The translations under genes were made by a program, and so were the position numbers. This document shows, piece after piece, positions 1 to 64,000 of a stretch of 64,000 bases of DNA. Origin of the DNA: an uncultured virus (IMG/VR IMGVR_UViG_3300014059_000009) (taxonomy: Duplodnaviria > Heunggongvirae > Uroviricota > Caudoviricetes); the IMG/VR virus record IMGVR_UViG_3300014059_000009; one strand, given 5' to 3'. How positions within the stretch are numbered: the stretch's first letter is position 1; the number at the start of each line of letters is the position of its first letter. A model generated the notes under the pieces. It was given only the letters and a program-made list of their open reading frames with translations, ran no database searches and was not told the origin of the DNA.

Positions 1-77
1 GGTTGCGTCTTGGCCAAGTTTTGCGGCGGTTGTGGCGGCAGTGGGCGCATCAGTGATCCCCCAGGGGAATGACGTTG
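1..77 (+). repeat. 77-nt exact direct repeat, copy 1
   Basis: Identical to 42284-42360; first mismatch at 78 (C) vs 42361 (T); imperfect similarity continues to about 197/42483. Confidence 0.95.
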
Positions 78-172
78 CGCTGCCCGACGGTTCGCCCGTT
101 CTGAACAATGAGGATGATACGGGCCTGACTGTTTCGCAAGGTGGGGAAAACCACACCGGGGGCGAAGCATGA
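2..172 (+). CDS. 3' part of Cro-like HTH regulator (truncated by window start)
   Basis: Open frame VASWPSFAAVV...GGEA* nearly identical to C-terminus of 42114..42458. Confidence 0.85.
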   Translation, partial: VASWPSFAAVVAAVGASVIPQGNDVALPDGSPVLNNEDDTGLTVSQGGENHTGGEA

Positions 173-1398
173 ACGTTCACACCGAAGTCTGCCCGCCTGA
201 ACCCGTCACCTTTCACCCGCTGGCCGATATCTTCCCTTGGCTGGAAGGCGCGGCCAATGATGCCTTGCGCGAGGACATTCGGCAGAACGGCGTCCGGGAA
301 CCTATCGTGTTCCTCGACGGGGCCATTCTGGACGGGCGCAACCGCTACCAGTGTGCGCGGGACTTGGGCATTGCCTATCCCCGGCGCGAGTTCGGCAGCG
401 ATCCGCTGGACGGCGCAGACCCGCTGGCCTTTGTCATTTCTCTGAACCTCACCCGGCGGCACCTGTCGGAAAGCCAGCGGGCGAGTGTTGCGGCGAAGCT
501 GGCGAACCTGAACCACGGCGGCGACCGGAAGTCAGATCAAGGTGCAAATTTGCCCCTTGAACCGGAGGCCCCTGCTGTCACCGTCGCAGCCGCCGCCGAA
601 ATGCTGAACGTGTCAGAGCGCAGCGTCAAGTCTGCCCGGAAGGTGCAGGACAAGGGCGCGCCGGAACTGGTGGCCGCACTGGACGCGGGCAAGGTGGCCG
701 TCTCGACCGCCGCCGAAATTGCCGAACTGCCAAAGGCGGAACAGGCAGAAGTCGTGGCGCGGGGCGAAAAGGAAATTCTCGCCAAGGCGAAGGAGATCAA
801 GGCAGTCAAGTCCGCGGCCCGCCGCGTCGAACGCCTCGACAATTTGGCCGAGATTGCCAAGGGTAACGCCGCGCTGGACGTTTCCGTCCGGTATCCGGTG
901 ATCTACGCTGATCCGCCTTGGCGCTATGAAAACCCGCCAATCGGGGCGTCCAGCCGCTCCATCGAAAACCACTACCCGACAATGACGCTGGCCGAGATAT
1001 GCGCCATGCCGGTTTCAGAGTTGGCGACGGATGACGCCATTCTCTACCTCTGGGCCACAGCACCGAAGCTGGAAGAATGCTTCGAGGTGATCAAGGCCTG
1101 GGGCTTCGAATACCGCACCAACATGGTGTGGGACAAAGAGAAGATCGGCATGGGCTATCACGCCCGGAATCAGCACGAATTGCTGCTGATCTGCAAGCGC
1201 GGGGAAATCCCGCCGCCTGCCGCCGGGACTCAGCCCTCAAGCGTCTATCGTGAGGCCCGGACGGAACATTCCGCGAAGCCTGCCTTCTTCGCAGAAATGA
1301 TCGAAGGGGCCTATCCTCAACTGCCGAAGATCGAGCTGTTCTGCCGGTCCCCCCGCGCGGGCTGGGCTGTTTTCGGCAACCAGTCGGAGGCGGCATGA
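169..1398 (+). CDS. ParB-like/HTH domain fused to MT-A70 family N6-adenine methyltransferase
   Basis: N-terminal ILDGRNR ParB-like motif; C-terminal YADPPW, HSAKP, IELFCR motifs of MT-A70. Confidence 0.85.
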   Translation: MNVHTEVCPPEPVTFHPLADIFPWLEGAANDALREDIRQNGVREPIVFLDGAILDGRNRYQCARDLGIAYPRREFGSDPLDGADPLAFVISLNLTRRHLSESQRASVAAKLANLNHGGDRKSDQGANLPLEPEAPAVTVAAAAEMLNVSERSVKSARKVQDKGAPELVAALDAGKVAVSTAAEIAELPKAEQAEVVARGEKEILAKAKEIKAVKSAARRVERLDNLAEIAKGNAALDVSVRYPVIYADPPWRYENPPIGASSRSIENHYPTMTLAEICAMPVSELATDDAILYLWATAPKLEECFEVIKAWGFEYRTNMVWDKEKIGMGYHARNQHELLLICKRGEIPPPAAGTQPSSVYREARTEHSAKPAFFAEMIEGAYPQLPKIELFCRSPRAGWAVFGNQSEAA

Positions 1399-1931
1399 CG
1401 ATCCACGCCTTTGAACAGAGCCTCGCTCTATCCCATGAGCAGGAAGATGCGCCGTGGTGGGGCGAAGTCTATGCCAAGGCCTTTCCGGGCTACCTGAGCG
1501 CCGTTTCCATTCGGCAGGATGGCTGGGCGCAGCGCGGCGGCATTGATCGGGTCATCACCCTCAAGAGCGGCAAGACGCTGACCATCGATGAAAAGGTTCG
1601 GGCCAAGTCCTACGGTGACATAGCCCTTGAGCAGTGGTCCGATCTTGATCGGCAAAAGCCGGGCTGGATGCAGAAGGACTTGGCCTGCGACTTCATAGCC
1701 TACGCCTTCATCCCGGATTCGCGCTGCTACCTGTTGCCGTTTCCCACTCTTCGTCGGGCGTGGCTGGAAAACGGGAAGCAATGGCTGGCTTGGGCCAAGG
1801 CTGGCGAGGGTGGCTACCGGATCATCGACGCCAAGAACCCGAGCTATATCACCCGATCCGTCGCGGTTCCGATCCCCGATCTTCTGTCAGCAGTGTCGCA
1901 GGCGATGGTGCTGGAATGGGGGTTCGCATGA
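1395..1931 (+). CDS. Putative PD-(D/E)XK nuclease
   Basis: GIDRVI...TIDEKVR catalytic-like spacing; ATGA-coupled to the MTase. Confidence 0.6.
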   Translation: MTIHAFEQSLALSHEQEDAPWWGEVYAKAFPGYLSAVSIRQDGWAQRGGIDRVITLKSGKTLTIDEKVRAKSYGDIALEQWSDLDRQKPGWMQKDLACDFIAYAFIPDSRCYLLPFPTLRRAWLENGKQWLAWAKAGEGGYRIIDAKNPSYITRSVAVPIPDLLSAVSQAMVLEWGFA

Positions 1932-2104
1932 CCGCCCTTGAAGCCCTTGCCAACGCCACCATCGGCTTTGCCGTCTCCTGGGCCGCGACCTTCTTCGTGC
2001 TTGGCTACAGCCCCGCCGCAAGCCTTGGCGTCACGGCCATGTTCTTCGGCCTTTCCTTCACCCGCAGCTACGTCCTGCGCCGCATTTTCGCGAGGCTTGC
2101 ATGA
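1928..2104 (+). CDS. Small two-TM membrane protein (58 aa)
   Basis: MTALEALANATIGFAVSW..., hydrophobic; near-identical copy at 44239..44415. Confidence 0.8.
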   Translation: MTALEALANATIGFAVSWAATFFVLGYSPAASLGVTAMFFGLSFTRSYVLRRIFARLA

Positions 2105-2274
2105 CCCCTAACCTGTTCCTCACCGCCATCGTCGCCCTGTGCGTTCTTGCGCTGCTCGTCTTCGCGCTGATCGGGGCGCTGCACATGGTGCATGTATTCC
2201 GCAGCCACCGCCGCCCGTGGGATGACCAGCCCCCGCCCGCGTCATGGCTCGCAAAGCAGGAGCGCGGGGAATGA
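2101..2274 (+). CDS. Small membrane protein (57 aa)
   Basis: Hand-translated MTPNLFLTAIVALCVLALLVFALIGAL...; ATGA overlaps; homolog at 44412..44585. Confidence 0.7.
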   Translation: MTPNLFLTAIVALCVLALLVFALIGALHMVHVFRSHRRPWDDQPPPASWLAKQERGE

Positions 2275-2393
2275 CCATCGCCCGTGTCTTCTGGCGCTGG
2301 ACGCCCTTCTTTGGCCGCTGCGACAACCCCGACGCGCCGTTCCGCCATGTCCTGCATATTGGCTGCTGGCTGATCTTCTGGGGGCGTCCATGA
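2271..2393 (+). CDS. Hypothetical protein (40 aa)
   Basis: MTIARVFWRWTPFFGRCD...; conserved in frame at 44827..44949. Confidence 0.65.
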   Translation: MTIARVFWRWTPFFGRCDNPDAPFRHVLHIGCWLIFWGRP

Positions 2394-2650
2394 CCCCCAC
2401 CCCCAACACGCCGCCGCGCTCCTCCTCTACCGGCGCGGCCACCTCCCCACCAGCGATCCTCCCCGCTGGTGGGGCTTTCTCCAATGACGACTTGATCGCA
2501 AAGGCCGGAATCGTCGTCGGCCTATGGGACTTGATGCTGTTTTCCAGCGGCAACCCCGCTGCCCGACAGAAGCGCGCCGATGTGATGCATGTGGCGGTTT
2601 CGAACCTTCAGGCCGCGCTCCTCAAGCAGTCGGAAAGGGTGGCCAGGTAA
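2390..2650 (+). CDS. Hypothetical protein
   Basis: ATGA-coupled; C-terminus ALLKQSERVAR shared with 44946..45284. Confidence 0.6.
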   Translation: MTPTPNTPPRSSSTGAATSPPAILPAGGAFSNDDLIAKAGIVVGLWDLMLFSSGNPAARQKRADVMHVAVSNLQAALLKQSERVAR

Positions 2651-3291
2651 TGCCCGCATATCGTTCGTCAGCCGAGGCAGAGATCAGAGACGCTGCCGTG
2701 GCGCGGCTTCGTGAGACCATGCCGGGGTGCCGGATCATTCACGAGATCAACTGCGCCAGCTTTGGCCCGAACCGGATCGACGTTCTGGCGGTTGGCAAGG
2801 ATCGCATTGCCGCAGTCGAAGTCAAGAGCGAGCGGGACAAGCTGGACCGCCTGCCGGATCAGATCATGTCCATGCGAGGCGTGGCGCACCACACCATCGC
2901 GGCGCTGCATGAGAAGTTTCTGACGCCATGGCGGACCAAATATGGCGACCTTCCCGCGTTCCATGCCCCGAATGAAGCCAATCATGCCGTGGTCTGGGCC
3001 TATCCCGTGAGGCCGCGCGCCGGGGTGCTTGGCGAGTGGCCGTTGTCCGACCGCTTCGACAAGCCGAAGCTCCTGCCGCCGCCGGGATTCATCGATCTGC
3101 TTTGGGCCGCAGAGCTTCGGGATATCGTGCGTCGGAACGGCCTGCATCGCGGGGCATCCAAACTGGACATGCCGCAGTTGGTGGACCTAATCCGGTGGGG
3201 CCTGCCGGGGAAAACCGTTCTGGCCGAAACCTGCGCCGCGCTTCGTCGCCGGGCCTGCGTCGAGGCCGATCCGGCAATGGAGGCAGCATGA
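2650..3291 (+). CDS. PD-(D/E)XK nuclease-like protein (sce7726/MmcB-like)
   Basis: E..IR, IIHE, RIDVLAV, AVEVKSERDKLDRLPDQ motifs. Confidence 0.7.
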   Translation: MPAYRSSAEAEIRDAAVARLRETMPGCRIIHEINCASFGPNRIDVLAVGKDRIAAVEVKSERDKLDRLPDQIMSMRGVAHHTIAALHEKFLTPWRTKYGDLPAFHAPNEANHAVVWAYPVRPRAGVLGEWPLSDRFDKPKLLPPPGFIDLLWAAELRDIVRRNGLHRGASKLDMPQLVDLIRWGLPGKTVLAETCAALRRRACVEADPAMEAA

Positions 3292-3440
3292 TCCGCCGCC
3301 TTCTCCGCTTCTTCCGCAAGCCCGCAGACCCGCGTGACGCGGTGTTCGCCCGCAGAGCAATGCGCGTCTGCAACCGGAAGCGCGAAGTCGCGGCGCGGTT
3401 TGAACGCGTCCACGCGATCCTGGCAAGGGGGCCGAAGTGA
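3288..3440 (+). CDS. Hypothetical basic protein (50 aa)
   Basis: MIRRLLRFFRKPADPRDAVF...; homolog at 45706..45858. Confidence 0.7.
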   Translation: MIRRLLRFFRKPADPRDAVFARRAMRVCNRKREVAARFERVHAILARGPK

Positions 3441-3700
3441 CAGACATGGACGCTATTCTGGACGACGCTTTTGCCGCCGTCGGTATCCGGCCCGGACAGC
3501 GCAAGGAAGCCGCCCGCTTCAGCAAGCCCCTTGAGATACATGGGACGGCATGGCGCGAGCAAGTCAAGCACCGCCTGATTGACGGCTACGGCGTCGAGGA
3601 TATCGCGATCTGGCTGGGCTGCCACGTCAGCCATGTGCAGGACGAAGTGGCAAGGCTCCGGCGGCGTGGCGACCTCGCAAGGTGGTGGGGGCGCGAATGA
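3437..3700 (+). CDS. Small HTH-like protein
   Basis: GYGVEDIAIWLGCHVSHVQ HTH-like segment. Confidence 0.55.
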   Translation: MTDMDAILDDAFAAVGIRPGQRKEAARFSKPLEIHGTAWREQVKHRLIDGYGVEDIAIWLGCHVSHVQDEVARLRRRGDLARWWGRE

Positions 3701-4152
3701 AGGGAAAGCCCCGCAACACAGGCCGCACCGTTTCCGACGCCGAGTTTCGGCGCATGTGGGAAGACATGTCCATTTCGCAGAACGAGATCGGGCGCAGGCT
3801 TGGCATATCCAGCGAGGCCGTGCGGTTCCGAGCCGCGTCCAGGAAGCTGCCACCGCGCCCCAGGGCGAGGCCCTTCGCCCGCACCGTAGATTATCAGCGC
3901 GTCGTGCGACTCTACAAGGCGGGCCTGTCACAGTCGGCTGTTGCGGCAGTTGTCGGCATCCCAATCACCAGCATCAAGGCCGCGCTCGTTGAGGCTGGCG
4001 TTGAGATTCGCGGCAGACACCCAGGTGCGTCACTGTCGGTTAAGGACGCCATGGCGCGCGTCATGGCGATGGAAGCGCGGGAAACCGAGGCTGCGCTGCG
4101 CCTGTCCGACATGGTGGACTACCACATGGGTAACAAGCGGAGGGCAGCGTGA
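3697..4152 (+). CDS. Tandem HTH DNA-binding protein
   Basis: Two HTH-like segments (SQNEIGRRLGIS; GLSQSAVAAVVGIP). Confidence 0.65.
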   Translation: MKGKPRNTGRTVSDAEFRRMWEDMSISQNEIGRRLGISSEAVRFRAASRKLPPRPRARPFARTVDYQRVVRLYKAGLSQSAVAAVVGIPITSIKAALVEAGVEIRGRHPGASLSVKDAMARVMAMEARETEAALRLSDMVDYHMGNKRRAA

Positions 4153-4514
4153 AGCACCTGCGCAAGCCCACCATCCCCATAGCCCCTTGGGAGATACCCG
4201 ACGCAAGCGGGGACGAGTGGGACTACACGCCAGAGGAACGCCAAATGGAGCAGGAATGGCACCGGGCAGAAATCGAAAGGGCGGCGGCTAAGCCGTCCCC
4301 AGAGAGTGCGCCAAACCCTGTGGAAAGCCGGGTTTTGCACAGGAAATCCCAGAACCAATCCACACCATCATCTGCTTTAATTGGACGTGTGTTCATGGGC
4401 CGACTGAACGTTTCGGACCTGGATTACATGGCCAAGGCGATCCTGCAAATGGCCGACGAGAACCACGAATTGCGCGAGCGGGTGCGGAAGCTGGAAGAAA
4501 GGCTGGGGAATTGA
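4149..4514 (+). CDS. Conserved protein upstream of initiator
   Basis: Highly similar to 46507..46869; C-terminal coiled coil. Confidence 0.75.
   Translation: MKHLRKPTIPIAPWEIPDASGDEWDYTPEERQMEQEWHRAEIERAAAKPSPESAPNPVESRVLHRKSQNQSTPSSALIGRVFMGRLNVSDLDYMAKAILQMADENHELRERVRKLEERLGN
4319..4364. promoter_or_regulatory. Cluster of DnaA-box-like 9-mers
   Basis: TTTTGCACA (4333-4341) matches TTWTNCACA; inverted TGTGGAAAG (4319-4327); CAATCCACA (4356-4364); conserved in unit B. Confidence 0.45.
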
Positions 4515-5377
4515 GCCACGCAGCAACTAATTGGGCGATACGTCAGAAGGGGCTTAAGCCCGCGACGAAGATCGTCCTTTGGCACCTTTGCGACCGGCAC
4601 AACCCGGACACGGGCTGCTTCCCGAAGCAAGAGACGCTGGCAGCCGACTGCGAAATGTCTCGCTCCACCCTCAACCTGCACCTCGCCAAGCTGGAAGAAC
4701 TTGGGCTGATCCGGCGCGATGCCGGGCGGGAACATGGGTCAATGAAGCACCGCCCGACGCGGTATTGGCTGGCATTTGAAGACGGTGAAACCGTGTCCGA
4801 AAAGCGGACAAAAACCGTGTCCGAAAATAGGACATTCACCCCAAAAACCGTGTCCGAAAAACACGCAAAACCGTGTCCGAATTTCGACGAAAACCGTGTC
4901 CTAAATTCGGACACTAACTCTGTAAGGGAACCAGTAAGGGAACCAGTAAGTAAGGGTCGCGACGTTGCGCAGGCGCTTGAGGCATGGGCATTACCCGCAT
5001 CCGTCGCCAGCTTTCTGGCCTATCGCCGCAAGAGCAAGGGCGGGGCAATGACCCTGACCGGGGCAAAGCGGCTGGCAACCCACCTCAAAGCCATTTTCGA
5101 CGCCGGGGGTGACACCGACGACGCGCTGGCCATGGCCGAAGAGCGCGGGTGGCGAACGGTGGAACCGGATTGGTATTGGCGGGAAAGGAACAAATCGAAT
5201 GGCAACGGAAGTCGCGGCGCAAACCGAATACCCCAAGGCGGCAAACGGCCTGACCCTGCCCTTGAGCAGATCGCTCGCCTCGCCGGACTTGGCCAAGCAC
5301 CGGGCGATGGTCGCGGTGGAACTGGAGGTTCTGGCGAAGAAGCTGGACCGCTTTGGATGGGAGCGCGACCGCAATAG
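4511..5377 (+). CDS. Replication initiator (lambda O-like, N-terminal winged HTH)
   Basis: KIVLWHLCD...CFPKQETLAADCEMSRSTL...LEELGLI HTH_36-type N-terminus; internal iterons. Confidence 0.85.
   Translation: MSHAATNWAIRQKGLKPATKIVLWHLCDRHNPDTGCFPKQETLAADCEMSRSTLNLHLAKLEELGLIRRDAGREHGSMKHRPTRYWLAFEDGETVSEKRTKTVSENRTFTPKTVSEKHAKPCPNFDENRVLNSDTNSVREPVREPVSKGRDVAQALEAWALPASVASFLAYRRKSKGGAMTLTGAKRLATHLKAIFDAGGDTDDALAMAEERGWRTVEPDWYWRERNKSNGNGSRGANRIPQGGKRPDPALEQIARLAGLGQAPGDGRGGTGGSGEEAGPLWMGARPQ
4788..4956 (+). repeat. Replication origin: five iterons plus tandem 12-mers
   Basis: AAACCGTGTCC(G/T)AA starting near 4788, 4812, 4845, 4868, 4891; then GTAAGGGAACCA x2 from 4922. Confidence 0.85.
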
Positions 5378-5663
5378 CCCGGCACATGACAGGCTGATCA
5401 TCGACTGGATGGATGCGTTGCAGGACTACCCGCTGGACGAAATTCGCGCCGCCTGCCGCGAGGCGGTCATGGCCCGGCCCAACGCCATGCCAAACGAGGG
5501 CCACATCGTATCGAAGATCATGGAGGCGCGGGCCGCCTTCGTTCGCCTGAACCCACCGACCACTGCGCCAGAGCCGCGCCAAGAGCGCATGTCAGCCGAG
5601 CGGGCGGCGGAAATCATGGCTGAGGCTGGCTTTCGGCCCAAGGCGTTCGGGGGCACGGAATGA
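5199..5663 (+). CDS. Helicase loader-like protein (lambda P position)
   Basis: Follows initiator; WMDALQDY...EIRAAC...MPNEGHI pattern; SD-like AAGGA before ATG 5199 (alternative start 5307). Confidence 0.55.
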   Translation: MATEVAAQTEYPKAANGLTLPLSRSLASPDLAKHRAMVAVELEVLAKKLDRFGWERDRNSPAHDRLIIDWMDALQDYPLDEIRAACREAVMARPNAMPNEGHIVSKIMEARAAFVRLNPPTTAPEPRQERMSAERAAEIMAEAGFRPKAFGGTE

Positions 5664-6532
5664 CCGAGGCCCAATACCGCATCAACCTCATGGCCCGCTT
5701 CCCCCACCTCACCAGCATGGAAGCCATGGCCCGCCACGAAAGCGCCGTCGCCAAGCGCAGCTGGGAGCGCTGCACCGCCAGCGTCACTCACCACACCGGG
5801 CAGATCGCCACTCGCCACCGCAGGCAGGCATGGGCCGCCGTCATCGTCAGCCTCTCGCCCATAACCAGGGAGGGCGCCCGCGAGGCATGGGGCGTCACCA
5901 ACAGCGCGGCGGACTCCAGGCTCGATAGCCTCGAACTCGGCGGGTTTGCGCAGCGCATATCCGCCCGCCCCATCCGCTGGGCCATCAACACCGAGGGGAG
6001 GCAGGGATTGACGCTCATGATCAGGCACTTCGACTGGCGCAGGGCACTCCTGCACGGCGTCACCCTCGCCGCCGAAAACCACCGCGACCACGACACCCCA
6101 GAGGCGTGGACCGCCATGTGGGAATTGCTCCGTGAGGCAGCCGCCGTCTCCCGGTCGTGGGACGCCCCGCCGCGATCAGGTTTCCCGGATCGTGGGTCAT
6201 GGCCGGAGACGCCCGACGAGATCACTACGTGGCAGCGGCAGATGGCATATCTGCAGGGCACCCTCGATGAGGCCCCCCAGGAAGAGCCCGAGCCTCCCGT
6301 GCCGTCCGCCGCCGAGGTGACGCGCGCCGAGGCTGTCCTGAGCCTCTGGCATGACAGCGCGCTGATCGTCGGCGGACAACCCCACCGGCACAAGCGCGCC
6401 GTATGGCGCCTGGCCGAAGGCGCGTTTCTCGGCTCCGTCACCCGCATGACCGGTCTGCACCGATCCGAAGTGCTGGCCCTGCGGAAAAGAGCCGCAACCG
6501 ACATGCTGCGCGCCGCTGGGGTCGAAAAATAA
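5660..6532 (+). CDS. Putative late-gene regulator (wHTH + DUF6362-like)
   Basis: Last early-right gene (Q position); WELLREAA...SWPE...PSAAEVTRAEAVL resembles DUF6362 proteins. Confidence 0.5.
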   Translation: MTEAQYRINLMARFPHLTSMEAMARHESAVAKRSWERCTASVTHHTGQIATRHRRQAWAAVIVSLSPITREGAREAWGVTNSAADSRLDSLELGGFAQRISARPIRWAINTEGRQGLTLMIRHFDWRRALLHGVTLAAENHRDHDTPEAWTAMWELLREAAAVSRSWDAPPRSGFPDRGSWPETPDEITTWQRQMAYLQGTLDEAPQEEPEPPVPSAAEVTRAEAVLSLWHDSALIVGGQPHRHKRAVWRLAEGAFLGSVTRMTGLHRSEVLALRKRAATDMLRAAGVEK

Positions 6533-6556
6533 TTCTGCGCTGGCCGAATTTTCCTC

Positions 6557-6585
6557 TTGCAATAGTCCGACTGTCGGACTACATT
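6557..6585 (+). promoter_or_regulatory. Sigma70 promoter with perfect palindromic operator
   Basis: TTGCAA-17 nt-TACATT; TAGTCCGAC-T-GTCGGACTA (6563-6581) fills the spacer. Confidence 0.8.
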
Positions 6586-6628
6586 GAGTGTATCGAAGCT
6601 ACCACCGCACACGCGAGAGGAACCTGAA

Positions 6629-6946
6629 ATGACCAACGAGCAGATGAAAATGATCGTCCGCAAAGCAATCGAGCTTGCGTCGGCACGGGAGGTTTCGGGC
6701 AACAAAACCGATCGTTTCGCGCGCACGCTTGATTTCTGGCCGACCGCCACTTTCGCGGAGCGCGCCTCGACGATGGCGAACCTGCTGGCCCTCGATGCGG
6801 GGGCTGACGTGTCCGACAGGGCGACCTGCGCCGTCAACGCCGAGCGCGCTGCGCTGCGGGAGCGTCAGGTCTGGGGTGTCGACAACGAGTTCTACGACGG
6901 GTCCGCATTCGCTGCCCGTCTCGCCGCGGCACTTGGCGATCACTGA
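6629..6946 (+). CDS. Hypothetical protein (candidate anti-defence)
   Basis: SD GAGG; first gene of autonomous cassette. Confidence 0.7.
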   Translation: MTNEQMKMIVRKAIELASAREVSGNKTDRFARTLDFWPTATFAERASTMANLLALDAGADVSDRATCAVNAERAALRERQVWGVDNEFYDGSAFAARLAAALGDH

Positions 6947-6964
6947 CACCGAGAGGGCCGGGCC

Positions 6965-7417
6965 ATGACCATTCACGAGTTTGCGAACGAGGCAGAGGCG
7001 GCAGAGGCGGGGTATCTGGTCCGCCTCCCCCGCCCCGAGGAATACCGGGGCTGGCTGATCCTGACCGATTGCAAGGGCGGCACGATCCGGGTTTTCGGGC
7101 GGGAACGCGCGGGGACATGGGCCGTGCCCGAGACCCCGCAGCCGCTGATCCGCGTCGGCTTGGCGGGCACGATCCGCATGGCCAGGACGATGCCCAGTGG
7201 TCGCTACATGAAATTTCGTTGGGTTTGGCTGCCGCACGGCGGACAGCCGCGAGAGGACCTGATCAGCATTGCGAACCGGACCAGCCGGGTCGGGCATCCG
7301 ATGCCGCTCGGCAGATATGCTCACCGTTCCGAATGGGAACGCGCACGGGCAGAACTGTGCAGGCTGATCGACGTGCGGGTTGACGGACGCGCCAACCTCG
7401 ACCTGATCGAGGACTGA
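6965..7417 (+). CDS. Hypothetical protein (candidate anti-defence)
   Basis: SD-like GAGAGGG; 150 aa; no recognised family. Confidence 0.7.
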   Translation: MTIHEFANEAEAAEAGYLVRLPRPEEYRGWLILTDCKGGTIRVFGRERAGTWAVPETPQPLIRVGLAGTIRMARTMPSGRYMKFRWVWLPHGGQPREDLISIANRTSRVGHPMPLGRYAHRSEWERARAELCRLIDVRVDGRANLDLIED

Positions 7418-7493
7418 TGGATGCCCCGCAACGGCGAGGAACAGATTTGAACCTTCCTGGACTACGGTTCATCCCCGCCCCAGCGAGGAACGG
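7416..7493 (-). CRISPR. Type I-E-like mini-array: repeat, 20-nt spacer, 3'-degenerate repeat
   Basis: Minus strand CCGTTCCTCGCTGGGGCGGGGATGAACCG (21/29 to the E. coli I-E repeat, 4 differences in the loop) + TAGTCCAGGAAGGTTCAAAT + CTGTTCCTCGCCGTTGCGGGG. Confidence 0.75.
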
Positions 7494-7497
7494 GCCG

Positions 7498-7526
7498 ACA
7501 GAACGCCAGAATCCAATCGGAGTCAA
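7498..7526 (-). promoter_or_regulatory. Putative antisense promoter for the mini-array
   Basis: Minus strand TTGACT-17 nt-TTCTGT; predicted start near 7491, at the 5' end of the repeat; the -10 is weak. Confidence 0.4.
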
Positions 7527-7527
7527 C

Positions 7528-7782
7528 ATGGACGAGAGCCGGAACCCCTACAACCGCTGGTATCGCCGGATCAGGACCAGCCACGCCATGAGCCAGGCCG
7601 AGGTCGTGGAATGCTGCCGCATCGGGGGGCTGGCGGTCAGCCGGTCCATGGTTGATGCATGGGGACGGCGCGCCGGGACCGAAAGCCGCCGAGCGGCGGC
7701 GATGACCGAGGAACAGTTCGAATCTTTCACCGCCGGGCTGGTCGACTGGATCAGGGAGGCCCGCGATGACCCCGCTGGATGA
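7528..7782 (+). CDS. DUF1456/YehS-like small HTH-type protein
   Basis: SD GGAG; YRRIR...MSQAEVV...GLAVSRSMVDAW...MTEEQFESFTAGL resembles the DUF1456 pattern. Confidence 0.55.
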   Translation: MDESRNPYNRWYRRIRTSHAMSQAEVVECCRIGGLAVSRSMVDAWGRRAGTESRRAAAMTEEQFESFTAGLVDWIREARDDPAG

Positions 7783-7972
7783 TACCCGCCCATTTGCCGA
7801 TGTGCTGCGCGATTTCCTCGGGCGGCACCATCTGCGCCAGACACCCGAGACTGCGGCGCTGTTCGGGGCAGGCCGGTCCACGCTGACCGACTGGCTGGCT
7901 GGCCGCGAGGTGCCGCGCGGCGAGCGGTCCCACCGGGCGCTGATGCTGCTGATCGACGAGGGGCGCGCCTGA
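7766..7972 (+). CDS. XRE-type HTH regulator (Aca-like position)
   Basis: ETAALFGAGRSTLTDWLAG HTH; last gene of cassette. Confidence 0.75.
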   Translation: MTPLDDTRPFADVLRDFLGRHHLRQTPETAALFGAGRSTLTDWLAGREVPRGERSHRALMLLIDEGRA

Positions 7973-7983
7973 CTGATAGGCCG

Positions 7984-8012
7984 TTGACACCGGCTCGCAA
8001 ACCTGCCATTTT
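7984..8012 (+). promoter_or_regulatory. Putative late promoter (pR'-like)
   Basis: TTGACA-17 nt-CATTTT upstream of the late operon; analogous TTGACA at 49652. Confidence 0.6.
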
Positions 8013-8028
8013 CACGCTCGGATAAGTA

Positions 8029-8065
8029 CGCCCGCCAGGATCACCCTGCGCGGGCGTTTCGCATT
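8029..8065 (+). terminator. Leader hairpin (tR'-like) downstream of late promoter
   Basis: CGCCCGC-CAGG-ATCAC-CCTG-C-GCGGGCG then TTTCGCATT; 28 nt identical at 49701-49728. Confidence 0.65.
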
Positions 8066-8090
8066 CCCCCACCATCACAGGCGGCGCACC

Positions 8091-8402
8091 ATGGGCACAT
8101 GTTCCTTCTCAGTGGGCAGGTATGGCCGCATTCGCGGCGCAGGCGCTTCAACCGTCATCTCGTCCAGCGTCCGCACATCGGGAAGCCACGCCACCACCAC
8201 CAGCGCGTCCACCCTCTCTGACGGCAGCAACGTCACGCTCGCATCGGGTGAGGTGCTGCAAGTCCACGCCGACGAGGCCATGCGTATCCGCTTCGGGGGC
8301 GTCGCGGCCACAACCAACACCGGCCACTACATCCCGGCAGGCGGACAGGTGGAGTTCGAGTGCAACGATCCGGGGACAATCTCAATCATCGACGTGGCGT
8401 GA
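8091..8402 (+). CDS. Hypothetical protein, first late gene
   Basis: 103 aa ORF after leader hairpin; beta-rich composition. Confidence 0.65.
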   Translation: MGTCSFSVGRYGRIRGAGASTVISSSVRTSGSHATTTSASTLSDGSNVTLASGEVLQVHADEAMRIRFGGVAATTNTGHYIPAGGQVEFECNDPGTISIIDVA

Positions 8403-8403
8403 C

Positions 8404-9651
8404 GTGACTGAATTTCCCGCCTATAAAACGGTTTCAGTCGCAAAGCTGATTCCATACGCCCGCAACAGCCGGACGCATAGCGATGCGCAGGTTGCCAAGA
8501 TCGCCGCCAGCATTCGTGAGTTCGGGTTTCTCAACCCGGTGATTGTGGACGGCGAAAGCGGCATCATTGCGGGGCATGGTCGCGTGATGGCGGCGCAGAA
8601 GCTGGGGCTGGCATCGCTGCCGGTGATCGAGGCGGCGCACCTTACCGAGGCGCAGAAGCGGGCTTACGTAATTGCAGACAACCGGCTGGCGCTTGACGCT
8701 GGCTGGGATAACGAAATGCTCAAGGTCGAGTTGTCTGACCTGCAAGCGGATGGCTTCAACCTGGAACTGACCGGCTTTAGCCTAGATGAGATTGCGGCGT
8801 TTCTGGTTGACCCCACCGAGGGGCTGACCGATCCCGACGCGGTTCCTGACGTTCCAGAGGTGCCGGTGTCTGTGCTTGGCGATATCTGGGTTCTGGGCAA
8901 GCACAGGATTGCCTGCGGATCATCGACGGACGCGCATACGGTCGAGGCTGTGCTGGCGGGCGTGAAGCCGCACCTGATGGTGACGGACCCGCCCTATGGC
9001 GTCGAGTACGATCCAGCCTGGCGCAATCAAGTCGGCGCGGCAAAGACGAAGCGCGTGGGCAAGGTGCTGAACGACCACCGCGCGGACTGGCGGGAAGCCT
9101 GGGCGCTCTTCCCCGGCGATGTGGCGTATGTCTGGCATGGCGCCCTGCATGCGACCACTGTCGCCGAGAGCTTGATCGCCTGCGGCTTCGCGATCCGCAG
9201 CCAGATCATCTGGGCCAAGGAACGGCTGGGGCTCTCCCGCGGGGACTACCACTGGCAGCACGAGCCCTGCTGGTATGCCGTCCGGGAGAAGGCGACCGGC
9301 CACTGGTCGGGGGACCGCAAGCAGACGACGCTCTGGAACATCCCGAGCCGGGACCAGGATGCGGCTACCGTGCACGGCACGCAGAAGCCCGTCGAATGCA
9401 TGCGCCGCCCGATGCTGAACAACTCGAGCCCCGGCCAGGCAGTCTACGAGCCCTTCTCCGGATCAGGTTCGTCGATCATCGCCGCCGAGACCTGCGGGCG
9501 GCACTGCCATGCCGTGGAACTGGACGCGGCCTATGTCGACGTCGCCGTCGAGCGCTGGCAGGCCTTCACCGGCCAGACCGCAACGCTGGAAGGCGATGGC
9601 CGCACATTTGCCGAACTGACCCCGGAGCGGATCAATGCGCGCGCAGCATGA
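8404..9651 (+). CDS. ParB-like domain + N4/N6 DNA methyltransferase
   Basis: YARNSRTH, IIAGHGR, IADNRL (ParBc); TDPPY, HGTQKP, EPFSGSGS; GTG start 8404. Confidence 0.9.
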   Translation: MTEFPAYKTVSVAKLIPYARNSRTHSDAQVAKIAASIREFGFLNPVIVDGESGIIAGHGRVMAAQKLGLASLPVIEAAHLTEAQKRAYVIADNRLALDAGWDNEMLKVELSDLQADGFNLELTGFSLDEIAAFLVDPTEGLTDPDAVPDVPEVPVSVLGDIWVLGKHRIACGSSTDAHTVEAVLAGVKPHLMVTDPPYGVEYDPAWRNQVGAAKTKRVGKVLNDHRADWREAWALFPGDVAYVWHGALHATTVAESLIACGFAIRSQIIWAKERLGLSRGDYHWQHEPCWYAVREKATGHWSGDRKQTTLWNIPSRDQDAATVHGTQKPVECMRRPMLNNSSPGQAVYEPFSGSGSSIIAAETCGRHCHAVELDAAYVDVAVERWQAFTGQTATLEGDGRTFAELTPERINARAA

Positions 9652-9964
9652 GCCAACGTCGGAACTGCGCCACCTCGTGCAGCTTCACGCCACTATCGGC
9701 ACGCGGCAGGACGATATCGCTGCGGTGCTAGGGATTGACCCGAAGACCTTGCGCCTGCACTACCGCGAAGAACTGGACCTTGCCTCGGCGAAAGCTAACG
9801 CGGTGATCGGCGGCGCGCTGTTCAACAAGGCCAAGGGCGGCGACACGACGGCCATGATCTTCTGGATGAAGACGCGGGCGGGCTGGAAGGAAACACACGC
9901 GGTCGAACATGGCGGCGAAGGCGGCGGGCCGCTGATCATTCAATGGCGCGATGCCGGTAGTTGA
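9635..9964 (+). CDS. terS: Terminase small subunit
   Basis: HTH (DDIAAVLGIDPKTL), ALFNKAKGGDTTAMIFWMKTRAGW; precedes terL. Confidence 0.8.
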   Translation: MRAQHEPTSELRHLVQLHATIGTRQDDIAAVLGIDPKTLRLHYREELDLASAKANAVIGGALFNKAKGGDTTAMIFWMKTRAGWKETHAVEHGGEGGGPLIIQWRDAGS

Positions 9965-11210
9965 AATTCCCTACACGCCCCGCGACCAGATGCGGGCGTA
10001 TCATCGCCGCACTGAACGCTGGGCCTGCATCGTCGCGCACCGCCGCTATGGCAAAACCGTGGGCGTGGTCAACGATCTGATCCGCACGGCGATGACCTCG
10101 AACAAGCCGGACACGCGCTGCGCCTACATCGCGCCGTTCTACAGCCAGGCAAAGGCCATCGCCTGGGATTACGCCAAGTTCTACAGCGCGCCCATTCCGG
10201 GCATCAGGGTCAACGAGAGCGAGCTGCGGATCGACTACCCCAACGGGTCGCGGCTTCGCCTGTTCGGGGCGGACAACTACGACGCCATGCGCGGGCTGTA
10301 TTTCGACGACGCGGCGCTGGATGAGCCTGCGGATTTCCCGCCGAACGCCTGGCCGATGGTAATCCGCCCCGCGCTGGCTGACAGACAGGGTCGGGCGACC
10401 TTCATGGGGACGCCAAAGGGCAAGAACGAGTTCTGGGATATCCACGAGTTTGCCGCCACCAGTCCGGAATGGTTTTCCATGGTGCTGCGGGCCAGCGACA
10501 CAGGCATCCTGCCTCAAGCGGAATTGGACGAGGCCCGCCGGGCGATGGGCGATGATCGATACGAGCAGGAGTTCGAGTGCAGCTTCGAAGCTGCCATTCT
10601 CGGGGCCTACTACGGCAAGGAGATGCGGGCCGCGACCGAGGCCAACAGGATCACAGCCGTCCCATACGAGCCGTCCCTGCCGGTTTACACTGCCTGGGAC
10701 CTGGGGATCGGGGATACCACGTCGATCTGGTTTGCGCAGTTCCACGGCGCCCAGAAACGGATCATCGACTACTACGAGGCCAGCGGGGTTGGGCTAGATC
10801 ACTACGTCAGCGTCCTAAAGGACAGGCCTTACATCTATGGCCCCCACATCCTGCCGCATGACGCGCGGGTGCGGGAGCTGGGCACCGGCAAGACGCGGGT
10901 GGAAACGCTCACGGCTTTGGGTCTGAAGGATATCACCATCGCGGACAGCATTCCCCTGGATGATGGCATCCAGGCGGTTCGCAGCTTTCTGCCCGCGACA
11001 TGGTTTGACGCAGCCAACTGCGCAAAAGGGGTTGAGGCATTGCGGCAATACCAGCGCGAGTGGGATGAAAAGGCCAAGGCGTTCAAGCCGCGCCCGATGC
11101 ATTCATGGGCGAGCCATGGCGCTGATGCGTTCCGGTATCTGGTGATCGGCTACCGCCCACAGGCGGCCAAACCCGCGCCTCGCAAGCGCTCAAGTGCATG
11201 GGCGGCGTGA
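9951..11210 (+). CDS. terL: Terminase large subunit
   Basis: Walker A HRRYGKT, Walker B AALDE, GTPKG, nuclease WDLG...D, SHGADAFRY. Confidence 0.95.
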   Translation: MPVVEIPYTPRDQMRAYHRRTERWACIVAHRRYGKTVGVVNDLIRTAMTSNKPDTRCAYIAPFYSQAKAIAWDYAKFYSAPIPGIRVNESELRIDYPNGSRLRLFGADNYDAMRGLYFDDAALDEPADFPPNAWPMVIRPALADRQGRATFMGTPKGKNEFWDIHEFAATSPEWFSMVLRASDTGILPQAELDEARRAMGDDRYEQEFECSFEAAILGAYYGKEMRAATEANRITAVPYEPSLPVYTAWDLGIGDTTSIWFAQFHGAQKRIIDYYEASGVGLDHYVSVLKDRPYIYGPHILPHDARVRELGTGKTRVETLTALGLKDITIADSIPLDDGIQAVRSFLPATWFDAANCAKGVEALRQYQREWDEKAKAFKPRPMHSWASHGADAFRYLVIGYRPQAAKPAPRKRSSAWAA

Positions 11211-13093
11211 TGGACTTCGAATCGCTAAAATCCCAGGTCACAGCCGATTGGAACGCCCTGTCCAAGTGGCGCGAGGAAGCCGAGAAGGAATACGCCTTCA
11301 AGGACGGCCACCAGTGGACCGAGGAGGAAAAAGCGGCGCTGGCGGAAAACCAGCGGGTGCCGGTGGTGTTCAACCGGGTGCAGGTCATCATCGCGTCGGT
11401 ATCGGGGTCGGAGATCAACAATCGCACCGAGGTCCGGTTCATCCCGCGCGAGATCGGCGACGCCAAGCCGAACGAAATCCTCACCGCCGGAGCCGAGTGG
11501 TTTCGCGACGAAAGCAACGCGGAAGACGAGGAAACGCAGGCTTTCGAGGACATGCTGGTGGCGGGTCTGGGCTGGACCGAGACGCTGCTGGACTACATGG
11601 CCGACCCGGAGGGCGCTCCTCGCGTCGTGCGGCTCGATCCGCTCGAAATGTGCTGGGACTGCCATGCCCACCGGAAGGGCCTGCAGGACGCCAGCCGGGT
11701 TGCGCGGGTGCGGCAAATTCCGCTGGACGAAGCGCAGGACATGTTCCCCGGCAGGGACGCGAGCGAGATCAACGCCGACTGGATCAGCAAGACCAAGGAT
11801 GAAGGCGAAAGCCATGAGGCCCTGATCGGGGATCAGTATAAATCGGGCCGCAAGGGGGACGGGCAGGCCAACGACGGCACGGTGACGGTTGTCCAGGTGC
11901 AGTGGCGCGAAAAGGTCAAGTCGGTCGAATACGTCGATCCGCAGGACGGCGGGCGGAAGGAGATGCCCAAGTCGGACTGGGACAAGTTGGCGAAAGTCAT
12001 GCCGCTGGACACGGTCATTCCGAACCGCCCCGTGACGAAATACGTCTGGAAACAGGCGTTTCTGGGCCGCGACGGCATTCTGCTGGAAAACCAGCCCTGC
12101 AGGGACGGCTGCACCTTCAAGGCCATGACGGGGAACTATGACCGCAAGGAAAAGCGGTTCTACGGGCTTCTCAGGGTCATGATGGACCCGCAGAAATACG
12201 CGAACAAATGGCTGAGCCAGACGCTGCACATCATCAACGCCAACGCCAAGGGCGGGGTGATGTACGAAGAAGGCGCGGTTCTGGACGCAAACGCCTTTGA
12301 GGAGGGCTGGGCGGCGGCTGACAGCGCCGTTGCGGTGGCAAACGGGGCTTTGACAGCGGGCCGCATCCAACCCAAGCCGCAGGTGCAGATGCCAGCGGCC
12401 CTGATGCAGTTGACGCAGTTCGCCATCAGCACGATCCGCGACACATCTGGCGTCTCGCTTGAGTTGATGGGCATGGCTGATCGGCAACAGGCCGGGGTTC
12501 TGGAATACCAGCGCAGGCAGGCCAGCATGACGACGCTCGCCACCTATTTCGACAGCCTGCGGTTCTACCGCAAAACGCAGGGCGAGGTGATCCTGTCGTT
12601 CCTGCGGGACCACATCGCGCCCACGGGCAGGCTGGTGCGGATCGTCCGCGAGGGGCTGGCGCAATACGTGTCGCTGGCGACCGAAACCGGAACCCGCAAA
12701 TACGACGTGATCGTTGATGACAGTCCCGCCGCGCCGAACGAGAAAGAGCGGGCCTGGGCGGTGATCGAGAAGATGATGCCTGTCCTGCAGCAGGGCGGAC
12801 TTGGGCTGGAAGATTGGGCCGATGTGCTGGAATACAGCCCGTTGCCGTCCAGTTTCGCCGAAAAGGTCCGCGCCAAGGCAGCGGAGCAGAAGAAAAACCA
12901 AGGCCAGGACCCGATGCAGGCGCTGCAAATGCAGGCCGCGCAGGCGGACGTGCAGAAAACGCAGTCCGAGGCGGAGGAAAACCAGAGCCAGACGGTCCTG
13001 AACCAAGTGAAAGCGCAGCGGGAAGCCGCAACGCCCATCCAACCTCCGGCACTGCCCGGAATGGCCCAACCGCGCCCGGCCAGCGCCCCGTAA
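11210..13093 (+). CDS. Portal protein (P22-like)
   Basis: GHQW, YGLLRVMMDPQKYANK, YDVIVDDSP; follows terL. Confidence 0.9.
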   Translation: MDFESLKSQVTADWNALSKWREEAEKEYAFKDGHQWTEEEKAALAENQRVPVVFNRVQVIIASVSGSEINNRTEVRFIPREIGDAKPNEILTAGAEWFRDESNAEDEETQAFEDMLVAGLGWTETLLDYMADPEGAPRVVRLDPLEMCWDCHAHRKGLQDASRVARVRQIPLDEAQDMFPGRDASEINADWISKTKDEGESHEALIGDQYKSGRKGDGQANDGTVTVVQVQWREKVKSVEYVDPQDGGRKEMPKSDWDKLAKVMPLDTVIPNRPVTKYVWKQAFLGRDGILLENQPCRDGCTFKAMTGNYDRKEKRFYGLLRVMMDPQKYANKWLSQTLHIINANAKGGVMYEEGAVLDANAFEEGWAAADSAVAVANGALTAGRIQPKPQVQMPAALMQLTQFAISTIRDTSGVSLELMGMADRQQAGVLEYQRRQASMTTLATYFDSLRFYRKTQGEVILSFLRDHIAPTGRLVRIVREGLAQYVSLATETGTRKYDVIVDDSPAAPNEKERAWAVIEKMMPVLQQGGLGLEDWADVLEYSPLPSSFAEKVRAKAAEQKKNQGQDPMQALQMQAAQADVQKTQSEAEENQSQTVLNQVKAQREAATPIQPPALPGMAQPRPASAP

Positions 13094-13114
13094 CCCGCAC
13101 GAAACGAGGGAAAT

Positions 13115-13996
13115 ATGAGCGAAGTCCTGACTGCCGACGAAAGCGCCGCGATGGAGGCAATGAAGGCCGATACCGGGCCGGAAGTTGCGCCCGCCGAAGC
13201 GGTCGATGTGCCGGAAAACCCGGCTGAGACGCCCGCGCCGGTCGCGGAAACCCCGGCCCCGGAAGCCGACAAGCCCCCGCCGGGCATGGTTCCGCAGGGC
13301 GCGCTGCACCAGGAGCGCGAACGCCGGAAGGAGACGGAACGGCAGTTCCAGGAGTTGCAGCGGCAGTTCGCCGAAATCCAGGCCAAGCTGAACCCGCCGC
13401 CCGAAATCGTGGTCCCCGACCCGGTCTTGCAGCCCGAGGCGTTCAAGCAGTTCCAGATCGACCAGATCAAGCAGCGCGCCGCCGAAAAGGCCGAAGCCGA
13501 CCGGCAGGCGCAGGAGCGCGCGCAAGAGCAGCAGATCATGGCCCGCGTCAATCAGGACGTGCAGCAGTTCAGGGCCGCGACCCCCGACTACGATCAGGCA
13601 TTCCAACACGCCGTGAAAGTGCGGCGCGAGGAACTGGCGTTCTACGGCAATTCGCCGGAGCAGATCGACCAGCAGATCGAAACGGACGTCCGGGCCATCG
13701 TCCAGCAGGCGTACAGCCAGGGCAAGAACCCCGGCGAGCTGTTCTATGGCTATGCCAAGATGCGCGGCTATTCCCCGGCGCAGGCGGCCCGTGATCCGGT
13801 TCCGGCACAGGCCGCGGCGCAGGTCAACGCCTTGGCCGAGGCGCAGCGCCAGACGCAGAGCATGGCCACGGCTGGCGGCCCGTCCAGTGACGGCGGCGTT
13901 ACCATCGAAACCTTGGCGAAGATGAGCGAGGCCCAGCTGGCGAAGATGCCCAAGGCCGAACGCGACGCCATGATGCAGAAAGTCATGGGCGGCTAA
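13115..13996 (+). CDS. Scaffolding protein
   Basis: Acidic Pro-rich N-terminus, VPQGALHQERERRKE coiled coil; between portal and capsid. Confidence 0.8.
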   Translation: MSEVLTADESAAMEAMKADTGPEVAPAEAVDVPENPAETPAPVAETPAPEADKPPPGMVPQGALHQERERRKETERQFQELQRQFAEIQAKLNPPPEIVVPDPVLQPEAFKQFQIDQIKQRAAEKAEADRQAQERAQEQQIMARVNQDVQQFRAATPDYDQAFQHAVKVRREELAFYGNSPEQIDQQIETDVRAIVQQAYSQGKNPGELFYGYAKMRGYSPAQAARDPVPAQAAAQVNALAEAQRQTQSMATAGGPSSDGGVTIETLAKMSEAQLAKMPKAERDAMMQKVMGG

Positions 13997-13997
13997 A

Positions 13998-14237
13998 ATG
14001 GGAAATCCGCTCAACATAATGAACGGGCCGCGACACGCAATGGCCGCATGGAAGGAACGCCAAGAGTGCCGCCCCGTGCAGGGGCCGCCAACCGAAATTC
14101 AGATGCTCCGCGATGAAGTCGGCGACCTTAAGAGGCGTTTAAGTGACGACGAAATGGCAGCGGCACTGTCCAGATTGGACCCCGCCGCAGCGATTTTTAG
14201 CCCATCGCGGGCGATCAGGGTCCGCAGGGCACCATAG
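13998..14237 (+). CDS. Hypothetical protein
   Basis: 79 aa ORF between scaffold and capsid genes. Confidence 0.45.
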   Translation: MGNPLNIMNGPRHAMAAWKERQECRPVQGPPTEIQMLRDEVGDLKRRLSDDEMAAALSRLDPAAAIFSPSRAIRVRRAP

Positions 14238-14330
14238 CCCCGCTTCGTCCGCGCAGACGTAAAACGCGCCCCGCTCGGCTCCGGCGTCACGGTGAGCTTC
14301 ATCTGACATCAACCCCCAAAAGGAGCCATC

Positions 14331-15443
14331 ATGGCACAGACGACTTTTGGCGTCGGGCATCCCCTCGCGGTATCCGTCTGGTCGAAAGACCTCGCGGCTG
14401 AGGCGATCCGGCGCACGTTCATCGGCAAGTTCATCGGTTCGACCGAGGACTCGCTCATCATGGAAAAGGTGGACCTGAAAAAGTCCGCCGGGGACAACAT
14501 CACCTGCGGGCTGAACGTCCAGATGCAGGGCGATGGTGTCCAGGGTGACGCCACGCTGGAAGGCAACGAGGAAGCCCTCCAGTTCTACGACGACAACATG
14601 CGCATCGACCAGCTGCGCCACGCGACCCGCGTCAAGGGCCGCATGACGGAACAGCGGGTTCCCTACAACCTGCGCCGGGTGTCCCGCGACCGCCTCGCCG
14701 ACTGGTGGGCGCGCCGCATGGACGTGTCGTTCTTCAACCAGATTTGCGGCAACACCGCAGTCTCGGACACGAAGTTCACCGGCAACAACGCCGTCATCGC
14801 GCCGTCGACCAACCGGATCATCCGGGCGGGGAACCAGTCCACCGACCAGGCCCTGACGTCCTCGGACAAGTTCGACCTGACCTACATCGACGTTGCCCGC
14901 AACTACGCGGAAACGGCGTCCATCGAGGCCAGCACCGGGCCGATGATCCGCCCGATCAGTCAGGACGGGAACGACTACTACGTCATGTTCCTGCACGACG
15001 ATCAGGTCTACGACCTGCGCACCAACACCAGCGCGGGCCAGTGGCAGGATATCCAGAAAGCGACCCTGATGGGCGGTGACGTGAAGGACAACCCGATCTT
15101 CTCGGGCGCTCTGGGCATCTACAACGGGGTCATCCTGCACAAGGCTGCCCGCGTGACCAACGGCGTCCATTCGACGGCGGGCACGGCGGTTGCCAACACC
15201 CGCCGGGCAGTTCTCTGCGGTGCGCAGGCGGCGGCCATCGCCTTCGGTTCCGAGAATGGCGCGACCAAATATACCTGGGTCGAGGAGATGTTCGACTACG
15301 GGAACCAGTTCGGGGTCGCCGCCGGGGCGATCTGGGGTCTGAAGAAGACCAAGTACATCCCGGAAGACAACTCGGCCACCAACGCGGAAGACTTCGGGAC
15401 CATCGTGGTTTCGACGTATGCCGCGCGTCCGGTCGCGGCTTAA
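14331..15443 (+). CDS. Major capsid protein, N4-gp56/DUF4043 family
   Basis: SD AAGGAG; DLKKSAGDNIT, LEGNEEAL, IDQLRHA, NPIFSGALGIYNGVILH, WVEEMFDYGN. Confidence 0.9.
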   Translation: MAQTTFGVGHPLAVSVWSKDLAAEAIRRTFIGKFIGSTEDSLIMEKVDLKKSAGDNITCGLNVQMQGDGVQGDATLEGNEEALQFYDDNMRIDQLRHATRVKGRMTEQRVPYNLRRVSRDRLADWWARRMDVSFFNQICGNTAVSDTKFTGNNAVIAPSTNRIIRAGNQSTDQALTSSDKFDLTYIDVARNYAETASIEASTGPMIRPISQDGNDYYVMFLHDDQVYDLRTNTSAGQWQDIQKATLMGGDVKDNPIFSGALGIYNGVILHKAARVTNGVHSTAGTAVANTRRAVLCGAQAAAIAFGSENGATKYTWVEEMFDYGNQFGVAAGAIWGLKKTKYIPEDNSATNAEDFGTIVVSTYAARPVAA

Positions 15444-15456
15444 GGAGGGCTGACAG

Positions 15457-15873
15457 ATGGGACTTCACGCAGGCAAAGGCCAAGTTGTCCACCAGAACGT
15501 GGTGCACACCCTGAGCCGCTACATCACGCACGCCGACCTGAGCGGCGTTTACGAACTGGGTTACGTTCCCGGCGGGTCGCTTATCGTTGCCTCTGGCATC
15601 GGCATCCTGACCGCATGGTCGGGGACCGGCAACGAACAGGTGGACATCGGCTTTGACCGTTCGGAAGGGGGCCTGACCTCCGACCCGAACGCCTTCACCG
15701 AGACCGCGCTGGATATCGACGCGGCGGTTGGGCACATCGCGGGGGACGTGGTTTCGGCTGCGAACCTCTACTTCGAGAAGCCCGCCCGGATCACGTGCGA
15801 CATCGTGAACACGGACAGCGCCACCGGCAAGGCGCTGGTCTACGTCCAGTACATCGTCCGCCAGACGACCTGA
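15457..15873 (+). CDS. Capsid decoration/cement protein
   Basis: SD AAGGAG; follows capsid gene; beta-rich, ends TGKALVYVQY. Confidence 0.65.
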   Translation: MGLHAGKGQVVHQNVVHTLSRYITHADLSGVYELGYVPGGSLIVASGIGILTAWSGTGNEQVDIGFDRSEGGLTSDPNAFTETALDIDAAVGHIAGDVVSAANLYFEKPARITCDIVNTDSATGKALVYVQYIVRQTT

Positions 15874-15879
15874 TGCATC

Positions 15880-15900
15880 GGCGGGCTGTCATGGCCCGCC
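15880..15900 (+). terminator. Hairpin after head genes
   Basis: GGCGGGC-TGTCATG-GCCCGCC; weak U-tract. Confidence 0.5.
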
Positions 15901-15923
15901 CCCTTCAACAAGGAGATACCCTC

Positions 15924-15995
15924 ATGGGAAAGCAGACCAACTCCAAGCCCCCGAAGGAAGCGTCCGGTAAGGGCGGCAAGAAAGGCGGCTACTGA
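15924..15995 (+). CDS. 23-aa Lys/Gly-rich peptide
   Basis: Strong SD AAGGAG; MGKQTNSKPPKEASGKGGKKGGY; stop overlaps next ATG. Confidence 0.5.
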   Translation: MGKQTNSKPPKEASGKGGKKGGY

Positions 15996-16369
15996 TGCCT
16001 CTCGGCGATGTATGGGACGTGATGAAGGAGCAGACGGTTTCGGTGGGTGCACTGAAATCGCTTGGGGCTCTCTTCACCACGGCCCCTGTGACCAAGACGG
16101 CTGACTTTACCGTCGCGGACACCGAAACCGTCATCATCAACAACAAGTCCGGTTCGGCCTGTTCGGCGACCCTGCCAAGCGCGGCGCTGAATGCGGGGCG
16201 CATCTTGCTGATGAAGACCACGCAGGCGCAGGCCCTCAACTCGGCCTCGTCCAACGTGGTGCCGAAGGCGGGCGGTGCAGCCGGTACAGCCATCGCGACG
16301 GGAACGGCTGGCAACTGGGCCTTGCTGGTGTCTGACGGCACCAACTGGGTCGTGATGGCTGGCACCTGA
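15995..16369 (+). CDS. Virion structural protein (head fibre-like)
   Basis: TKTADFTV...TLPSAA...GRIL...LVSDGTNWVV beta module. Confidence 0.65.
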   Translation: MPLGDVWDVMKEQTVSVGALKSLGALFTTAPVTKTADFTVADTETVIINNKSGSACSATLPSAALNAGRILLMKTTQAQALNSASSNVVPKAGGAAGTAIATGTAGNWALLVSDGTNWVVMAGT

Positions 16370-16533
16370 TGCGGCGGCGTCAAGCCTTTCTGGCGCGCGA
16401 GGAGCTGCGCCGGACCCTGAACACGGAGCAGGCGGTTGCAGAGCCGCCTGTTTCCACGGAAGACCCGGAGCCTGCGTCCGAAAAGCGCAAGCGGGGCCGC
16501 CCGCGCAAGGTGAAAGATGACAACCTTTCTTGA
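16369..16533 (+). CDS. 54-aa AT-hook protein
   Basis: Hand-translated; contains KRKRGRPRK. Confidence 0.6.
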   Translation: MRRRQAFLAREELRRTLNTEQAVAEPPVSTEDPEPASEKRKRGRPRKVKDDNLS

Positions 16534-17176
16534 CGTGCGGGACCGGGTCGCGGACCAGCTTGCAAGGTCCGACCTCAGCGCCCAGATCGACCGCGAAATC
16601 CAGCTTGCCATCACCCGCTATAACCGGCGGGTGACGTGGCTGCACGAGGTCCGGGCCGTGACCTTGACCAGCGTTGCGGCGCAGGCGTGGTATTCTTCGG
16701 TTGACGTGTCCACCGGGGCCGGGCCGCAGGATGTGGCGGGGCGCACGGCTGTTGACGTGTCGGATATCCAGTCGGTGCGCTACATGCGGACGGCGGATTA
16801 TGACGATCTGAAGCAGGTCCGCTACAGCGATTTCGAGCGGTTTTTCGACACCACGGGATCGGCGGGACGGACAAGCTATTTCACGCTCTACGCGGGGCAG
16901 ATCGGGCTTTGGCCGGTGCCAGCAGGGGTGGAAACCTTCACCATGTCGGTTGTCTGCAAGCCTGTCGTGCCATCATCGGCGGCGGATACGAGCGTCTGGT
17001 TTGATCAGGCGCAGGAGTTGATCGAAAACGCGGCGGCATCGGCAATTTGCAGGAAATTCCTGTCGGATGGCGAGCGGGCGCAGGCGTTCAAGGTTTTTGA
17101 GGACGCGGCGTGGGATGAGTTGCTGGCGGAGAGCAACAAGAAGGCCGCGACGGGCCGGATCAGGAGTTGCGACTGA
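16517..17176 (+). CDS. Head-tail adaptor (tail tubular A/gp4-like)
   Basis: Position; TFLDVRDRVADQL.R.DL N-terminus, LWPVP motif. Confidence 0.7.
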   Translation: MTTFLDVRDRVADQLARSDLSAQIDREIQLAITRYNRRVTWLHEVRAVTLTSVAAQAWYSSVDVSTGAGPQDVAGRTAVDVSDIQSVRYMRTADYDDLKQVRYSDFERFFDTTGSAGRTSYFTLYAGQIGLWPVPAGVETFTMSVVCKPVVPSSAADTSVWFDQAQELIENAAASAICRKFLSDGERAQAFKVFEDAAWDELLAESNKKAATGRIRSCD

Positions 17177-18675
17177 TGCCCGTCATTGAGGTGCCCCTTG
17201 GGGAGTTTCTGCCCGCCTTTCCGAAGCAGAACAACCCCGGCTGCATCGTGGCGAACAACTGCATTCCGGCGGAAGGTGGCTATGCCCCTTTCTTTGGCGC
17301 GGATGAACGGGCTACCACTGTCACTCAATCCGGCGGCGGAACGGCAAGCACGTTCCTGGGGCCGGTCAGAGGCGCAACGTTGTTTTTCCGCAATGATGGC
17401 TCGCCTCTGATCGTCGGCGGGTCCGAGACAAGGCTCTTTGCCCGAGTTGGCAGCGCGGCGACGGAAACGGCGGTTGTGGCGTCGGTGATCGACGGTGAAT
17501 TCTGGGACTTTGCGCAGTTCAACGACTTCGTCTTCGCAACGTCGCTGGCGAATGACCCCTACTACCTGACCGATGTTGACAGCGATGTGTCGTGGTCAGC
17601 CCTGCCCGGAAGCCCGCCAAAAGCGCGGTACTGTGAGCGGTTCGCCGACTTCCTGATGCTGGGCTATATCGACGGCGCGCCGACGCGCATTCAATGGTCC
17701 AGTTTCAACAGCCCGGCGACAACTTGGGCCGCTGATCGCCTGACGCAGGCCGGATATGCCGACCTTGATCCCCGGTTCGGCCCGATCACCGCCTTGGTCG
17801 GCGGGCGCTACCCGATGGTGTTTCAGGAACGCGGAATTTCTCTTGTCCAGTATGTCGGGGCGCCGACTGTCTGGCGGGTTTCGGTGGTGTCGGAGGACCG
17901 GGGCTGCATCGCGCCGTTCAGTGTCGCCACCATCGGGTCGCAGACCTACTTCCTGAGCCAGGACGGGTTCTACATGACCAACGGCTCGGAATTTGCACCG
18001 ATTGGCAGCCAGAAGGTGAACAAGTGGTTTTTCAACGAGGTTGACAACAGCGACATTTCCCGGACGCAAGCGGCGGTGGATTGGGCGAACCGGAGTATCG
18101 TATGGTCCTTCCGGTCGGTCGGGTCCGCCGCCTATGACCGGCTGCTGGTCTACTCGTGGGAACAGGGCCGTTTTTCCACGGCGACGGTGACTTCGGACTG
18201 GCTGGTGGGATCGCGGCTTGATGCAACATCGCTGGAAGACCTCGATGCGCTTTTCGCCACGCTGGAAGATGTGACGCCTTCGATGGATAGCGAAATCTGG
18301 CTGGCCGGGGACCGGGTGCTTGGGGCGTTCATTTCATCGGGGGCGACTGCGACATACAACACCTTCAACGGGGACGCCTTGCAGGCGGACTGGGAGTTGG
18401 GGGCTTTCCAGCCCTCGCCGGGCAGCCGGGCTTTCGTGAGTGAGGCGCAGGCCGTCGTGGAGGCTTCCGACTGGACCATGCAGATCGCGGCTGTAGCGGC
18501 TGACAATCAGCGCATGGAGACGGTTTCAGCCTATGGAGCGCCGGGGGTGAATGGGGCTGTGCCTTTGCGGGCAGATGGCAAGGAAATGCGCTTGGCCCTG
18601 CGGATGCCTTCTGCGGCGGTATGGACGCGGGCGCAAGCGGTGCAGTTGACCTATCGTGGGAGCGGCAGGCGGTGA
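17176..18675 (+). CDS. Tail nozzle/stabilisation protein (gp10-like beta-propeller)
   Basis: RIQWSS, RGCIAPFSV, YFLSQDGFY repeats; about 500 aa. Confidence 0.75.
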   Translation: MPVIEVPLGEFLPAFPKQNNPGCIVANNCIPAEGGYAPFFGADERATTVTQSGGGTASTFLGPVRGATLFFRNDGSPLIVGGSETRLFARVGSAATETAVVASVIDGEFWDFAQFNDFVFATSLANDPYYLTDVDSDVSWSALPGSPPKARYCERFADFLMLGYIDGAPTRIQWSSFNSPATTWAADRLTQAGYADLDPRFGPITALVGGRYPMVFQERGISLVQYVGAPTVWRVSVVSEDRGCIAPFSVATIGSQTYFLSQDGFYMTNGSEFAPIGSQKVNKWFFNEVDNSDISRTQAAVDWANRSIVWSFRSVGSAAYDRLLVYSWEQGRFSTATVTSDWLVGSRLDATSLEDLDALFATLEDVTPSMDSEIWLAGDRVLGAFISSGATATYNTFNGDALQADWELGAFQPSPGSRAFVSEAQAVVEASDWTMQIAAVAADNQRMETVSAYGAPGVNGAVPLRADGKEMRLALRMPSAAVWTRAQAVQLTYRGSGRR

Positions 18676-18935
18676 AGGGCCGGGATAATTCAGAAGTTCG
18701 GTCGCTTATTCGCCGGTTCGGCGGGTCAGGTGGTGGTGGCTCTGTGGCGTGGGGCGATCTTACCGGAGTCCCGGCCACGTTTCCCCCTGACGTTCATGCG
18801 CTGGACGATCACAGTGTGCCCATTGGTCCGGTGGACTTTGCGCAGCAACAATCGCAGCGGTTTGTGATAGAAAACCGCACATCTGACCCCGGCGCACCCG
18901 TGGCGGGAGAAATCTGGTTAAGGACGGACCTTTGA
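18672..18935 (+). CDS. Small fibre-like structural protein
   Basis: GGGGSVAWGDLTGVPATFPP and DP.APVAGEIW fibre motifs. Confidence 0.55.
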   Translation: MKGRDNSEVRSLIRRFGGSGGGGSVAWGDLTGVPATFPPDVHALDDHSVPIGPVDFAQQQSQRFVIENRTSDPGAPVAGEIWLRTDL

Positions 18936-18936
18936 A

Positions 18937-19470
18937 ATGGCAGGCATCTTTTCGGCAGCATCTTTCCGAACCTTGGGCGCTGCGGCAACCCCGCAGAACC
19001 TTTTTACCATCGAAAACATCGACGCGACCAAGCTGATCTACATTCGCCGATTGACAGTCCAACTTGATGCGACGGCGGTTCTGGTCTCGGTCATGCCGCA
19101 GGTCAAGGTATCGCGTTCGGCAGCCGTTCCCACGGGGGGAACCGTGCTGGCGAAGGCGCAATTTGACACGGGAAACGCCAGCAACGCTAACTCAATCGTT
19201 CGGGGTGGCAATGCTTCGGATGGCGGTGTTGCTACAGCCATAACGGCGACGGCTGGCACTTCGATCTGGCAGCAATATTGCATGAGGATGCATACTGTCG
19301 TCGGGCAGGTTCTGGCCCCGGATAACAACGTGCTGCCATTGCTGGTCGAGACGGAAAACCTGATCCTTCGGCAGAACCAAGCCCTGCTTGTCCAAGTGGT
19401 GGCCTCGGCGGGCGCGTCAAACCCGGCGACAAACCACTGGTTCTGCAACGTGGTATGGGAAGAGGATTGA
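18937..19470 (+). CDS. Virion protein, paralog 1
   Basis: Shares VMPQVKVSR, WQQY, LP.LV, WEE blocks with next gene. Confidence 0.7.
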   Translation: MAGIFSAASFRTLGAAATPQNLFTIENIDATKLIYIRRLTVQLDATAVLVSVMPQVKVSRSAAVPTGGTVLAKAQFDTGNASNANSIVRGGNASDGGVATAITATAGTSIWQQYCMRMHTVVGQVLAPDNNVLPLLVETENLILRQNQALLVQVVASAGASNPATNHWFCNVVWEED

Positions 19471-19473
19471 TCC

Positions 19474-20250
19474 GTGGCGATCACGTTCACAGGCGGGGTT
19501 ATGGTGCCAACCGTGTTCGGGAACGACGCGGTGACGCAGCACATATTCGCGCTGGAAAATCAGATCGGTTCGCGGGTCGATGTGAACGTGCGGCGGCTGG
19601 TAGTGCAGAATGACCCGCTTACCGCGCTGGCCAGCGTCATGCCGCAGGTCAAGGTATCGCGGGGCGTGAATATTTCTGGCGGGATATTGCTGGACAAGGC
19701 GGTGCTTCGCACCACGGAAACCTCTGACCCATTCGTCAAGATCAGATCGGCGCTAGGGGAAGGTTCCCCGATCACGGCAACGCGAGGCGATACGGTCTGG
19801 CAGCAATACACATCGCGGCTTCACACCGCAGTCGAGCAAGTGATTGCGAGCGATGAGCCGCTTTTGCCGCGATTGGTGGACACGTTCGATTTCAAGCTGA
19901 AGCCGGGGGAAAGCCTCTTGGCCACGGTGATCAGCGCGACGGCAGCAAGCAACCTGGCCCTGTCGCACAACTGGCTGGTCGATTGCATCTGGGAAGAAGT
20001 GGACAAGGCAACCTTTGCGATCAGCGGCACAGTGACGCTTTCGGGCAGCCCTGTCGCGGGCGCTATCGTCAGCGTGATCGAGGCCGACGACGTGAGCATG
20101 ACAAACCCGGTGCTGATCAAGACCATCGTGACCGGCGCGGGCGGGACTTGGGCAGCGGACATCCTGACCGGCAAGGTCGGCGCGGCTTTTGTCCAGTATG
20201 AAAGTGGCGGCACCAAATACACCGCCCCAGGGAGTCCTTACCTGGCATGA
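19474..20250 (+). CDS. Virion protein, paralog 2 with C-terminal Ig/carboxypeptidase-regulatory-like domain
   Basis: Paralogy as above; ISGTVTLSGSPVAGAIV C-terminal extension. Confidence 0.7.
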   Translation: MAITFTGGVMVPTVFGNDAVTQHIFALENQIGSRVDVNVRRLVVQNDPLTALASVMPQVKVSRGVNISGGILLDKAVLRTTETSDPFVKIRSALGEGSPITATRGDTVWQQYTSRLHTAVEQVIASDEPLLPRLVDTFDFKLKPGESLLATVISATAASNLALSHNWLVDCIWEEVDKATFAISGTVTLSGSPVAGAIVSVIEADDVSMTNPVLIKTIVTGAGGTWAADILTGKVGAAFVQYESGGTKYTAPGSPYLA

Positions 20251-20654
20251 GCGTTTACACCCCCCCAGCCCTGACTTCGGTCGACTTCGCCCTGACGGCG
20301 CATTCGGTGCCGTCCATCGCATCGCCTCAGAACGTCTTGAGCGCCTACACCACACCCGCCTTGAGCGCGGTCAACTTCGCCCTGAGCGCTTTCACCGTGC
20401 CGACATGGATGAACATCGGATGGGAGTTGCTTTCGACATTCCCAACGCAATTCGCGGGGCTTCGCTATTTCTTGGGAACGGTAAAGGAATTGTGCCTGGT
20501 GGCGCTGGGCGATGCCCCGGCAGGCCCGCAATGGCGCATTCGGAAGGGCGGCACGGATTACGCGGTCTATCTGGTCGATACGACCGATCCGAATGCTTCG
20601 CAGGTGCGAATTGAAACCGGGGCGGGCATGAAAGCTGCGAGGTTGAAAACATGA
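20247..20654 (+). CDS. Virion protein with internal repeat
   Basis: YTPPALTSVDFALTAHSVP / YTTPALSAVNFALSAFTVP. Confidence 0.65.
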   Translation: MSVYTPPALTSVDFALTAHSVPSIASPQNVLSAYTTPALSAVNFALSAFTVPTWMNIGWELLSTFPTQFAGLRYFLGTVKELCLVALGDAPAGPQWRIRKGGTDYAVYLVDTTDPNASQVRIETGAGMKAARLKT

Positions 20655-21076
20655 CCGGCTTTAGCAGAATGACACAAGGCACCTCTGGCCTTACCCCGCG
20701 TAATCGGCAGGAAATCGAGGCCCCGAGCCTTCTGCAATCCCGGCAGGAAATCCCGCTAATCCGGGCGCAAACGACCTTCACGACCATCGTGACCGCAAGG
20801 GCAGACGCCTATTTTCTGGCTGATGGCGTATGGATGGCCAACGTTACTGGGGCCGGTCATACCCTGTCGGTCTGCCTTGTCGCTCCGGCAGGATCGGCGA
20901 CCGTGGCCAATGCCCTGACATGGCAGACGACAATTGCGGCGAACGTGTCGGATTTCGTGGTGGGGGTTTCCGGGATTCTGGTGCCACCGGGCTACACATT
21001 GCAGGTCGCGGCGGATGCGAATGACGTGGTGAACGTCTTCGGATGGGGCTGGAACGTGATCGGGGATGCGCAGTGA
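20651..21076 (+). CDS. Virion structural protein
   Basis: ATGA-coupled; beta-rich. Confidence 0.6.
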   Translation: MTGFSRMTQGTSGLTPRNRQEIEAPSLLQSRQEIPLIRAQTTFTTIVTARADAYFLADGVWMANVTGAGHTLSVCLVAPAGSATVANALTWQTTIAANVSDFVVGVSGILVPPGYTLQVAADANDVVNVFGWGWNVIGDAQ

Positions 21077-21471
21077 TCTGGGGGATGCTGGCCAGCGATG
21101 TGCCAGCTTATGTCGAAAGGCTGGCCCCGTTCCTGCTGAATTTCGCGGAGCATAGCCACAAGCGGGCCACGGCGTTGCAGCTTCTCGATCAGATCATGTC
21201 GGAACACATGCAGGTCTACGTGGTGGATGACTTCAAGGCGGTTTGCCTGACCACGGTTCACCCCGAGCATATCGAAATCAACTGCTGTGCCGGGGAAGAC
21301 CGGACGGACTGGCAGGACGATCTTGAGGCGCATATCGCGGAGTGGGCACGGATCACGGGCAAGGAGCGGGTCATCATGATCGCAAGGCCGGGCTGGGCAA
21401 AATGGGCCAAGGGCAAGGGCTACAGGCAGGCGCACGTCGAGCTGGTCAGGGAGTTGAACGATGGGCGGTAA
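21073..21471 (+). CDS. GNAT-like protein preceding ejection proteins
   Basis: Position; IAEWAR..G...IARPGWAK motif; analog at 58737..59105. Confidence 0.6.
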   Translation: MIWGMLASDVPAYVERLAPFLLNFAEHSHKRATALQLLDQIMSEHMQVYVVDDFKAVCLTTVHPEHIEINCCAGEDRTDWQDDLEAHIAEWARITGKERVIMIARPGWAKWAKGKGYRQAHVELVRELNDGR

Positions 21472-22450
21472 GAGCCAGACAGTCACGCAGAAAACGTCGC
21501 CCTGGTCGGTGGCGCAACCGTTTCTGAAGAACGCCCTGGGGCAGGCGGAGGCGCTTTACAAGGCCGGGGACTTCTCTGCGACGCCCTATTCCGGGGATCG
21601 GGTGGCCGGGTTCGGCGATGCCACCACAGGGGCGCAACATGGCATTCTCGACATGGCGGCAGGTGGTGCGCCGGGCACCGCGGCGGCGCGGGATACCATG
21701 CTGGGGATGCTTTCTGGTGGTGCCAACCCGAACCTTGCGGCGGTGAAGCAGAACGCGCTGGGATCGGCCATTCCGGCGGCGGCGAGCATGTTCAGCGGCT
21801 CGGGCATGATCAACAGCAGCACGGCGATGGACGGCGTGGGCCGGGCGGCGACCGACGCCATCGCGCCCTATGAATACCAGGCTTATGACACGGCGCAGAA
21901 CCGGGCCATGCAGGCGGCACAGATGCTGCCGGGGCTGGACCGGGCGATGTATGACCCGTTCCTGATGCAAAGCCAGGTTGGTGCGCAGCAGGACAGCATG
22001 GCGCAGTCGCAGATCGACGCCGAAATGAAGAAGTATTACGAGGGCGAAGGTCAGGCTGCGGCCAACTTCTCGCCCTACCTGCAAGCGATCATGGGCCTTG
22101 GTGGCATGGGCGGCACGTCGTCCACCACGTCGCCGCAGGCAGGGACAGGGCTTGGCCCTGCCATCATGGGCGGGCTTGGCACTTACGGGGCCTTGGCGGG
22201 CCTGTCCGGGGTGTCTGGCGGCATGGCTGGCGCGGGTGGCATTCTGGCGGCTCTGGCGGGGCTTTCTGACCGGCGGACGAAGGAAGATATCGTTCGCATC
22301 GGCCAGACTGATGGCGGAACCCCGGTCTACCGCTATCGCTACAAGGGCACGGACAACTGGCAGATCGGCGTCATGGCGGACGAAAACAAACACGCGATCA
22401 AGGGCTATATCAACGGCTTCGCGCTGTTGGACTATAGCAAGGTGGCATGA
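21461..22450 (+). CDS. DNA ejection protein (gp7-like) with C-terminal S74-like chaperone/autocleavage domain
   Basis: MGGKSQT Gly/Ala-rich body; SDRRTKEDI...VYRYRYKG...IGVMADE. Confidence 0.7.
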   Translation: MGGKSQTVTQKTSPWSVAQPFLKNALGQAEALYKAGDFSATPYSGDRVAGFGDATTGAQHGILDMAAGGAPGTAAARDTMLGMLSGGANPNLAAVKQNALGSAIPAAASMFSGSGMINSSTAMDGVGRAATDAIAPYEYQAYDTAQNRAMQAAQMLPGLDRAMYDPFLMQSQVGAQQDSMAQSQIDAEMKKYYEGEGQAAANFSPYLQAIMGLGGMGGTSSTTSPQAGTGLGPAIMGGLGTYGALAGLSGVSGGMAGAGGILAALAGLSDRRTKEDIVRIGQTDGGTPVYRYRYKGTDNWQIGVMADENKHAIKGYINGFALLDYSKVA

Positions 22451-24159
22451 TGCCCGGAGTTCGCGCGCAGAACGCACAACCGAAACAGCCTTTCGGGCCG
22501 CAGTTGAAAGCGGCGCTGATTCAGGCGGCCCCGCTGTTTTCGGCGATGGCTGCGGGCTATTCGTCCGGTCGCGGGCCGTATGCCTATCTTGATCAGGGCA
22601 TTGCCGGAATGCAGGCGATGCAGAAGCAGAAGCGCGACGAGGAAGCGGCTGCGGCGGCGGCTGCGGCGTTCGGCGGGCTGGTGCCCGGTGGCATGGGGCC
22701 TGCGGGCGCGCCTGCATCGGCCACATCGGGGAGGGGTGGCGCCGCGCCGATCACATTCGACAAGGCCGCCCCGCAATACATTGCCGATGATGCCATGGCT
22801 GCGCTTGGTAAGGAACCGCTGTCTATGGAGGGCCGTATTCGTGAAGGGCTGAAAGCTCGCGGGCTGCCTGAGCACATCGCCAACGGATTTATTGCCAACT
22901 TCAAGGACGAGAGCAACCTGAACCCCGGCATCAACGAGGCCGCGCCCGTGGTTCCCGGGTCGCGCGGCGGTTTCGGCTTGGCACAATGGACCGGCCCGCG
23001 CCGGAAGGCCCTTGAGGCGTTCGCGGCGTCACAGGGCAAGCCCGTGGATGATCTGGACGTCCAGTTGGACTTCCTGATGACGGAGTTGTCTGGTTCGGAA
23101 GCTGGCGCCGGGGCGGCGATCATGTCGGCGAAGAATGCCCCAGAAGCTGCGGCGGCCATCGTCAACAACTTCCTGCGGCCCGCTGAACAGCACAGGGCAA
23201 GCCGTGAGGCCGAATATCTCGGGATGGACGCTGGCGCTCCGACGCAGGCCGACCCGCTGGCCGATCCCTATGTGCAAAAGCTGATGAAGGTCATGGCGAT
23301 GCCCGGCCTATCGCCGGAGCGGCGTTCGGTTGTGGAGTTGATGCTGCAGACGCGAATGGGGCAGTTGACGGCCCCGAACCCGGATGCGGATGAAGACCGC
23401 GCCCGCCAGCGCCGCGCCCGCGATGCGGAACTGCTGGGCTACGGGCGGGGGACGCCGGAGTGGACCCAGTATGTCGTGACGGGGGAACAGCCCAAGCCAG
23501 CCGAAAAGGCCAAGCCTTATACCGACCTTGGCCAGATCAACGCCGACCTCGCGGCGGGGTTGATCACCCCGGAACAGGCGCAGACCGCAACGGAAACCCT
23601 CAACAAGAAGGGCGGCGGCATGTCCTACACCGTCCAGAACCCGGACGGGTCAAGCACGACCTTCCAACTTGGCGGAGACGCTGGCTTGACTTCGGCCAAC
23701 ACCACCGACGCCAACAAGAGCATCATGGCCTATGACAGCCTGACCAAGGGACTTGACGAATACGAGGCCATTTTCAACAAGACCGGCGGGGCGGTTGTCC
23801 CCGGCGTGGACAAGGATGCGTTGCTGACCGCCCGGCGCGGGCTGCAGTTGCAGATGAAGGAACTGTTCAACCTTGGCGTCCTGAACGGGCCTGACTTGGA
23901 AATCATGGACGCAATGCTTGTGGACCCCACCAGCATCACGAACAATACGTTGGACGCTCTTGGCGTGTCGCCGCTTGGCGACCGGGTGACCAAGAACCTT
24001 GCGCAGTTGCGGACCATGTTTGAACAGATGGTTAAGCCCAAGATCGACGCGCTACGCGGCACGGCCCCGGCGGTAACGCCCATCACCCCCGCCCCGTCCG
24101 CAAGCGGTGGAACAGGTGGCACCACGTCGGGTGGCTTGAAGTGGAGCGTTGCCCCATGA
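22447..24159 (+). CDS. Ejection protein with phage tail lysozyme domain
   Basis: GFIANFKDESNLNPG, GFGLAQWTGPRRKAL, QLDFLMTEL, NNFLRP. Confidence 0.8.
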   Translation: MMPGVRAQNAQPKQPFGPQLKAALIQAAPLFSAMAAGYSSGRGPYAYLDQGIAGMQAMQKQKRDEEAAAAAAAAFGGLVPGGMGPAGAPASATSGRGGAAPITFDKAAPQYIADDAMAALGKEPLSMEGRIREGLKARGLPEHIANGFIANFKDESNLNPGINEAAPVVPGSRGGFGLAQWTGPRRKALEAFAASQGKPVDDLDVQLDFLMTELSGSEAGAGAAIMSAKNAPEAAAAIVNNFLRPAEQHRASREAEYLGMDAGAPTQADPLADPYVQKLMKVMAMPGLSPERRSVVELMLQTRMGQLTAPNPDADEDRARQRRARDAELLGYGRGTPEWTQYVVTGEQPKPAEKAKPYTDLGQINADLAAGLITPEQAQTATETLNKKGGGMSYTVQNPDGSSTTFQLGGDAGLTSANTTDANKSIMAYDSLTKGLDEYEAIFNKTGGAVVPGVDKDALLTARRGLQLQMKELFNLGVLNGPDLEIMDAMLVDPTSITNNTLDALGVSPLGDRVTKNLAQLRTMFEQMVKPKIDALRGTAPAVTPITPAPSASGGTGGTTSGGLKWSVAP

Positions 24160-26111
24160 CCACGCTGACCATCGAAGGCCAGAAGGTCACTGTTGGGGAC
24201 GAATTCCTTGCCCTGTCGCCGGAAGAACAGGCGCGGGCCGTAGACGATATCGCCAAATCGCTTGGACTGGGTGTGACCGGGGGCGTGAAGGCCGATCCGG
24301 CGGCGGTTGATGACTTCAAGGGCCGCCTGACCACGCTGGGCGCGAACGCCGCGAACGCAGCGGCTTTCGGGTTGGGTGACGAAAGCCAGGGGCTGAAAGC
24401 CGGGATAGGCAGCCTGCTGTCTGGCGGCGACTTCCTGCCCGCCTATCGCAAGGAACGCGATGCCGTGCGTGGCGACATGGCGACGATCAACGACCGATAC
24501 CCTGCGATGGCAACCACGGGGAACCTCATCGGCTCGGCTCTCCCCGCTCTCACGGCTTCCCCGCTGGCGACAGGCAAGACGGCGCTGGGAACGATGCTTC
24601 GCGGCGGCGGACTTGGCGCAGTGGAGGGTGGGCTGCAGGGCGCGGGGAATGCAGACGGCACGGGCGTTCTGGGCAACACCATCACGGGCGGTTTGATCGG
24701 GCTTGGCGCTGGCATGGCGGCACCGATAGCAGTCGGCGGCCTCGCAATGGCGAAAAACGCCTTCACCGAAGGCATTCCTAGCCTGTTTGGCAAGGCCGTC
24801 CAGAGCAAGGCAAACCGTGCCGTGGCGGGGGCATTGGGACGCAGCGGCAAAACTGCGCCGGATATCGACGCGCTGATTGCTGCGGCGGCTCGTGATGGCC
24901 AGCCGGAATTCCGCCTGATGGACGCCCTTGGGTTGCCGGGCCAGCGCGCGGCAAACGGTTTGACGCGGGCCGGTGGTGCGCCTGGGGATGAGGTGGCCGA
25001 GTTCCTGTCCACCCGGCAATCAGGCCAGCCCGAGCGGGTCGGGTCTTTTGTGGAAGATGCTTTCGGCGTGAAGGGCACCACGGCAGCCAAGACGCAGCAA
25101 GGCCTTATTGACGCGCGCACTGACGCCGCCGATCTGGCTTATGGCGCGGCCCGAGGCAATGCAGCCCCGGTCAACCTGAACGACACGATTGACGTCATTG
25201 ATACCCTCACCAAGCGCGACCCTATCTTGGGGGAATCGGCCCTTGCGGATACGGTTATCGGAAAGCGGCTGAAAGCCCTTCGCGCGCAGATGACAAACGG
25301 GGATCAGCAGCTTATCGACTTCGACAGCGTTCTGAACATCAAGCAAGACATGTTCACGACGATGGAGGCGCTCCGCAAATCCGGGAAAACCGTCCCCAAG
25401 GAATTGTCGGATGTTTACGGCGCGCTGGACGCGGCCCTTGAGGGGTCGTCGGACATGTATCGCACCGCCAATGACGGCTTCCGGTCGGCGTCCAAGGTGA
25501 TCGACGCTGTGGACGAAGGCGCGATGATGGCGGCCCGTGGTCGGGCGGCGGACAACGTGCCGAAGTTCGGGGCCATGGCGGCGGCGGAGCGTGACGCGGC
25601 CCGCGTGGGCTATGGCGACGATCTTCTGCGCCGCCTTGAGACAATGGCTGCACCCACATCAAACCGGGCAAAGCCGCTTCTCAGCCCCAAACGGGTGATG
25701 GAAGCTGATGCAATGGCGACGGACCCGCGCCTGTATGCTGATCGGCTGGGCCGGGAAAACACCATGTGGGAGACGCAGAACAAGGCGCTAGGCGGGTCGC
25801 GGACGGCTGACAACCTTGCCGATCAATCGGCGATGGAAGGTCTTGCCGGTGGCGGGCTGCAAGCGGCAAAGTCGGCGGCCAACTTCCAATTTGGCGACAT
25901 GGTTTCGCGCGTTGCTGGAGCGCTGGCCCCAGTCCTGAAAGGCCAGAATGAACCGACGCGGATGTTGATCGCTCAGATGCTTCTATCCGGGAATGCCGGG
26001 GTTCTGGCCCCTGCCGTGGCACAAGCGGCAAAGAGCGGCAGCATGCGCCGGATGCTTGAGGCAATGATCCGGCAACCAATGCGAGAAGGCACCGCCGCCT
26101 CACTTAAGTAA
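24156..26111 (+). CDS. Large ejection/internal virion protein (gp16-like)
   Basis: Ala/Gly-rich, GLGDE, GGSRTA motifs; position. Confidence 0.75.
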   Translation: MTTLTIEGQKVTVGDEFLALSPEEQARAVDDIAKSLGLGVTGGVKADPAAVDDFKGRLTTLGANAANAAAFGLGDESQGLKAGIGSLLSGGDFLPAYRKERDAVRGDMATINDRYPAMATTGNLIGSALPALTASPLATGKTALGTMLRGGGLGAVEGGLQGAGNADGTGVLGNTITGGLIGLGAGMAAPIAVGGLAMAKNAFTEGIPSLFGKAVQSKANRAVAGALGRSGKTAPDIDALIAAAARDGQPEFRLMDALGLPGQRAANGLTRAGGAPGDEVAEFLSTRQSGQPERVGSFVEDAFGVKGTTAAKTQQGLIDARTDAADLAYGAARGNAAPVNLNDTIDVIDTLTKRDPILGESALADTVIGKRLKALRAQMTNGDQQLIDFDSVLNIKQDMFTTMEALRKSGKTVPKELSDVYGALDAALEGSSDMYRTANDGFRSASKVIDAVDEGAMMAARGRAADNVPKFGAMAAAERDAARVGYGDDLLRRLETMAAPTSNRAKPLLSPKRVMEADAMATDPRLYADRLGRENTMWETQNKALGGSRTADNLADQSAMEGLAGGGLQAAKSAANFQFGDMVSRVAGALAPVLKGQNEPTRMLIAQMLLSGNAGVLAPAVAQAAKSGSMRRMLEAMIRQPMREGTAASLK

Positions 26112-26300
26112 GGCAATCCCGGCGGCCATGACCAGGGGCGCGATGATCAGCCCCAAATAAACCCACCAGGGCAATTCGTCGTCCTTCACCCCGTTCTTCT
26201 GAAGCTGGCTGCACTTCATGGCCGCCATGAAGAATAAGAACGACACTGCGTTCCCGAGAATGACCGCCGAAACAATCGGCCAGAGCTGCCAAATATCCAT
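26100..26300 (-). CDS. Antisense small membrane protein (superinfection-exclusion candidate)
   Basis: 66 aa, two TM helices; opposite strand directly after the last ejection gene. Confidence 0.6.
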   Translation of the reverse strand: MDIWQLWPIVSAVILGNAVSFLFFMAAMKCSQLQKNGVKDDELPWWVYLGLIIAPLVMAAGIALLK

Positions 26301-26342
26301 GGCCGCGAACAATACCCCCAAAACCATCGACAGGAAAGCACA

Positions 26343-27641
26343 ATGGGCGGCACCCTTGACTACAGCACCACCGCTGGCAGCAACACCACTGTCGGCGGCG
26401 TGAACATTGCCGAAGGCATGCAGGCCGGGCTGATGAACAACGCCCTGCGCGCGGCAATGGCCGACAGCAAGAAATGGCAACTGGACTGGTCCGGGGTCGT
26501 CACGGCGGGGACGTCGAACGCCTACACCATCACCAGCAACCAGGGTATCGCGGCCTATGCCGACGGGCTGCGGCTCTGCTTCCGCGCGGATCGGAACAAC
26601 ACCGGGGCCGCGACGCTGAACGTGGACAGCCGGGGCGCGAAGGCGCTACGGAAGGTCACAGGCGGCGCACTGGCGGCACTGGCGGCTGACGATATCGTAG
26701 CCGAGGCGGTTTACGATGTGGTCTATGACCTGTCGTCCGACGTGTTTGTCATCGTCGGGACTTCCGGTTTCTCGTCGGAGGATGCTCTGGACCTGATCCA
26801 GACGTACGGACTCGGCGAGACGGGGAACACCGATCTTCTGGCGGATATTGACCTGACCACCATCGCGTCCGGCGCATATCGGTTCAACACGTCTTCGGTC
26901 GGGACATTCCCAACGGGCGTTGTGGCGTCGGACGATGGGATCATCGTGACATGGCGGCGCACGTCCGCATCCGCCATGATGCTGCTTTATCACGCATCCA
27001 GTGATCGGATTTTCCATCGCCGCATGACGGCTTCGGCATGGGGGACTTGGCGCGAAAGCATCACGGTAGACCAGGGCGCGACTGAGGGCGACACCATCTA
27101 TCGCGGCGCTTCCGCTTGGACCAGGTTGGCAAAGGGCACCGCCGGGCAGCACCTGCGGATGAACAGCGGGGCAACCGCGCCGGAATGGACCAGCGAAAAC
27201 ACGGCCCTCGCATCGTGGACCTATTCCAGCAATGTCACCTCGATCCCCCTGACCGGGCTTTCCGGGTGGGATAGCGTGGTTGTCACCGGCTTTCTGACGA
27301 TCAGCGCGAACGTGCAGATCAGGGTTTCGGCTGACAATGGCTCGACGTGGCGCTCGACCAACTATGTCTGGTTTGTGTCTGATGAGGGTGGAGGTACGCA
27401 ACCGACCGATGGCATGGACCTGTGCCGGATCGGCTCGGGCAGCATTCAATTCGACCTGACGCTTCAGCGCATGTCGCAAGTGCGGTCCACCTACGCCAGC
27501 GGCAACGCGCGGCATGGCAATCCCCGAATGAACACCTTCGCAGGCATTCACAACGTCGCCGAAGTCATCAACGCAATCCAGATCGTCGGAGCCACCATTT
27601 CGGCTGGCTACGTCGATGTTTACGGCATTCGCCGGGCTTAA
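26343..27641 (+). CDS. Tail fibre/spike
   Basis: YSTTAGSNT..GVNIAEGM..NNALRA anchor; NTGAATLNV; GDTIYRGASAWTRLAKGTAGQ. Confidence 0.8.
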   Translation: MGGTLDYSTTAGSNTTVGGVNIAEGMQAGLMNNALRAAMADSKKWQLDWSGVVTAGTSNAYTITSNQGIAAYADGLRLCFRADRNNTGAATLNVDSRGAKALRKVTGGALAALAADDIVAEAVYDVVYDLSSDVFVIVGTSGFSSEDALDLIQTYGLGETGNTDLLADIDLTTIASGAYRFNTSSVGTFPTGVVASDDGIIVTWRRTSASAMMLLYHASSDRIFHRRMTASAWGTWRESITVDQGATEGDTIYRGASAWTRLAKGTAGQHLRMNSGATAPEWTSENTALASWTYSSNVTSIPLTGLSGWDSVVVTGFLTISANVQIRVSADNGSTWRSTNYVWFVSDEGGGTQPTDGMDLCRIGSGSIQFDLTLQRMSQVRSTYASGNARHGNPRMNTFAGIHNVAEVINAIQIVGATISAGYVDVYGIRRA

Positions 27642-27652
27642 GGAGGAACACC

Positions 27653-27826
27653 ATGACCATCAAATTCGGCGGCAAGCAGTCCATGGCGGACAAGATGAAG
27701 GTGGCCGAAAGCCGCGTCGGCAAGAATCCCGGCGCGAGCAAGGGCAGCAAGCCCGCGCCTTCGGCGAAGGCCAAGCCGATCATCGGCAAGGGCAAGATCG
27801 GCATCAAGGTGACGAAGAAATTCTAA
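27653..27826 (+). CDS. 57-aa Lys-rich basic protein
   Basis: SD AAGGAGG; MTIKFGGKQ...KIGIKVTKKF. Confidence 0.65.
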   Translation: MTIKFGGKQSMADKMKVAESRVGKNPGASKGSKPAPSAKAKPIIGKGKIGIKVTKKF

Positions 27827-27847
27827 CCCCAGACAAGGATTGCAATC

Positions 27848-28192
27848 ATGGCACTGACCCAGACTTCCGGGAAGAACCACACGCGCCGCATCGCCACCTG
27901 GGCGGGCGAAACCACGGCGGGAAGCGCTTCCATTTCGCGCTATGCGCCTCTCGTCTCTCTCGCCGTTTCTTCGGTGCAGGTTTCCGGCACCTTCGGCGGG
28001 GCGACTGTGGTGCTGCAGGGCAGCGTTGACGGCACAACCTATGCCACGCTCAAGGACTTGCAGGGCAACAACCTGTCGTTCACGTCCGCAGGATATGCCG
28101 AGTTTTCCAGCGGGGCCGCGTTCATCAAGCCCTCGATCAGCGGCGGGACCGGCGACAGCCTGAACATCACCGTGTCGCACTGGGCTGGGTAA
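27848..28192 (+). CDS. Virion beta-sandwich protein
   Basis: SVQVSGTFGGATVVLQGSVDG. Confidence 0.65.
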   Translation: MALTQTSGKNHTRRIATWAGETTAGSASISRYAPLVSLAVSSVQVSGTFGGATVVLQGSVDGTTYATLKDLQGNNLSFTSAGYAEFSSGAAFIKPSISGGTGDSLNITVSHWAG

Positions 28193-28193
28193 T

Positions 28194-29222
28194 ATGAGCC
28201 TCCTGACCATGGCCTCGCGGCGGCGCAGGGCGGGCGGAGGTCCTCCATTTACGCCACCCGTTGCCATGAGTCTGACCAATCCTGGAGCCGAAGCGGGGGA
28301 CACTTCGGGCTGGACCGCTGCATCTGGCGGCGTAGTTTGGTCGTCTATCAATACATCCGGGTCCGCTTGGCCTTCAACGATATACGAGGGGTCCCGATAC
28401 TTCTGGGCGGGTTCGGTAACCGACGCGCGCATGTATCAAGACGCGGACGTCTCCGCGTATGCAACCACTATCGACGCGGGTGGGGTTGTTGCAGAAATGA
28501 CCTGCCGCTTCTCGACCCTGGACAACCTAAACGACTATTTTTCGATATTCGTTCGGGCGCTGAACTCCGTCGGGACGGTATTGTCCACAGTTTCCCAACA
28601 GGAACTTCGTGCGAACGATCTTGCTGCGGGTTGGCTGCTTCAAGACTTGAACCTTCTTCTGCCGAGCGGCACACGTTCTGTAAGGGTCGAAGTCCATGCT
28701 ACTCGGACTGGCGGCACGGACAACGACGTGCATTTGGACGCGGTTACGCTGACGCTCTACAGCAACTCTCGGCGGATCACCCCAACGTTCGCCTCCAGCA
28801 TCAGCAGCGGAGACCGGACAGCCACTATCACTGTTTCGGCCACCAACATCACGGCGGGCGGGGGTTCTCTTTCTGGGTTGGTAGACGGCAGTCAGGCGAA
28901 CGACTACTTCTTTGCAACCGCGACCGGGGATGGCACAGGCTGGCTGAAGTTTGATTTCGGGTCGGGTGCTTCATGGGTGATCGACGAGTTCATCTGGCGG
29001 CAGCACAACAATACCTCTCATGGCACGTGGCGATGGGAGGGGTCCAATGACGACAGCATCTGGACCCAGATCGGCAGCGACTTCACGCTTCGATCGGGGC
29101 TGAACCAGCCGGGGGGCACCAGCACGACCGGCTACCGTTATTATCGTCTCCGTCATATGAGCGGGTCCAGGAGCACTAGCCCTTGGTTGCGGGAAATCCA
29201 GTTCCGTGCACGGGCACCTTGA
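28194..29222 (+). CDS. Receptor-binding protein with carbohydrate-binding and discoidin-like domains
   Basis: LTNPGAEAGDTSGW; WLKFDFG...WRWEGSNDDSIWT...YRYYRL. Confidence 0.7.
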   Translation: MSLLTMASRRRRAGGGPPFTPPVAMSLTNPGAEAGDTSGWTAASGGVVWSSINTSGSAWPSTIYEGSRYFWAGSVTDARMYQDADVSAYATTIDAGGVVAEMTCRFSTLDNLNDYFSIFVRALNSVGTVLSTVSQQELRANDLAAGWLLQDLNLLLPSGTRSVRVEVHATRTGGTDNDVHLDAVTLTLYSNSRRITPTFASSISSGDRTATITVSATNITAGGGSLSGLVDGSQANDYFFATATGDGTGWLKFDFGSGASWVIDEFIWRQHNNTSHGTWRWEGSNDDSIWTQIGSDFTLRSGLNQPGGTSTTGYRYYRLRHMSGSRSTSPWLREIQFRARAP

Positions 29223-29331
29223 TACGCCCCGTCGGCCACCCGGTAAGCTGGCTGCACAGTGCAATTAGCTGCACTCGGCGTGGGTCTCTAAGTTCCGTAA
29301 ATGACGGTAGGCACGACTCTGTGAGGTGATC

Positions 29332-29835
29332 ATGCGGAATTGGAATAGCCGTACCCGTATTCCCGGAAAGGCCAGGGCCGTCCCTGGGCACCGAGTTTCG
29401 GGACACGGGCGAATGAGCCACACATTCGAGCGCCGCAAGCTGGAGGTCTTCTTCGCCATGCTCACGGCGGGGTTCGGCCTGTTCCTCGCGCTGCCGATGG
29501 CGTCTATGGGCGGGCTGTCCTTCGTCCATCTGCGCTACATGGCCCCAGAGGAGGCGTGGGGCTTTCTGTTCCTCACCAATGGCGTGATGCACTGCACATG
29601 GCTGGCGGTGAACGGCGCGCGCTGGTGGTCGCCTATCGTGCGCTACTTCGCGGCCCTTGTCTCGGCGATCCTCTACGCCACCTGGGCCGGTGCCTTCTTC
29701 GCATACAACCCCTCCTCTACGGCGGTTTTCACCTATTCGGCCCTGTCAACCGGGGCCGTCTTCTGTTGCGTCTTCGCATGGCGAGACGCGCTCACCGCCA
29801 TGAGGTTGCGCCGTGTTCGAATTGCTCACGCCTGA
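29332..29835 (+). CDS. Multi-TM membrane protein (holin candidate); alternative start 29413
   Basis: About four hydrophobic helices; first gene of the lysis region. Confidence 0.55.
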   Translation: MRNWNSRTRIPGKARAVPGHRVSGHGRMSHTFERRKLEVFFAMLTAGFGLFLALPMASMGGLSFVHLRYMAPEEAWGFLFLTNGVMHCTWLAVNGARWWSPIVRYFAALVSAILYATWAGAFFAYNPSSTAVFTYSALSTGAVFCCVFAWRDALTAMRLRRVRIAHA

Positions 29836-30166
29836 AAACCTGCCTGCCACGCTCACCGCAGTTTCTCTGATCATCACCGCCGTTGGCGGGGTGGTGCTCT
29901 ACCGGGTGCAGAAGGAACCGCCGAAGGCCGGGAGTCAGGACGCGGCTGCGGTGGCGCTGGCGGAAAACACCAGGGCGTCGGTCACACTCGCGGCCAACAT
30001 GGGCACGATGACGGGGCAGCTCGGCGACAACCTGCGCATGTTTTCGGCCACTTTGGAGGTGGTCAAGGCGATGGCGCACGACATTGCGGAGGCGCGCCGC
30101 GCGGCGGAGGCGTCCCGCGACCATCTGGCAGCAATCCGTGACGCGCTGAACCGCCGCGCGCCCTGA
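29813..30166 (+). CDS. Single-TM coiled-coil protein (lysis region)
   Basis: N-terminal TM, Ala-rich coiled coil. Confidence 0.65.
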   Translation: MFELLTPENLPATLTAVSLIITAVGGVVLYRVQKEPPKAGSQDAAAVALAENTRASVTLAANMGTMTGQLGDNLRMFSATLEVVKAMAHDIAEARRAAEASRDHLAAIRDALNRRAP

Positions 30167-30231
30167 TCCCAATTCCCCAAGACGGGGTTTCGCCTGCCCG
30201 AGCGTCAACGGGTTAATGGAGGATTCTCAAC

Positions 30232-30600
30232 ATGAGGACCATCGAATACCACAAGATCAATCCGACAAACGACACGCTGGACGTAGTGGTGAAAGACGCG
30301 CCCAGCCACGGTGGCGCAAGCCATGTGTATGAAGTCCACCACGCAAGCACCGCTGGCATCGCTCCGCTTCTGGCTGTCAACTTCCAGAATGGCCCCATTG
30401 GGGAGCATGGCGTCAACGGCGTCACGCAGGAAATCCTTCTGGCCATCGTGATCGACCGGCTGCGGTCCTTTCAGGCTGGGCCATTCTCTTCGCGGGAAAA
30501 CGCTCTGGCTCTGACGAAGATCGAGGAGGCGCTGCACTGGCTTCAGCAAAGGACGCTGGACCGGATGCGGCGCGGCGTCGAGGGCAAAACCGCCGCCTGA
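30232..30600 (+). CDS. tad1: Tad1-family anti-defence signal sponge
   Basis: GGASHVY, NFQNGP, NGV..E.LLAIVIDRLRSFQAGPFSSRENALALTKIEEALHW...R..DR..RGV.G match the Tad1 signature; SD GGAGG. Confidence 0.85.
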   Translation: MRTIEYHKINPTNDTLDVVVKDAPSHGGASHVYEVHHASTAGIAPLLAVNFQNGPIGEHGVNGVTQEILLAIVIDRLRSFQAGPFSSRENALALTKIEEALHWLQQRTLDRMRRGVEGKTAA

Positions 30601-30606
30601 CCATCG

Positions 30607-30626
30607 CGGGGGCTTCGCGGCCCCCG
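30607..30626 (+). terminator. Hairpin after tad1
   Basis: CGGGGGC-TTCGCG-GCCCCCG; no U-tract. Confidence 0.5.
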
Positions 30627-30656
30627 TCACCCGCGCGCCCTGATCAGGAGAGACGC

Positions 30657-31481
30657 ATGAACATCACCTAACGGAAGGCCGCGCTTCTGGCGCGCGTGAG
30701 GGACTATGGTGGCCCGCTGAACGAATTGCCCGTGCTGGCGCAGTTTCTGGCGCAGGTCATGCACGAAAGCGGCGGGCTTCGGTATGTCCGGGAAATCTGG
30801 GGGCCGACGAAGGCGCAGAGGGGCTATGAGGGCCGGGCCGATCTGGGGAACGTGAAGCCCGGCGACGGCAAACGCTACATGGGCCGCGACGTTCTGCAGA
30901 TCACCGGGCGGGCCAACTATCGCGCCCTGACCGTGTGGGTTCGCAAGACCTTCGGCAAGGGGCCGGACTTCGAAGCCAACCCCGAGCTTCTGGAAAGCCC
31001 GGAATGGCTGGGCATCGGCGCGATCTGGTATTTCCTCACCCGCAAGGGGCTTCTCGACTACGCCCGCGCCGGGAATATCGAGATGGTGACGCGCCGAGTC
31101 AACGGCGGGCTGAACGGCTATCAGGACCGGCTGCGCTGGTATGACGAGGCGGCGCTGCAAATCCTTGGCGTCGCGGACGTTCGGACCTTCCAGCGACAAG
31201 CCGGGCTGCTGGCGGACGGGATCAGCGGGCCGAAGACCCGCGCGGCCATGCACAAGGCGCTGACCGGAGCAAAGATTGGACCGGGCACCCAACCGTTCGA
31301 GGTGCCGAGGCCGGGAAAGACACCCCCCATCAAGAAGGCCACCACCCCCGCCAAAGAGGCTGCCAAGACCACGGCAGGGGGCGCTACGGGCGCGGGGCTT
31401 GTGCTTCTGGCCGTGGCCTTCTGGCACGACATTGCGGACGCGGTGACGCGGTTCGCGGACTGGATCAACCCCTTCAACTGA
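30657..31481 (+). CDS. Endolysin, GH19 + peptidoglycan-binding domain + C-terminal TM; in-frame TAA at codon 5
   Basis: AQFLAQVMHESGGL, GDGKRYMGR..LQITGRANY, VTRRVNGG.NG, ADGISGPKT; SD AGGAG-ATG 30657 then TAA 30669; fallback GTG 30696. Confidence 0.85.
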
Positions 31482-31490
31482 GGTGATGAC

Positions 31491-31700
31491 ATGGACTGGA
31501 CCAAAAGCCGGGGCCTCTTCTACCTTCTGGCGCTTGGCGCTGGCGGGCTGGCTCTCTCGGGATATGCCGACTTCGACCCGCAGACATGGGTGCTGGATAT
31601 CCACCCCTTCAACCTCAAGGAATTCGTGCTGACGGGGCTGACCACGGCAGGCAACGCGCTGGCCGGGCTGGCCGTCTGGCGGAAGTGGGGCACGAAATGA
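31491..31700 (+). CDS. Small membrane protein (holin-like)
   Basis: SD GAGGTG; two hydrophobic segments, basic C-terminus. Confidence 0.55.
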   Translation: MDWTKSRGLFYLLALGAGGLALSGYADFDPQTWVLDIHPFNLKEFVLTGLTTAGNALAGLAVWRKWGTK

Positions 31701-31785
31701 CCGCGCTGGCCTTTCTGGCGGGATTCATCGTCGGCGGCTTCATGGGCATCGCCGTGGTGGCCGTGTGTGCCGCAGGGGGTGAGGG

Positions 31786-31992
31786 ATGAGCCACGAGGTT
31801 GCAATGATCAACGTCGCGCTCCGCATCGCCATCATGGAAGACGGCCAAGAACTGCCCGTCACGAACGCATTCGATGAAGACGGCGACGAGTGCGACCCGG
31901 AAGACGCGGTTGCCTGCGTGGCGGGCCCGGATCGTGACGGCATGTGGGTCAGCATCGATCTGAAGCAATTCGAGGGGGTGAGGCTGCAATGA
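31786..31992 (+). CDS. Small acidic hypothetical protein
   Basis: PVTNAFDEDGDECDPEDAVACVAG; ATGA-coupled. Confidence 0.6.
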   Translation: MSHEVAMINVALRIAIMEDGQELPVTNAFDEDGDECDPEDAVACVAGPDRDGMWVSIDLKQFEGVRLQ

Positions 31993-32168
31993 GCGTCGTC
32001 AAATTCACCGCTCACGAGGGCAAAGGCAACACCCTGGACCGTTCCGAAGAACTTTGCGAGGCGATCAAGGCCGCCTGCTACGAAGCCGGGGACGGCATGC
32101 CGATTTCGATGGTGATCGGCTGCCTTGAAATCGCCAAGGCAGAAATCATGCAGGAGCAACAGGAATGA
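31989..32168 (+). CDS. Hypothetical protein
   Basis: ATGA-coupled; VIGCLEIAKAEI. Confidence 0.55.
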   Translation: MSVVKFTAHEGKGNTLDRSEELCEAIKAACYEAGDGMPISMVIGCLEIAKAEIMQEQQE

Positions 32169-32428
32169 TCGCCTTCATCTGGGATCTGATCTCCGGCCTT
32201 CTGCCGAACGTGTGGGGCTACATCGCCGCCGCCGTGACCGCGCTTCTGGGCATCTTGGGCGTCTATGTGAAGGGCCGCCGGGACGCCAAGGCAAAGGCGG
32301 AAACCAAAGCCATGAAAGAGGACTTGAAAGCCCATGAACGGATCAACGAAGCTGACCTTGGCATCGGGGCTTCTGATGCTGAACGTGTTGAGCGGTTGCG
32401 AGAGTTCGCAGCCAAGCACGGCAAGTGA
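32165..32428 (+). CDS. Inner-membrane spanin (Rz-like)
   Basis: N-terminal TM followed by KGRRDAKAK coiled coil. Confidence 0.65.
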   Translation: MIAFIWDLISGLLPNVWGYIAAAVTALLGILGVYVKGRRDAKAKAETKAMKEDLKAHERINEADLGIGASDAERVERLREFAAKHGK

Positions 32429-32546
32429 CCGGCTGAAGCCTCAAGCCGCGATGTGCGCCTCTGCTCTGGCGGACGGCGTGATCGAAAGCGCCCGCCAGGA
32501 ATGTCTTGCCCATCTGGCGCAACTCGAAGCCTTGGCCGACTGGTGA
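32334..32546 (+). CDS. Outer-membrane spanin lipoprotein (Rz1-like)
   Basis: Lipobox LSGC; overlaps the Rz-like gene in another frame. Confidence 0.65.
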   Translation: MNGSTKLTLASGLLMLNVLSGCESSQPSTASDRLKPQAAMCASALADGVIESARQECLAHLAQLEALADW

Positions 32547-32627
32547 AGCCCTGCAGGCAGATGCCCTACTGGTCGCGGCGGGCGAGGGGTTTGCGCTGAC
32601 TGAGGCTCCGAAGCCGGGGGTGGACGG

Positions 32628-32918
32628 CTAGGCGAGGGCGGCGTTGGCCTTGTCCAGCGCCTCGCTGACGGTGACGCGGAAGGCTCCACCGATCAGATAC
32701 TCCCGCCCCTCGGGCAGCCTCTGCTGGGCGAGGATGGCAGCGCAGGGCGCCAGCGCATCCCGCAGCCGCTCGATCTCGGCGGCGGCCTCGGCCATCAAAT
32801 CGGCGTCTTCACGGCTCAGCCTCGCCACCACGAGCAGGTAGTTGTTCGGGTCGTCGTGTGCTGTAGCCTTTGCCCGCGCCGCCGCAGTCTCCCGCAGCCT
32901 CTCGATCAGGTCACTCAT
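32628..32918 (-). CDS. Hypothetical early-left protein
   Basis: MSDLIERLR...EAAAEIERLR phage motif; SD GGAG. Confidence 0.7.
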   Translation of the reverse strand: MSDLIERLRETAAARAKATAHDDPNNYLLVVARLSREDADLMAEAAAEIERLRDALAPCAAILAQQRLPEGREYLIGGAFRVTVSEALDKANAALA

Positions 32919-33067
32919 GGCGTTGTCTCCGGGGGCGGGGGAAGGGGCGCGGGGGCGGCGTGGTCGGACGGCTTGGCCCAGACCTCTAGCGGCGCAAGGC
33001 CAGCGGTGCGCTTTGCCTTGCGCGCCTTCGCCTTGCTCTCTCGGTATTGGGCTTGGCGGTCGGTCAT
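32915..33067 (-). CDS. Small RHH-like protein (50 aa)
   Basis: Hand-translated KAKARKAKRTAGLAPLEVWAKP; similar to 49494..49655. Confidence 0.5.
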   Translation of the reverse strand: MTDRQAQYRESKAKARKAKRTAGLAPLEVWAKPSDHAAPAPLPPPPETTP

Positions 33068-33267
33068 TTCATCGCCTCCAGCATCTGCTGTGCCTCGGAC
33101 ACGATACGCTCTGCCGCGCGAAACTCTGCCGGGGTTCCGTTGACCTCATACTCGTGCGCAACAAGGGACTGGATGGCAACCAGCCCACGCAAGGCGTCCA
33201 TAGCGCCGAATTTTCTGGCGTTCTGGCAGGCCTCTTTCAGAATGGCGATGTGTTCATCTTTGGTCAT
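33064..33267 (-). CDS. Hypothetical protein
   Basis: ATGA-coupled chain. Confidence 0.6.
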   Translation of the reverse strand: MTKDEHIAILKEACQNARKFGAMDALRGLVAIQSLVAHEYEVNGTPAEFRAAERIVSEAQQMLEAMK

Positions 33268-33596
33268 TTTTCCTTTCCCGCCTTCACTTTGGCCTCATAA
33301 ATCATGCTGGCGATACCGGCGCGGCGGGAATCATAAAACTGATCCGCAGACTCCGGGACAACACCTTTCGGGCGGCATATTGCATCATGGATGGCGTCCA
33401 AAAGCTGATCAATCGTCTCGGCCTGTTGCGCCATCTGAGACATAAGCTTTTCCATTTGGTCCGCGTTCTTCATGGCCTCTTGAAACAGGTCGGAGCGGAT
33501 ATATTCAACCCGGCCCTTGGCATTTTCGCTGTGCCAAACGTCAGACCCATCAAAGGTAGAAGGCGGGTCAGCGAATATTTTTTCCGGCATATCCAT
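33264..33596 (-). CDS. Hypothetical protein
   Basis: SD AGGAG; MPEKIFA...VEYIRSDL phage motif. Confidence 0.65.
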   Translation of the reverse strand: MDMPEKIFADPPSTFDGSDVWHSENAKGRVEYIRSDLFQEAMKNADQMEKLMSQMAQQAETIDQLLDAIHDAICRPKGVVPESADQFYDSRRAGIASMIYEAKVKAGKEK

Positions 33597-33638
33597 TTTA
33601 TTTCTCCTGTTGGGGGCCGCCGTCCGCGCTTGCAAACC

Positions 33639-33845
33639 TTATCCCCCTTTATCGCCGCCGAGTTTTTCCGACTGTGAGCGGATTCTGTACCTGTGTGAAT
33701 GAACTGCCCCCGCCATGAATTTAAGCCGGTTGGCGAGTCGCCGAAGTGTTTCGTCGTCTGTCGTGTCTTCTGCCGCCTCGGCCAAATCCCGCAGGATTGG
33801 GCCAAGCCTGTTGTCGTTCAGGTCGGCCCAATCCTTGATGCTCAC
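33639..33845 (-). CDS. Hypothetical protein
   Basis: 68 aa, coupled to upstream ORF. Confidence 0.5.
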   Translation of the reverse strand: MSIKDWADLNDNRLGPILRDLAEAAEDTTDDETLRRLANRLKFMAGAVHSHRYRIRSQSEKLGGDKGG

Positions 33846-33981
33846 ACGATCACCACGCCCTCGCCGCCTTCCGTCACGCTCACGCGGTCCAGCGCCCGGC
33901 GCGGGTGTTCCGCGAGCCAGTCGGCAAGCGCCTCGCGGGCGAGGTCCAGCGTCCGGGCGGTAATGCGGATCGTGCCGGAGG

Positions 33982-34629
33982 TCATGCCGCCACCGTTGCG
34001 GCCATGCCCATGAGAAGGTCGCGGAATTCAGTCGGGGTGCCGATGCGGTGTGAGTTGTCCTTGCCGCCGCCCTTGAAAGCCAGTTCCCCAGCGCGCTTGC
34101 AGTATGCCAGCCCGTATTTTTCGACAGCCTCTGGCGGGAATGACGGCTCGCTGATGCCCCAGCGCAGTTCGGGCAGATCGGTGCCCACCGCGTAGATCAG
34201 CGTCGGCTTGCGGGCGTAGTGGCCATATTGGCCTTGCTCGACACAGCACGTCCAGCCGTAGTCGTCCGCGATGATCCACCCTCCCTTGCGCGGGGGCTTG
34301 TTCAGCCTGAAATGCGGCCATGCATGGCTTCCCCACGGGTGTTCCAGAACCCCACCCCAGCGGCGCACTGCGTCCAGCGCGGCGGCAAAGCAGCCACCGT
34401 CATCGCCCTTGATCTTCCGCTCTCCCGTGCGCTTGATCCATAGCGGTTGTCCAGCCCATAGCTTGCCCCACCGCTGGCAAGGCGGATGCGCAACAACCGG
34501 CCACGGCCCGTCATACAGGCGCGCGTCACGGGCTTCATCCCACGGGTCCACGCCAGGCAGGCTGAAGTAACTTCCGCCCGTCTCGACGTAAAGCGCGGCG
34601 ACTGTGGTGCGCATCGGCCCGTCCATCAC
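33982..34629 (-). CDS. Cytosine-C5 methyltransferase-like protein (compact)
   Basis: VVAHPPCQRW catalytic PC motif and GVLEHP (ENV-like). Confidence 0.55.
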   Translation of the reverse strand: MMDGPMRTTVAALYVETGGSYFSLPGVDPWDEARDARLYDGPWPVVAHPPCQRWGKLWAGQPLWIKRTGERKIKGDDGGCFAAALDAVRRWGGVLEHPWGSHAWPHFRLNKPPRKGGWIIADDYGWTCCVEQGQYGHYARKPTLIYAVGTDLPELRWGISEPSFPPEAVEKYGLAYCKRAGELAFKGGGKDNSHRIGTPTEFRDLLMGMAATVAA

Positions 34630-34841
34630 CCTCTCCTCCTCGGATCAAGCGGGCCGGGTTCGTCCGGCGGGGCACGGCGGTTCCATGCGGCCCCGTCCCA
34701 CTCCTCAACCCAGTGCGATCCAGCGCCCTCGTATTTGTTGCCGAACTCCTCAGCCAAAAGCAGAGATTTCAGGGTGTTGCTCAGCGGCCCGGCGTCTACC
34801 GATCCATCATGGTTCCGCCATGCCAGACGATACTGTTTCAT
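34626..34841 (-). CDS. Hypothetical protein
   Basis: Coupled overlaps on both sides. Confidence 0.55.
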   Translation of the reverse strand: MKQYRLAWRNHDGSVDAGPLSNTLKSLLLAEEFGNKYEGAGSHWVEEWDGAAWNRRAPPDEPGPLDPRRRG

Positions 34842-35530
34842 TCCCCCGCCTCCCCAGGTTTGCCGCTGGCGAGGGCGGCATCAAACTCCGCGAACGCCCC
34901 CGGAATGCGGCGCTTGAAGTCTCGCGCGTCGCCGTTCCACGCCTCATCAGCGATGGTTTCCAGGCGCCGTTTAGCGAAGCTTCCCGACTCCACCAGCCCC
35001 TGCACCTGGTCCTCAAGCGCGGCGTTGGCAGCGGCGAGGCGGTCGCGTTCGGCTTCGGCGACTTCGGCGCGGGCGTAGTTCGTCGCGGCTGCATTCCGCG
35101 CGGCCTCGGCGTCAGCCTCAAGAGCTGTGATGCGGGCAAGCATTGCCCCTGCGCGACGGTCAGATGCATCCCGCTCAGCCCGCAGTTCAGCCAGCATGGC
35201 GAGGCCGGAGGGAGAGGCGAGTGCGCGGATACGCTCAACCGCGATATTGGCGGCGGCGACAAGATCGTTGTCTTTGTAGGCACAGCCCGCTTGATGAAAT
35301 CCGGGAACTCGGAAATACCGACCATCCCCATAAACATCTTGTGGGGTGACCGCCTCAGCACACCGCTCCACCATCGCAGCCATTGCGGCCTCTGCCTGAT
35401 CAGCCCGTGCGCTCTCGGCGATAAGCGTCTTGCCGATGTCCTCAGCTAGCGCGTGGTCCATTTCACAGTTGACGCACTCGAACGTCATCCGGTCCAGCAG
35501 CTTCTGGACTTCCTCTTTCGTGATGGTCAT
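34838..35530 (-). CDS. Coiled-coil hypothetical protein
   Basis: SD AAGGAG before ATG 35530; RAEVAEAERDRL. Confidence 0.65.
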   Translation of the reverse strand: MTITKEEVQKLLDRMTFECVNCEMDHALAEDIGKTLIAESARADQAEAAMAAMVERCAEAVTPQDVYGDGRYFRVPGFHQAGCAYKDNDLVAAANIAVERIRALASPSGLAMLAELRAERDASDRRAGAMLARITALEADAEAARNAAATNYARAEVAEAERDRLAAANAALEDQVQGLVESGSFAKRRLETIADEAWNGDARDFKRRIPGAFAEFDAALASGKPGEAGE

Positions 35531-35865
35531 GTCGGTTCTCCTTTGGCGGCGCGGATGGCGGCGGCGCGGCAAAGCGCCTTGATCTGATCGGCGTACCAAG
35601 CCGCGCGGGGGTTTTCGTACTTGCCCCCGTGCGAAACATGCGCATATCCAGCTTCGGCGATTTCATTCGGATGAACGCGCCATATATGATCAGCCAAATC
35701 TTGAATGGCTTGATCGCTTGGCATCGCCCGTTCCATCCCCCTCGCCTCGGCTTCCCGGATCAGCGCGGCGACATCGGGCGAGGATGCGAGTTTATGCCTG
35801 TGCGCTTCGGCAAGCTCTGCTCTGTAGGCAGCGTCATTTTCAGCGCACCACTTGTCGTCAGTCAT
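35527..35865 (-). CDS. Hypothetical protein
   Basis: SD AGGAG; EAEARGMERA...AAAIRA. Confidence 0.6.
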   Translation of the reverse strand: MTDDKWCAENDAAYRAELAEAHRHKLASSPDVAALIREAEARGMERAMPSDQAIQDLADHIWRVHPNEIAEAGYAHVSHGGKYENPRAAWYADQIKALCRAAAIRAAKGEPT

Positions 35866-35903
35866 CGTTCTCTCCTGTGGTGATGGCGGCGCAGATGCGG
35901 GGG

Positions 35904-36734
35904 TCATTCGGCGGCGCTCCTGAATAGGTCCGGCTGGTTGCCCCCAAGCGCAGACACGCGGTCTGGCATCAGCGCCGCGTATTCCGGGTTCAACTCGCAG
36001 AGGATGGCGTTGCGCCCGCTCCGAAGGGCCACGCCAGCAGTCGTTCCGCTCCCGCCGAAGGGGTCCAGCACCGTGCCGCCGACAGGGCACCCTGCGAGGA
36101 CGCACGGCTCTATCAGGTCAGGTGGGAAGGCTGCGCTATGCCCGGACCGGCGCTCAGGCTGAATGTCCCACACGCTGCCAAGGGCACAGTAATCCTTGTC
36201 GAAGTGGTAGCGGCGCGACTTGCTGAAAAAGAAGATCGTCTCATGCCGCGAGAAGGGCCGATCCGACACGCCGGCGGTTGTGAAGGAGGCCCGTCGATGC
36301 CAGATAATCTCCTGCCGGAGCGTCCACCCGTCAGTCTGCAATGCGAACGCGACGCGCCACGGGATGCCGACCAAAGACTTTTTGGGTAGCCCCATGCCGG
36401 GGCGGTCTTGCCAGCGATAGAAGTCCCTGCTGAAATTCCGCGAAGGGCTGCGGCCGTCATTTCCGCACGGTTGCCCGTTCCCAGAGTAGTAGGTATCCCC
36501 AAGGTTCAGCCACAGCGTCCCGTCATCCCGCAGAACGCGCCGGACCTCGCGGAACACCTCGACCAGTCGCGCCACGAAGGCGTCAGGCGTGGCCTCTAGC
36601 CCGATCTGCCCAGCCATGCCGTAGTCGCGCAGACCGAAGTAGGGCGGGCTGGTGACGCAGGTATGCACGGACTGATCCGGCAGAGACAGCATCCCTTCGA
36701 TGCAGTCGCCAACGATGACGCGGAAACCGCTCAT
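35904..36734 (-). CDS. N4-cytosine/N6-adenine DNA methyltransferase (beta class)
   Basis: GDC, CVTSPPYFGLRDY, HSAAFPPDL, VLDPFGGSGTT, ELNPEY. Confidence 0.9.
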   Translation of the reverse strand: MSGFRVIVGDCIEGMLSLPDQSVHTCVTSPPYFGLRDYGMAGQIGLEATPDAFVARLVEVFREVRRVLRDDGTLWLNLGDTYYSGNGQPCGNDGRSPSRNFSRDFYRWQDRPGMGLPKKSLVGIPWRVAFALQTDGWTLRQEIIWHRRASFTTAGVSDRPFSRHETIFFFSKSRRYHFDKDYCALGSVWDIQPERRSGHSAAFPPDLIEPCVLAGCPVGGTVLDPFGGSGTTAGVALRSGRNAILCELNPEYAALMPDRVSALGGNQPDLFRSAAE

Positions 36735-36819
36735 GGCGTCTCTCCTCTCGCCGCGCTGGCGATCACGTTGACGCCCAGCCACAGGGCGGAGAGCAGGAGA
36801 TGGCCGGTGGAGGGGTCGA

Positions 36820-37011
36820 TCATGCTTCACCTCTCGCGGCAAGCATGGCGTCGGCATAGACGTATGCATTCGCCGCGAATGTCGCGGCGATTTCCTCGAA
36901 CGTCCCGCCCGGATTGCCGCCGGGGTATGCCAGCAGACCGGATAGCGCCTGCCCCGCGAACCAGTCGCGCAGGGACCAGAGGTTCTCCACGCCCTCATCG
37001 TTCGTTCTCAT
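36820..37011 (-). CDS. Conserved small phage protein
   Basis: SLRDWFAGQALSG...AYVYADAMLAAR motif. Confidence 0.7.
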   Translation of the reverse strand: MRTNDEGVENLWSLRDWFAGQALSGLLAYPGGNPGGTFEEIAATFAANAYVYADAMLAARGEA

Positions 37012-37126
37012 CTGTTCATCCTCGTGGTTATCGCCCCGGCCATGCGACAGGCCGGGGACGGGGGTCAGGGGGTGGGCCGTCTGTCGCGCGGGCCTTGAAG
37101 CTTCCAAGCGTCATATCCGGGGATCT

Positions 37127-37501
37127 TCATCCTTCCTCTCCTCTCGCCGCGCTGGCGCTCTCGGCTGACGGGGTGGGGAGACGTGTCCCGACCTTCTGAT
37201 TGGTGCCATCCCAGACGAACTGCCCATCTTCGCCAACAGGGAAATGGGTGCCGCAGATGGCGCAGAAGGTGCCGCTGTAGAAGAAAGGGTCGCGGGCATA
37301 AGTCTCCGCAAGGGGCTGCGACATGGTGGTCACGCCGCCGCAGGTAAGGTGTCGATAGGACCGGCGCACCGGCTCCTGAAACCCCTTCGCCCGCTCCTCT
37401 TCGGACAGGACGACATAGCCCTTTTGCATTCCCGTCTTGGGGTCGATCTCGCGATGATCCGGGGTGACGGGTGAACCGTCGGTCAGGGTGGTCTTGGTCA
37501 T
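37127..37501 (-). CDS. Conserved Zn-binding phage protein
   Basis: YVVLSEEERAKGF, H..CG, TFCAICGTHFPV. Confidence 0.7.
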   Translation of the reverse strand: MTKTTLTDGSPVTPDHREIDPKTGMQKGYVVLSEEERAKGFQEPVRRSYRHLTCGGVTTMSQPLAETYARDPFFYSGTFCAICGTHFPVGEDGQFVWDGTNQKVGTRLPTPSAESASAARGEEG

Positions 37502-37740
37502 ACGAAAGTCCCTCCAAAGCTGCGCTTCCGATGAACGCGAATGCCAAGAAGCACCATCATCCAAGCCCCCGGCGTAACGCGCTCAAACAGGAACAATCTG
37601 GGCTGCACGGCGACTGACACCATGTTGCTGTGCCCGGTGCCGTAGCCAACAGTGCCGGTTTCCCACATGATGCGGAAAAGTCGAAAGTGGCCCTGTGGAC
37701 CGTCGCGCCGAAGAACCATCTTGAAGCGAAGGTCAGTCAT
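37498..37740 (-). CDS. Hypothetical protein
   Basis: ATGA-coupled. Confidence 0.55.
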   Translation of the reverse strand: MTDLRFKMVLRRDGPQGHFRLFRIMWETGTVGYGTGHSNMVSVAVQPRLFLFERVTPGAWMMVLLGIRVHRKRSFGGTFV

Positions 37741-37952
37741 GACTTTCTCCCGATCTGGAAATTGAAGACACCATCGACGACGTTGAACGACATGGTGTAG
37801 CTGCCGGTCGCGTCTACTTCGGCGACGGGCACCGAAACCTGCCCGCCCAGACGGTTCAGGAAGACGATCAGCAGTTGTTCCTTGAAGGCGTCGATCACAT
37901 CGGCATGGATCGTTGCGCCTGCCGCCCGCGCCGCATCTGTAGCCTTACCCAT
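37737..37952 (-). CDS. Hypothetical protein
   Basis: SD AAGGA; QLLIVFLNRLGGQV. Confidence 0.6.
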   Translation of the reverse strand: MGKATDAARAAGATIHADVIDAFKEQLLIVFLNRLGGQVSVPVAEVDATGSYTMSFNVVDGVFNFQIGRKS

Positions 37953-37980
37953 CCCGTTCATCCTTTCCATGTGTTGCGCG

Positions 37981-38003
37981 CCAGCCCTCAGGGAGAGGGC
38001 TGG
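37981..38003 (-). terminator. Intergenic hairpin in the left operon
   Basis: CCAGCCCTC-AGGGA-GAGGGCTGG. Confidence 0.45.
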
Positions 38004-38023
38004 GCAGAGGGGGTTAGGGGGCG

Positions 38024-38443
38024 CTAATCCGTGTAGGCAACGTATTCAAAATGACCGCTGCCGAACTTGTTAAATCGCCCGCCGAAGCTGCCCTTGACCT
38101 GGGCTTCAACCTCTGCGGGTGTCGCGCCTTCGGGGTAGACGCCGATGCAAAGTTGAGAGGCGTTACTGTGCCCTTCGACCCGCCAGTCGATCTTTGTCGG
38201 GTCTAGAATACGCTTCTTGCGTTCGACTTCGCCGATCGGCAGGTAGATCGTGGTGACTTCCATGATCACCAGTGGGTCATCCTTTTCCTCCCACCCGCAG
38301 ACCGGGCAGAAGCCCCGCAGCGACGTGCAGGACCAGCACGGCGGGCTGATGTGGCAGGGGCAGTTTTCGGAGCGGTGCTGCGCGATCACCCCATCGCATC
38401 CGTTGCGCCCGCAGCTGTCGCCCTCGGTGTATCCCAAGCCCAT
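38024..38443 (-). CDS. Cys-rich Zn-finger protein
   Basis: CGRNGCDG, CPCHISPPCWSC, CPVCGW. Confidence 0.7.
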   Translation of the reverse strand: MGLGYTEGDSCGRNGCDGVIAQHRSENCPCHISPPCWSCTSLRGFCPVCGWEEKDDPLVIMEVTTIYLPIGEVERKKRILDPTKIDWRVEGHSNASQLCIGVYPEGATPAEVEAQVKGSFGGRFNKFGSGHFEYVAYTD

Positions 38444-38444
38444 C

Positions 38445-38678
38445 TCAGCACCCACACCCGTTGCCGCCATCATCCGGCCCGTTGCAGGTGCAGTCCGAGC
38501 CGCCCCCGCCAGCGATGATCGCGAGGATACCGATGCCGACGATCACGGGCACAACCCACTTGCCGCCGTCACCCTGGGGGCGAACATCGGCAATGGGCGG
38601 TTCTTCGGTCACGATCACCGGGCCGCCGGAAAAGGCGGGCGATGCGAGGAGGGCGGTGAGGAGGAGTATGCGGTGCAT
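38445..38678 (-). CDS. Small secreted/membrane-anchored protein
   Basis: Signal peptide ending SPAFS, internal TM, Cys/Gly tail; SD AAGGA. Confidence 0.7.
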   Translation of the reverse strand: MHRILLLTALLASPAFSGGPVIVTEEPPIADVRPQGDGGKWVVPVIVGIGILAIIAGGGGSDCTCNGPDDGGNGCGC

Positions 38679-38689
38679 GGTCAGTCCTT

Positions 38690-39076
38690 TCAGGGGTTGG
38701 GGTTGAGTTCACCGGCCAGCGCATCCGCCACCTTCGCCAACAGCGTCTTGCTGTCGCCGTGGGCTGCGTAGAAGGCGCGCGGGCTGTAGTGGTAGGCACC
38801 TTCGCCAAACTCCCGGCGATGGTGCGGCGGGCAGAGAGGCAGGACGCGGAAGTCGTTCCGGGGCGTGTCTTCGTGGTGGACTTCGACGGGCCAAGCGCCG
38901 CAGACGAGGCACCGAAGCTGCGCAACGCGGCCCATGTGTGCCAAACCTTCTTGCCGTTCCGGGCTGGCGAGATAGGCGGCGCGCTTGGCTGACAGGCGGC
39001 GGATGGCCTTGCGGCTGGCCTTCTTGACAGAGGGTTGCTTCTGGCCCAAGGGGCCGCGCATGGCGAGGTCGGTCAT
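38690..39076 (-). CDS. Ref/DUF968-like HNH recombination nuclease
   Basis: HMGRVAQLRCLVCG..VEVHH...VLPLCPPHHR. Confidence 0.7.
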   Translation of the reverse strand: MTDLAMRGPLGQKQPSVKKASRKAIRRLSAKRAAYLASPERQEGLAHMGRVAQLRCLVCGAWPVEVHHEDTPRNDFRVLPLCPPHHRREFGEGAYHYSPRAFYAAHGDSKTLLAKVADALAGELNPNP

Positions 39077-39432
39077 GCCGCCACCTCGACTGCATGAGGC
39101 AGCATGCGCAGGGGCTTTTGGCTGGCGATAACCAGCTGAGTGCCTGTCTCGATCAGAACGTCGCAGGCAGATGCGTCGGCGATGTGGAAGCCCAAGTCGT
39201 AGAGCCTGAAAATCTCCATCGGTGAAAACCAAGACAGCAGCCCCTCACGCCCGCGAACCGCGCAGCCAATGTGCATCCCCCTCTTGTGGGCATCCGCCAC
39301 ATAGTCGAGGAAGTCGGGTCGCTCGTCATAGATGGGCGGGGGTTGTTCGGTGCGGAACGAGTCCACCCACTGCGCGGAAAGGCCCGGCATCCAAGGCCCC
39401 CGGCCCTGCTTATTCTGGATGCGAAGGATCAT
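39073..39432 (-). CDS. Hypothetical protein
   Basis: ATGA-coupled; GRGP...LLSWFS. Confidence 0.6.
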   Translation of the reverse strand: MILRIQNKQGRGPWMPGLSAQWVDSFRTEQPPPIYDERPDFLDYVADAHKRGMHIGCAVRGREGLLSWFSPMEIFRLYDLGFHIADASACDVLIETGTQLVIASQKPLRMLPHAVEVAA

Positions 39433-39941
39433 CCTGCCCTCCGCAGTTCTTCGGCATCGACGCCGATCTGTGCCGCTATCCAGTTCAGGACCGCCTGCTT
39501 CGACTCTTGGAACCGCTTGCCGCCCATCGCCCTCTGGGACTGGCTCTGCGGAACCCAAACCGTCACGATGGGGCCGCGCACCTGCGCTATGGCGTAGCCG
39601 TGCGCTCCAATCTCGGCGCGCTTCAACACGGCCCCGATGCGCTCAGCGGTCGCTCTGGCCCCGCAGTCGGTGGTGTAGCTGTCGGCATACCCGCATTCGA
39701 TGAGCGCGCGCTTCCGCATGGTATCCGGGCTTGCCGCCCAATCCATGTGGTGCAGCCGCTCTGGCAGGTGCCGCCAAGCATCTGCAATTTCCGCAAACTG
39801 ATGGTTGTGGGAAGAATTCGAACGCGGGTGATCCACTTCCACAATCACCACGTCACCCGGTTCCATCGCTTCACGGGCGGCGGACAGGCCGTAGTGCCCG
39901 GTCGGGGTGAGGGTGTCGCCATTCCAGCGCGCCCGGAACAT
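39429..39941 (-). CDS. NinB/DUF1367-like recombination accessory protein
   Basis: PRSNSSHNHQFA, RKRALIECGY, PQSQS..AM...F. Confidence 0.6.
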   Translation of the reverse strand: MFRARWNGDTLTPTGHYGLSAAREAMEPGDVVIVEVDHPRSNSSHNHQFAEIADAWRHLPERLHHMDWAASPDTMRKRALIECGYADSYTTDCGARATAERIGAVLKRAEIGAHGYAIAQVRGPIVTVWVPQSQSQRAMGGKRFQESKQAVLNWIAAQIGVDAEELRRAG

Positions 39942-40126
39942 CAGCCCGCCCCCCACATGACTTTCGGCATGTCATCCCACACCCGGCGCACGAGGTCGGC
40001 GTGTTCCTTGCCCAGCGAAGCCGTGGCGAAGGCGATGCAGCCCTCCGCGTCCTTGCCTTGGGCGAATGCGTTGCCAAGTTGAATGCGGGCGGCGGCTTCC
40101 ATGTCGCGGGTGAAGCGGGCGTTCAT
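39941..40126 (-). CDS. Hypothetical protein
   Basis: Coupled between erf and ninB-like genes. Confidence 0.55.
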   Translation of the reverse strand: MNARFTRDMEAAARIQLGNAFAQGKDAEGCIAFATASLGKEHADLVRRVWDDMPKVMWGAG

Positions 40127-40737
40127 GCTGCCACCCTCTCGCCAGCGGCCTTGAACGCGGCGACGAAGGCGTCATACCGGTCCGTGTCGTTGGTTTTCAG
40201 GGCAATGCGGGCGTCGGCCTCGTCGGCCCAGACGCTTTCCAGATCGGGGCGGGTCTTGGCGTTCGCCACGAGGCCAAGAAGGCGCTTCTGGCAGCCTTCC
40301 GCGTTGAACGGCGGAACCGCCGGATCGACTTGCGAGTGCGGGATGCTGTCCATGTCCGGGTCGTCCCCGGTTTCCAGCCCGAGGGCCTTGAGCAGCGCAT
40401 ATTTCACTGCGTAGGACATGGCCTTGCCCGGCCCCTTGTCCTGGGGATCGATGCCATAGCCAAAGGTGGGCACGTCGAAGAAGTCTGCCGGGTCGTCCAC
40501 GTTGACGAAGCGCACGGTCATGCCGCACTCGGCGCGGTTGCCGTTGTGCTGAAACTCGCACCGGACGGGGTAGTAGACGATCCCCTGCGCCAGCAGAGCG
40601 GGCCGAACCTTCGCCGTCACCGCGTCGTGCGAGACGATGGTGTAGTTCATGCCCTGCTTGCGTTCCTTCTGGATGTAGGTCACGTCCGCCATGACGGCGG
40701 CAAGGCCTTGGTGAATGTTCTTCGGCTTGTCCATCAT
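40123..40737 (-). CDS. erf: ERF-family single-strand annealing protein
   Basis: NIHQGLAAVMADV, DKGPGKAMSYAVKYALLKALGLETGDDPD. Confidence 0.85.
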   Translation of the reverse strand: MMDKPKNIHQGLAAVMADVTYIQKERKQGMNYTIVSHDAVTAKVRPALLAQGIVYYPVRCEFQHNGNRAECGMTVRFVNVDDPADFFDVPTFGYGIDPQDKGPGKAMSYAVKYALLKALGLETGDDPDMDSIPHSQVDPAVPPFNAEGCQKRLLGLVANAKTRPDLESVWADEADARIALKTNDTDRYDAFVAAFKAAGERVAA

Positions 40738-40958
40738 TCTTCCTCGATCACAGTGCCCGCCGCCCGCTCACGGGCATCAAGGGCTTGGTCAAAGGCCCGC
40801 AGCCGAAGCCGCAAGGCGCGCATATCGTGCAGGTCTTCCTCGCTGCATTCCGCCCCGCTCATGAGCCGTTCCGTCAGCCGCTCGATCCCGCCCAACAGGA
40901 CGTATTCCCAGACAGGGCGGCGGCGCAGAGTGCTTTGAATGCGGGGCAGGCCTGTCAT
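40734..40958 (-). CDS. Hypothetical protein
   Basis: ATGA-coupled. Confidence 0.55.
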   Translation of the reverse strand: MTGLPRIQSTLRRRPVWEYVLLGGIERLTERLMSGAECSEEDLHDMRALRLRLRAFDQALDARERAAGTVIEEE

Positions 40959-41116
40959 GTCCGCCCCTTGATCTGGGCGATGAGTTCAAGGCAGCGGCGG
41001 CGGTATTTGGCCATCCGAAGCCCAAGCTTCTTGGCAACCCGGTAGTCGTGCAGCGGGTAGTAGAGCCAGTCCTGCAACGGGTGACGCGGGGTATGGGCGG
41101 GGGCGCGGCGGGTCAT
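40955..41116 (-). CDS. Hypothetical basic protein (53 aa)
   Basis: Hand-translated MTRRAPAHTPRHPLQDW...; coupled on both sides. Confidence 0.5.
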   Translation of the reverse strand: MTRRAPAHTPRHPLQDWLYYPLHDYRVAKKLGLRMAKYRRRCLELIAQIKGRT

Positions 41117-41514
41117 GGCAGCACCAGCGTTTCAAAGGCCATCGCCACAAGCACCGCGATCCCCATACCGACGCACACCGCGCGAAAGGCAGCACCGTGA
41201 CGAACGAACACGTCCGCCGGGGTTTCGGCGGCTGCCTTCGCGGCCTCGTGTGCCAGTTGGCGTTCCTTGCGGTTCAGGGTGAGGATCATGGCGTCGGCGG
41301 TGAGGTAGTCGTTGCCGTCGCCCCACGCTTGCAGGGTGGCGCAGGCGTCACGCAGCTCCTGATCGGTGTAGTATTTCGGCGACCGAAGAACCTGCCGAGC
41401 GATGCGAACCCAGTCGGCCCGCTCCGCCGCTATGTTGGCGTTGCGCTGGTGTGCGTTGAGCCGGTCAAAGACGGTGGTGTCGAGCGGAAGGCGGATGACG
41501 TTGTGCGTGGTCAT
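41113..41514 (-). CDS. Hypothetical protein with C-terminal TM
   Basis: MTTHNVIRLP...; hydrophobic C-terminus. Confidence 0.6.
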   Translation of the reverse strand: MTTHNVIRLPLDTTVFDRLNAHQRNANIAAERADWVRIARQVLRSPKYYTDQELRDACATLQAWGDGNDYLTADAMILTLNRKERQLAHEAAKAAAETPADVFVRHGAAFRAVCVGMGIAVLVAMAFETLVLP

Positions 41515-41675
41515 GCTGCGCGCCCCTGTCTGACGGAAATTGCGGTCTTCACATCGTCCAGCGCCAGGCGGTAGCCGAGGACGCAGGACGCGCTCACGTC
41601 GGCGTCGGCACTGATCCGGGCGAGAATGCGCTCCATGAGGGCGACAAGTTCGGTGCGGTTGATCAGGTCGGTCAT
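41511..41675 (-). CDS. Hypothetical protein (54 aa)
   Basis: MTDLINRTELV...; SD GAGGAGG. Confidence 0.55.
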   Translation of the reverse strand: MTDLINRTELVALMERILARISADADVSASCVLGYRLALDDVKTAISVRQGRAA

Positions 41676-41947
41676 CACGCAGCCTCCTCATCCCAAGACA
41701 TGTTGCGTTCCGGGTTCCACGTTTCCGGGACGTAATGCGCCTCGATCCGCTCAACCTCGACAGCGCCCAGCCAGTCGCAAAGCTGTTCCCGGCTCAGTTG
41801 CAGTTTGCCAAGCGTCACGGTTTCCAGCGTGAGCGTCGGCAGATCATCGTCATGGCTGATCCACGTCGAGAAGGTCGCGGGCGCTTCAACGCAGCCGTGC
41901 CCCTCGTCCAGTTCGATCTCGGTGGTGAAGTCAGGTCCGTAGCTCAT
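41675..41947 (-). CDS. Acidic hypothetical protein, first gene of left operon
   Basis: SD GGGAGAG before ATG 41947. Confidence 0.65.
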   Translation of the reverse strand: MSYGPDFTTEIELDEGHGCVEAPATFSTWISHDDDLPTLTLETVTLGKLQLSREQLCDWLGAVEVERIEAHYVPETWNPERNMSWDEEAA

Positions 41948-41993
41948 GGCGGTCTCTCCCGTGCTGCCCGGTGGGGCGTGGCGCATGAGGGAG

Positions 41994-42113
41994 ATAGTGT
42001 CACAAGTTGCGACACACAGTCAAGGGGGCGCTGGCAAAAAATGTCACGATATGCGACACTCTCCAACGCCACCCTCTTGACTGTAGTGTCGCAATGTGTG
42101 ACAAACTATAGTC
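41994..42113. promoter_or_regulatory. Divergent promoters with three 19-bp operators
   Basis: GTGTCACAAGTTGCGACAC (41997-42015), ATGTCACGATATGCGACAC (42041-42059), GTGTCGCAATGTGTGACAA (42086-42104); TTGACT on minus (42023-42018) and plus (42077-42082). Confidence 0.85.
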
Positions 42114-42458
42114 ATGCAAGCACTCGCAAAACACATCCAGTCGAGGCCAGGCCTGACAAACGCCCAATGGGCGGAACGTCTTGGGGTCTCCCGTCCATAC
42201 CTTCACGCCTTGCTGAACGAGGATCGCCAGCCGAGCCTTGAGACGGCGGTAGAGATCGAGCGCGCGACAAACGGGGAAGTCCCGGTTGCGTCTTGGCCAA
42301 GTTTTGCGGCGGTTGTGGCGGCAGTGGGCGCATCAGTGATCCCCCAGGGGAATGACGTTGTGCTGCCCGACGTTCTCCCGCCTGTTGCGGACAATGAGGA
42401 TGATACGGGCCTGACTGTTTCGCAAGGTGGGGAAATCCACACCGGGGGCGAAGCATGA
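42114..42458 (+). CDS. Cro-like XRE HTH regulator
   Basis: TNAQWAERLGVSRPYLHALLN..RQPSLETAVEIERATNGEV; no SD, possibly leaderless. Confidence 0.85.
   Translation: MQALAKHIQSRPGLTNAQWAERLGVSRPYLHALLNEDRQPSLETAVEIERATNGEVPVASWPSFAAVVAAVGASVIPQGNDVVLPDVLPPVADNEDDTGLTVSQGGEIHTGGEA
42284..42360 (+). repeat. 77-nt exact direct repeat, copy 2
   Basis: Identical to 1-77. Confidence 0.95.
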
Positions 42459-42751
42459 ACGTCCACACCGAAGTCTGCCCGCCCGGCTTTGTCTACTGCA
42501 TCATTCACCACGAACGGCGGGCCGTGAAGATCGGCTTTAGCCGCCAGCCGGTTCGCAGGTTGGCGCAGATGCAAACCGCATCGCCGGATCGGCTAACGCT
42601 ATTCGACAAGCTTCCCGGCGACCGATCCCTTGAGGCCGCATTTCACCACACCCTCGCTGACCGCCGCATGACTGGCGAGTGGTTCGACAACCGCGACGGC
42701 CAGGTGACGGACCTTTTCGGGCGCATGGCTTGGGAGGCGCGGACAGCATGA
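42455..42751 (+). CDS. GIY-YIG/T5orf172-family protein
   Basis: FVYCI, VKIGFS..PVRRLAQMQT, LEAAFH, GEWF. Confidence 0.8.
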   Translation: MNVHTEVCPPGFVYCIIHHERRAVKIGFSRQPVRRLAQMQTASPDRLTLFDKLPGDRSLEAAFHHTLADRRMTGEWFDNRDGQVTDLFGRMAWEARTA

Positions 42752-43716
42752 ACGCTCACGCCCCCCTCGTCCACTATAACGCCGCTTGCATGGCGCTTGC
42801 CGCAGCGAAGTCCACCGATGAGGTGAAGGACTGGCGCGACAAGGCCGAGGCCATGCGGGCCTATGCCCACCAGTCCAAGAACCGCCAGCTTGAGATTGAC
42901 GCCGCCGAAATTCGCATCCGGGCCGAGCGTCGGTTAGGTGAATTGCTCATTGAACAGAAGGCAACCGTTGGGCTGAACTCGGGCGGAAGGCCAGCCAAAG
43001 AAACCCCTCCCCATCGGGAAGGGGTTTGGGATGAAAGCCCCGCGCTGGCAGATATTGGCGTCAGCTACAAGCTTTCCAGCCATGCGCAGAAGGTTGCGGC
43101 CATCCCTGAAGCCGAGTTTGAAGGCATTGTCGGGCAATGGCGCGACACGCTGGAAACCGAAAACGAGCGCGTCACCACCAACATCATCGCGGCGGCAGAG
43201 AAGGCAGCGGCGAAACCCTTCGTCGCCAACAACACCGGCAACAACGAGTGGTATACGCCCCCGGCCATCATTGAAGCTGCGCGCGAGGTTCTGGGCGGGT
43301 TCGACCTGGACCCTGCTTCATCGGAAATTGCGAACGCCACTGTTCAGGCCCCGCTGTTCTACACCGCCGAATTGGACGGACTGGCGCAAGACTGGCCCAT
43401 TGGCCGGATCTGGTGCAACCCACCCTATGCAACCGGCCTGATTGGCAGGTTCGCGACCCGACTGGCGGCAGAGTTTCGGCGCGGTTCCACGGGGATCGTG
43501 TTGACAAACAACGCCACTGAAACCGCATGGTTTCAGGAACTGGCGGGGGTTTCCAGCGCTATCTGTTTCCCGCTGTCGCGTGTCCGGTTCCTGCGCCCGG
43601 AAGGCGAGGCGGGGGCACCGCTACAGGGGCAGGCCATCTTCTACAGCGGCGATGATGCTGACGGCTTTGCCGCTCGTTTCGCCTCCTTCGGAATCGTGGT
43701 GCGCCATGGGCTTTGA
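42748..43716 (+). CDS. Phage Dam-type N6-adenine methyltransferase with N-terminal extension
   Basis: NEWYTP, FDLDPAS, IWCNPPY, NNATETAWFQ, RVRF. Confidence 0.85.
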   Translation: MNAHAPLVHYNAACMALAAAKSTDEVKDWRDKAEAMRAYAHQSKNRQLEIDAAEIRIRAERRLGELLIEQKATVGLNSGGRPAKETPPHREGVWDESPALADIGVSYKLSSHAQKVAAIPEAEFEGIVGQWRDTLETENERVTTNIIAAAEKAAAKPFVANNTGNNEWYTPPAIIEAAREVLGGFDLDPASSEIANATVQAPLFYTAELDGLAQDWPIGRIWCNPPYATGLIGRFATRLAAEFRRGSTGIVLTNNATETAWFQELAGVSSAICFPLSRVRFLRPEGEAGAPLQGQAIFYSGDDADGFAARFASFGIVVRHGL

Positions 43717-44242
43717 GCAGAAACTTGCGCAAGGCCGAGTTGGCGAAGGGGCCATATCCAAATGGCTGCAAGGCCGTGGGCATTCGGTATTCCCCGCCTA
43801 TGAGATCGAGAAACACAGCGGCAAGGGGCCACAGCTTTTCGCGTCATCCGGGGATCTTGTCCTGCCCGATCTTCTGGCGTTCCGCGCTGGGGAAATTCGC
43901 TGGTTCGAGGCCAAGCACAAGACCTGCTTCACCTGGCATCGCATCAGCGGGAAGTGGACGACCGGAATCGACCTTCGCCACTACGACGAATACCAGGCTG
44001 TTGCCGCGCGCACGGGCCTGCCGGTGTGGCTTCTGTTCCTCCACCCCAAAGCCGAACCGTCCGCCGCAGATCGTGAACACGGCTGCCCGGACACTTGCCC
44101 CACCGGGCTATTTGGCAACGACCTGATCGTCCTGACACAGACGGAAAGCCACCGTTCCGACCGGCATGGAAAGAGCGGAATGGTTTATTGGGCCGTCGAC
44201 CAGCTTCGCCTTGTCGCCCCGGCGAACGAGGTGTCCGCATGA
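43706..44242 (+). CDS. Putative PD-(D/E)XK nuclease
   Basis: GRVGE, LPDLLAF...WFEAKHK, TGID. Confidence 0.7.
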   Translation: MGFEQKLAQGRVGEGAISKWLQGRGHSVFPAYEIEKHSGKGPQLFASSGDLVLPDLLAFRAGEIRWFEAKHKTCFTWHRISGKWTTGIDLRHYDEYQAVAARTGLPVWLLFLHPKAEPSAADREHGCPDTCPTGLFGNDLIVLTQTESHRSDRHGKSGMVYWAVDQLRLVAPANEVSA

Positions 44243-44415
44243 CCGCCCTTGAAGCCCTTGCCAACGCCACCATCGGCTTTGCCGTCTCCTGGGCCGCGAC
44301 ATTCTTTGTGCTGGGCTACAGCGCCCCGGCAAGCCTTGGCGTCACGGCCATGTTCTTCGGCCTTTCCTTCACCCGCAGCTACGTCCTGCGCCGCATTTTC
44401 GCGAGGCTTGCATGA
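44239..44415 (+). CDS. Small two-TM membrane protein
   Basis: Near-identical to 1928..2104. Confidence 0.8.
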   Translation: MTALEALANATIGFAVSWAATFFVLGYSAPASLGVTAMFFGLSFTRSYVLRRIFARLA

Positions 44416-44585
44416 CCCCTGACCTGTTCCTCACCATCATCGTCTGCCTTGGCCTCGCCGTGCTGTTCGTCTGCGCGCTGATCGGCCTCATGGCGATGGG
44501 CCATTTCATCAGCGTCAACCGCAGGCCGTGGGATGATCAGCCCCCGCCCGCGTCATGGCTCGCAAAGCAGGAGGGCCGGGAATGA
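44412..44585 (+). CDS. Small membrane protein
   Basis: Homolog of 2101..2274. Confidence 0.65.
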   Translation: MTPDLFLTIIVCLGLAVLFVCALIGLMAMGHFISVNRRPWDDQPPPASWLAKQEGRE

Positions 44586-44830
44586 GCGGCTGGAACTTCG
44601 ACATGTCGCAGGCACCTCGCGGATCGTGGCACACCGTCACCCGCAAGATCGGCAAGAATGAAGTCGAGACGGAGGAACATGTTCCTGACCTGATCATCGC
44701 CGCTGGCAACGATGGCGTTGTCACCTTGTCGAGATGGCTGCCGAGGGAGGGCCGGTGGAACATGTTCACCGCCGCCGTGCCGCCGAGGGCATGGCAGCCG
44801 TGGCCGTCACACCCGGAGACCAGCCCATGA
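44582..44830 (+). CDS. Hypothetical protein (absent from A)
   Basis: MSGWNFDMSQAPRG...P.AWQPWP DUF551-like pattern. Confidence 0.6.
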   Translation: MSGWNFDMSQAPRGSWHTVTRKIGKNEVETEEHVPDLIIAAGNDGVVTLSRWLPREGRWNMFTAAVPPRAWQPWPSHPETSP

Positions 44831-44949
44831 CCATCGCCCGTGTCTTCTGGCGCTGGACGCCCTTCATTGGCCGCTGCGACGATCCGTCCGCGCCGTTCTC
44901 GCGCGTCGTGCATATCGGCTGCTGGCTGATCTTCTGGGGGCGTCAATGA
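44827..44949 (+). CDS. Hypothetical protein (40 aa)
   Basis: Homolog of 2271..2393. Confidence 0.6.
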   Translation: MTIARVFWRWTPFIGRCDDPSAPFSRVVHIGCWLIFWGRQ

Positions 44950-45284
44950 CCCCATTCGCCCCTGCCCAGCTTCGTGTGCTTTCAGCCGAAAGCCGACGCT
45001 GCATGCAGGCAGCAAAGAACCCCGTGCAGCCGGGTAATGCTGCCTCCCTCCCTGCCCTCGCCCCCAATGTGATCACGGTGGGCGCACCTACCCCGGCGGC
45101 TTCGGCTGCCGGGGGCTTTCCCATGACCGAAACCCGCGAGCGGGAACTCCTGCGCGCCGTGCCCACGCTGCGCTGCACCGCCGAACTCGACGGCTTCCGC
45201 GCCCAGCTCCGGGATCAAGGCGAGACACCCACGGCTGCGCTGTATCAGGCGCTCCTCAAGCAATCGGAAAGGGTGGCCCGGTGA
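44946..45284 (+). CDS. Hypothetical protein
   Basis: Ends ALLKQSERVAR like 2390..2650. Confidence 0.55.
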   Translation: MTPFAPAQLRVLSAESRRCMQAAKNPVQPGNAASLPALAPNVITVGAPTPAASAAGGFPMTETRERELLRAVPTLRCTAELDGFRAQLRDQGETPTAALYQALLKQSERVAR

Positions 45285-45712
45285 TGCCGATACGCGCCGA
45301 GAACAAGGACCTCTACCCAAAGGACTGGCCGCAGATCAGCTTGGCGATCCGCAAAGCCGCCGGGCAGCGCTGTGAGAAGTGCAAAGCCCCGAATGGGGAA
45401 TTCATCTCGCGCGGCTGGGGCAAGGACGCTGGCACATACATGCTGGAGGGAGGGGAAACCTTTGACGCCGACACCGGCGAATACCTTGGCATGTCGCGCG
45501 GCTCGGAATTCAATTGCGGCAAGGTGGTGCGGGTCGTCCTGACAGTTGCCCACCTCGATCACCAGCCAGAGAACTGCGCGCCTGAGAACCTGCGAGCATG
45601 GTGCCAGCGGTGCCACAACGCCTACGACGCCCCTATGCGGGCCAAGGGCGTTGCTGATCGCCGCAGGGCCAAGCTTGCCGTCTCTGACATGTTTGGCGGT
45701 GGGCCATGCTGA
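45281..45712 (+). CDS. HNH-type nuclease
   Basis: YPKDW, RCEKC, VVLTVAHLDH.PENC...NLRAWCQRCHNAYD. Confidence 0.8.
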   Translation: MMPIRAENKDLYPKDWPQISLAIRKAAGQRCEKCKAPNGEFISRGWGKDAGTYMLEGGETFDADTGEYLGMSRGSEFNCGKVVRVVLTVAHLDHQPENCAPENLRAWCQRCHNAYDAPMRAKGVADRRRAKLAVSDMFGGGPC

Positions 45713-45858
45713 AACGCCTTCTCCGCTTCTTCCACAAGCCCGCAGACCCGCGTGACGCGGTGTTCGCCCGCCGAGCGCAGCGCGTCTGCAACCGGAAGCG
45801 CGAAGTCGCGGCGCGGTTTGAACGTGTCCACGCGATCCTGGCACGGGGGTCGAAGTGA
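45706..45858 (+). CDS. Hypothetical basic protein
   Basis: Homolog of 3288..3440. Confidence 0.65.
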   Translation: MLKRLLRFFHKPADPRDAVFARRAQRVCNRKREVAARFERVHAILARGSK

Positions 45859-46217
45859 AGCACGTCATCCTTCCCTGGCCCTATGAGGCCCTATGGCCCA
45901 ACGCCCGCCCCCATTGGGCGCAGAAAGCCAAGGCAACGAAAGCCTATCGCTTTGCCGCGAAAACCATGTGCCTCGGCGCAATGCCCGGCGTTGTCCGAGT
46001 GACGTTCTGCCCCAAGCCCTTCGGCCCGATCCCCGACCGAGACAACTGCATCGCGGCATTCAAGGCGGCTCAGGACGGCATCGCCGACGCCTTGGGCGTG
46101 AACGACCGGGATCTGATCTTCACCCACGAATTCGGCGACCGCTGCAAGGACGGCGGGGTGATCGTGGACATCATCCCGGCAGAGACAACCGTTCCGTTCC
46201 GGGGTGGCATCGCATGA
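45855..46217 (+). CDS. rusA: RusA-like Holliday junction resolvase
   Basis: LPWP...PNAR.HW, DRDNCIAAFKAAQDGIADALGVND. Confidence 0.75.
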   Translation: MKHVILPWPYEALWPNARPHWAQKAKATKAYRFAAKTMCLGAMPGVVRVTFCPKPFGPIPDRDNCIAAFKAAQDGIADALGVNDRDLIFTHEFGDRCKDGGVIVDIIPAETTVPFRGGIA

Positions 46218-46510
46218 GCATCCCACCGAACCCAGTCTGCATTCGCGGCACCACCTATATCAGCCAGGCGGCAGCCGCGCGGGCCTTGGGCGTTTCCACA
46301 TCCGCCATCTCAATCGCGCTGGACGAGGGTCGGATCGACACCGTGGGGCTGCGCCTCAAGAGCGGCGGCCACCCCGGAAGGCCGTGCTGGTATCGCGGCA
46401 AGCGGTATCCGTCCAGAACCGCTGCCGCCAATGCCTGCGGTGTTTCCGTCGCCGCCGTGTCGAAGGCCGTCAAGGCCGCCGCGCTGCGAAGCCGGGAGAT
46501 GGCGGTATGA
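46214..46510 (+). CDS. NUMOD1-like tandem HTH protein
   Basis: IRGTTYISQAAAARALGVS; YRGKRYPSRTAAANACGVS. Confidence 0.7.
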   Translation: MSIPPNPVCIRGTTYISQAAAARALGVSTSAISIALDEGRIDTVGLRLKSGGHPGRPCWYRGKRYPSRTAAANACGVSVAAVSKAVKAAALRSREMAV

Positions 46511-46869
46511 AACATCTGCGCAAACCCACCATTCCCATAGCCCCTTGGGAGATACCCGACGCAACCGGGGATGAGTGGGACTACACGCCAGAGGAACGCC
46601 AAATAGAGCGGGAATGGCACAGGGTTGAGATCGAAAGAGCGGCGGCTAAGCTTTCCACAGGAAAGGCGCCAATTCCTGTGGAAAGCCGGGTTTTGCACAG
46701 CTTACCCCCAACCCATTCCACACCAGCATCTGCTTTAATAGGCCGTGTGTTCATGGGCCGACTGAACGTTTCGGACCTGGATTACATGGCCAAGGCGATA
46801 CTGCAAATGGCCGACGAGAACCATGAATTGCGCGAGCGGGTGCGGAAATTGGAAGAGAGAATGAAATGA
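46507..46869 (+). CDS. Conserved protein upstream of initiator
   Basis: Homolog of 4149..4514; DnaA-box-like cluster at 46651-46722. Confidence 0.75.
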   Translation: MKHLRKPTIPIAPWEIPDATGDEWDYTPEERQIEREWHRVEIERAAAKLSTGKAPIPVESRVLHSLPPTHSTPASALIGRVFMGRLNVSDLDYMAKAILQMADENHELRERVRKLEERMK

Positions 46870-47597
46870 GCCGGATTCGGACAGTCAAACCTGAATTCTT
46901 CAAGCATGAGTCCCTCTTTGATGCTGAAAGGGAAAGCGGGCTTCCGTTGCGCCTCGCCTTCGCCGGGCTTTGGACGTGCTGTGACCGGGAGGGCCGCTTT
47001 GTGTGGCGTCCGAGGGCGCTGAAAACGGACATTCTGCCATACGACGATGTGGACTTTTCACGCGTGCTTGACGCGTTGGCCGCGCGTGGCTTTGTCGTCA
47101 AGTACGCGTCGGGTGGGCGTGAATATGGCGTCGTTCCGGGCTTTGCGCGCCACCAGGTCATAAACAACCGCGAAAGCCCCAGCGAAATACCAGCGCCGGA
47201 GCAAGTTGTTGATACTTCGATGGAACTGACGCGTGGACCACGCGTCAATGACGCGTCACCCACGCGACACGGACTTGCACAAGGGGAAGGGGAAGGGAAG
47301 GGAAGGGAAGAGGATTCAGAAACTAACGTTTCTGACGGCGATGCCGTCGATCCGGCAAAGGCGGTTTTCGATGCAGGGGTGAAGGTTCTTTGCGGCTCTG
47401 GCATCCCGGAAAGGCAGGCCCGGACATTCGTCGGCAAGTTGCGCAAGGACCACCCTGATCAGGACGGCCAAATCCTCGGGGCAATCATGGACTGCGGCAG
47501 GGCCGGGGCGGTTGATCCAATCCCGTGGATAACCGCCCGCCTCGCCACCCGATTCACCCCGCAATTCGATCCCGCCAAATTCGAGGGCATTCAATGA
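46866..47597 (+). CDS. Replication initiator (different family from A)
   Basis: MSRIRTVKPEFF...GLWTCCDREGRF; ACGCGT repeats 47059-47267 and purine tract 47281-47313. Confidence 0.75.
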   Translation: MSRIRTVKPEFFKHESLFDAERESGLPLRLAFAGLWTCCDREGRFVWRPRALKTDILPYDDVDFSRVLDALAARGFVVKYASGGREYGVVPGFARHQVINNRESPSEIPAPEQVVDTSMELTRGPRVNDASPTRHGLAQGEGEGKGREEDSETNVSDGDAVDPAKAVFDAGVKVLCGSGIPERQARTFVGKLRKDHPDQDGQILGAIMDCGRAGAVDPIPWITARLATRFTPQFDPAKFEGIQ

Positions 47598-48202
47598 CAA
47601 GTCTGAGATCAGCCGAGATCGGCAAGCAATTCCAAGAATGGGCCGAACGCCTAACCCCGCCGCAAGGGATCAAGAACAACCCGAAGGCCATGCAGGCCGA
47701 ATGGGACGCCCTGCTGAAAGTCCTTCTGCGCTTTGCCCCCGGCGATGGCTACAACGGCTGGGTGGCCGAGGCGCTGGAACGCTGCGGCATGAACCTGAAA
47801 ACCCGCGCTTGGCCCACGGTTCACGAACTCGGTGCGGCTTGCAGCAACTTCCGCAAGGAATCCAGATCGGGGCCGGATGCACAGGCTGCGCCGCCGATGA
47901 AGTCTGAACACCAGATCATCGCCGACCGCATGGCGCGGGGTGATCCTGTCGGCGAAGGCTGGCTCTATGGCCGTGCGGCCTGTGAACTGATCCGGCAACG
48001 GCTGGTGGATCAGGCAACCATGTCGGCGTATCGCAGCGGGGCCTTCTTCGCCAGAAAGGACGAATACGGCCAAGAGGCGGCACTGGCATGGGAAGCCGAA
48101 GCCAAGGCCAAGCATGAGGCGGCTAAGGAAGCCTTCCGGGACGACACGCCCCACCACGGCCCGGTTTCGGTTGAGGCGAAGCGGTTCGGTGACGCGGCAT
48201 GA
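47594..48202 (+). CDS. Helicase loader-like protein (P position)
   Basis: Follows initiator; RAWPTVHEL. Confidence 0.5.
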   Translation: MTSLRSAEIGKQFQEWAERLTPPQGIKNNPKAMQAEWDALLKVLLRFAPGDGYNGWVAEALERCGMNLKTRAWPTVHELGAACSNFRKESRSGPDAQAAPPMKSEHQIIADRMARGDPVGEGWLYGRAACELIRQRLVDQATMSAYRSGAFFARKDEYGQEAALAWEAEAKAKHEAAKEAFRDDTPHHGPVSVEAKRFGDAA

Positions 48203-48609
48203 GCATCGAACCCCACCACGCCCGCACCGTCCACATTCGCGCCGCCATACCGCCGAAGCCCGAGCCGGTCACTCTCGCCCCCAAGCTGTCCATGGCCGAC
48301 GAGGCCGCGCAGGTCCGCGCCAGAACCCACCGGGCTTGGGGCTTCACCACCTCCACCGCATCCGGCACCGACGCCAACGCCAAGCGAAACCAAGAGGCGC
48401 AGGCCCGCCGCGCCGCGCTGATCCTGCGCGTCATGGATCTCCTGCAATCCGGCCCTGCGACCGCCGCAGAAATGCGCGCCGCACTCGGGGAAACGCAAGC
48501 CCAGCTTTGCAACGCCCTGACCCAAGCCAAAGCGCAGGGCCTCATCGACTACAGCCGGTGGGGGCGTGGGGCCAGATGGCACATCAACACCGACAAGGGG
48601 GTGGAATGA
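48199..48609 (+). CDS. Winged-HTH protein
   Basis: GPATAAEMRAALG...ALTQAKAQGLI...ARW. Confidence 0.6.
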   Translation: MSIEPHHARTVHIRAAIPPKPEPVTLAPKLSMADEAAQVRARTHRAWGFTTSTASGTDANAKRNQEAQARRAALILRVMDLLQSGPATAAEMRAALGETQAQLCNALTQAKAQGLIDYSRWGRGARWHINTDKGVE

Positions 48610-49238
48610 CAAGCAAGGCACAACGCAAGCGCCGGAAAAACCGCGCCAAGGCAAGCATCACCCTGCCGGGGGGCGAAGCCGTTCCGCAGACCCATCCGAC
48701 AGACTCGCGGCGCGGCAGGGCAGAGGACGCCCGCAAAACGGCGCTGCAGGCGCGGTGCAGGGTTTTCGCGAGTGCGGATAGCCCAAAGGACGAGTCCGCG
48801 TTCAGTGACCCGCGTTGGGGCTGTAGCGTCGGGCGTCTGATCCTCACCGAGCCGGAACATCGCCGCGCCGATCTGTGGAACGCCACGCAACACGCCCGCG
48901 CAACCCAGCTGGCCTATGACAGGGCCATCGGTGCCCCGAACCGCCACGCCCAATGCCTGCGCATCCTGTCGCCCGTCGCCGCATTCGAAGCAGACGCAGC
49001 ATCACCGGCCCCGGACTATCGCACCGCAGAGGAACGGGAACAGCAGGCCGTGAGCGCATGGATGCAGGTGCAAGGCTGGATCGGCCACACAGACGCCCGC
49101 GCCATCAGCGCCTTCAAACAGGCCGTGATCAACGATCCCGACGGCCAGGTGAGGGACTGGCCCGGAGTGCTGGCCTGCCTGCAATGCATCGCGGAGGGGC
49201 TGAAAGGCGATCAGGTCAGGGCGAGAGTGCGAAAATAA
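48606..49238 (+). CDS. Putative late regulator/antiterminator (Q position)
   Basis: Last early-right gene; basic N-terminus; call is positional. Confidence 0.5.
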   Translation: MTSKAQRKRRKNRAKASITLPGGEAVPQTHPTDSRRGRAEDARKTALQARCRVFASADSPKDESAFSDPRWGCSVGRLILTEPEHRRADLWNATQHARATQLAYDRAIGAPNRHAQCLRILSPVAAFEADAASPAPDYRTAEEREQQAVSAWMQVQGWIGHTDARAISAFKQAVINDPDGQVRDWPGVLACLQCIAEGLKGDQVRARVRK

Positions 49239-49262
49239 TTCGCGAGGTGTGCATTTTACCCA

Positions 49263-49291
49263 TTGACTGTGACATGTCACAATGGCATATT
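49263..49291 (+). promoter_or_regulatory. Sigma70 promoter with palindromic operator
   Basis: TTGACT-17 nt-CATATT; TGTGACATGTCACA (49268-49281). Confidence 0.8.
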
Positions 49292-49332
49292 GAGGACATG
49301 GAAACGGGGAAACCCAGACAGGAGATACCGAG

Positions 49333-49485
49333 ATGACCACCCGCATCTACAAAGGCCACGAAATCACCCGCAACCACGACGGCAAATGGATTGTTCGCCG
49401 CGCCAACGGCTCGCTGAGCCAGCATGCAACCTTGGCTGACGCGAAAGAAGCCATCACGATCATGGTTGATGTGGCGGAGGCGTGA
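49333..49485 (+). CDS. 50-aa hypothetical protein (candidate anti-defence)
   Basis: SD AGGAG; MTTRIYKGHEITRNHDGKW...TLADAKEAI. Confidence 0.7.
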   Translation: MTTRIYKGHEITRNHDGKWIVRRANGSLSQHATLADAKEAITIMVDVAEA

Positions 49486-49493
49486 TCGGACTG

Positions 49494-49655
49494 ATGACCC
49501 CCGCAAACGAACGCAAAGCCAAGGAGCGCGAAGCCAAGCGCGCAGCCGGGTTGATAAAGGTGGAAGTTTGGGTGCCGGTTTGTGAGGCAGACAAGATCAA
49601 GGCGCTCGCCGCCAAGATGAAGCCGAAGGCACCGAAGGCAACCACAACCGCTTGA
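49494..49655 (+). CDS. Small RHH-like DNA-binding protein
   Basis: [23 protein letters not shown]...DKIKALA. Confidence 0.6.
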
Positions 49656-49737
49656 CATTTCGTCCGTTCGTGTGTCCACTCCCATCATCGAGACGAACCG
49701 CGCCCGCCAGGATCACCCTGCGCGGGCGCTTCGCATT
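49652..49737 (+). promoter_or_regulatory. Late promoter plus conserved leader hairpin
   Basis: TTGACA 49652; hairpin 49701-49728 identical to 8029-8056. Confidence 0.65.
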
Positions 49738-49789
49738 TCACCCCACCCACAACAGGAGCACCACCGCGACGGCGGGCGGTGACGAACGC

Positions 49790-50338
49790 ATGGCGGCACC
49801 AGCAGGCAATCGCTTCTGGGAAGCTCGCTCATCGCATGGGCGGGCACCCATCTTCGCCTCGCCGGAGGAACTGTGGTCCGCCTGCCTCGAATACTTCGAA
49901 TGGGTCGAATCAAATCCTCTGTATGAGGCGAGGCCGTTCGCTTATCAGGGGGTCGTCGTTCAGGAGCCGGTCGCCAAGATGCGGGCGATGACCATCATGG
50001 GTCTGTGCAACTTCCTTGATATCAGCGTTGACGCTTGGGCGCTGTATCGCGGTCGGGAAGATTTTATCGGCGTCGTCTCACGAGCCGAACAAATCATGCG
50101 GCAACAGAAGTTCGAGGGCGCATCAGCCGACTTGCTCAATCCGAACATCATCGCCCGTGATCTTGGACTTGCTGACAAGCAAGAGCAAAGCGGCACGATC
50201 CAGCATCAGGTGACAGCGGATGACGCTTTTGCAACCTTCATCGCAACTCTGGGCGGCCATGCATCCGCACCAGCAGGCGGCGGTGATGGCGAGGGCGAAG
50301 TGGCAGGCGAGAGCGAGGCCCAACCAGATCACGCCTGA
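49790..50338 (+). CDS. terS: Terminase small subunit (P22 gp3-like)
   Basis: [49 protein letters not shown]. Confidence 0.9.
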
Positions 50339-51524
50339 TGGCGACTGGCTGACATGGGTCATCCTCGCCGGTCGCGGCTGGGGCAAGACAAGAACGGGGG
50401 CAGAGGACTCGGCTTGGGCTGGAATGGCAAACCCCGGCTGGCGGATTGCAGTGGTTGCCCCGACAAGCGCGGATGCGCGGGACACCTGCATCGAAGGGGA
50501 CAGCGGGCTTCTCAACGTCCTGCCGCGTGAGGCGGTGCAGACGTGGAACCGCAGCCTTGGCGAACTGATCCTGATCAACGGGACGAGATACAAGGCCTTC
50601 TCAGCAGATGAACCGGAACGCCTTCGCGGCCCGCAGCACCACCGAGCATGGGCCGATGAGCTTGCCGCGTGGCGCTATCCTGAGGCATGGGACCAGCTCA
50701 TGTTCGGCCTGCGGCTTGGGGATCACCCGCAGGCGGTTGTGACGACGACGCCCAAACCAACACCACTGGTCAAGACATTGGTGGCGGCCAAGACAAGCTT
50801 TGTGACGCGGGGCAGCACATTCGACAACGCAGCGAACCTTGCGCCGTCTGCGCTTGCGATGCTGCGCGAGAAATACGAGGGGACGCGGCTTGGACGACAG
50901 GAGCTTGAGGCAGAAATTCTTGGAGATCTTCCAGGAGCCCTATGGAGTCTCGCCAACCTCGACGCCTACCGGCTTAGAGAAAGCCCAGAGCCTGGCCGCA
51001 TCGTTGTTGCCGTCGATCCCGCCGTCACTGCAACCGAAGCAAGCGACGAACACGGAATCATTGTGGCCGGACTGGCTGACCAGCGCGGCCTTGTCCTTGA
51101 AGACGCATCGCTTTCAGGCAGCCCCAACGAATGGGCCAAGCGGGCAGTCAGCCTCTACCGCAGTTGGAATGCCGACTGCATCGTGATCGAGGTCAACCAG
51201 GGCGGCGACATGGTGGCGCATACCATCCGCACCATTGATCCGAATGTGAAGATCAGGGAAGTCCGGGCATCGCGCGGCAAGCACGTCCGGGCCGAGCCTA
51301 TCGCGGCGCTGTATGAGCAAGGCCGCGTTGCACATGTGGGATCGTTCCCCGTGCTGGAAAACCAGATGACGCAGATGACAACCAACGGCTTTGAGGGCGA
51401 AGGCAGCCCCGACCGCGTTGATGCGCTGGTCTGGGCCATGACGGACCTGTTCCCCGGCATGACTGAGCGCGCGCCCGACCCGGCGCGGTATGCAATTCCG
51501 AAAAAGCGCGGCTGGATGAGGTAA
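50220..51524 (+). CDS. terL: Terminase large subunit (start uncertain)
   Basis: [45 protein letters not shown]. Confidence 0.95.
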
Positions 51525-51528
51525 CTAA

Positions 51529-53487
51529 ATGGCCGACGCCGATAAAGACGCCATCATCAAGCTTGCCAACGCCCGCATGAATGAGGCGTATTCGGCTGAC
51601 CAGCCCCACCGCGAACGCGCGCAGGATGATCTGAAAAACGTCATCGGCGACCAGTGGCCGCAGGACGAACGGCAGGAGCGCGAGAGCGAAGGCCGCCCGT
51701 GCCTGACCATCAACATTCTTGCCCAGAACGTGCGTCAGGTGACAGGGCAGATCAGGTCGCTCAACCCGGCCATCAAGGTCACTGCAGCCGACAGCGCGGC
51801 GAACAAGGACACCGCCGAAGTCATTGAGGGCATGATCCGGCACATCGAGAACAAGTCCGATGCGTCCAGCATCTATGAGGCGGCGACGGAAAGCGCGGCG
51901 GCCTCTTCTATCGGTTACTGGCGCGTTCGGGCCGACTACGCCGAAGGGGACACCTTCGACCAGGAGTTGCGGATCGAGCGGGTGTTCAACCCCTTCGCTG
52001 TTTTTCTGGACCCGTTCGCGAAAGACCCCACCCGCAAGGACGCGCGGTATGGGTTCATCGTGGCGGAAATGCCGAAGGAAGACTTCGAGGCGGAGTATCC
52101 CGACGCGCAGGTGATGGACATCACCGGGGATCACCGCATCCCGAACTTCGAGCAATGGGCCACGGCAGAGCGTGTCGTGGTGGCCGAATACTTCTGGATC
52201 GACCACAAAGAACACGAAATCGGGTTGCTGCCCTCCGGTCAGGTGATCAAGGGTCCGTTTCCCAAGGGCATCCAGATCGGCAAGAAGCGCACAGTGCGGA
52301 CGCCGCAGGTGATGTGGGCCAAGGTGACCGGGGCCGAGGTGCTGGAAGGCCCTACGGAATTCCCGTGCAGCTACATCCCCATCGTCGCCGTGACGGGCGA
52401 GGAGTGGCACCTCGGCGAGGAATCGTACCGGTCCAGCGTGATCCGGTTCGCAAAAGACCCGCAGCGGATGTTCAACTATGCCGCCTCGACGGATGCGGAG
52501 GTGACTTCAGCGCAGCCCAAAGCGCCGTTCATGGTGTCTACGCAGCAGATCAAGGGCTTTGAGGATATCTGGGCGGAAATGGGGGTGAAGAACCGCCCGT
52601 ATCTGCCATACAACCCCGATCCCGAGGCCGGGATGCCGCAGCGGATTAACCCGCCGGTTGCATCCCAAGCCCTGCAGCTGCAAATGCAGATGGCGGCGGA
52701 GAACATCAAGCGCACGACCGGCATCTACGACGCCAGCCTGGGCGCGCGGTCCAACGAAACCAGCGGCAAGGCGATCCTGGCGCGCAAGGAAGAGTCGCAG
52801 AACTCAACCTCGATCTATTCGGACAACATGGTCAAGGCGATCACCCACACCGGCTGCATCCTCGTGGACATGATCCCGCGCATTTACGACACGCAGCGGA
52901 TCGTTCGGGTGCTCGGCGAAGATGGCCAGGAGAAGATGGAGACGATCAACAAGCTGGTGATGACGGCTCAAGGCCCCGCGACGATGAACGACATGACCGC
53001 TGGCCGGTATGACGTGAACGTATCGGTCGGCCCGTCCTATTCGGCGAAGCGCGAGGAAACGCGCGATGGCTTGCAGGCGCTGTTGCAGGCGGTTCCCGGC
53101 GCGGCACAACTCATTGGCGACCTGTATGTGTCGTCAATGGATTGGGAACACGCCGACCGGGCCGCTGAACGGATGCGCAAGATGTTGCCCCCGGGTGTTG
53201 CCGAGGAGTCCGAAGAGGACATGACGCCGGAGCAGATGCAGGCCAAGCAGCAGCAGATGATGCAAGCGCAGCAAGAAGCGCAGATGCAGCAAGAGGCGCA
53301 ACAGATTGCCAAGGCGAAAGCCATCGCCGAGGTGAAAGAGGCGGAAGCCAAGGCCCGCAAGGCCGAAGCCGAGGCGCAAAAGACCGAACTGGAGGTCGCG
53401 ATTATGAGCGGCCAGGTTCGGCAGATGGTCGAGGGCGCAGTTGCCCAGACCGCACACGCCATGACCCTGCAACACGCGGGCATGTAA
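51529..53487 (+). CDS. Portal protein (P22-like)
   Basis: GDQW, RPCLTIN, KDPQRMFNY, GRYDVNVSVGPSY. Confidence 0.9.
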   Translation: MADADKDAIIKLANARMNEAYSADQPHRERAQDDLKNVIGDQWPQDERQERESEGRPCLTINILAQNVRQVTGQIRSLNPAIKVTAADSAANKDTAEVIEGMIRHIENKSDASSIYEAATESAAASSIGYWRVRADYAEGDTFDQELRIERVFNPFAVFLDPFAKDPTRKDARYGFIVAEMPKEDFEAEYPDAQVMDITGDHRIPNFEQWATAERVVVAEYFWIDHKEHEIGLLPSGQVIKGPFPKGIQIGKKRTVRTPQVMWAKVTGAEVLEGPTEFPCSYIPIVAVTGEEWHLGEESYRSSVIRFAKDPQRMFNYAASTDAEVTSAQPKAPFMVSTQQIKGFEDIWAEMGVKNRPYLPYNPDPEAGMPQRINPPVASQALQLQMQMAAENIKRTTGIYDASLGARSNETSGKAILARKEESQNSTSIYSDNMVKAITHTGCILVDMIPRIYDTQRIVRVLGEDGQEKMETINKLVMTAQGPATMNDMTAGRYDVNVSVGPSYSAKREETRDGLQALLQAVPGAAQLIGDLYVSSMDWEHADRAAERMRKMLPPGVAEESEEDMTPEQMQAKQQQMMQAQQEAQMQQEAQQIAKAKAIAEVKEAEAKARKAEAEAQKTELEVAIMSGQVRQMVEGAVAQTAHAMTLQHAGM

Positions 53488-53507
53488 CCCCTTTAAGCGA
53501 GGAACCG

Positions 53508-54314
53508 ATGGAAGACGAAAGCGCGGCAGCCCTTGTGGCCGCCCCTGAACCCGTTGTCACAGAAGCGCCGAAGGGCGAAGAAGCAGGGCAGGTTGAAACC
53601 CCGCCCGCCGAGGGGCAACCCGAGGAGAAGAGTGAGTCAGCCAAGCGCCGCGAACGCGAGAAAGCGTACCGGGCGCGGTTGCAGACCGAAGCCGCCGAAG
53701 CGAAGGCCGAAGCCGAACAGGCCAAGGCGCGTCGTCAGGCAATTCTGGACGCGGCAAAGCAGGAAGCCCCGCCGAAGGAAGACGATTTCCCTGATCCGAT
53801 TGAATTCGCCGCCGCCAAAGCAATTTGGGGCGCGGAGCAACGGCTGACGGCGCGAGAAGCGAAGAATGCCGGTGATGCGGCGAAAGCCGCTGAGGACAAG
53901 GCGGAGGAAATTGGCAAGCGTGACCGCGCAATCCTGGAGCAATCCTGGGCTGCGGCGCGCGAAGAGGCCAAGACCAGATACGCGGATTTCGAGACGGTCG
54001 CGCTGACGGGGTGGGAACCTTCGCCAGCCATGACCGACCTGATCCTCACGTCTGACGTTGGCCCGGATGTTGCCTATCACCTCGGCCAGAACCGCGCGCT
54101 GGCCGCGCAGATCGCAGCAATGAGCCAGGTGGAAGCCGCAAGGGCGATTGGCCGCATCGAGGCCAGCATCGTCGCGCCGAAGCCGCGAACCGAAACCAAG
54201 GCCCCCGATCCGATCAACCCCGTGCGGGGATCGGCGGCGGCTGGCCGCAACCCTGACACCATGTCCTACGTCGAGTGGGTCAAGTGGCGTGAGGGCGGTG
54301 GCAAAATCACCTGA
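53508..54314 (+). CDS. Scaffolding protein
   Basis: GPDVAYHLGQN, AARAIGRIEA, APDPINPV. Confidence 0.85.
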   Translation: MEDESAAALVAAPEPVVTEAPKGEEAGQVETPPAEGQPEEKSESAKRREREKAYRARLQTEAAEAKAEAEQAKARRQAILDAAKQEAPPKEDDFPDPIEFAAAKAIWGAEQRLTAREAKNAGDAAKAAEDKAEEIGKRDRAILEQSWAAAREEAKTRYADFETVALTGWEPSPAMTDLILTSDVGPDVAYHLGQNRALAAQIAAMSQVEAARAIGRIEASIVAPKPRTETKAPDPINPVRGSAAAGRNPDTMSYVEWVKWREGGGKIT

Positions 54315-54326
54315 GGAGGGTGAACA

Positions 54327-55559
54327 ATGGCTAACAGCTTCTTCACAGTGGCGGCCATCTCGAAAGAGCTGGTCCGCCTGATGGAAAACGACCTCGTTCT
54401 CGGCAAGTCGGTTGGCACCGACAATCTGGAAAACGAGACCGTCAAGTCCGGTGGCGCGGTCAAGGTGCGCCGCCAGATGCAATACCTCGGCCAGGACAAC
54501 AACCTCGATCTGTCGGCCTTCTCGGAAGACGTGACCGAGGGCACCGTCACCGTGACCCTCGACCAGACCTGGTCGAACAAGGTCAGCATCAGCGCCATCG
54601 ACCGGACGCTCTCGTTCGACCGCTATTCGCAGCAAATCCTGCAACCGATGGCGCGGCGCGCGGCGGAAAAGGTCGAGGCGTCCATCGCGGCCCTCTATCC
54701 CGCGTTCTACTGGTTCGACGGCACCCCCGGCACCATTCCCGCCACCTATTCGGCGGTTGCCGATGCGGGGGCGATCTTCACCGATGGCGGCAACACCATC
54801 AGCGGACGCCTCGGGTTCCACAGCCCGGCATGTTCGGCCAAGCTGGCCGCGCTGATCCAGGGCACCTACGTGGACGGCAATAACAAGAAGGCCCTCGAAA
54901 TGGCCAAGGTTGGCCGCTACGCCGGTTTCGACAACTATGAAACCGTCTTCGCGCCGACCCACACCGTCGGCCCGCTGGGCGGCACCCCGCTGATCAACGG
55001 CGGCGCTCAGGCCGTGACCTACGCCGCCGCCAAGGACACTTGGTCGCAATCGCTGATCACCGATGGCTGGACCGCCGCTGCGGCTGCCCGCCTGAATGCC
55101 GGTGATGTGTTCACCATCGCGAACGTCTTCGCGGTGAACCCGAATACGAAGCAATCGACCGGGCGGCTCCAGACCTTCACCGTTCTTGCCAACGCAAGCT
55201 CGGACGGCGCGGGCAACCTGACCGCGACGATTTCGCCCCCGATCATCACCTCGGGCGCGTTCCAGACCGTCAACGCGGTCCCCGCCGACAACGCGGCCAT
55301 CACGATCAAGACCGGCACGGCGGCCACGGCCTACCGTCAGTCGCTCCTGATCGACCCGCAGGCAATCGCGCTGGTTTCCCGCCCGCTGGACATCCCGTCG
55401 GGTGAGGGCCTGAAGACCAGCACGGTGTCTGGCGAGTTCGTCACCATGTCGGTGTCGAGCTGGGTGGATGGCAACACGCTGGCCGAGAACATGAGATTCG
55501 ATATGTTGTGGAAACCTATCGTTCTTGATCCTCGTCGCGGCATGAGGTTGACAAACTAA
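54327..55559 (+). CDS. Major capsid protein, P22 coat (gp5) family
   Basis: MANSF, AGDVFTIANVFAVNP.TKQSTGRLQTFTV, ISPPII, RFDMLW. Confidence 0.9.
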   Translation: MANSFFTVAAISKELVRLMENDLVLGKSVGTDNLENETVKSGGAVKVRRQMQYLGQDNNLDLSAFSEDVTEGTVTVTLDQTWSNKVSISAIDRTLSFDRYSQQILQPMARRAAEKVEASIAALYPAFYWFDGTPGTIPATYSAVADAGAIFTDGGNTISGRLGFHSPACSAKLAALIQGTYVDGNNKKALEMAKVGRYAGFDNYETVFAPTHTVGPLGGTPLINGGAQAVTYAAAKDTWSQSLITDGWTAAAAARLNAGDVFTIANVFAVNPNTKQSTGRLQTFTVLANASSDGAGNLTATISPPIITSGAFQTVNAVPADNAAITIKTGTAATAYRQSLLIDPQAIALVSRPLDIPSGEGLKTSTVSGEFVTMSVSSWVDGNTLAENMRFDMLWKPIVLDPRRGMRLTN

Positions 55560-55581
55560 GGCTCCGCCTTAAGAATCAAGC

Positions 55582-55615
55582 GGCTAGGCATCGACTTGCA
55601 GGTCTTTGCCTAGCC
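55582..55615 (+). terminator. Hairpin between coat gene and HNH gene
   Basis: GGCTAGGCA...TGCCTAGCC 9-bp stem. Confidence 0.55.
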
Positions 55616-55645
55616 TCACCAAACCAGACCGTTGGAGGGTCCAAA

Positions 55646-56173
55646 ATGGCTAAGGAAAACCTACCTACTATTTCTGTCGTGCGCAACTTGCTCCGCTATG
55701 AGCCGGATACCGGGAAACTGTTCTGGTTGCCGCGCGGCGGGGGCCGGTTTGACAAACTCTTTGCAGGCAAGGAAGCCTTCACCGCAACTGATCCGGGCGG
55801 CTACAAATACGGGTCGCTTCAGTCCCATACGATGCGAGCGCATGTGGTCGCGTGGGCGCTGGCCTATGGAAAATGGCCTGATGGCCACATCGACCACGAG
55901 AACGGTATCCGAGAAGATAACAGGCTGAAGAACCTGAGCCTTGGGACGCAAGCCCAGAACAACAGGAACGCCAAGCGCCGCAATGACAACAAGAGCGGCG
56001 TCGTGGGCGTGATTTGGTTCCCGAAAATGAGCATGTGGCGCGCCTACATCAACGTAAGCGGGTCTTGGAAGCACATCGGGTATTTCGACACAAGAGAAGC
56101 CGCCGCAATAGCGCGCAAGGCTGCTGAAGCACAATACGGGTTCCACAAGAACCACGGGAGATCGTCCCCATGA
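55646..56173 (+). CDS. HNH homing endonuclease with AP2 domain
   Basis: LRYEPDTG, AHVVAW, IDHENG.REDNRLKNL, NKSGVVGV, WRAYI, IGYFDT.EAA. Confidence 0.9.
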   Translation: MAKENLPTISVVRNLLRYEPDTGKLFWLPRGGGRFDKLFAGKEAFTATDPGGYKYGSLQSHTMRAHVVAWALAYGKWPDGHIDHENGIREDNRLKNLSLGTQAQNNRNAKRRNDNKSGVVGVIWFPKMSMWRAYINVSGSWKHIGYFDTREAAAIARKAAEAQYGFHKNHGRSSP

Positions 56174-56541
56174 CGACAGCGCGAGATATCGTTGAGTCCG
56201 CCTTCCGCAAGATCGGGGTGGTCGCGAGTGATGAGCCTATGACCGCTGACCAAGCGGACAACGGGATCAACGCGCTAAACCGCATGATGCACGGCTGGCT
56301 TCTGGACGGCATCGACATCGGCCACATCGACCTTGATCTGGCTGACGTGTTCACGATGGAGCCGCAGTTCGAGGAGGGGTGCGTCTACCTTCTCGCCGAA
56401 CGGCTTTCCCCCGACTACGAAGCCCCGGTCAACTTCAGCACTTCCGATTTCAAGAAGCGGCTGTCTGCGGCCTACCTGATCATTCCCGACAGCAAGTTCG
56501 ACCGGACGCTGACACGCCGCCGGAGTTTCTGGAATGCCTAG
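56170..56541 (+). CDS. Head-tail adaptor (P22 gp4-like)
   Basis: TARDIVESAFRKIGV, ALNRMMHGW, LAERL.PDY. Confidence 0.8.
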   Translation: MTTARDIVESAFRKIGVVASDEPMTADQADNGINALNRMMHGWLLDGIDIGHIDLDLADVFTMEPQFEEGCVYLLAERLSPDYEAPVNFSTSDFKKRLSAAYLIIPDSKFDRTLTRRRSFWNA

Positions 56542-57889
56542 GGTCGAGTTTGCGGGCCAATCCGCCAGGGATGCCGACAACCCGGCTGGCAACCCTTCGC
56601 GGCTGATCAACGGATACCGTGAGCCGATGGTGGCTGGTGGCCGCTCCGGGGCCGTCCTGCGGGCTGTGCCGGGGATGGCCGATTTCGCCGAGGTCGGCGA
56701 TGTATTTGTCCGCGCCATGTCGAATTTTGACGGGGGCATCATGGCCATCGTCGGCACGAACCTTCACCGGATCGAAACAGACGGCACCGTGACGCTGATC
56801 GGCGACGTGGATGCGACAGACGCCATCGCCGGGCTGGACCAAAGCACGGGTTATGTCGTGGCCGTTGCGGGCCGGAAATACTGGCATTGGAACGGCACGA
56901 CGCTTGCGACTGTGGTGGCCGGAAACGTGCCGAACCCGGCATCCGTCGCCTATCTGGGCGGCTATGTCATCGTGTCAGACTACGGGACGCGCGTGTTTGG
57001 ATGGTCGGCGCTGGCCGATCCTACGACATGGAGCGGGCTGGACTTCGCAAGCGCAGAAATCACCCCAGACCCGATTATCCGGCTGATCGCATTCAAGGAC
57101 GCGCTTTACGTCTTCAAGGCTACAGGCTTTGAACGTTGGGCGGTGACCGGCCTATCTGGACCGGACGCTTTCCAGCGCATCGGCGGCGCGCAAGAGGAAC
57201 CGGGGCTTGCTGCCTATGGCCTGATCGTCACGTTCCCGAACGGACTGTCCTATGTCGGTTCGGATGGGCGGGTCTATGTGTTTGGGGTCGGGCCGATTTC
57301 GACACCGCCGGTGGAAGTGGCGATTGAACGCCTCGGGCCGAACCGGATGTTCTACTATGAACAGCGGGGACATGGGTTCATCTGCATCGCCTTCGATGAA
57401 ACCTTTGCCTGGTGCTATGACACGGCGACCGGGGAATGGCACGAGCGGGCGCAGAGCGACATGCCGTGGCAGGCGCGCGCCTCGGTCAAGGTCGGAACAG
57501 CTTGGTATGTCGGCACGGATTCCGGGAAGATTGCCCAACTGACAGGCCGGTGCGCCGACTTTGGCGACCCGATGGTGCGGCGCTACGTTTCGCGGACGCT
57601 TGATGCGGGCGAGCGGTTCACCGTGGCGAAGATCGAGGCATTCCCGCGCATCGAGGGGGATACTCAAGGCGACGGCGACACGACCGAGGCCAAGGTCACG
57701 TTGGAAATGTCGCGCGACGGCGGGTTCACATACGGCAATCCGAAGGATCGCAGCGTCGGGGCGGTCGGGGCCTATGAAACGCGACTGACATGGCGGGCCT
57801 TGGGGCAGTTTCGCAAGGCAACCATGCAGTTGTCTATTTCGTCCACAACCGACATTCCGCTTCTCTCTGAAATCGACGTGGCGCTCTGA
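56534..57889 (+). CDS. Tail hub/stabilisation protein (P22 gp10-like)
   Basis: LDFASAE..PD, ISTPPVE, WCYD.ATGEWHER, SRDGG.TYG, WRALG. Confidence 0.85.
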   Translation: MPRVEFAGQSARDADNPAGNPSRLINGYREPMVAGGRSGAVLRAVPGMADFAEVGDVFVRAMSNFDGGIMAIVGTNLHRIETDGTVTLIGDVDATDAIAGLDQSTGYVVAVAGRKYWHWNGTTLATVVAGNVPNPASVAYLGGYVIVSDYGTRVFGWSALADPTTWSGLDFASAEITPDPIIRLIAFKDALYVFKATGFERWAVTGLSGPDAFQRIGGAQEEPGLAAYGLIVTFPNGLSYVGSDGRVYVFGVGPISTPPVEVAIERLGPNRMFYYEQRGHGFICIAFDETFAWCYDTATGEWHERAQSDMPWQARASVKVGTAWYVGTDSGKIAQLTGRCADFGDPMVRRYVSRTLDAGERFTVAKIEAFPRIEGDTQGDGDTTEAKVTLEMSRDGGFTYGNPKDRSVGAVGAYETRLTWRALGQFRKATMQLSISSTTDIPLLSEIDVAL

Positions 57890-58374
57890 TGCTGAAACTA
57901 CGGACAGACACTGCCTATGTCGGGCAGGACGGCAAGCTGACGCAGGCGGGCGTGGAGGCTATCCAGGGGCAGCTGGATTCCATCGTTTCGAGCATTTCTG
58001 GCATCGGCGGCTTTACATTGGCCAATTTCGCCCCGGCGGCAATCGTGACGGCACCCGAAACCATCGTGGCAAACTACGTTGATACAGCTCTCCCGACGAG
58101 CGCGGCTGTCAAGGACTACGCGGATGCGACGGTCATGCCGACCACGGCGGCGGCGGCGGTGGATGCTATCGGCGCATATGCCATGTTGAGGCAGACGACG
58201 ACCAACACACCGCGAAACCCCGGCGATACATTGGCTGGCGCAAATCTTCGATACGAGAGTGTTGCGGGCAACGGTGCCGGTGGCGCTCCTCCGGGAACAT
58301 GGATGCTGTGCGGGTCCATCATATCGGGCGCGGGCAACACCACGAACACTTCGCTATGGCGGCGGATTTCCTAG
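57889..58374 (+). CDS. Tail needle/fibre-like protein
   Basis: Position; PTSAAVKDYAD; PGTW...SLWRRIS C-terminus. Confidence 0.6.
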   Translation: MLKLRTDTAYVGQDGKLTQAGVEAIQGQLDSIVSSISGIGGFTLANFAPAAIVTAPETIVANYVDTALPTSAAVKDYADATVMPTTAAAAVDAIGAYAMLRQTTTNTPRNPGDTLAGANLRYESVAGNGAGGAPPGTWMLCGSIISGAGNTTNTSLWRRIS

Positions 58375-58383
58375 GGTGATGAA

Positions 58384-58740
58384 ATGATCCAACTTCCGCC
58401 CATGAAAATCGCTCAAGGCGAGCCTTTTGGCTATGATTTCACCGTCGAAGGGCAAAACTGGACCGGATACACGGGAACAGCGACGTTCAAGCGATCCCTG
58501 AAGGCTGTTGCGGGCGTCAACTGGTGGCTCATGACGCAAGAGGAGCCGATTGTCACGGTTTCCGTCGTGGCAGATGCCACCGGGCTGGTTCAGATCGCCC
58601 TGACGAAAACGCAAACGGCTGATTTCCCGACGCTGGACCGTCAGGGATACTTCCGGCAGGCGGTTTGCCAGGTGACGATGACCAGCGGCGCTGATGTGCA
58701 GACGTTCCAGGCCCGCGTTCTAGTGGCTGCGGCGGCGTGA
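58384..58740 (+). CDS. Virion beta-sandwich protein
   Basis: IAQGE.F, TGYTGTA, GLVQIALTKTQTA. Confidence 0.6.
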   Translation: MIQLPPMKIAQGEPFGYDFTVEGQNWTGYTGTATFKRSLKAVAGVNWWLMTQEEPIVTVSVVADATGLVQIALTKTQTADFPTLDRQGYFRQAVCQVTMTSGADVQTFQARVLVAAAA

Positions 58741-59105
58741 TCCGCACCCTGACGGCACAAGAGGCGGTGCCTTTCTTCTGGCACCCCTATCACGGGGACA
58801 TTTCGACCGAGGACTGGATGCAATTCCGCGCCTGTGAGGGCGTTTGCGGGGCATTTCACCAGCATCTGTGGCCCGGCGTGTGGATGGTCCATGTCGGGAT
58901 GCTGAAAGACGCCAGAGGGCGCGGCGACAGGGCTGCAAGGGCCATTCTGCAGGCGTTCTCGGCAGAGGTCGGGGCCGAGCGGATCATCGGATGGGTTCGG
59001 GAAGACAACCGGGCGGTTTTGGCGATGAGCCGCCGCGTCGGCTTTGAAATCGATGGCCGGTTGCCCCTCGCGGTGCCGGTCGCCTTGTTAGGTTGGAGGC
59101 CCTGA
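58737..59105 (+). CDS. GNAT acetyltransferase-like protein
   Basis: ARGRG, NRAVLAMSRRVGFEIDG. Confidence 0.7.
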   Translation: MIRTLTAQEAVPFFWHPYHGDISTEDWMQFRACEGVCGAFHQHLWPGVWMVHVGMLKDARGRGDRAARAILQAFSAEVGAERIIGWVREDNRAVLAMSRRVGFEIDGRLPLAVPVALLGWRP

Positions 59106-59972
59106 ATGGGTGCAGTAGCAGCAATCGGCGGCGCTCTTGTCCAGGCAAGCGCCGCGAAAAAGGCAGCCAAGGCGCAGACCAGCGCGGCCAACAAGGACAT
59201 CGCATTCCAGAAGGAAACGCGAGACCTGATCCGTAGCGATCTGGGCGTCTATCGCGAGGGTGGCGATCTGGCGCAGCGGGCGCTTGATTTTGAACTTGGG
59301 CTTGGGGCGCGTCCGACATTTGGCGGGACTGCGCCGCAGATCGAAACCTATTCGATTCCCGGAACGCCGCAGAATGTCTCGGTCAACGGGGGAAGCAACG
59401 GGCTTTCCGCCAAGACCGTCACCGGGTCGCCGACTACGGGGTATCGGGTTAACGGCCAGACATTCACGACGATGGCCGAGGCGCAAGCCTATGCGGACGC
59501 CAACCGAACCGGCGGCACCGAATATGGCGGCTACACCAAAACGCCGGGTTATGACTTCCGGCTTCAGCAAGGACAGGACAGCCTTCAGTCCGGGGCGGCG
59601 GCGCGGGGCGGGCTGTATTCCGGCGCTGCCATGCGCGACCTGATGAAGTTTGGGCAGGACTACGGATCGAACGAATACGGGAACTACCTGTCCCGCCTCG
59701 GGGCGCGGGCCGATACTGGCATGGGCGCGGCGCAGATGAGCGGGCAGGCTTCGCAGCAGGCAGCGGCGGGCGTGTCGAACGCTCTTGGCAACATCGGCAA
59801 CGCTCAAGCCGCCGGGGCCATCGGACAGGCGAACGCATGGACCGGCGGGGCGCAGAACCTCGCGGGCCTGTGGAACTACCAGAAGAACATGGGGGGGCAG
59901 ACCGGGGCCAACGGCAACGGCAGCTTCTTCAACGGACTGTTTGGCGGCAATGGGCTGGGAGGCTTTAGCTGA
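59106..59972 (+). CDS. DNA ejection protein (P22 gp7-like)
   Basis: AAKKAAKAQ, PGYDFRLQQG, SGAAARGGLYSGA, GNAQAAG. Confidence 0.8.
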   Translation: MGAVAAIGGALVQASAAKKAAKAQTSAANKDIAFQKETRDLIRSDLGVYREGGDLAQRALDFELGLGARPTFGGTAPQIETYSIPGTPQNVSVNGGSNGLSAKTVTGSPTTGYRVNGQTFTTMAEAQAYADANRTGGTEYGGYTKTPGYDFRLQQGQDSLQSGAAARGGLYSGAAMRDLMKFGQDYGSNEYGNYLSRLGARADTGMGAAQMSGQASQQAAAGVSNALGNIGNAQAAGAIGQANAWTGGAQNLAGLWNYQKNMGGQTGANGNGSFFNGLFGGNGLGGFS

Positions 59973-60607
59973 TGACAGGCAACGATTGGCTGAAATATTC
60001 CAACCAAGGGGCCACGAGAAACGATCCTCTGGACCCCGCGCTTATCGGCGCCATGAGTTTCCTCGGCGACATGGGCATCACGATGGACGTGATTTCCGGC
60101 GGGCAGGAAGCGGCAGGAGAAGGTGGCGCGCGCACCGGGTCTGTCCGCCACGACCACGGCGGCGCTGGGGATGTGGACTTCTACAAGGACGGTCGGAAGC
60201 TCGACTGGAACAACCCGAACGACATGCCAATCCTTGTGCAGATCATTCAGACGGCCAAGGCCAACGGCGTAACCGGCATCGGCGCTGGCGATGATTACAT
60301 GGGGGCTGGCCGCTTCCATGTCGGCTTTGGCAACCCCGGCGTCTGGGGTGCGGGCGGCAAGGGTGCGAATGCGCCTGCCTGGCTTGTGGCGGCCTATAAC
60401 GGCGCGCCCGCCGGGAAGGTTCCTTCCCCCGGCAACGCAACGCCTTGGCAGCCGCAGGGCCAACAGAATGCGCTGGCGGGGCCGTTTGGCGTTCAGGGGC
60501 AATCCGCGCAGAACACCCTCGCGCAGCAGCCGCAATTCCAATGGACCGACATGCGCAGCGACCCTGCCATGTTCATGAACCGCCGCAACAGCTTGGCGAT
60601 GGGGTGA
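59972..60607 (+). CDS. Virion-associated peptidase M15-like peptidoglycan hydrolase
   Basis: ISGGQ, GSVRHDHGGAGDV, GIG..YMG...FHVG (H-x6-D...H Zn ligands). Confidence 0.65.
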   Translation: MTGNDWLKYSNQGATRNDPLDPALIGAMSFLGDMGITMDVISGGQEAAGEGGARTGSVRHDHGGAGDVDFYKDGRKLDWNNPNDMPILVQIIQTAKANGVTGIGAGDDYMGAGRFHVGFGNPGVWGAGGKGANAPAWLVAAYNGAPAGKVPSPGNATPWQPQGQQNALAGPFGVQGQSAQNTLAQQPQFQWTDMRSDPAMFMNRRNSLAMG

Positions 60608-60611
60608 CGAC

Positions 60612-61814
60612 ATGACGCTGAACGCTGGCATCATCCTCGGCGGCCAAACCCCGGACATCCTCGGCGCGATGGACAAGGGCCGGGCGATGGCCGAGAGCCA
60701 GATCAACCTGAACCGCCAAAACGCGCTTGCCGAGCTTTACCGGACGCAGGGGGCACAGATTGCGGCGGGGGACCAGGCCGCGCTGAACGCACTGGCGCAG
60801 TTTGATCCGAACGCTTCGCTGGGGGTGCAGCAAAACCGGCTGGGCATCCAGGCGCAGCAACAGGATCTCGAATTCAGTGCCGAAAAAATGCAGATGCTGC
60901 GCGACGAAAGCAAGCGCGAGGCCGCTGCCGCCCTGACGGCACAGGCCGACAAGCTGACAGCGGAGCAACTGGCGGCGGAACAGAAAGCCCTGTCAGATGC
61001 CCTTTCCGGTGGTGCGTTCTTTTACCAGAACAAGGACAAGGCGGGCTATGATGCCTTCCTCACATCCAAGGGGCTGGACCCGGCGGAATTCCCGTTTGAG
61101 AGCTTCCCGGCTCATGCCGCGACGGTGGAGGGTGTTCTTGAGGCTATGAAGGCATTCCAGCCCGCAGAGGCGGCGAAACCGCTCACGGAGGCCGCGCAAC
61201 TCAAGGCTGACCTAGATGCAGGGCGCATTGATCAGGCCACCTATGAGTCCGAAATGGCCCGCCGCGCACCGAAGGGGAGCAAGATTTCCTTCGACCCGGC
61301 GACCGGGGCCATGACCATTGAGGAGGGCGTGGGGGTCGGCGGAGAGTCGGCGACATCCGGGGATGCGCTGCGGACTTCCATGACCGACGCGCAGAACGTC
61401 ATCAGCCTGATTGACGAAATTGCCAAAGACAAGGCCCTTCCCGGCGTGACCGGGGCTTATGAAGGCGGCGGTGGCAACAACGTTGATGAATTCGGCTTTG
61501 GTCGCCGCGCCTATTACGGCGACAAGGGCTTGGCCGTGATCCAGAAGATTGCCCAACTGCAAGGCAACGCATGGCTTGGCGCGCGCGCGCTACTCAAGGG
61601 CGGCGGGGCAATCACCGACTATGAAAGCCGGAAGGCCGAAAGCGCTATGGCCACGCTTTCACGGGCGCAGGGTGATGCGGAATTCAAGGCCGCGCTGAAA
61701 GACCTGAAGGACGCAATTCGCGATGGTATGGCGAAACTCAACGGGGCGGGTGGTTCCGGTTCGCAGGCGGGCTTTGATCAGGCAGAGATTGACGCCCTAA
61801 TGAATGGGCCATGA
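60612..61814 (+). CDS. Ejection protein (gp20-like)
   Basis: Gln/Ala-rich; LKGGGAITDYE. Confidence 0.7.
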   Translation: MTLNAGIILGGQTPDILGAMDKGRAMAESQINLNRQNALAELYRTQGAQIAAGDQAALNALAQFDPNASLGVQQNRLGIQAQQQDLEFSAEKMQMLRDESKREAAAALTAQADKLTAEQLAAEQKALSDALSGGAFFYQNKDKAGYDAFLTSKGLDPAEFPFESFPAHAATVEGVLEAMKAFQPAEAAKPLTEAAQLKADLDAGRIDQATYESEMARRAPKGSKISFDPATGAMTIEEGVGVGGESATSGDALRTSMTDAQNVISLIDEIAKDKALPGVTGAYEGGGGNNVDEFGFGRRAYYGDKGLAVIQKIAQLQGNAWLGARALLKGGGAITDYESRKAESAMATLSRAQGDAEFKAALKDLKDAIRDGMAKLNGAGGSGSQAGFDQAEIDALMNGP

Positions 61815-61947
61815 CCGCCAGCGAATAGCGCGCCAGGACAAACGTGAAAAACGCGGTGCAGGCGAAGGCAAGGCCAAGATCGCCCACCGCGTACCAGAAC
61901 GCCAAGAAGTAGACGGCCAGAATGGCCCAGAGCCAACGCAAGCGCAT
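61738..61947 (-). CDS. Antisense small membrane protein (exclusion candidate)
   Basis: Two hydrophobic helices; fills the gap between ejection genes. Confidence 0.5.
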   Translation of the reverse strand: MRLRWLWAILAVYFLAFWYAVGDLGLAFACTAFFTFVLARYSLAVMAHSLGRQSLPDQSPPANRNHPPR

Positions 61948-61967
61948 CCCCGCAGTATAGGTGATTC

Positions 61968-64000
61968 ATGGCAACTGTGGAAGAAGTTCTCGCCAAGGCT
62001 GATGCTTGGGAAAAGGCTGGGAAGCCGGAGAACGCCGCCAAGCTGCGCGCTTATGCAGAAACCCTGCCTAAAGCCGCCCCGAAATATGACGCGGCGACAG
62101 TCGAAGCGAAGGCGGCGGAATGGGAAAAAGCTGGCCAGCCCGAGAAGGCTGCGAAGTTGCGCGAGTTCGCGACAACGCTCCCCAAGCCAGATATGCCGAA
62201 GGTTGATCCCATCAAGGAAGGCCCGGTCGCAGTGGTCCCCGGTGCTGCACAAGCGCAGACCGAAGAACAGATGCGCGCCAGCCGGTTCGCGCAGTTCGAG
62301 GAAGCAAACCCTGCGCTGAAAGGCCGCTTCACCGTCGAGAATTTCCCCAGCGTCGGCGAAACGGTATTTTCGGGCGGCGGTGGCGGCAAGTCAGGCGGCG
62401 CGCGCTACACGGTCAAGGGCTACGTGGGAGGCGGCAAGGAAGACACCTTCGGCGACACCGCCGCCGCGATGGTGGAAGGCCCCGTCGCTGGAATGAAAGC
62501 CTTCGCTGGCGGCCTCTCTGGCGGCCCCAGCCCGTCGCGCGACTATCTCGCCAATGACCCGCTGACCAAAAACCTGCCCGGCCCGGTTCTCACCGGCCTT
62601 GGCGCCTTCGGCGACCTGGGTGGAGCGGGGCTTTCCGCTCTCGGCGCTGGCATTTCGGGGGCTATCGGTCTCGGGGCGGAACTTGTGCCGGGGCAAGGCG
62701 CAACCGACGAGCGGAAGCTTGCGGAAGACCTGACCGGAATGACGATGTTCGCGGTGCCGGAACTGGCGGGCGCGTCGTCTATCCCAGCCAGAATGGCCGC
62801 TGCGGCCCCCAAGGCCGCGCCGGTCGTGGCAAAGGCCGCGCCGAAGATGGCCGAGGACGTAGCGGCGGCTGATCGCCTCGGCATCCCCGTCATGCGCAGC
62901 GACGTGAAGCCCCCGTCAACGGCTATCGGGAAGGTGGCGCAGCGCGTCGGCGAAAGCATCCCTTTTGCCGGGACAGCTGGAATGCGGGCCAAGCAATTCA
63001 AGGCCCGCGCGGCGGCTGTTGCTGATTTCGTGCGGGAATATGTCGGAGACACGATCCTGCCCGCAATCGACAGCGTGACTTCGGCCATGCTGGAAAAGCG
63101 CAGCGCCGACCTAAAGCGTTTCGCCGGAATGAAGACTGCCGTTGTCGAGAAGTTGAAGGAAAAGGGCGCGGTCCCGGTTCCGAAGGCGACGGCGGAAATC
63201 GACAAGCAGATTGCGAACCTGAAGGCGCAACGCCTCGGCGAGTTGGACCCCGTCATCGCCAAGTTGGAGGACTTCAAGCGCAGCCTCGCGGATCAGCCAC
63301 TGGACGTGCTGGAGAAGAACCGCAAGGCCGTTGGCAGCGCTTTCGCTGATCCGGGGCTGGCGAATATTCGTGACGCGGGGGAGAAGGCCCTGTCGGCGAT
63401 TTACGGGCCTCTGCGGGACGATATTTCGGCTTTTGTGAAGTCCGCGGGTGGTGCGGATGATCTGGTGAAGTGGCAGCGGGCCAATTCGCAGCTTTCCGAC
63501 ATGGCGGGGCAACTGAAAAATGGGGCGCTGAAAAGCGTCCTGACCAAGGGCGAAGCGACGCCGGAAACCGTGCGGCAGATGCTTTTCAGCCAAAAGCCTT
63601 CGGACGTGAAGCGGCTGGCGGAAAACCTGCCCGAAAACGGCAAGGCGGCGGCGCGGACAGCCATTGTCCAGGAAGCCATCGCCAAGTCCGGCGGGATCGA
63701 GAACATCAGCGTCGAGCGGTTTGTGAACGCGCTGGAGCGGTTTAACACGCAGATCGGGGTATTTTTCAAGGGCGACGATCTGGAAGCCGCAACCGGGCTT
63801 CTGCGGGCGCTGAAACTGACGGAACATGCCAGCAAGGCCGGGGCCGCGCCGTTGACCGGGGCGCAGAACGTGCCAGCCGCGATCACGCTGATGCTGTCCA
63901 GCTTCACCGGCGGCAGCATCGTCGGGACTTCGGCTGCATTGGGCACCATTGGCACCATCGCCCGGATTTACGAAAGCACGGGCGTCAAGACCGCGCTTCG
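61968..64000 (+). CDS. Large ejection protein (gp16-like), runs off window
   Basis: SD AGGTG, ATG 61968; MATVEEVLAKADAWEKAG... hand-translated start; absent from the ORF track, consistent with no stop in the window. Confidence 0.75.
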   Translation, partial: MATVEEVLAKADAWEKAGKPENAAKLRAYAETLPKAAPKYDAATVEAKAAEWEKAGQPEKAAKLREFATTLPKPDMPKVDPIKEGPVAVVPGAAQAQTEEQMRASRFAQFEEANPALKGRFTVENFPSVGETVFSGGGGGKSGGARYTVKGYVGGGKEDTFGDTAAAMVEGPVAGMKAFAGGLSGGPSPSRDYLANDPLTKNLPGPVLTGLGAFGDLGGAGLSALGAGISGAIGLGAELVPGQGATDERKLAEDLTGMTMFAVPELAGASSIPARMAAAAPKAAPVVAKAAPKMAEDVAAADRLGIPVMRSDVKPPSTAIGKVAQRVGESIPFAGTAGMRAKQFKARAAAVADFVREYVGDTILPAIDSVTSAMLEKRSADLKRFAGMKTAVVEKLKEKGAVPVPKATAEIDKQIANLKAQRLGELDPVIAKLEDFKRSLADQPLDVLEKNRKAVGSAFADPGLANIRDAGEKALSAIYGPLRDDISAFVKSAGGADDLVKWQRANSQLSDMAGQLKNGALKSVLTKGEATPETVRQMLFSQKPSDVKRLAENLPENGKAAARTAIVQEAIAKSGGIENISVERFVNALERFNTQIGVFFKGDDLEAATGLLRALKLTEHASKAGAAPLTGAQNVPAAITLMLSSFTGGSIVGTSAALGTIGTIARIYESTGVKTAL

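Follow-up and report, generated by a model that had tools for sequence, protein, structure and literature searches.

Does the block at positions 6,557 to 7,972 of the 64,000-nt stretch analysed here (the window) form an autoregulated counter-defence operon of the acr-aca kind, and can the short CRISPR-like unit inside it act as a mimic of a host guide RNA? The window contains two related prophage-like units, detected by self-BLAST, and the block belongs to unit A. Upstream of it lie replication genes and a 290-aa gene (5660-6532), which the earlier note called a late regulator and which gives a sub-threshold match to DUF6362 (E 0.015); methylase and terminase genes follow downstream. A virus record (L001) is near-identical to the window phage, and the window stretch was also found in wastewater and sludge runs. 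Because relatives of the block's terminal HTH gene sit in Rhodobacteraceae genomes, Paracoccus plasmids and Rhodobacter phage RcapMu, we infer a Rhodobacteraceae-type host. For the block as a whole, we lean slightly towards an autorepressed, swappable accessory operon of a Rhodobacteraceae-type prophage, acr-aca-like in layout, that would carry a captured, Cracr-like copy of a host CreR element. The features of the protein-coding cassette are as follows.

6557..6585, plus strand: promoter-like site, -35 TTGCAA, 17 nt, -10 TACATT, 8/12, read from the sequence with a relaxed scan; same frame in relatives.
6563..6581, no strand: palindromic candidate operator filling the promoter spacer, with a conserved core of 8-bp arms and a 3-bp centre; same arms in L005, L006 and L007.
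6629..6946, plus strand: orphan cargo ORF1, 105 aa, pI 5.3, predicted all-helical; four homologs at 78-99%, no family, model pLDDT 63.
6965..7417, plus strand: orphan cargo ORF2, 150 aa, pI 9.5; two homologs at 67-89%, no family, model unusable (pLDDT 34).
7528..7782, plus strand: DUF1456-like ORF, 84 aa from an ATG with a ribosome-binding site, overlapping the HTH start; PF07308 E 4.5e-4, sub-cut-off.
7766..7972, plus strand: terminal 68-aa XRE-like HTH, candidate autorepressor and candidate Aca; weak HTH_31 match (E 0.026) and weak XRE/Cro-like PDB matches.

The promoter proposed in the earlier note, with a perfect 19-bp palindrome in its spacer, is indeed present in the sequence; scoring 8/12, it is not picked up by a 9/12 scan. 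Among the 12 promoter-like sites in the window that score at least 8/12, it has the longest palindrome (arm 9), the second-longest being that of its unit B equivalent (arm 7). The 19-bp sequence has no other match in the window at up to three mismatches (chance mean 0.03). Perfect palindromes with arms of at least 9 occur at four distinct places in the window, so the weight of this one comes from its position and its conservation. Additionally, the operator pattern was found at 14 loci in viral contigs with the HTH present only in the copy of the window phage, and the palindrome by itself is thus no marker.

The HTH family comprises 11 close homologs and 56 representative matches. Full-length relatives occupy 14 distinct loci (L028-L031 counted once; the short partial HTH matches in L012, L013, L039 and L040 dropped), of which 11 were counted, since L008, L010 and L011 come without enough upstream DNA. 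A palindrome lies in the promoter spacer at the same place in nine of these 11 (two imperfect, one with a decayed -35), and is missing in the L028 type and a Paracoccus relic. L005, L006 and L007 share both the operator arms and the recognition helix of the window, L007 despite wholly different cargo and a different context. Other palindromes stand at the same position in L009 (imperfect), L032, L043, L037 (imperfect), L038 (decayed -35) and RcapMu, and the recognition helices differ wherever the protein was compared among these loci (L009, L032, L043, L037, RcapMu). Two traits of Aca operons are therefore found here: a promoter-spanning inverted repeat that varies with the regulator, the operator changing as the helix changes, in 9/11 relatives, and a small HTH/RHH gene that ends an operon of small genes, in the same position in relatives.

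Modelled as a homodimer, the HTH scored 0.86 against 0.00 for the best of three controls, with runs agreeing 100% and pLDDT of at least 95, although the pass may reflect likeness to solved XRE dimers; the score mark is reached by 20/30 solved dimers and 1/23 monomers. The modelled interface is the invariant C-terminal helix. Given the co-variation of operator and recognition helix across relatives, together with the dimer model, the promoter palindrome is very probably the binding site of the terminal HTH. In all likelihood the cassette is an accessory operon that this HTH would bind and repress; the same two lines of evidence support the acr-aca-like layout with autoregulation that had been proposed, with binding predicted.

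The same design occurs in a cultured Rhodobacter phage, RcapMu (L123, JN190960.1, genes 5-2, locus 850-2686), whose cassette has a palindrome in the promoter spacer, three unknown genes and a terminal HTH relative (hhalign prob. 97.8).

Turning to the second prophage-like unit, two further features bear on the slot that the cassette occupies.

49263..49655, plus strand: unit B counterpart cassette, with a distinct 14-bp palindrome in its promoter, then a 50-aa ORF and a 53-aa MazE-like regulator (PF11455 E 0.0023, sub-cut-off).
7984..8091, plus strand: downstream promoter-like site and 63-bp element common to unit B (49701-49763).

The block had been described as absent from unit B. This holds for its genes, which give no self-BLAST match there, and fails for its design, which is present at 49263-49655 in the same slot with a different palindrome. 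The 50-aa ORF weakly matches DUF2188, and the 53-aa MazE-like protein is a candidate RHH-type autorepressor. A related prophage, L043 (G071:C101), has two cassettes in tandem at this slot, both inverted and both with a promoter of their own, and in L005 an A-type and a B-type cassette are stacked (L005:1940-2350). From these arrangements, the slot is, as far as sequence comparison tells, a hot spot for swappable operons. Recombinants of A-type and B-type modules were seen in L005, which has both cassettes, and in protein P0002, an HTH joined to the final residues of the unit-B-type upstream gene. Downstream of the slot, a 63-bp hairpin-like element (8029-8091; 49701-49763), 85% identical between the units and without an Rfam match, follows the downstream promoter in both.

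ORF1 and ORF2 gave no match in Pfam, PHROGs, NCBIfam or PDB and no usable match in Atlas; membership of known non-defence families, which the earlier note had named as evidence against a defence role, was accordingly not found in the first four. The ORF1 fold had no Foldseek match at E 0.001 (best Z 6.0, unspecific). The 84-aa ORF falls short of PF07308 (DUF1456) membership, with 20.8 bits against a Pfam cut-off of 27; it is 53% identical to the L006 allele, has weak tblastn matches to DUF1456-annotated plasmid genes, and a DUF1456-like gene also adjoins the HTH in Paracoccus plasmid relics. By sequence likeness it is a distant DUF1456 relative; a literature search found no paper on DUF1456 function. 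An alternative 121-aa ORF from 7417, reading through the CRISPR unit, was rejected, as homologs align only from 7528.

In relatives, the cargo is small, variable and mostly orphan, and several proteins are acidic (pI 4.1-4.6 in L007, L009 and L032); small, variable and often acidic cargo is among the listed traits of Acr operons (PMC7391736). Two cassettes carry MucR/Ros-family zinc-finger genes above the Pfam cut-off (L009:743-958, L010:145-636), which fit a role in host regulation equally well. No known Acr was matched by the window cargo or by up to nine relatives' cargo proteins in Pfam, NCBIfam and PHROGs (six cargo queries in PDB), a search of general family libraries that left out the RcapMu and L043 cargo. 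The claim that ORF1 and ORF2 are anti-CRISPRs is thus not supported yet, and they remain candidates. That the cargo serves counter-defence or host take-over has, from the layout only, about an even chance; the sole pointers to an anti-defence function of the cassette are that layout and the CRISPR mimic.

Comparison with acr-aca operons, for which Aca1-Aca14 are known (PMC13551039), shows a shared plan: small cargo, a terminal small DNA-binding gene and an inverted repeat over the promoter. The regulator is an HTH in unit A and MazE-like/RHH-type in unit B, and Aca14 is likewise RHH (PMC13551039); neighbouring operons are stacked in acr-aca loci (PMC13551039), as here in L005 and L043. Unlike acr-aca operons, no cassette of this HTH family has a known acr gene among the cargo tested, which is also the outcome of the suggested search for HTH homologs beside known acr genes. 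Also unlike them, the HTH matched no Aca-named entry (none among 43 PDB matches to E 1), and the cassette has no clear 5' UTR hairpin (z -0.09). A new Aca in the strict sense, as the HTH had been called, is therefore not yet supported, no known Aca being matched, and the HTH stays a candidate. The AcrIC9 operon of Rhodobacter phage RcapNL (PMC7391736) is similarly a small operon with an HTH gene in a Rhodobacter phage, its HTH being described as a distant Aca3 homolog (PMC7391736); a phage collection search with the window HTH matched RcapMu only and not RcapNL.

The second part of the question concerns the CRISPR-like unit between ORF2 and the DUF1456-like ORF.

7465..7493, minus strand: pseudo-repeat 1, type I-E, with an intact 8-nt 5'-handle end; up to 26/29 identical to Rhodobacteraceae I-E array repeats.
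7445..7464, minus strand: 20-nt pseudo-spacer, candidate guide; host CreR spacers are 20-21 nt in 5/18 units.
7416..7444, minus strand: pseudo-repeat 2, with an intact stem and a decayed tail like host CreR second repeats; 18/21 identity to L125, L095 and L112.
7498..7526, minus strand: weak candidate promoter for a minus-strand RNA, 7/12, without the -11 A, the only candidate near the unit on that strand; stretch faintly cas3-3'-end-like.

The best repeat identity of 26/29 compares with 20-22 in 30 shuffled windows. On the minus strand the order is repeat 1 (7493-7465), 20-nt spacer, repeat 2 (7444-7416). Host repeats of this type lie on the cas strand in host loci, and both stems are more stable on the minus than on the plus strand (-9.6 versus -5.7 kcal/mol for repeat 1, -8.4 versus -4.6 kcal/mol for repeat 2), one change in each stem reading as U-G on the minus strand, where it pairs, and as a C-A mismatch on the plus. 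The unit is therefore a minus-strand element, antisense to the operon, and the notion that the operon promoter drives a crRNA mimic is wrong in the functional sense. The handle end and both stems are intact, and the loops and second tail have drifted. Taken over its full 116 nt, the unit has a fold no more stable than those of shuffled sequences (z 0.03 and -0.51), and Rfam gave no match in the window. Two depth-2 contigs of RNA run X16 cover the unit; they are strandless and allow no reading of strand or expression.

Upstream of cas8e in Rhodobacterales, 39 regions (38 distinct) were compared, drawn from both genomes and plasmids; 18 of the 39 contain a two-repeat unit on the cas strand, and in 14 of these 18 a seed-matched site lies just downstream of the spacer, with PAM AAG (12), ATG (1) or AAA (1). 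Spacer-target mismatches typically fall at positions 6 and 12, the second match block is at least 4 in all 14 pairs, and spacer lengths cluster at 20-21, 26 and 32-33 nt. Such CreR mini-arrays with PAM-flanked seed targets are common, occurring in 13 distinct of 38 Rhodobacterales I-E cas3-cas8e gaps (L088, L092, L094, L095, L098, L101, L110, L114, L115, L118, L125, L126 and L131). By analogy, these two-repeat units are CreR elements as described for Salmonella. In type I-E CreR the first repeat keeps the handle and the second keeps the stem (bioRxiv 10.1101/2023.03.10.532045), and the host Rhodobacteraceae units follow this plan, with an AAG PAM.

The phage unit has the same division (bioRxiv 10.1101/2023.03.10.532045), with the handle in the first repeat and the stem in the second; unlike I-E CreR, its setting is a prophage that lacks cas genes, and no target adjoins it. 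Its repeat (26/29), its 20-nt spacer and its second repeat (18/21 to three host CreRs) make it very likely, by sequence, that the unit was copied from a type I-E CreR of a host. For likeness to a cas3 end, the 27 bases preceding repeat 1 rank in the top 30 of 127,942 peptide sites and the top 177 of 127,946 DNA sites; this likeness, noticed after the fact and scoring -0.7 against 10.7-35 for 28 host cas3 ends, is a weak hint of direct capture from the host. On the other side of the unit, at window positions 7404-7415 on the minus strand, five of the first six spacer bases recur at the end of ORF2 with no PAM, seven bases past the second stem, where host CreRs hold their target; this is possibly a capture junction.

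Two kinds of phage-borne repeat RNA offer themselves for comparison. CracrIE1/2 of a Salmonella prophage (bioRxiv 10.1101/2024.10.29.618823) are, like the present unit, prophage-borne I-E pseudo-repeat/short spacer/pseudo-repeat elements that copy host CreR, and I-E Cracr spacers of 21 and 24 nt have been described (bioRxiv 10.1101/2024.10.29.618823). The unit likewise has type-matching pseudo-repeats around a short spacer, outside a cas locus and in a mobile element. It differs in that a cognate CreR and target promoter were not found, in its single spacer and in its antisense position inside a protein operon. Racrs are solitary repeat units (PMC10651486); like them, the unit mimics a CRISPR repeat and occupies an intergenic gap of a prophage, with small unknown genes as neighbours. 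Unlike a Racr, which has a single repeat with no second copy within 100 bp, it has two pseudo-repeats, 49 bp apart, and lacks a convincing promoter on the strand it lies on. Overall, it resembles a CreR copy (Cracr, Cascade-redirecting RNA) more than a solitary-repeat Racr. Self-repressing phage cassettes and CreR-type mini-CRISPRs are both already known; the repressor family and cargo genes are candidates for new members. Rhodobacteraceae are not named in the main text of bioRxiv 10.1101/2024.10.29.618823, the candidates of Table S2 lying outside that text. In a literature search, no publication treated this HTH family as Aca, described RcapMu as carrying anti-CRISPRs or dealt with Cracrs of Rhodobacteraceae, the bioRxiv supplements with candidate lists, which may contain the element, being outside the search.

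A working scheme would run as follows. The cassette promoter would fire when phage DNA enters the cell, yielding the small cargo proteins, until the terminal-HTH dimer on the palindrome between -35 and -10 shuts it. One allele would have acquired a host I-E CreR copy between ORF2 and the DUF1456-like gene in the opposite orientation. Host Cas6e would cleave the minus-strand RNA behind pseudo-repeat 1; the product, made up of 8-nt handle, 20-nt guide and 3' hairpin, would load into Cascade in competition with real crRNAs. Cascade so loaded would park on a PAM-flanked site at the host cas8e promoter and thereby lower immunity. That this Cracr mechanism works for the phage unit, with transcription, processing, target and anti-defence effect all as predicted, has slightly less than an even chance.

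The 39 cas8e-upstream regions, a small sample of possible hosts, yielded no target for the guide, and none of them gave at least nine PAM-proximal matches to a host CreR/CreA spacer and promoter target. A pattern search of 36 genomes (35+1) found no guide target, the viral collection contained no second phage copy with this seed, and none of 582 host spacers truly matched the window, the best being partial matches of 16-20 nt. Window site 39302 was rejected as a guide target: its match blocks are 5,5,0, but its PAM is ACA and the match is at about chance level.

The CRISPR unit is also optional. L006 has no such unit and a different DUF1456-like allele, and joints that skip the unit are present in runs X10 and X15, so the unit is dispensable; it is unchanged in L005 and covered by contigs in X5 and X10, which come from other studies and represent close relatives. 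A true array is present in run X15 as well, with a repeat that fits 7465-7492.

These observations bear on the strongest alternative, an autoregulated moron-type operon with no anti-CRISPR role, in which the CRISPR unit is a silent relic of a host cas3-cas8e gap carried along with the DUF1456-like allele. The lack of an Acr match and the MucR/Ros cargo in L009 and L010 agree with it, as do a unit that is antisense, optional and short of both a good promoter and a found target, and a faint cas3-end likeness that suggests raw capture. A silent relic, however, does not readily keep its handle end and both stems intact while loops and second tail drift, and persistence of the unit in L005, X5 and X10 also argues against decay, although these are close relatives. 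We regard this reading as unlikely, though worth serious attention.

Alternatively, the unit could be a target-less decoy of the Racr type that soaks up Cas6e/Cas7, transcribed from the minus strand or, as the earlier note implies, as part of the operon mRNA. The failure to find a guide target suits such a decoy, and Racrs cluster with acr genes, two I-E Racrs being functional (PMC10651486). Two repeats around a spacer of CreR length, however, are not a solitary repeat, and the mRNA version of the unit has no handle and less stable stems, each with a C-A mismatch and a loss of about 4 kcal/mol; a decoy is improbable.

A broader scheme would give one HTH switch two opposite RNA weapons and a new Aca family: at infection the strong plus-strand mRNA, antisense to I-E repeats, would block crRNA maturation while ORF1/ORF2 inhibitors are made, the minus-strand CreR mimic would restrain Cascade in the lysogen after HTH shut-off, and the HTH would mark unknown anti-defence genes across Rhodobacteraceae phages. 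We consider this combination distinctly improbable. Its plus-strand component taken as an explanation in itself, in which the operon mRNA is an antisense RNA that pairs with host pre-crRNA repeats or CreR and blocks processing under HTH control, is very improbable. The transcript that is strongly predicted contains an I-E repeat in reverse complement, and its weakened stems would leave it open for pairing; yet the stem variant already exists in host CreR second repeats, so inheritance explains it, pairing with CreR would raise cas expression, and a literature search found no paper on antisense repeat RNA. Finally, it is extremely improbable that the guide sends host Cascade to the cassette's own operator so that the phage senses Cascade: the guide shares its first six bases with the operator arm, beside which the minus strand has an ATG PAM, a triplet that also serves as the PAM of one host CreR (L101), but the match blocks there are 5,1,0, whereas the second block reaches at least 4 in all 14 host pairs, and three host spacers also begin TAG, so the operator was rejected as a guide target.

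Returning to the autorepressed operon with a captured CreR copy, confirmation of the HTH as an autorepressor of counter-defence operons would provide a new marker for anti-defence genes in Rhodobacteraceae phages, with RcapMu genes 5-2 as a cultured example. The mini-CRISPR would extend Cracr RNAs to Rhodobacteraceae, and the alleles with and without the unit form a natural pair, perhaps a snapshot of a phage capturing a host CreR.

Among viral contigs, the exact variant of pseudo-repeat 1 was found at four loci, the other three being unrelated I-E mini-arrays. Short type I-E mini-arrays with no cas genes nearby were seen in other phage contigs (L033:1850-2150, L034 and L035). On the host side, the cas3-cas8e gaps of L074 and L079 are long, with a terminator-like hairpin after the CreR target and a stretch common to the two gaps, having a very short ORF-like start, which might be a CreT-like element.

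Follow-up and report, generated by a model that had tools for sequence, protein, structure and literature searches.

Virus-borne mini-CRISPR arrays directed against rival viruses were reportedly described by Faure and by Medvedeva in 2019. In such inter-viral mini-arrays the spacers are full-length and match the rival viruses. Phage RNA mimicry of the sort considered here is likewise already described (2023-2026), and the systems closest to our locus come from that work. The viral Cracr RNAs copy host CreR or CreA RNAs, and candidates are recognized by a match to the spacer of a known host CreR/CreA at nine or more PAM-proximal positions (Liu et al., bioRxiv 10.1101/2024.10.29.618823). As the main text of that preprint presents them, the I-E Cracr arrays have 24- and 21-nt guides, act as repressors on the casA promoter and are also competitors for Cas proteins; the I-F Cracrs have a median guide of 19 nt, one of them being a 49-nt RNA; Cracr complexes contain fewer backbone subunits; and some Cracrs silence CreT toxins (10.1101/2024.10.29.618823). 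The Racrs are solitary repeat units, of which I-E examples are functional in Pseudomonas, and the pipeline used to find them excludes a full repeat whenever a partial one occurs within 100 bp of it (Camara-Wilpert et al., Nature 2023, PMC10651486). On the host side, Cascade and CreR together repress their own promoter (bioRxiv 10.1101/2023.03.10.532045). The main texts of the Cracr and Racr papers do not name Rhodobacterales as a host group, and that of the Cracr preprint does not name Alphaproteobacteria either (10.1101/2024.10.29.618823; PMC10651486).

The locus described here lies in a 64,000-nt stretch of DNA (the window) that is recognizable as phage DNA from the genes for the small and large terminase subunits, a P22-type portal and a major capsid protein. 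It also encodes two ParB-fused DNA methyltransferases, an ERF recombinase and a protein with a weak match to the Acb2/Tad1 domain. Positions 1 to about 42283 of the window correspond, in permuted order, to the 42.4-kb IMG/VR record G001; a second, related phage, which is devoid of the element, starts at 42284. The carrier is a P22-portal podophage; among described phages, Paracoccus phage vB_PmaP_KLEP18-1 is the closest, the portals being 62% identical. We found no cas genes among the 48 ORFs of the window, in agreement with a preliminary description of this DNA, and no tyrosine or serine integrase in G001, a near-identical record with an estimated completeness of 90%.

Read directly on the minus strand, positions 7424-7493 consist of a 29-nt type I-E repeat followed by a 20-nt spacer and a hairpin-only repeat. 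These parts and their neighbours are as follows:

6965..7417, plus strand: upstream flanking gene, 150 aa, no family, two unnamed homologs
7416..7423, minus strand: degenerate former handle, CATCCATC, directly after psiR2
7444..7424, minus strand: psiR2, hairpin-only repeat, CTGTTCCTCGCCGTTGCGGGG, 21 nt
7464..7445, minus strand: psiS, spacer-like guide, TAGTCCAGGAAGGTTCAAAT, 20 nt
7493..7465, minus strand: psiR1, full repeat mimic, CCGTTCCTCGCTGGGGCGGGGATGAACCG, 29 nt
7526..7498, minus strand: putative promoter, TTGACT (7526..7521), N17, TTCTGT (7503..7498), 4 nt before psiR1
7528..7782, plus strand: downstream flanking gene, 84 aa, weakly DUF1456-like

The psiR1 unit contains the hairpin CCUCGC/GCGGGG with a U-G wobble and the loop UGGG, and ends in the handle AUGAACCG, all 8 nt of which are intact. 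The psiR2 unit has the same stem, including the U-G wobble, around the loop CGUU: the stems of the two units are identical while their loops differ at 4/4 positions. The C-to-T stem change shared by both units yields a U-G pair on the minus strand and a C-A apposition on the plus strand. In the place of a second handle stands CATCCATC, which agrees with the array-repeat handle ATGAACCG at 0/8 positions and, at 7416..7423, overlaps the stop codon of the upstream gene. The element comprises two units at a 49-bp period with a 20-nt spacer, and psiS has no second copy in the window at up to 3 mismatches. Handle and spacer can pair with each other (UGAACC/GGUUCA), and this pairing is seen in the predicted folds, including that of the processed 49-nt RNA. 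The preliminary description is thereby borne out in the coordinates and lengths of its repeat-spacer-hairpin layout, in the shared C>T stem change that gives a wobble on the minus strand only, in a second unit that has the hairpin without the 8-nt handle, in the occurrence of TTGACT-N17-TTCTGT as a sequence just upstream, and in the complementarity of GGTTCA in the spacer to TGAACC in the handle.

The gap that contains the element falls nominally within a long ORF (7417-7782). Four of the five homologs of this ORF begin at the residue equivalent to M38, i.e. the ATG at 7528, and the remaining homolog, 98% identical, is a copy of this very locus; a GGAG lies 6 nt upstream of that ATG. Since the homologs start at M38, we regard 7418-7527 as non-coding and the 5' end of the ORF as an artefact. 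The 70-nt element occupies most of this 110-bp gap between two plus-strand genes and is antisense to both. The downstream gene matches Pfam DUF1456 over residues 50-109 (E 0.0012) and has a 66% homolog named from Haematobacter massiliensis.

The phage is found in wastewater, activated-sludge and freshwater metagenomes (20 sequencing-run rows from 12 studies), where the usable sequencing runs are contigs without strand or end information. Element and flanks are identical in all the copies, namely G001, L005, L033 and the X9 contig, and the metagenome collection yielded one locus, with an identical element; the uniformity of the copies found, which extends to the flanks, leaves no comparative signal of selection on the element. 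A variant phage lineage is without the stretch, 7373-7605 being replaced. Beyond these, a blastn search of the phage collection with 6900-8100 gave no match, and the relatives of the flanking proteins in IMG/VR come from the same phage only, plus one 40% fragment. The genome collection gave no match to a profile of the DUF1456-like protein and two loci with a portal profile, of which 0/2 have the element.

We assessed the chance of such a resemblance with shuffled sequences. The 27-nt I-E repeat pattern with a free loop matches the window once, with 0 mismatches, and 0/100 shuffles matched it with up to 3 mismatches. The bare hairpin pattern is less telling: at up to 2 mismatches it has two matches in the window against a shuffle mean of 0.59, and 11/100 shuffles gave at least two. 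Chance is a very poor explanation because the second unit sits exactly in register. Across 401 Rhodobacterales genomes (~1.6 Gb), look-alikes with at most one mismatch are mostly arrays, and some are single repeats behind an array leader. Two solitary T-variant matches, in genomes G401 and G224, both lie inside one conserved coding gene; they were rejected as relatives of the element and are coding coincidences. Chance matches are thus infrequent in these genomes, though not absent. An Rfam scan of 6500-8500 with E up to 10 returned no CRISPR-DR family and two chance matches only.

The features of the I-E repeat family, i.e. a 29-nt unit, a 6-bp GC stem, a 4-nt loop and the handle ATGAACCG, are all present in psiR1, and psiR2 has the stem only. 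The closest repeat belongs to plasmid pOT1-4 of Haematobacter massiliensis, where 67 copies accompany a complete annotated I-E locus: psiR1 is identical to it at 26/29 positions, and outside the loop the C-to-T stem change is the sole difference. Against 16 Rhodobacterales array consensus repeats the identity is 22-24/29, and against the G265 array repeat it is 24/25 with the loop excluded; psiR2 agrees with host array repeats at 17/21. The comparison with candidate alphaproteobacterial hosts, which had been proposed as a check on the preliminary description, turned up matches (26/29 in H. massiliensis, 22-24/29 in the 16 Rhodobacterales arrays). For comparison, psiR1 presumably agrees at 21/29 with the E. 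coli I-E repeat. A tandem array has a 61-bp period, 32-nt spacers and adjoining cas genes, none of which is seen here: the element is a mimic rather than a CRISPR array.

Type I-E systems are present in the order to which these hosts belong. Of 401 Rhodobacterales genomes, 22 have I-E-type repeats, and a 61-bp period of such repeats is seen in 14/401 sampled genomes of the order containing Ruegeria; Cse1 is encoded by 12 of the 15 repeat-bearing genomes tested and by 19/155 genomes of one large genus of the order. Together with the KLEP18-1 portal and the H. massiliensis homolog of the neighbouring gene, these repeats and Cse1 proteins make the host range consistent with Paracoccus-like bacteria or Paracoccaceae. 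We also compared the window with the spacers of 21 arrays (18 in genomes of the order, three on viral contigs), 600 in total and 587 of them unique. One G150 array spacer matches window positions 5386-5417 at 27/32, the maximum among controls (587 reversed and 587 shuffled spacers) being 24/32, with CAA at the PAM position. As 3/5 of its mismatches fall on third codon positions of the gene at 5109-5663, the match fits a spacer acquired by G150 from a relative of the phage, and would fit I-E systems of the order having met such relatives. The H. massiliensis spacers reach 23/32 at best against the window, as do their reversed controls.

A more specific comparison is provided by the host CreR-type mini-arrays. 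We examined the region upstream of cse1 in 28 I-E loci (27 chromosomal and one on a plasmid) and found such mini-arrays in the cas3-cse1 gap of 12/28. In these, psiR1 has a conserved 8-nt handle and a decayed hairpin, and psiR2 has a conserved hairpin followed by a degenerate handle that ends in a PAM (AAG mostly; ATG in L078); psiR2 and the PAM are followed by a partial psiS match beside a TTGACA box. In several host loci the guide and its target are mismatched at positions 6 and 12. These are guide positions that the type I-E complex leaves unread in the Cascade structure. The layout is that of the published I-E CreR, in which, as in the phage element, psiR1 carries the handle and psiR2 the hairpin (bioRxiv 10.1101/2023.03.10.532045).

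The resemblance between the phage element and these mini-arrays extends to finer details. Four of the 12 host CreRs (L034, L057, L060 and L078) have a guide of exactly 20 nt, the others having about 32 nt, and all four display the phage geometry: handle, 20 nt, 2 nt, GTTCC. Two host CreRs, G150 and G479, have in their psiR2 the rare T stem variant of both phage units; it is found in 0/17 array consensus repeats, all of which have the C form. Phage psiR2 matches that of the G150 CreR at 18/19 hairpin bases, one loop base being the difference; relatives of the G150 CreR region were found in 0/34 other genomes of its genus. The phage element departs from the host CreRs in three respects: it resides in a phage genome rather than between cas3 and cse1, its psiR2 has no adjacent PAM-plus-target, and its psiR1 hairpin is intact whereas the host psiR1 hairpins are degenerate.

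The spacer target search that the preliminary description had called for found no target in the window, IMG/VR, the 401 and 155 genomes, the 28 I-E loci, or the plasmid and phage sets. Phage psiS does not resemble the 12 host psiS sequences, and in none of the 28 I-E loci, among which the true host is not included, does a CreR guide or target share at least 9 PAM-proximal bases with it; the searches of the 401 and 155 genomes gave no such match either. The best psiS match in these loci is 15/20, off-register, and adjoins the CreR target and the cse1 -35 box in G086; positions 2 and 5 of its seed are mismatched, and GGA stands where a PAM would be expected. A match of this grade was obtained in those regions, which were picked after seeing the data, with 14/5000 shuffles and 29/5000 random 20-mers from the window; as a psiS target it is only suggestive. 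The window, including the second, related phage, has no psiS target. With every sixth base left free, the search of IMG/VR recovered the contig of the phage itself and a single other one, which is AT-rich and unrelated and has CAA at the PAM position; the 401 genomes at up to 2 mismatches gave one match, inside a coding-looking stretch. For the handle-plus-guide pattern in the 155 genomes at up to 3 mismatches, the counts equalled those of a reversed-pattern control, and the three 2-mismatch matches that we inspected there are all without a repeat hairpin. The plasmid and phage collections gave chance-level matches only.

The claim that the element has its own antisense promoter did not hold up equally well. 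A scan with the sigma-70 consensus called no promoter or terminator, TTCTGT is a poor -10 box, and the putative -35 box overlaps the Shine-Dalgarno-to-ATG spacer of the downstream gene, such that it may exist only through the ribosome-binding region of this neighbour. By eye, the -10 boxes of the host cse1 promoters inspected are likewise poor, although the TTGACA box is good; for this reason the negative scan is probably not decisive. With respect to RNA structure, the prediction for the free RNA is a single long hairpin (-42.7 kcal/mol, z -1.63) that is no better than shuffles, and the two Cas6e hairpins together are predicted at -18.0 kcal/mol. By this prediction, Cas6e binding during transcription would be needed for the two-hairpin form. 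The predicted fold of the plus strand is also no better than shuffles.

How does the element stand in relation to the published systems? Like the Cracrs, as the preprint presents them, it is cas-less and phage-borne, with repeat-like units around a shortened, guide-like spacer, a psiR2 that is degenerate past its hairpin and a location outside any cas locus; an 8-nt handle on its RNA and shortened effector complexes would be expected as well (10.1101/2024.10.29.618823). It differs in that the published Cracrs match a host CreR/CreA spacer, whereas we found no such match for psiS, and in being a single guide, antisense to its flanking genes, with a U-G wobble in both hairpins. With the Racrs, for which I-E examples have been validated, it shares the form of a repeat mimic in a phage intergenic region, probably near a promoter; unlike them it is not solitary, as the partial repeat psiR2 lies 20 nt from psiR1, well inside the 100 bp that the Racr pipeline keeps free of partial repeats (PMC10651486). 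Racrs are intergenic and directly downstream of a promoter, and here the element is intergenic and the putative promoter is one that the scan did not call. The contig identifier is absent from those supplements of the Racr paper that are searchable as text (PMC10651486). A scan of IMG/VR for an I-E handle followed by a repeat within 14-28 nt recovered 6 loci: this phage, one coding coincidence and four other mini-arrays with 20-26-nt spacers. As in the inter-viral mini-arrays, a repeat-spacer-repeat is found in a cas-less virus, but the spacer has 20 nt instead of the full-length 32 and matched no virus in the window or in IMG/VR.

Taken together, these observations make it probable that the element is an anti-CRISPR crRNA mimic of some kind, be it a Cracr-type guide or a pure decoy. 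Our tentative preference, which may well prove right, is for a Cracr-type crRNA-like RNA gene that acts by the mechanism set out below as a one-guide mimic of the host I-E CreR mini-array. The preliminary description had offered two options, a decoy and a non-cleaving guide that redirects host Cascade to repress a cas promoter; the second fits best, because the geometry matches both that of the host CreR mini-arrays upstream of cse1 and the published Cracrs with 19-24-nt spacers. Of the interpretation as a whole, a phage-borne, cas-less imitation of a I-E repeat-spacer-repeat in an intergenic gap stands, while the promoter of its own, the target and the two-hairpin fold of the free RNA found no support in the scans, searches and fold predictions. 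Nor is the concept new: the principle of a short non-cleaving guide in a smaller complex is already published and is unchanged here.

From the anatomy, the repeat family, the non-coding position and the presence of I-E systems with same-geometry CreRs in the likely host order, all of which are observed, we infer transcription, processing, Cascade loading and a target as follows. A short minus-strand transcript would begin just upstream of psiR1. Host Cas6e would bind both hairpins and cut at their 3' bases, releasing a 49-nt RNA made up of the 8-nt handle AUGAACCG, the 20-nt guide and a 21-nt hairpin; psiR2 would supply this Cas6e-bound 3' hairpin. The 49-nt RNA would then assemble Cas5e, Cas7, Cse2, Cse1 and Cas6e into a Cascade that is shorter than normal by about two Cas7 subunits, a complex that would be too small for efficient licensing of Cas3. 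By binding, as the host CreR does, a promoter site of the host cse1 (casA) operon that its guide matches in part, it would lower cas expression, and the RNA would simultaneously compete with real crRNAs for the Cas proteins. If the phage is strictly lytic, such slow transcriptional silencing of the cas genes would be less useful to it.

A more elaborate form of this proposal, to which we give little credence, holds that the U-G wobble marks regulatory crRNA-like RNAs, and that a lytic podophage with a handle-pairing guide would form a four-Cas7 mini-Cascade that silences Paracoccaceae cse1 and escapes guide disposal. The wobble, on that account, may alter Cas6e binding or release.

Among the alternatives, one is a pure Racr-like decoy, whose hairpins and handle would trap Cas6e, Cas5e and Cas7 in useless sub-complexes, with the spacer as a targetless linker. 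This is consistent with the exact preservation of both hairpins and the handle next to loops that differ at 4/4 positions, and with searches that all ended without a target; the handle-spacer pairing predicted in the processed 49-nt RNA may help to form an aberrant complex, and I-E Racrs have been shown to be functional in Pseudomonas (PMC10651486). We nevertheless consider it unlikely: Racrs are by definition solitary, with any partial repeat within 100 bp excluded by the pipeline (PMC10651486), and a decoy needs neither the 20-nt geometry common to four host CreRs nor the suggestive match beside the cse1 promoter.

It also appears doubtful that the element is a non-functional relic, that is, a piece of a host array or CreR gained by recombination and carried as a variable module. 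The parts that have been kept are those that a crRNA-like RNA needs, namely two perfect stems, an intact handle on the first unit alone and a spacer whose loss of length is a multiple of 6, and the intact psiR1 hairpin is unlike the psiR1 units of host CreRs. By eye, neither host cas3 nor the cse1 promoter has a homologous sequence in the flanks, and the element fills an otherwise tight intergenic gap. What speaks for a relic is that the element is known only from near-identical copies in one phage lineage, that a variant allele stands in place of 7373-7605, and that neither a promoter was called nor a target found.

We regard as very improbable a guide with another purpose, which would turn host Cascade on a competing phage or plasmid, a CreT-like guard toxin, or another defence or host gene. 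A guide of 20 nt is short for interference, the second, related phage of the window contains no match, and IMG/VR offers, beyond the phage itself, one AT-rich chance match. The precedents for this idea are the mini-arrays that viruses are said to carry against rival viruses and the Cracrs that silence CreT. The latter are described in the Cracr preprint (10.1101/2024.10.29.618823).

A locus unrelated to CRISPR, with the direct-repeat hairpins as a protein-binding site, an attachment site for CRISPR-array integration or a product of chance, is scarcely credible: although shuffled sequences not rarely contain the bare hairpin pattern once 2 mismatches are allowed, and although a conserved coding gene of other genomes holds two look-alikes with 1 mismatch, the exact 27-nt match has no counterpart in 100 shuffles, the second unit is exactly in register, psiR1 agrees at 26/29 with a real repeat, the plus-strand fold is no better than shuffles, and the integration-site reading was dropped as the 90%-complete record G001 contains no tyrosine or serine integrase.

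If the preferred reading of a Cracr-type guide is true, RNA anti-CRISPR mimicry of the Cracr/Racr kind would also take in Rhodobacterales podophages from wastewater and activated sludge, and the element, with 70 nt, one guide and two hairpins, would be a compact test case. The greater use may lie in the host CreRs rather than in the phage element: a PAM sits inside the degenerate handle of psiR2 in at least 12 I-E loci of the order, four of them with 20-nt guides, and these loci would provide natural guide-target pairs for studying the conversion of Cascade into a repressor by a short guide.

CreR-type self-regulating mini-arrays, in which a crRNA-like unit between cas3 and cse1 would regulate the host cas genes, were recovered from 12 type I-E loci of Rhodobacterales, 11 of them chromosomal and one on the Haematobacter massiliensis plasmid pOT1-4:

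cas3-cse1 gaps of loci L034, L035, L036, L041, L044, L057, L058, L060, L074, L077 and L078: CreR-type mini-arrays, chromosomal
L099:6440-6570: CreR-type mini-array of the pOT1-4 type I-E locus

In all 12, a partly matching site lies beside the cse1 promoter, and its PAM is provided by the second unit's degenerate handle. Four loci have guides of 20 nt; in the others, the guide measures about 32 nt. The published texts consulted on CreR, Cracr and Racr RNAs name no member of the Rhodobacterales. On the viral side, an IMG/VR contig with a GC content of 0.66 (L047:300-560) carries an I-E-like mini-array of three units, whose two spacers are about 21 and 20 nt long and similar to one another; it looks like a Cracr array with two guides.

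The minus strand of the window at 5386-5417, within the gene at 5109-5663, matches at 27/32 positions one of the spacers of genome G150, whose I-E array has 229 repeats; the maximum for control spacers is 24/32. The site is probably a protospacer of a related phage; its PAM position reads CAA.

Contigs of two metagenome runs (X6 and X11) represent a phage variant in which 7373-7605 of the window is swapped for a different, shorter sequence. This stretch spans the CRISPR-like element together with the adjoining end of the gene before it and the beginning of the gene after it; hence, the element lies within an exchangeable module. At 7464-7497, low-depth contigs from the wastewater run X11 form loops in which 7492 is joined back to 7464 through 32 or 29 other letters. 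These derive from true I-E arrays of the same wastewater community, whose repeat is similar to that of the element.

The CRISPR-like element is absent from 42284-64000, where a second, related phage genome begins, with its own ORFs of portal and capsid size and patchy 88-94% identity to 1-8073. The window may represent either a tandem pair or a record that has been joined. Further candidate anti-defence genes are:

30232-30600, plus strand: 122-aa protein with a hit to the Acb2/Tad1 hairpin domain
169-1398 and 8122-9651, plus strand: DNA methyltransferases with fused ParB-like domains, of MT-A70 type and N6/N4 type

The first matches PF24729 (E 5e-6, 27 bits) with a score exactly at the cut-off, and could possibly be a sponge for cyclic-nucleotide defence signals. 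The two methyltransferases flank the early region holding the CRISPR-like element, and likely have anti-restriction functions.
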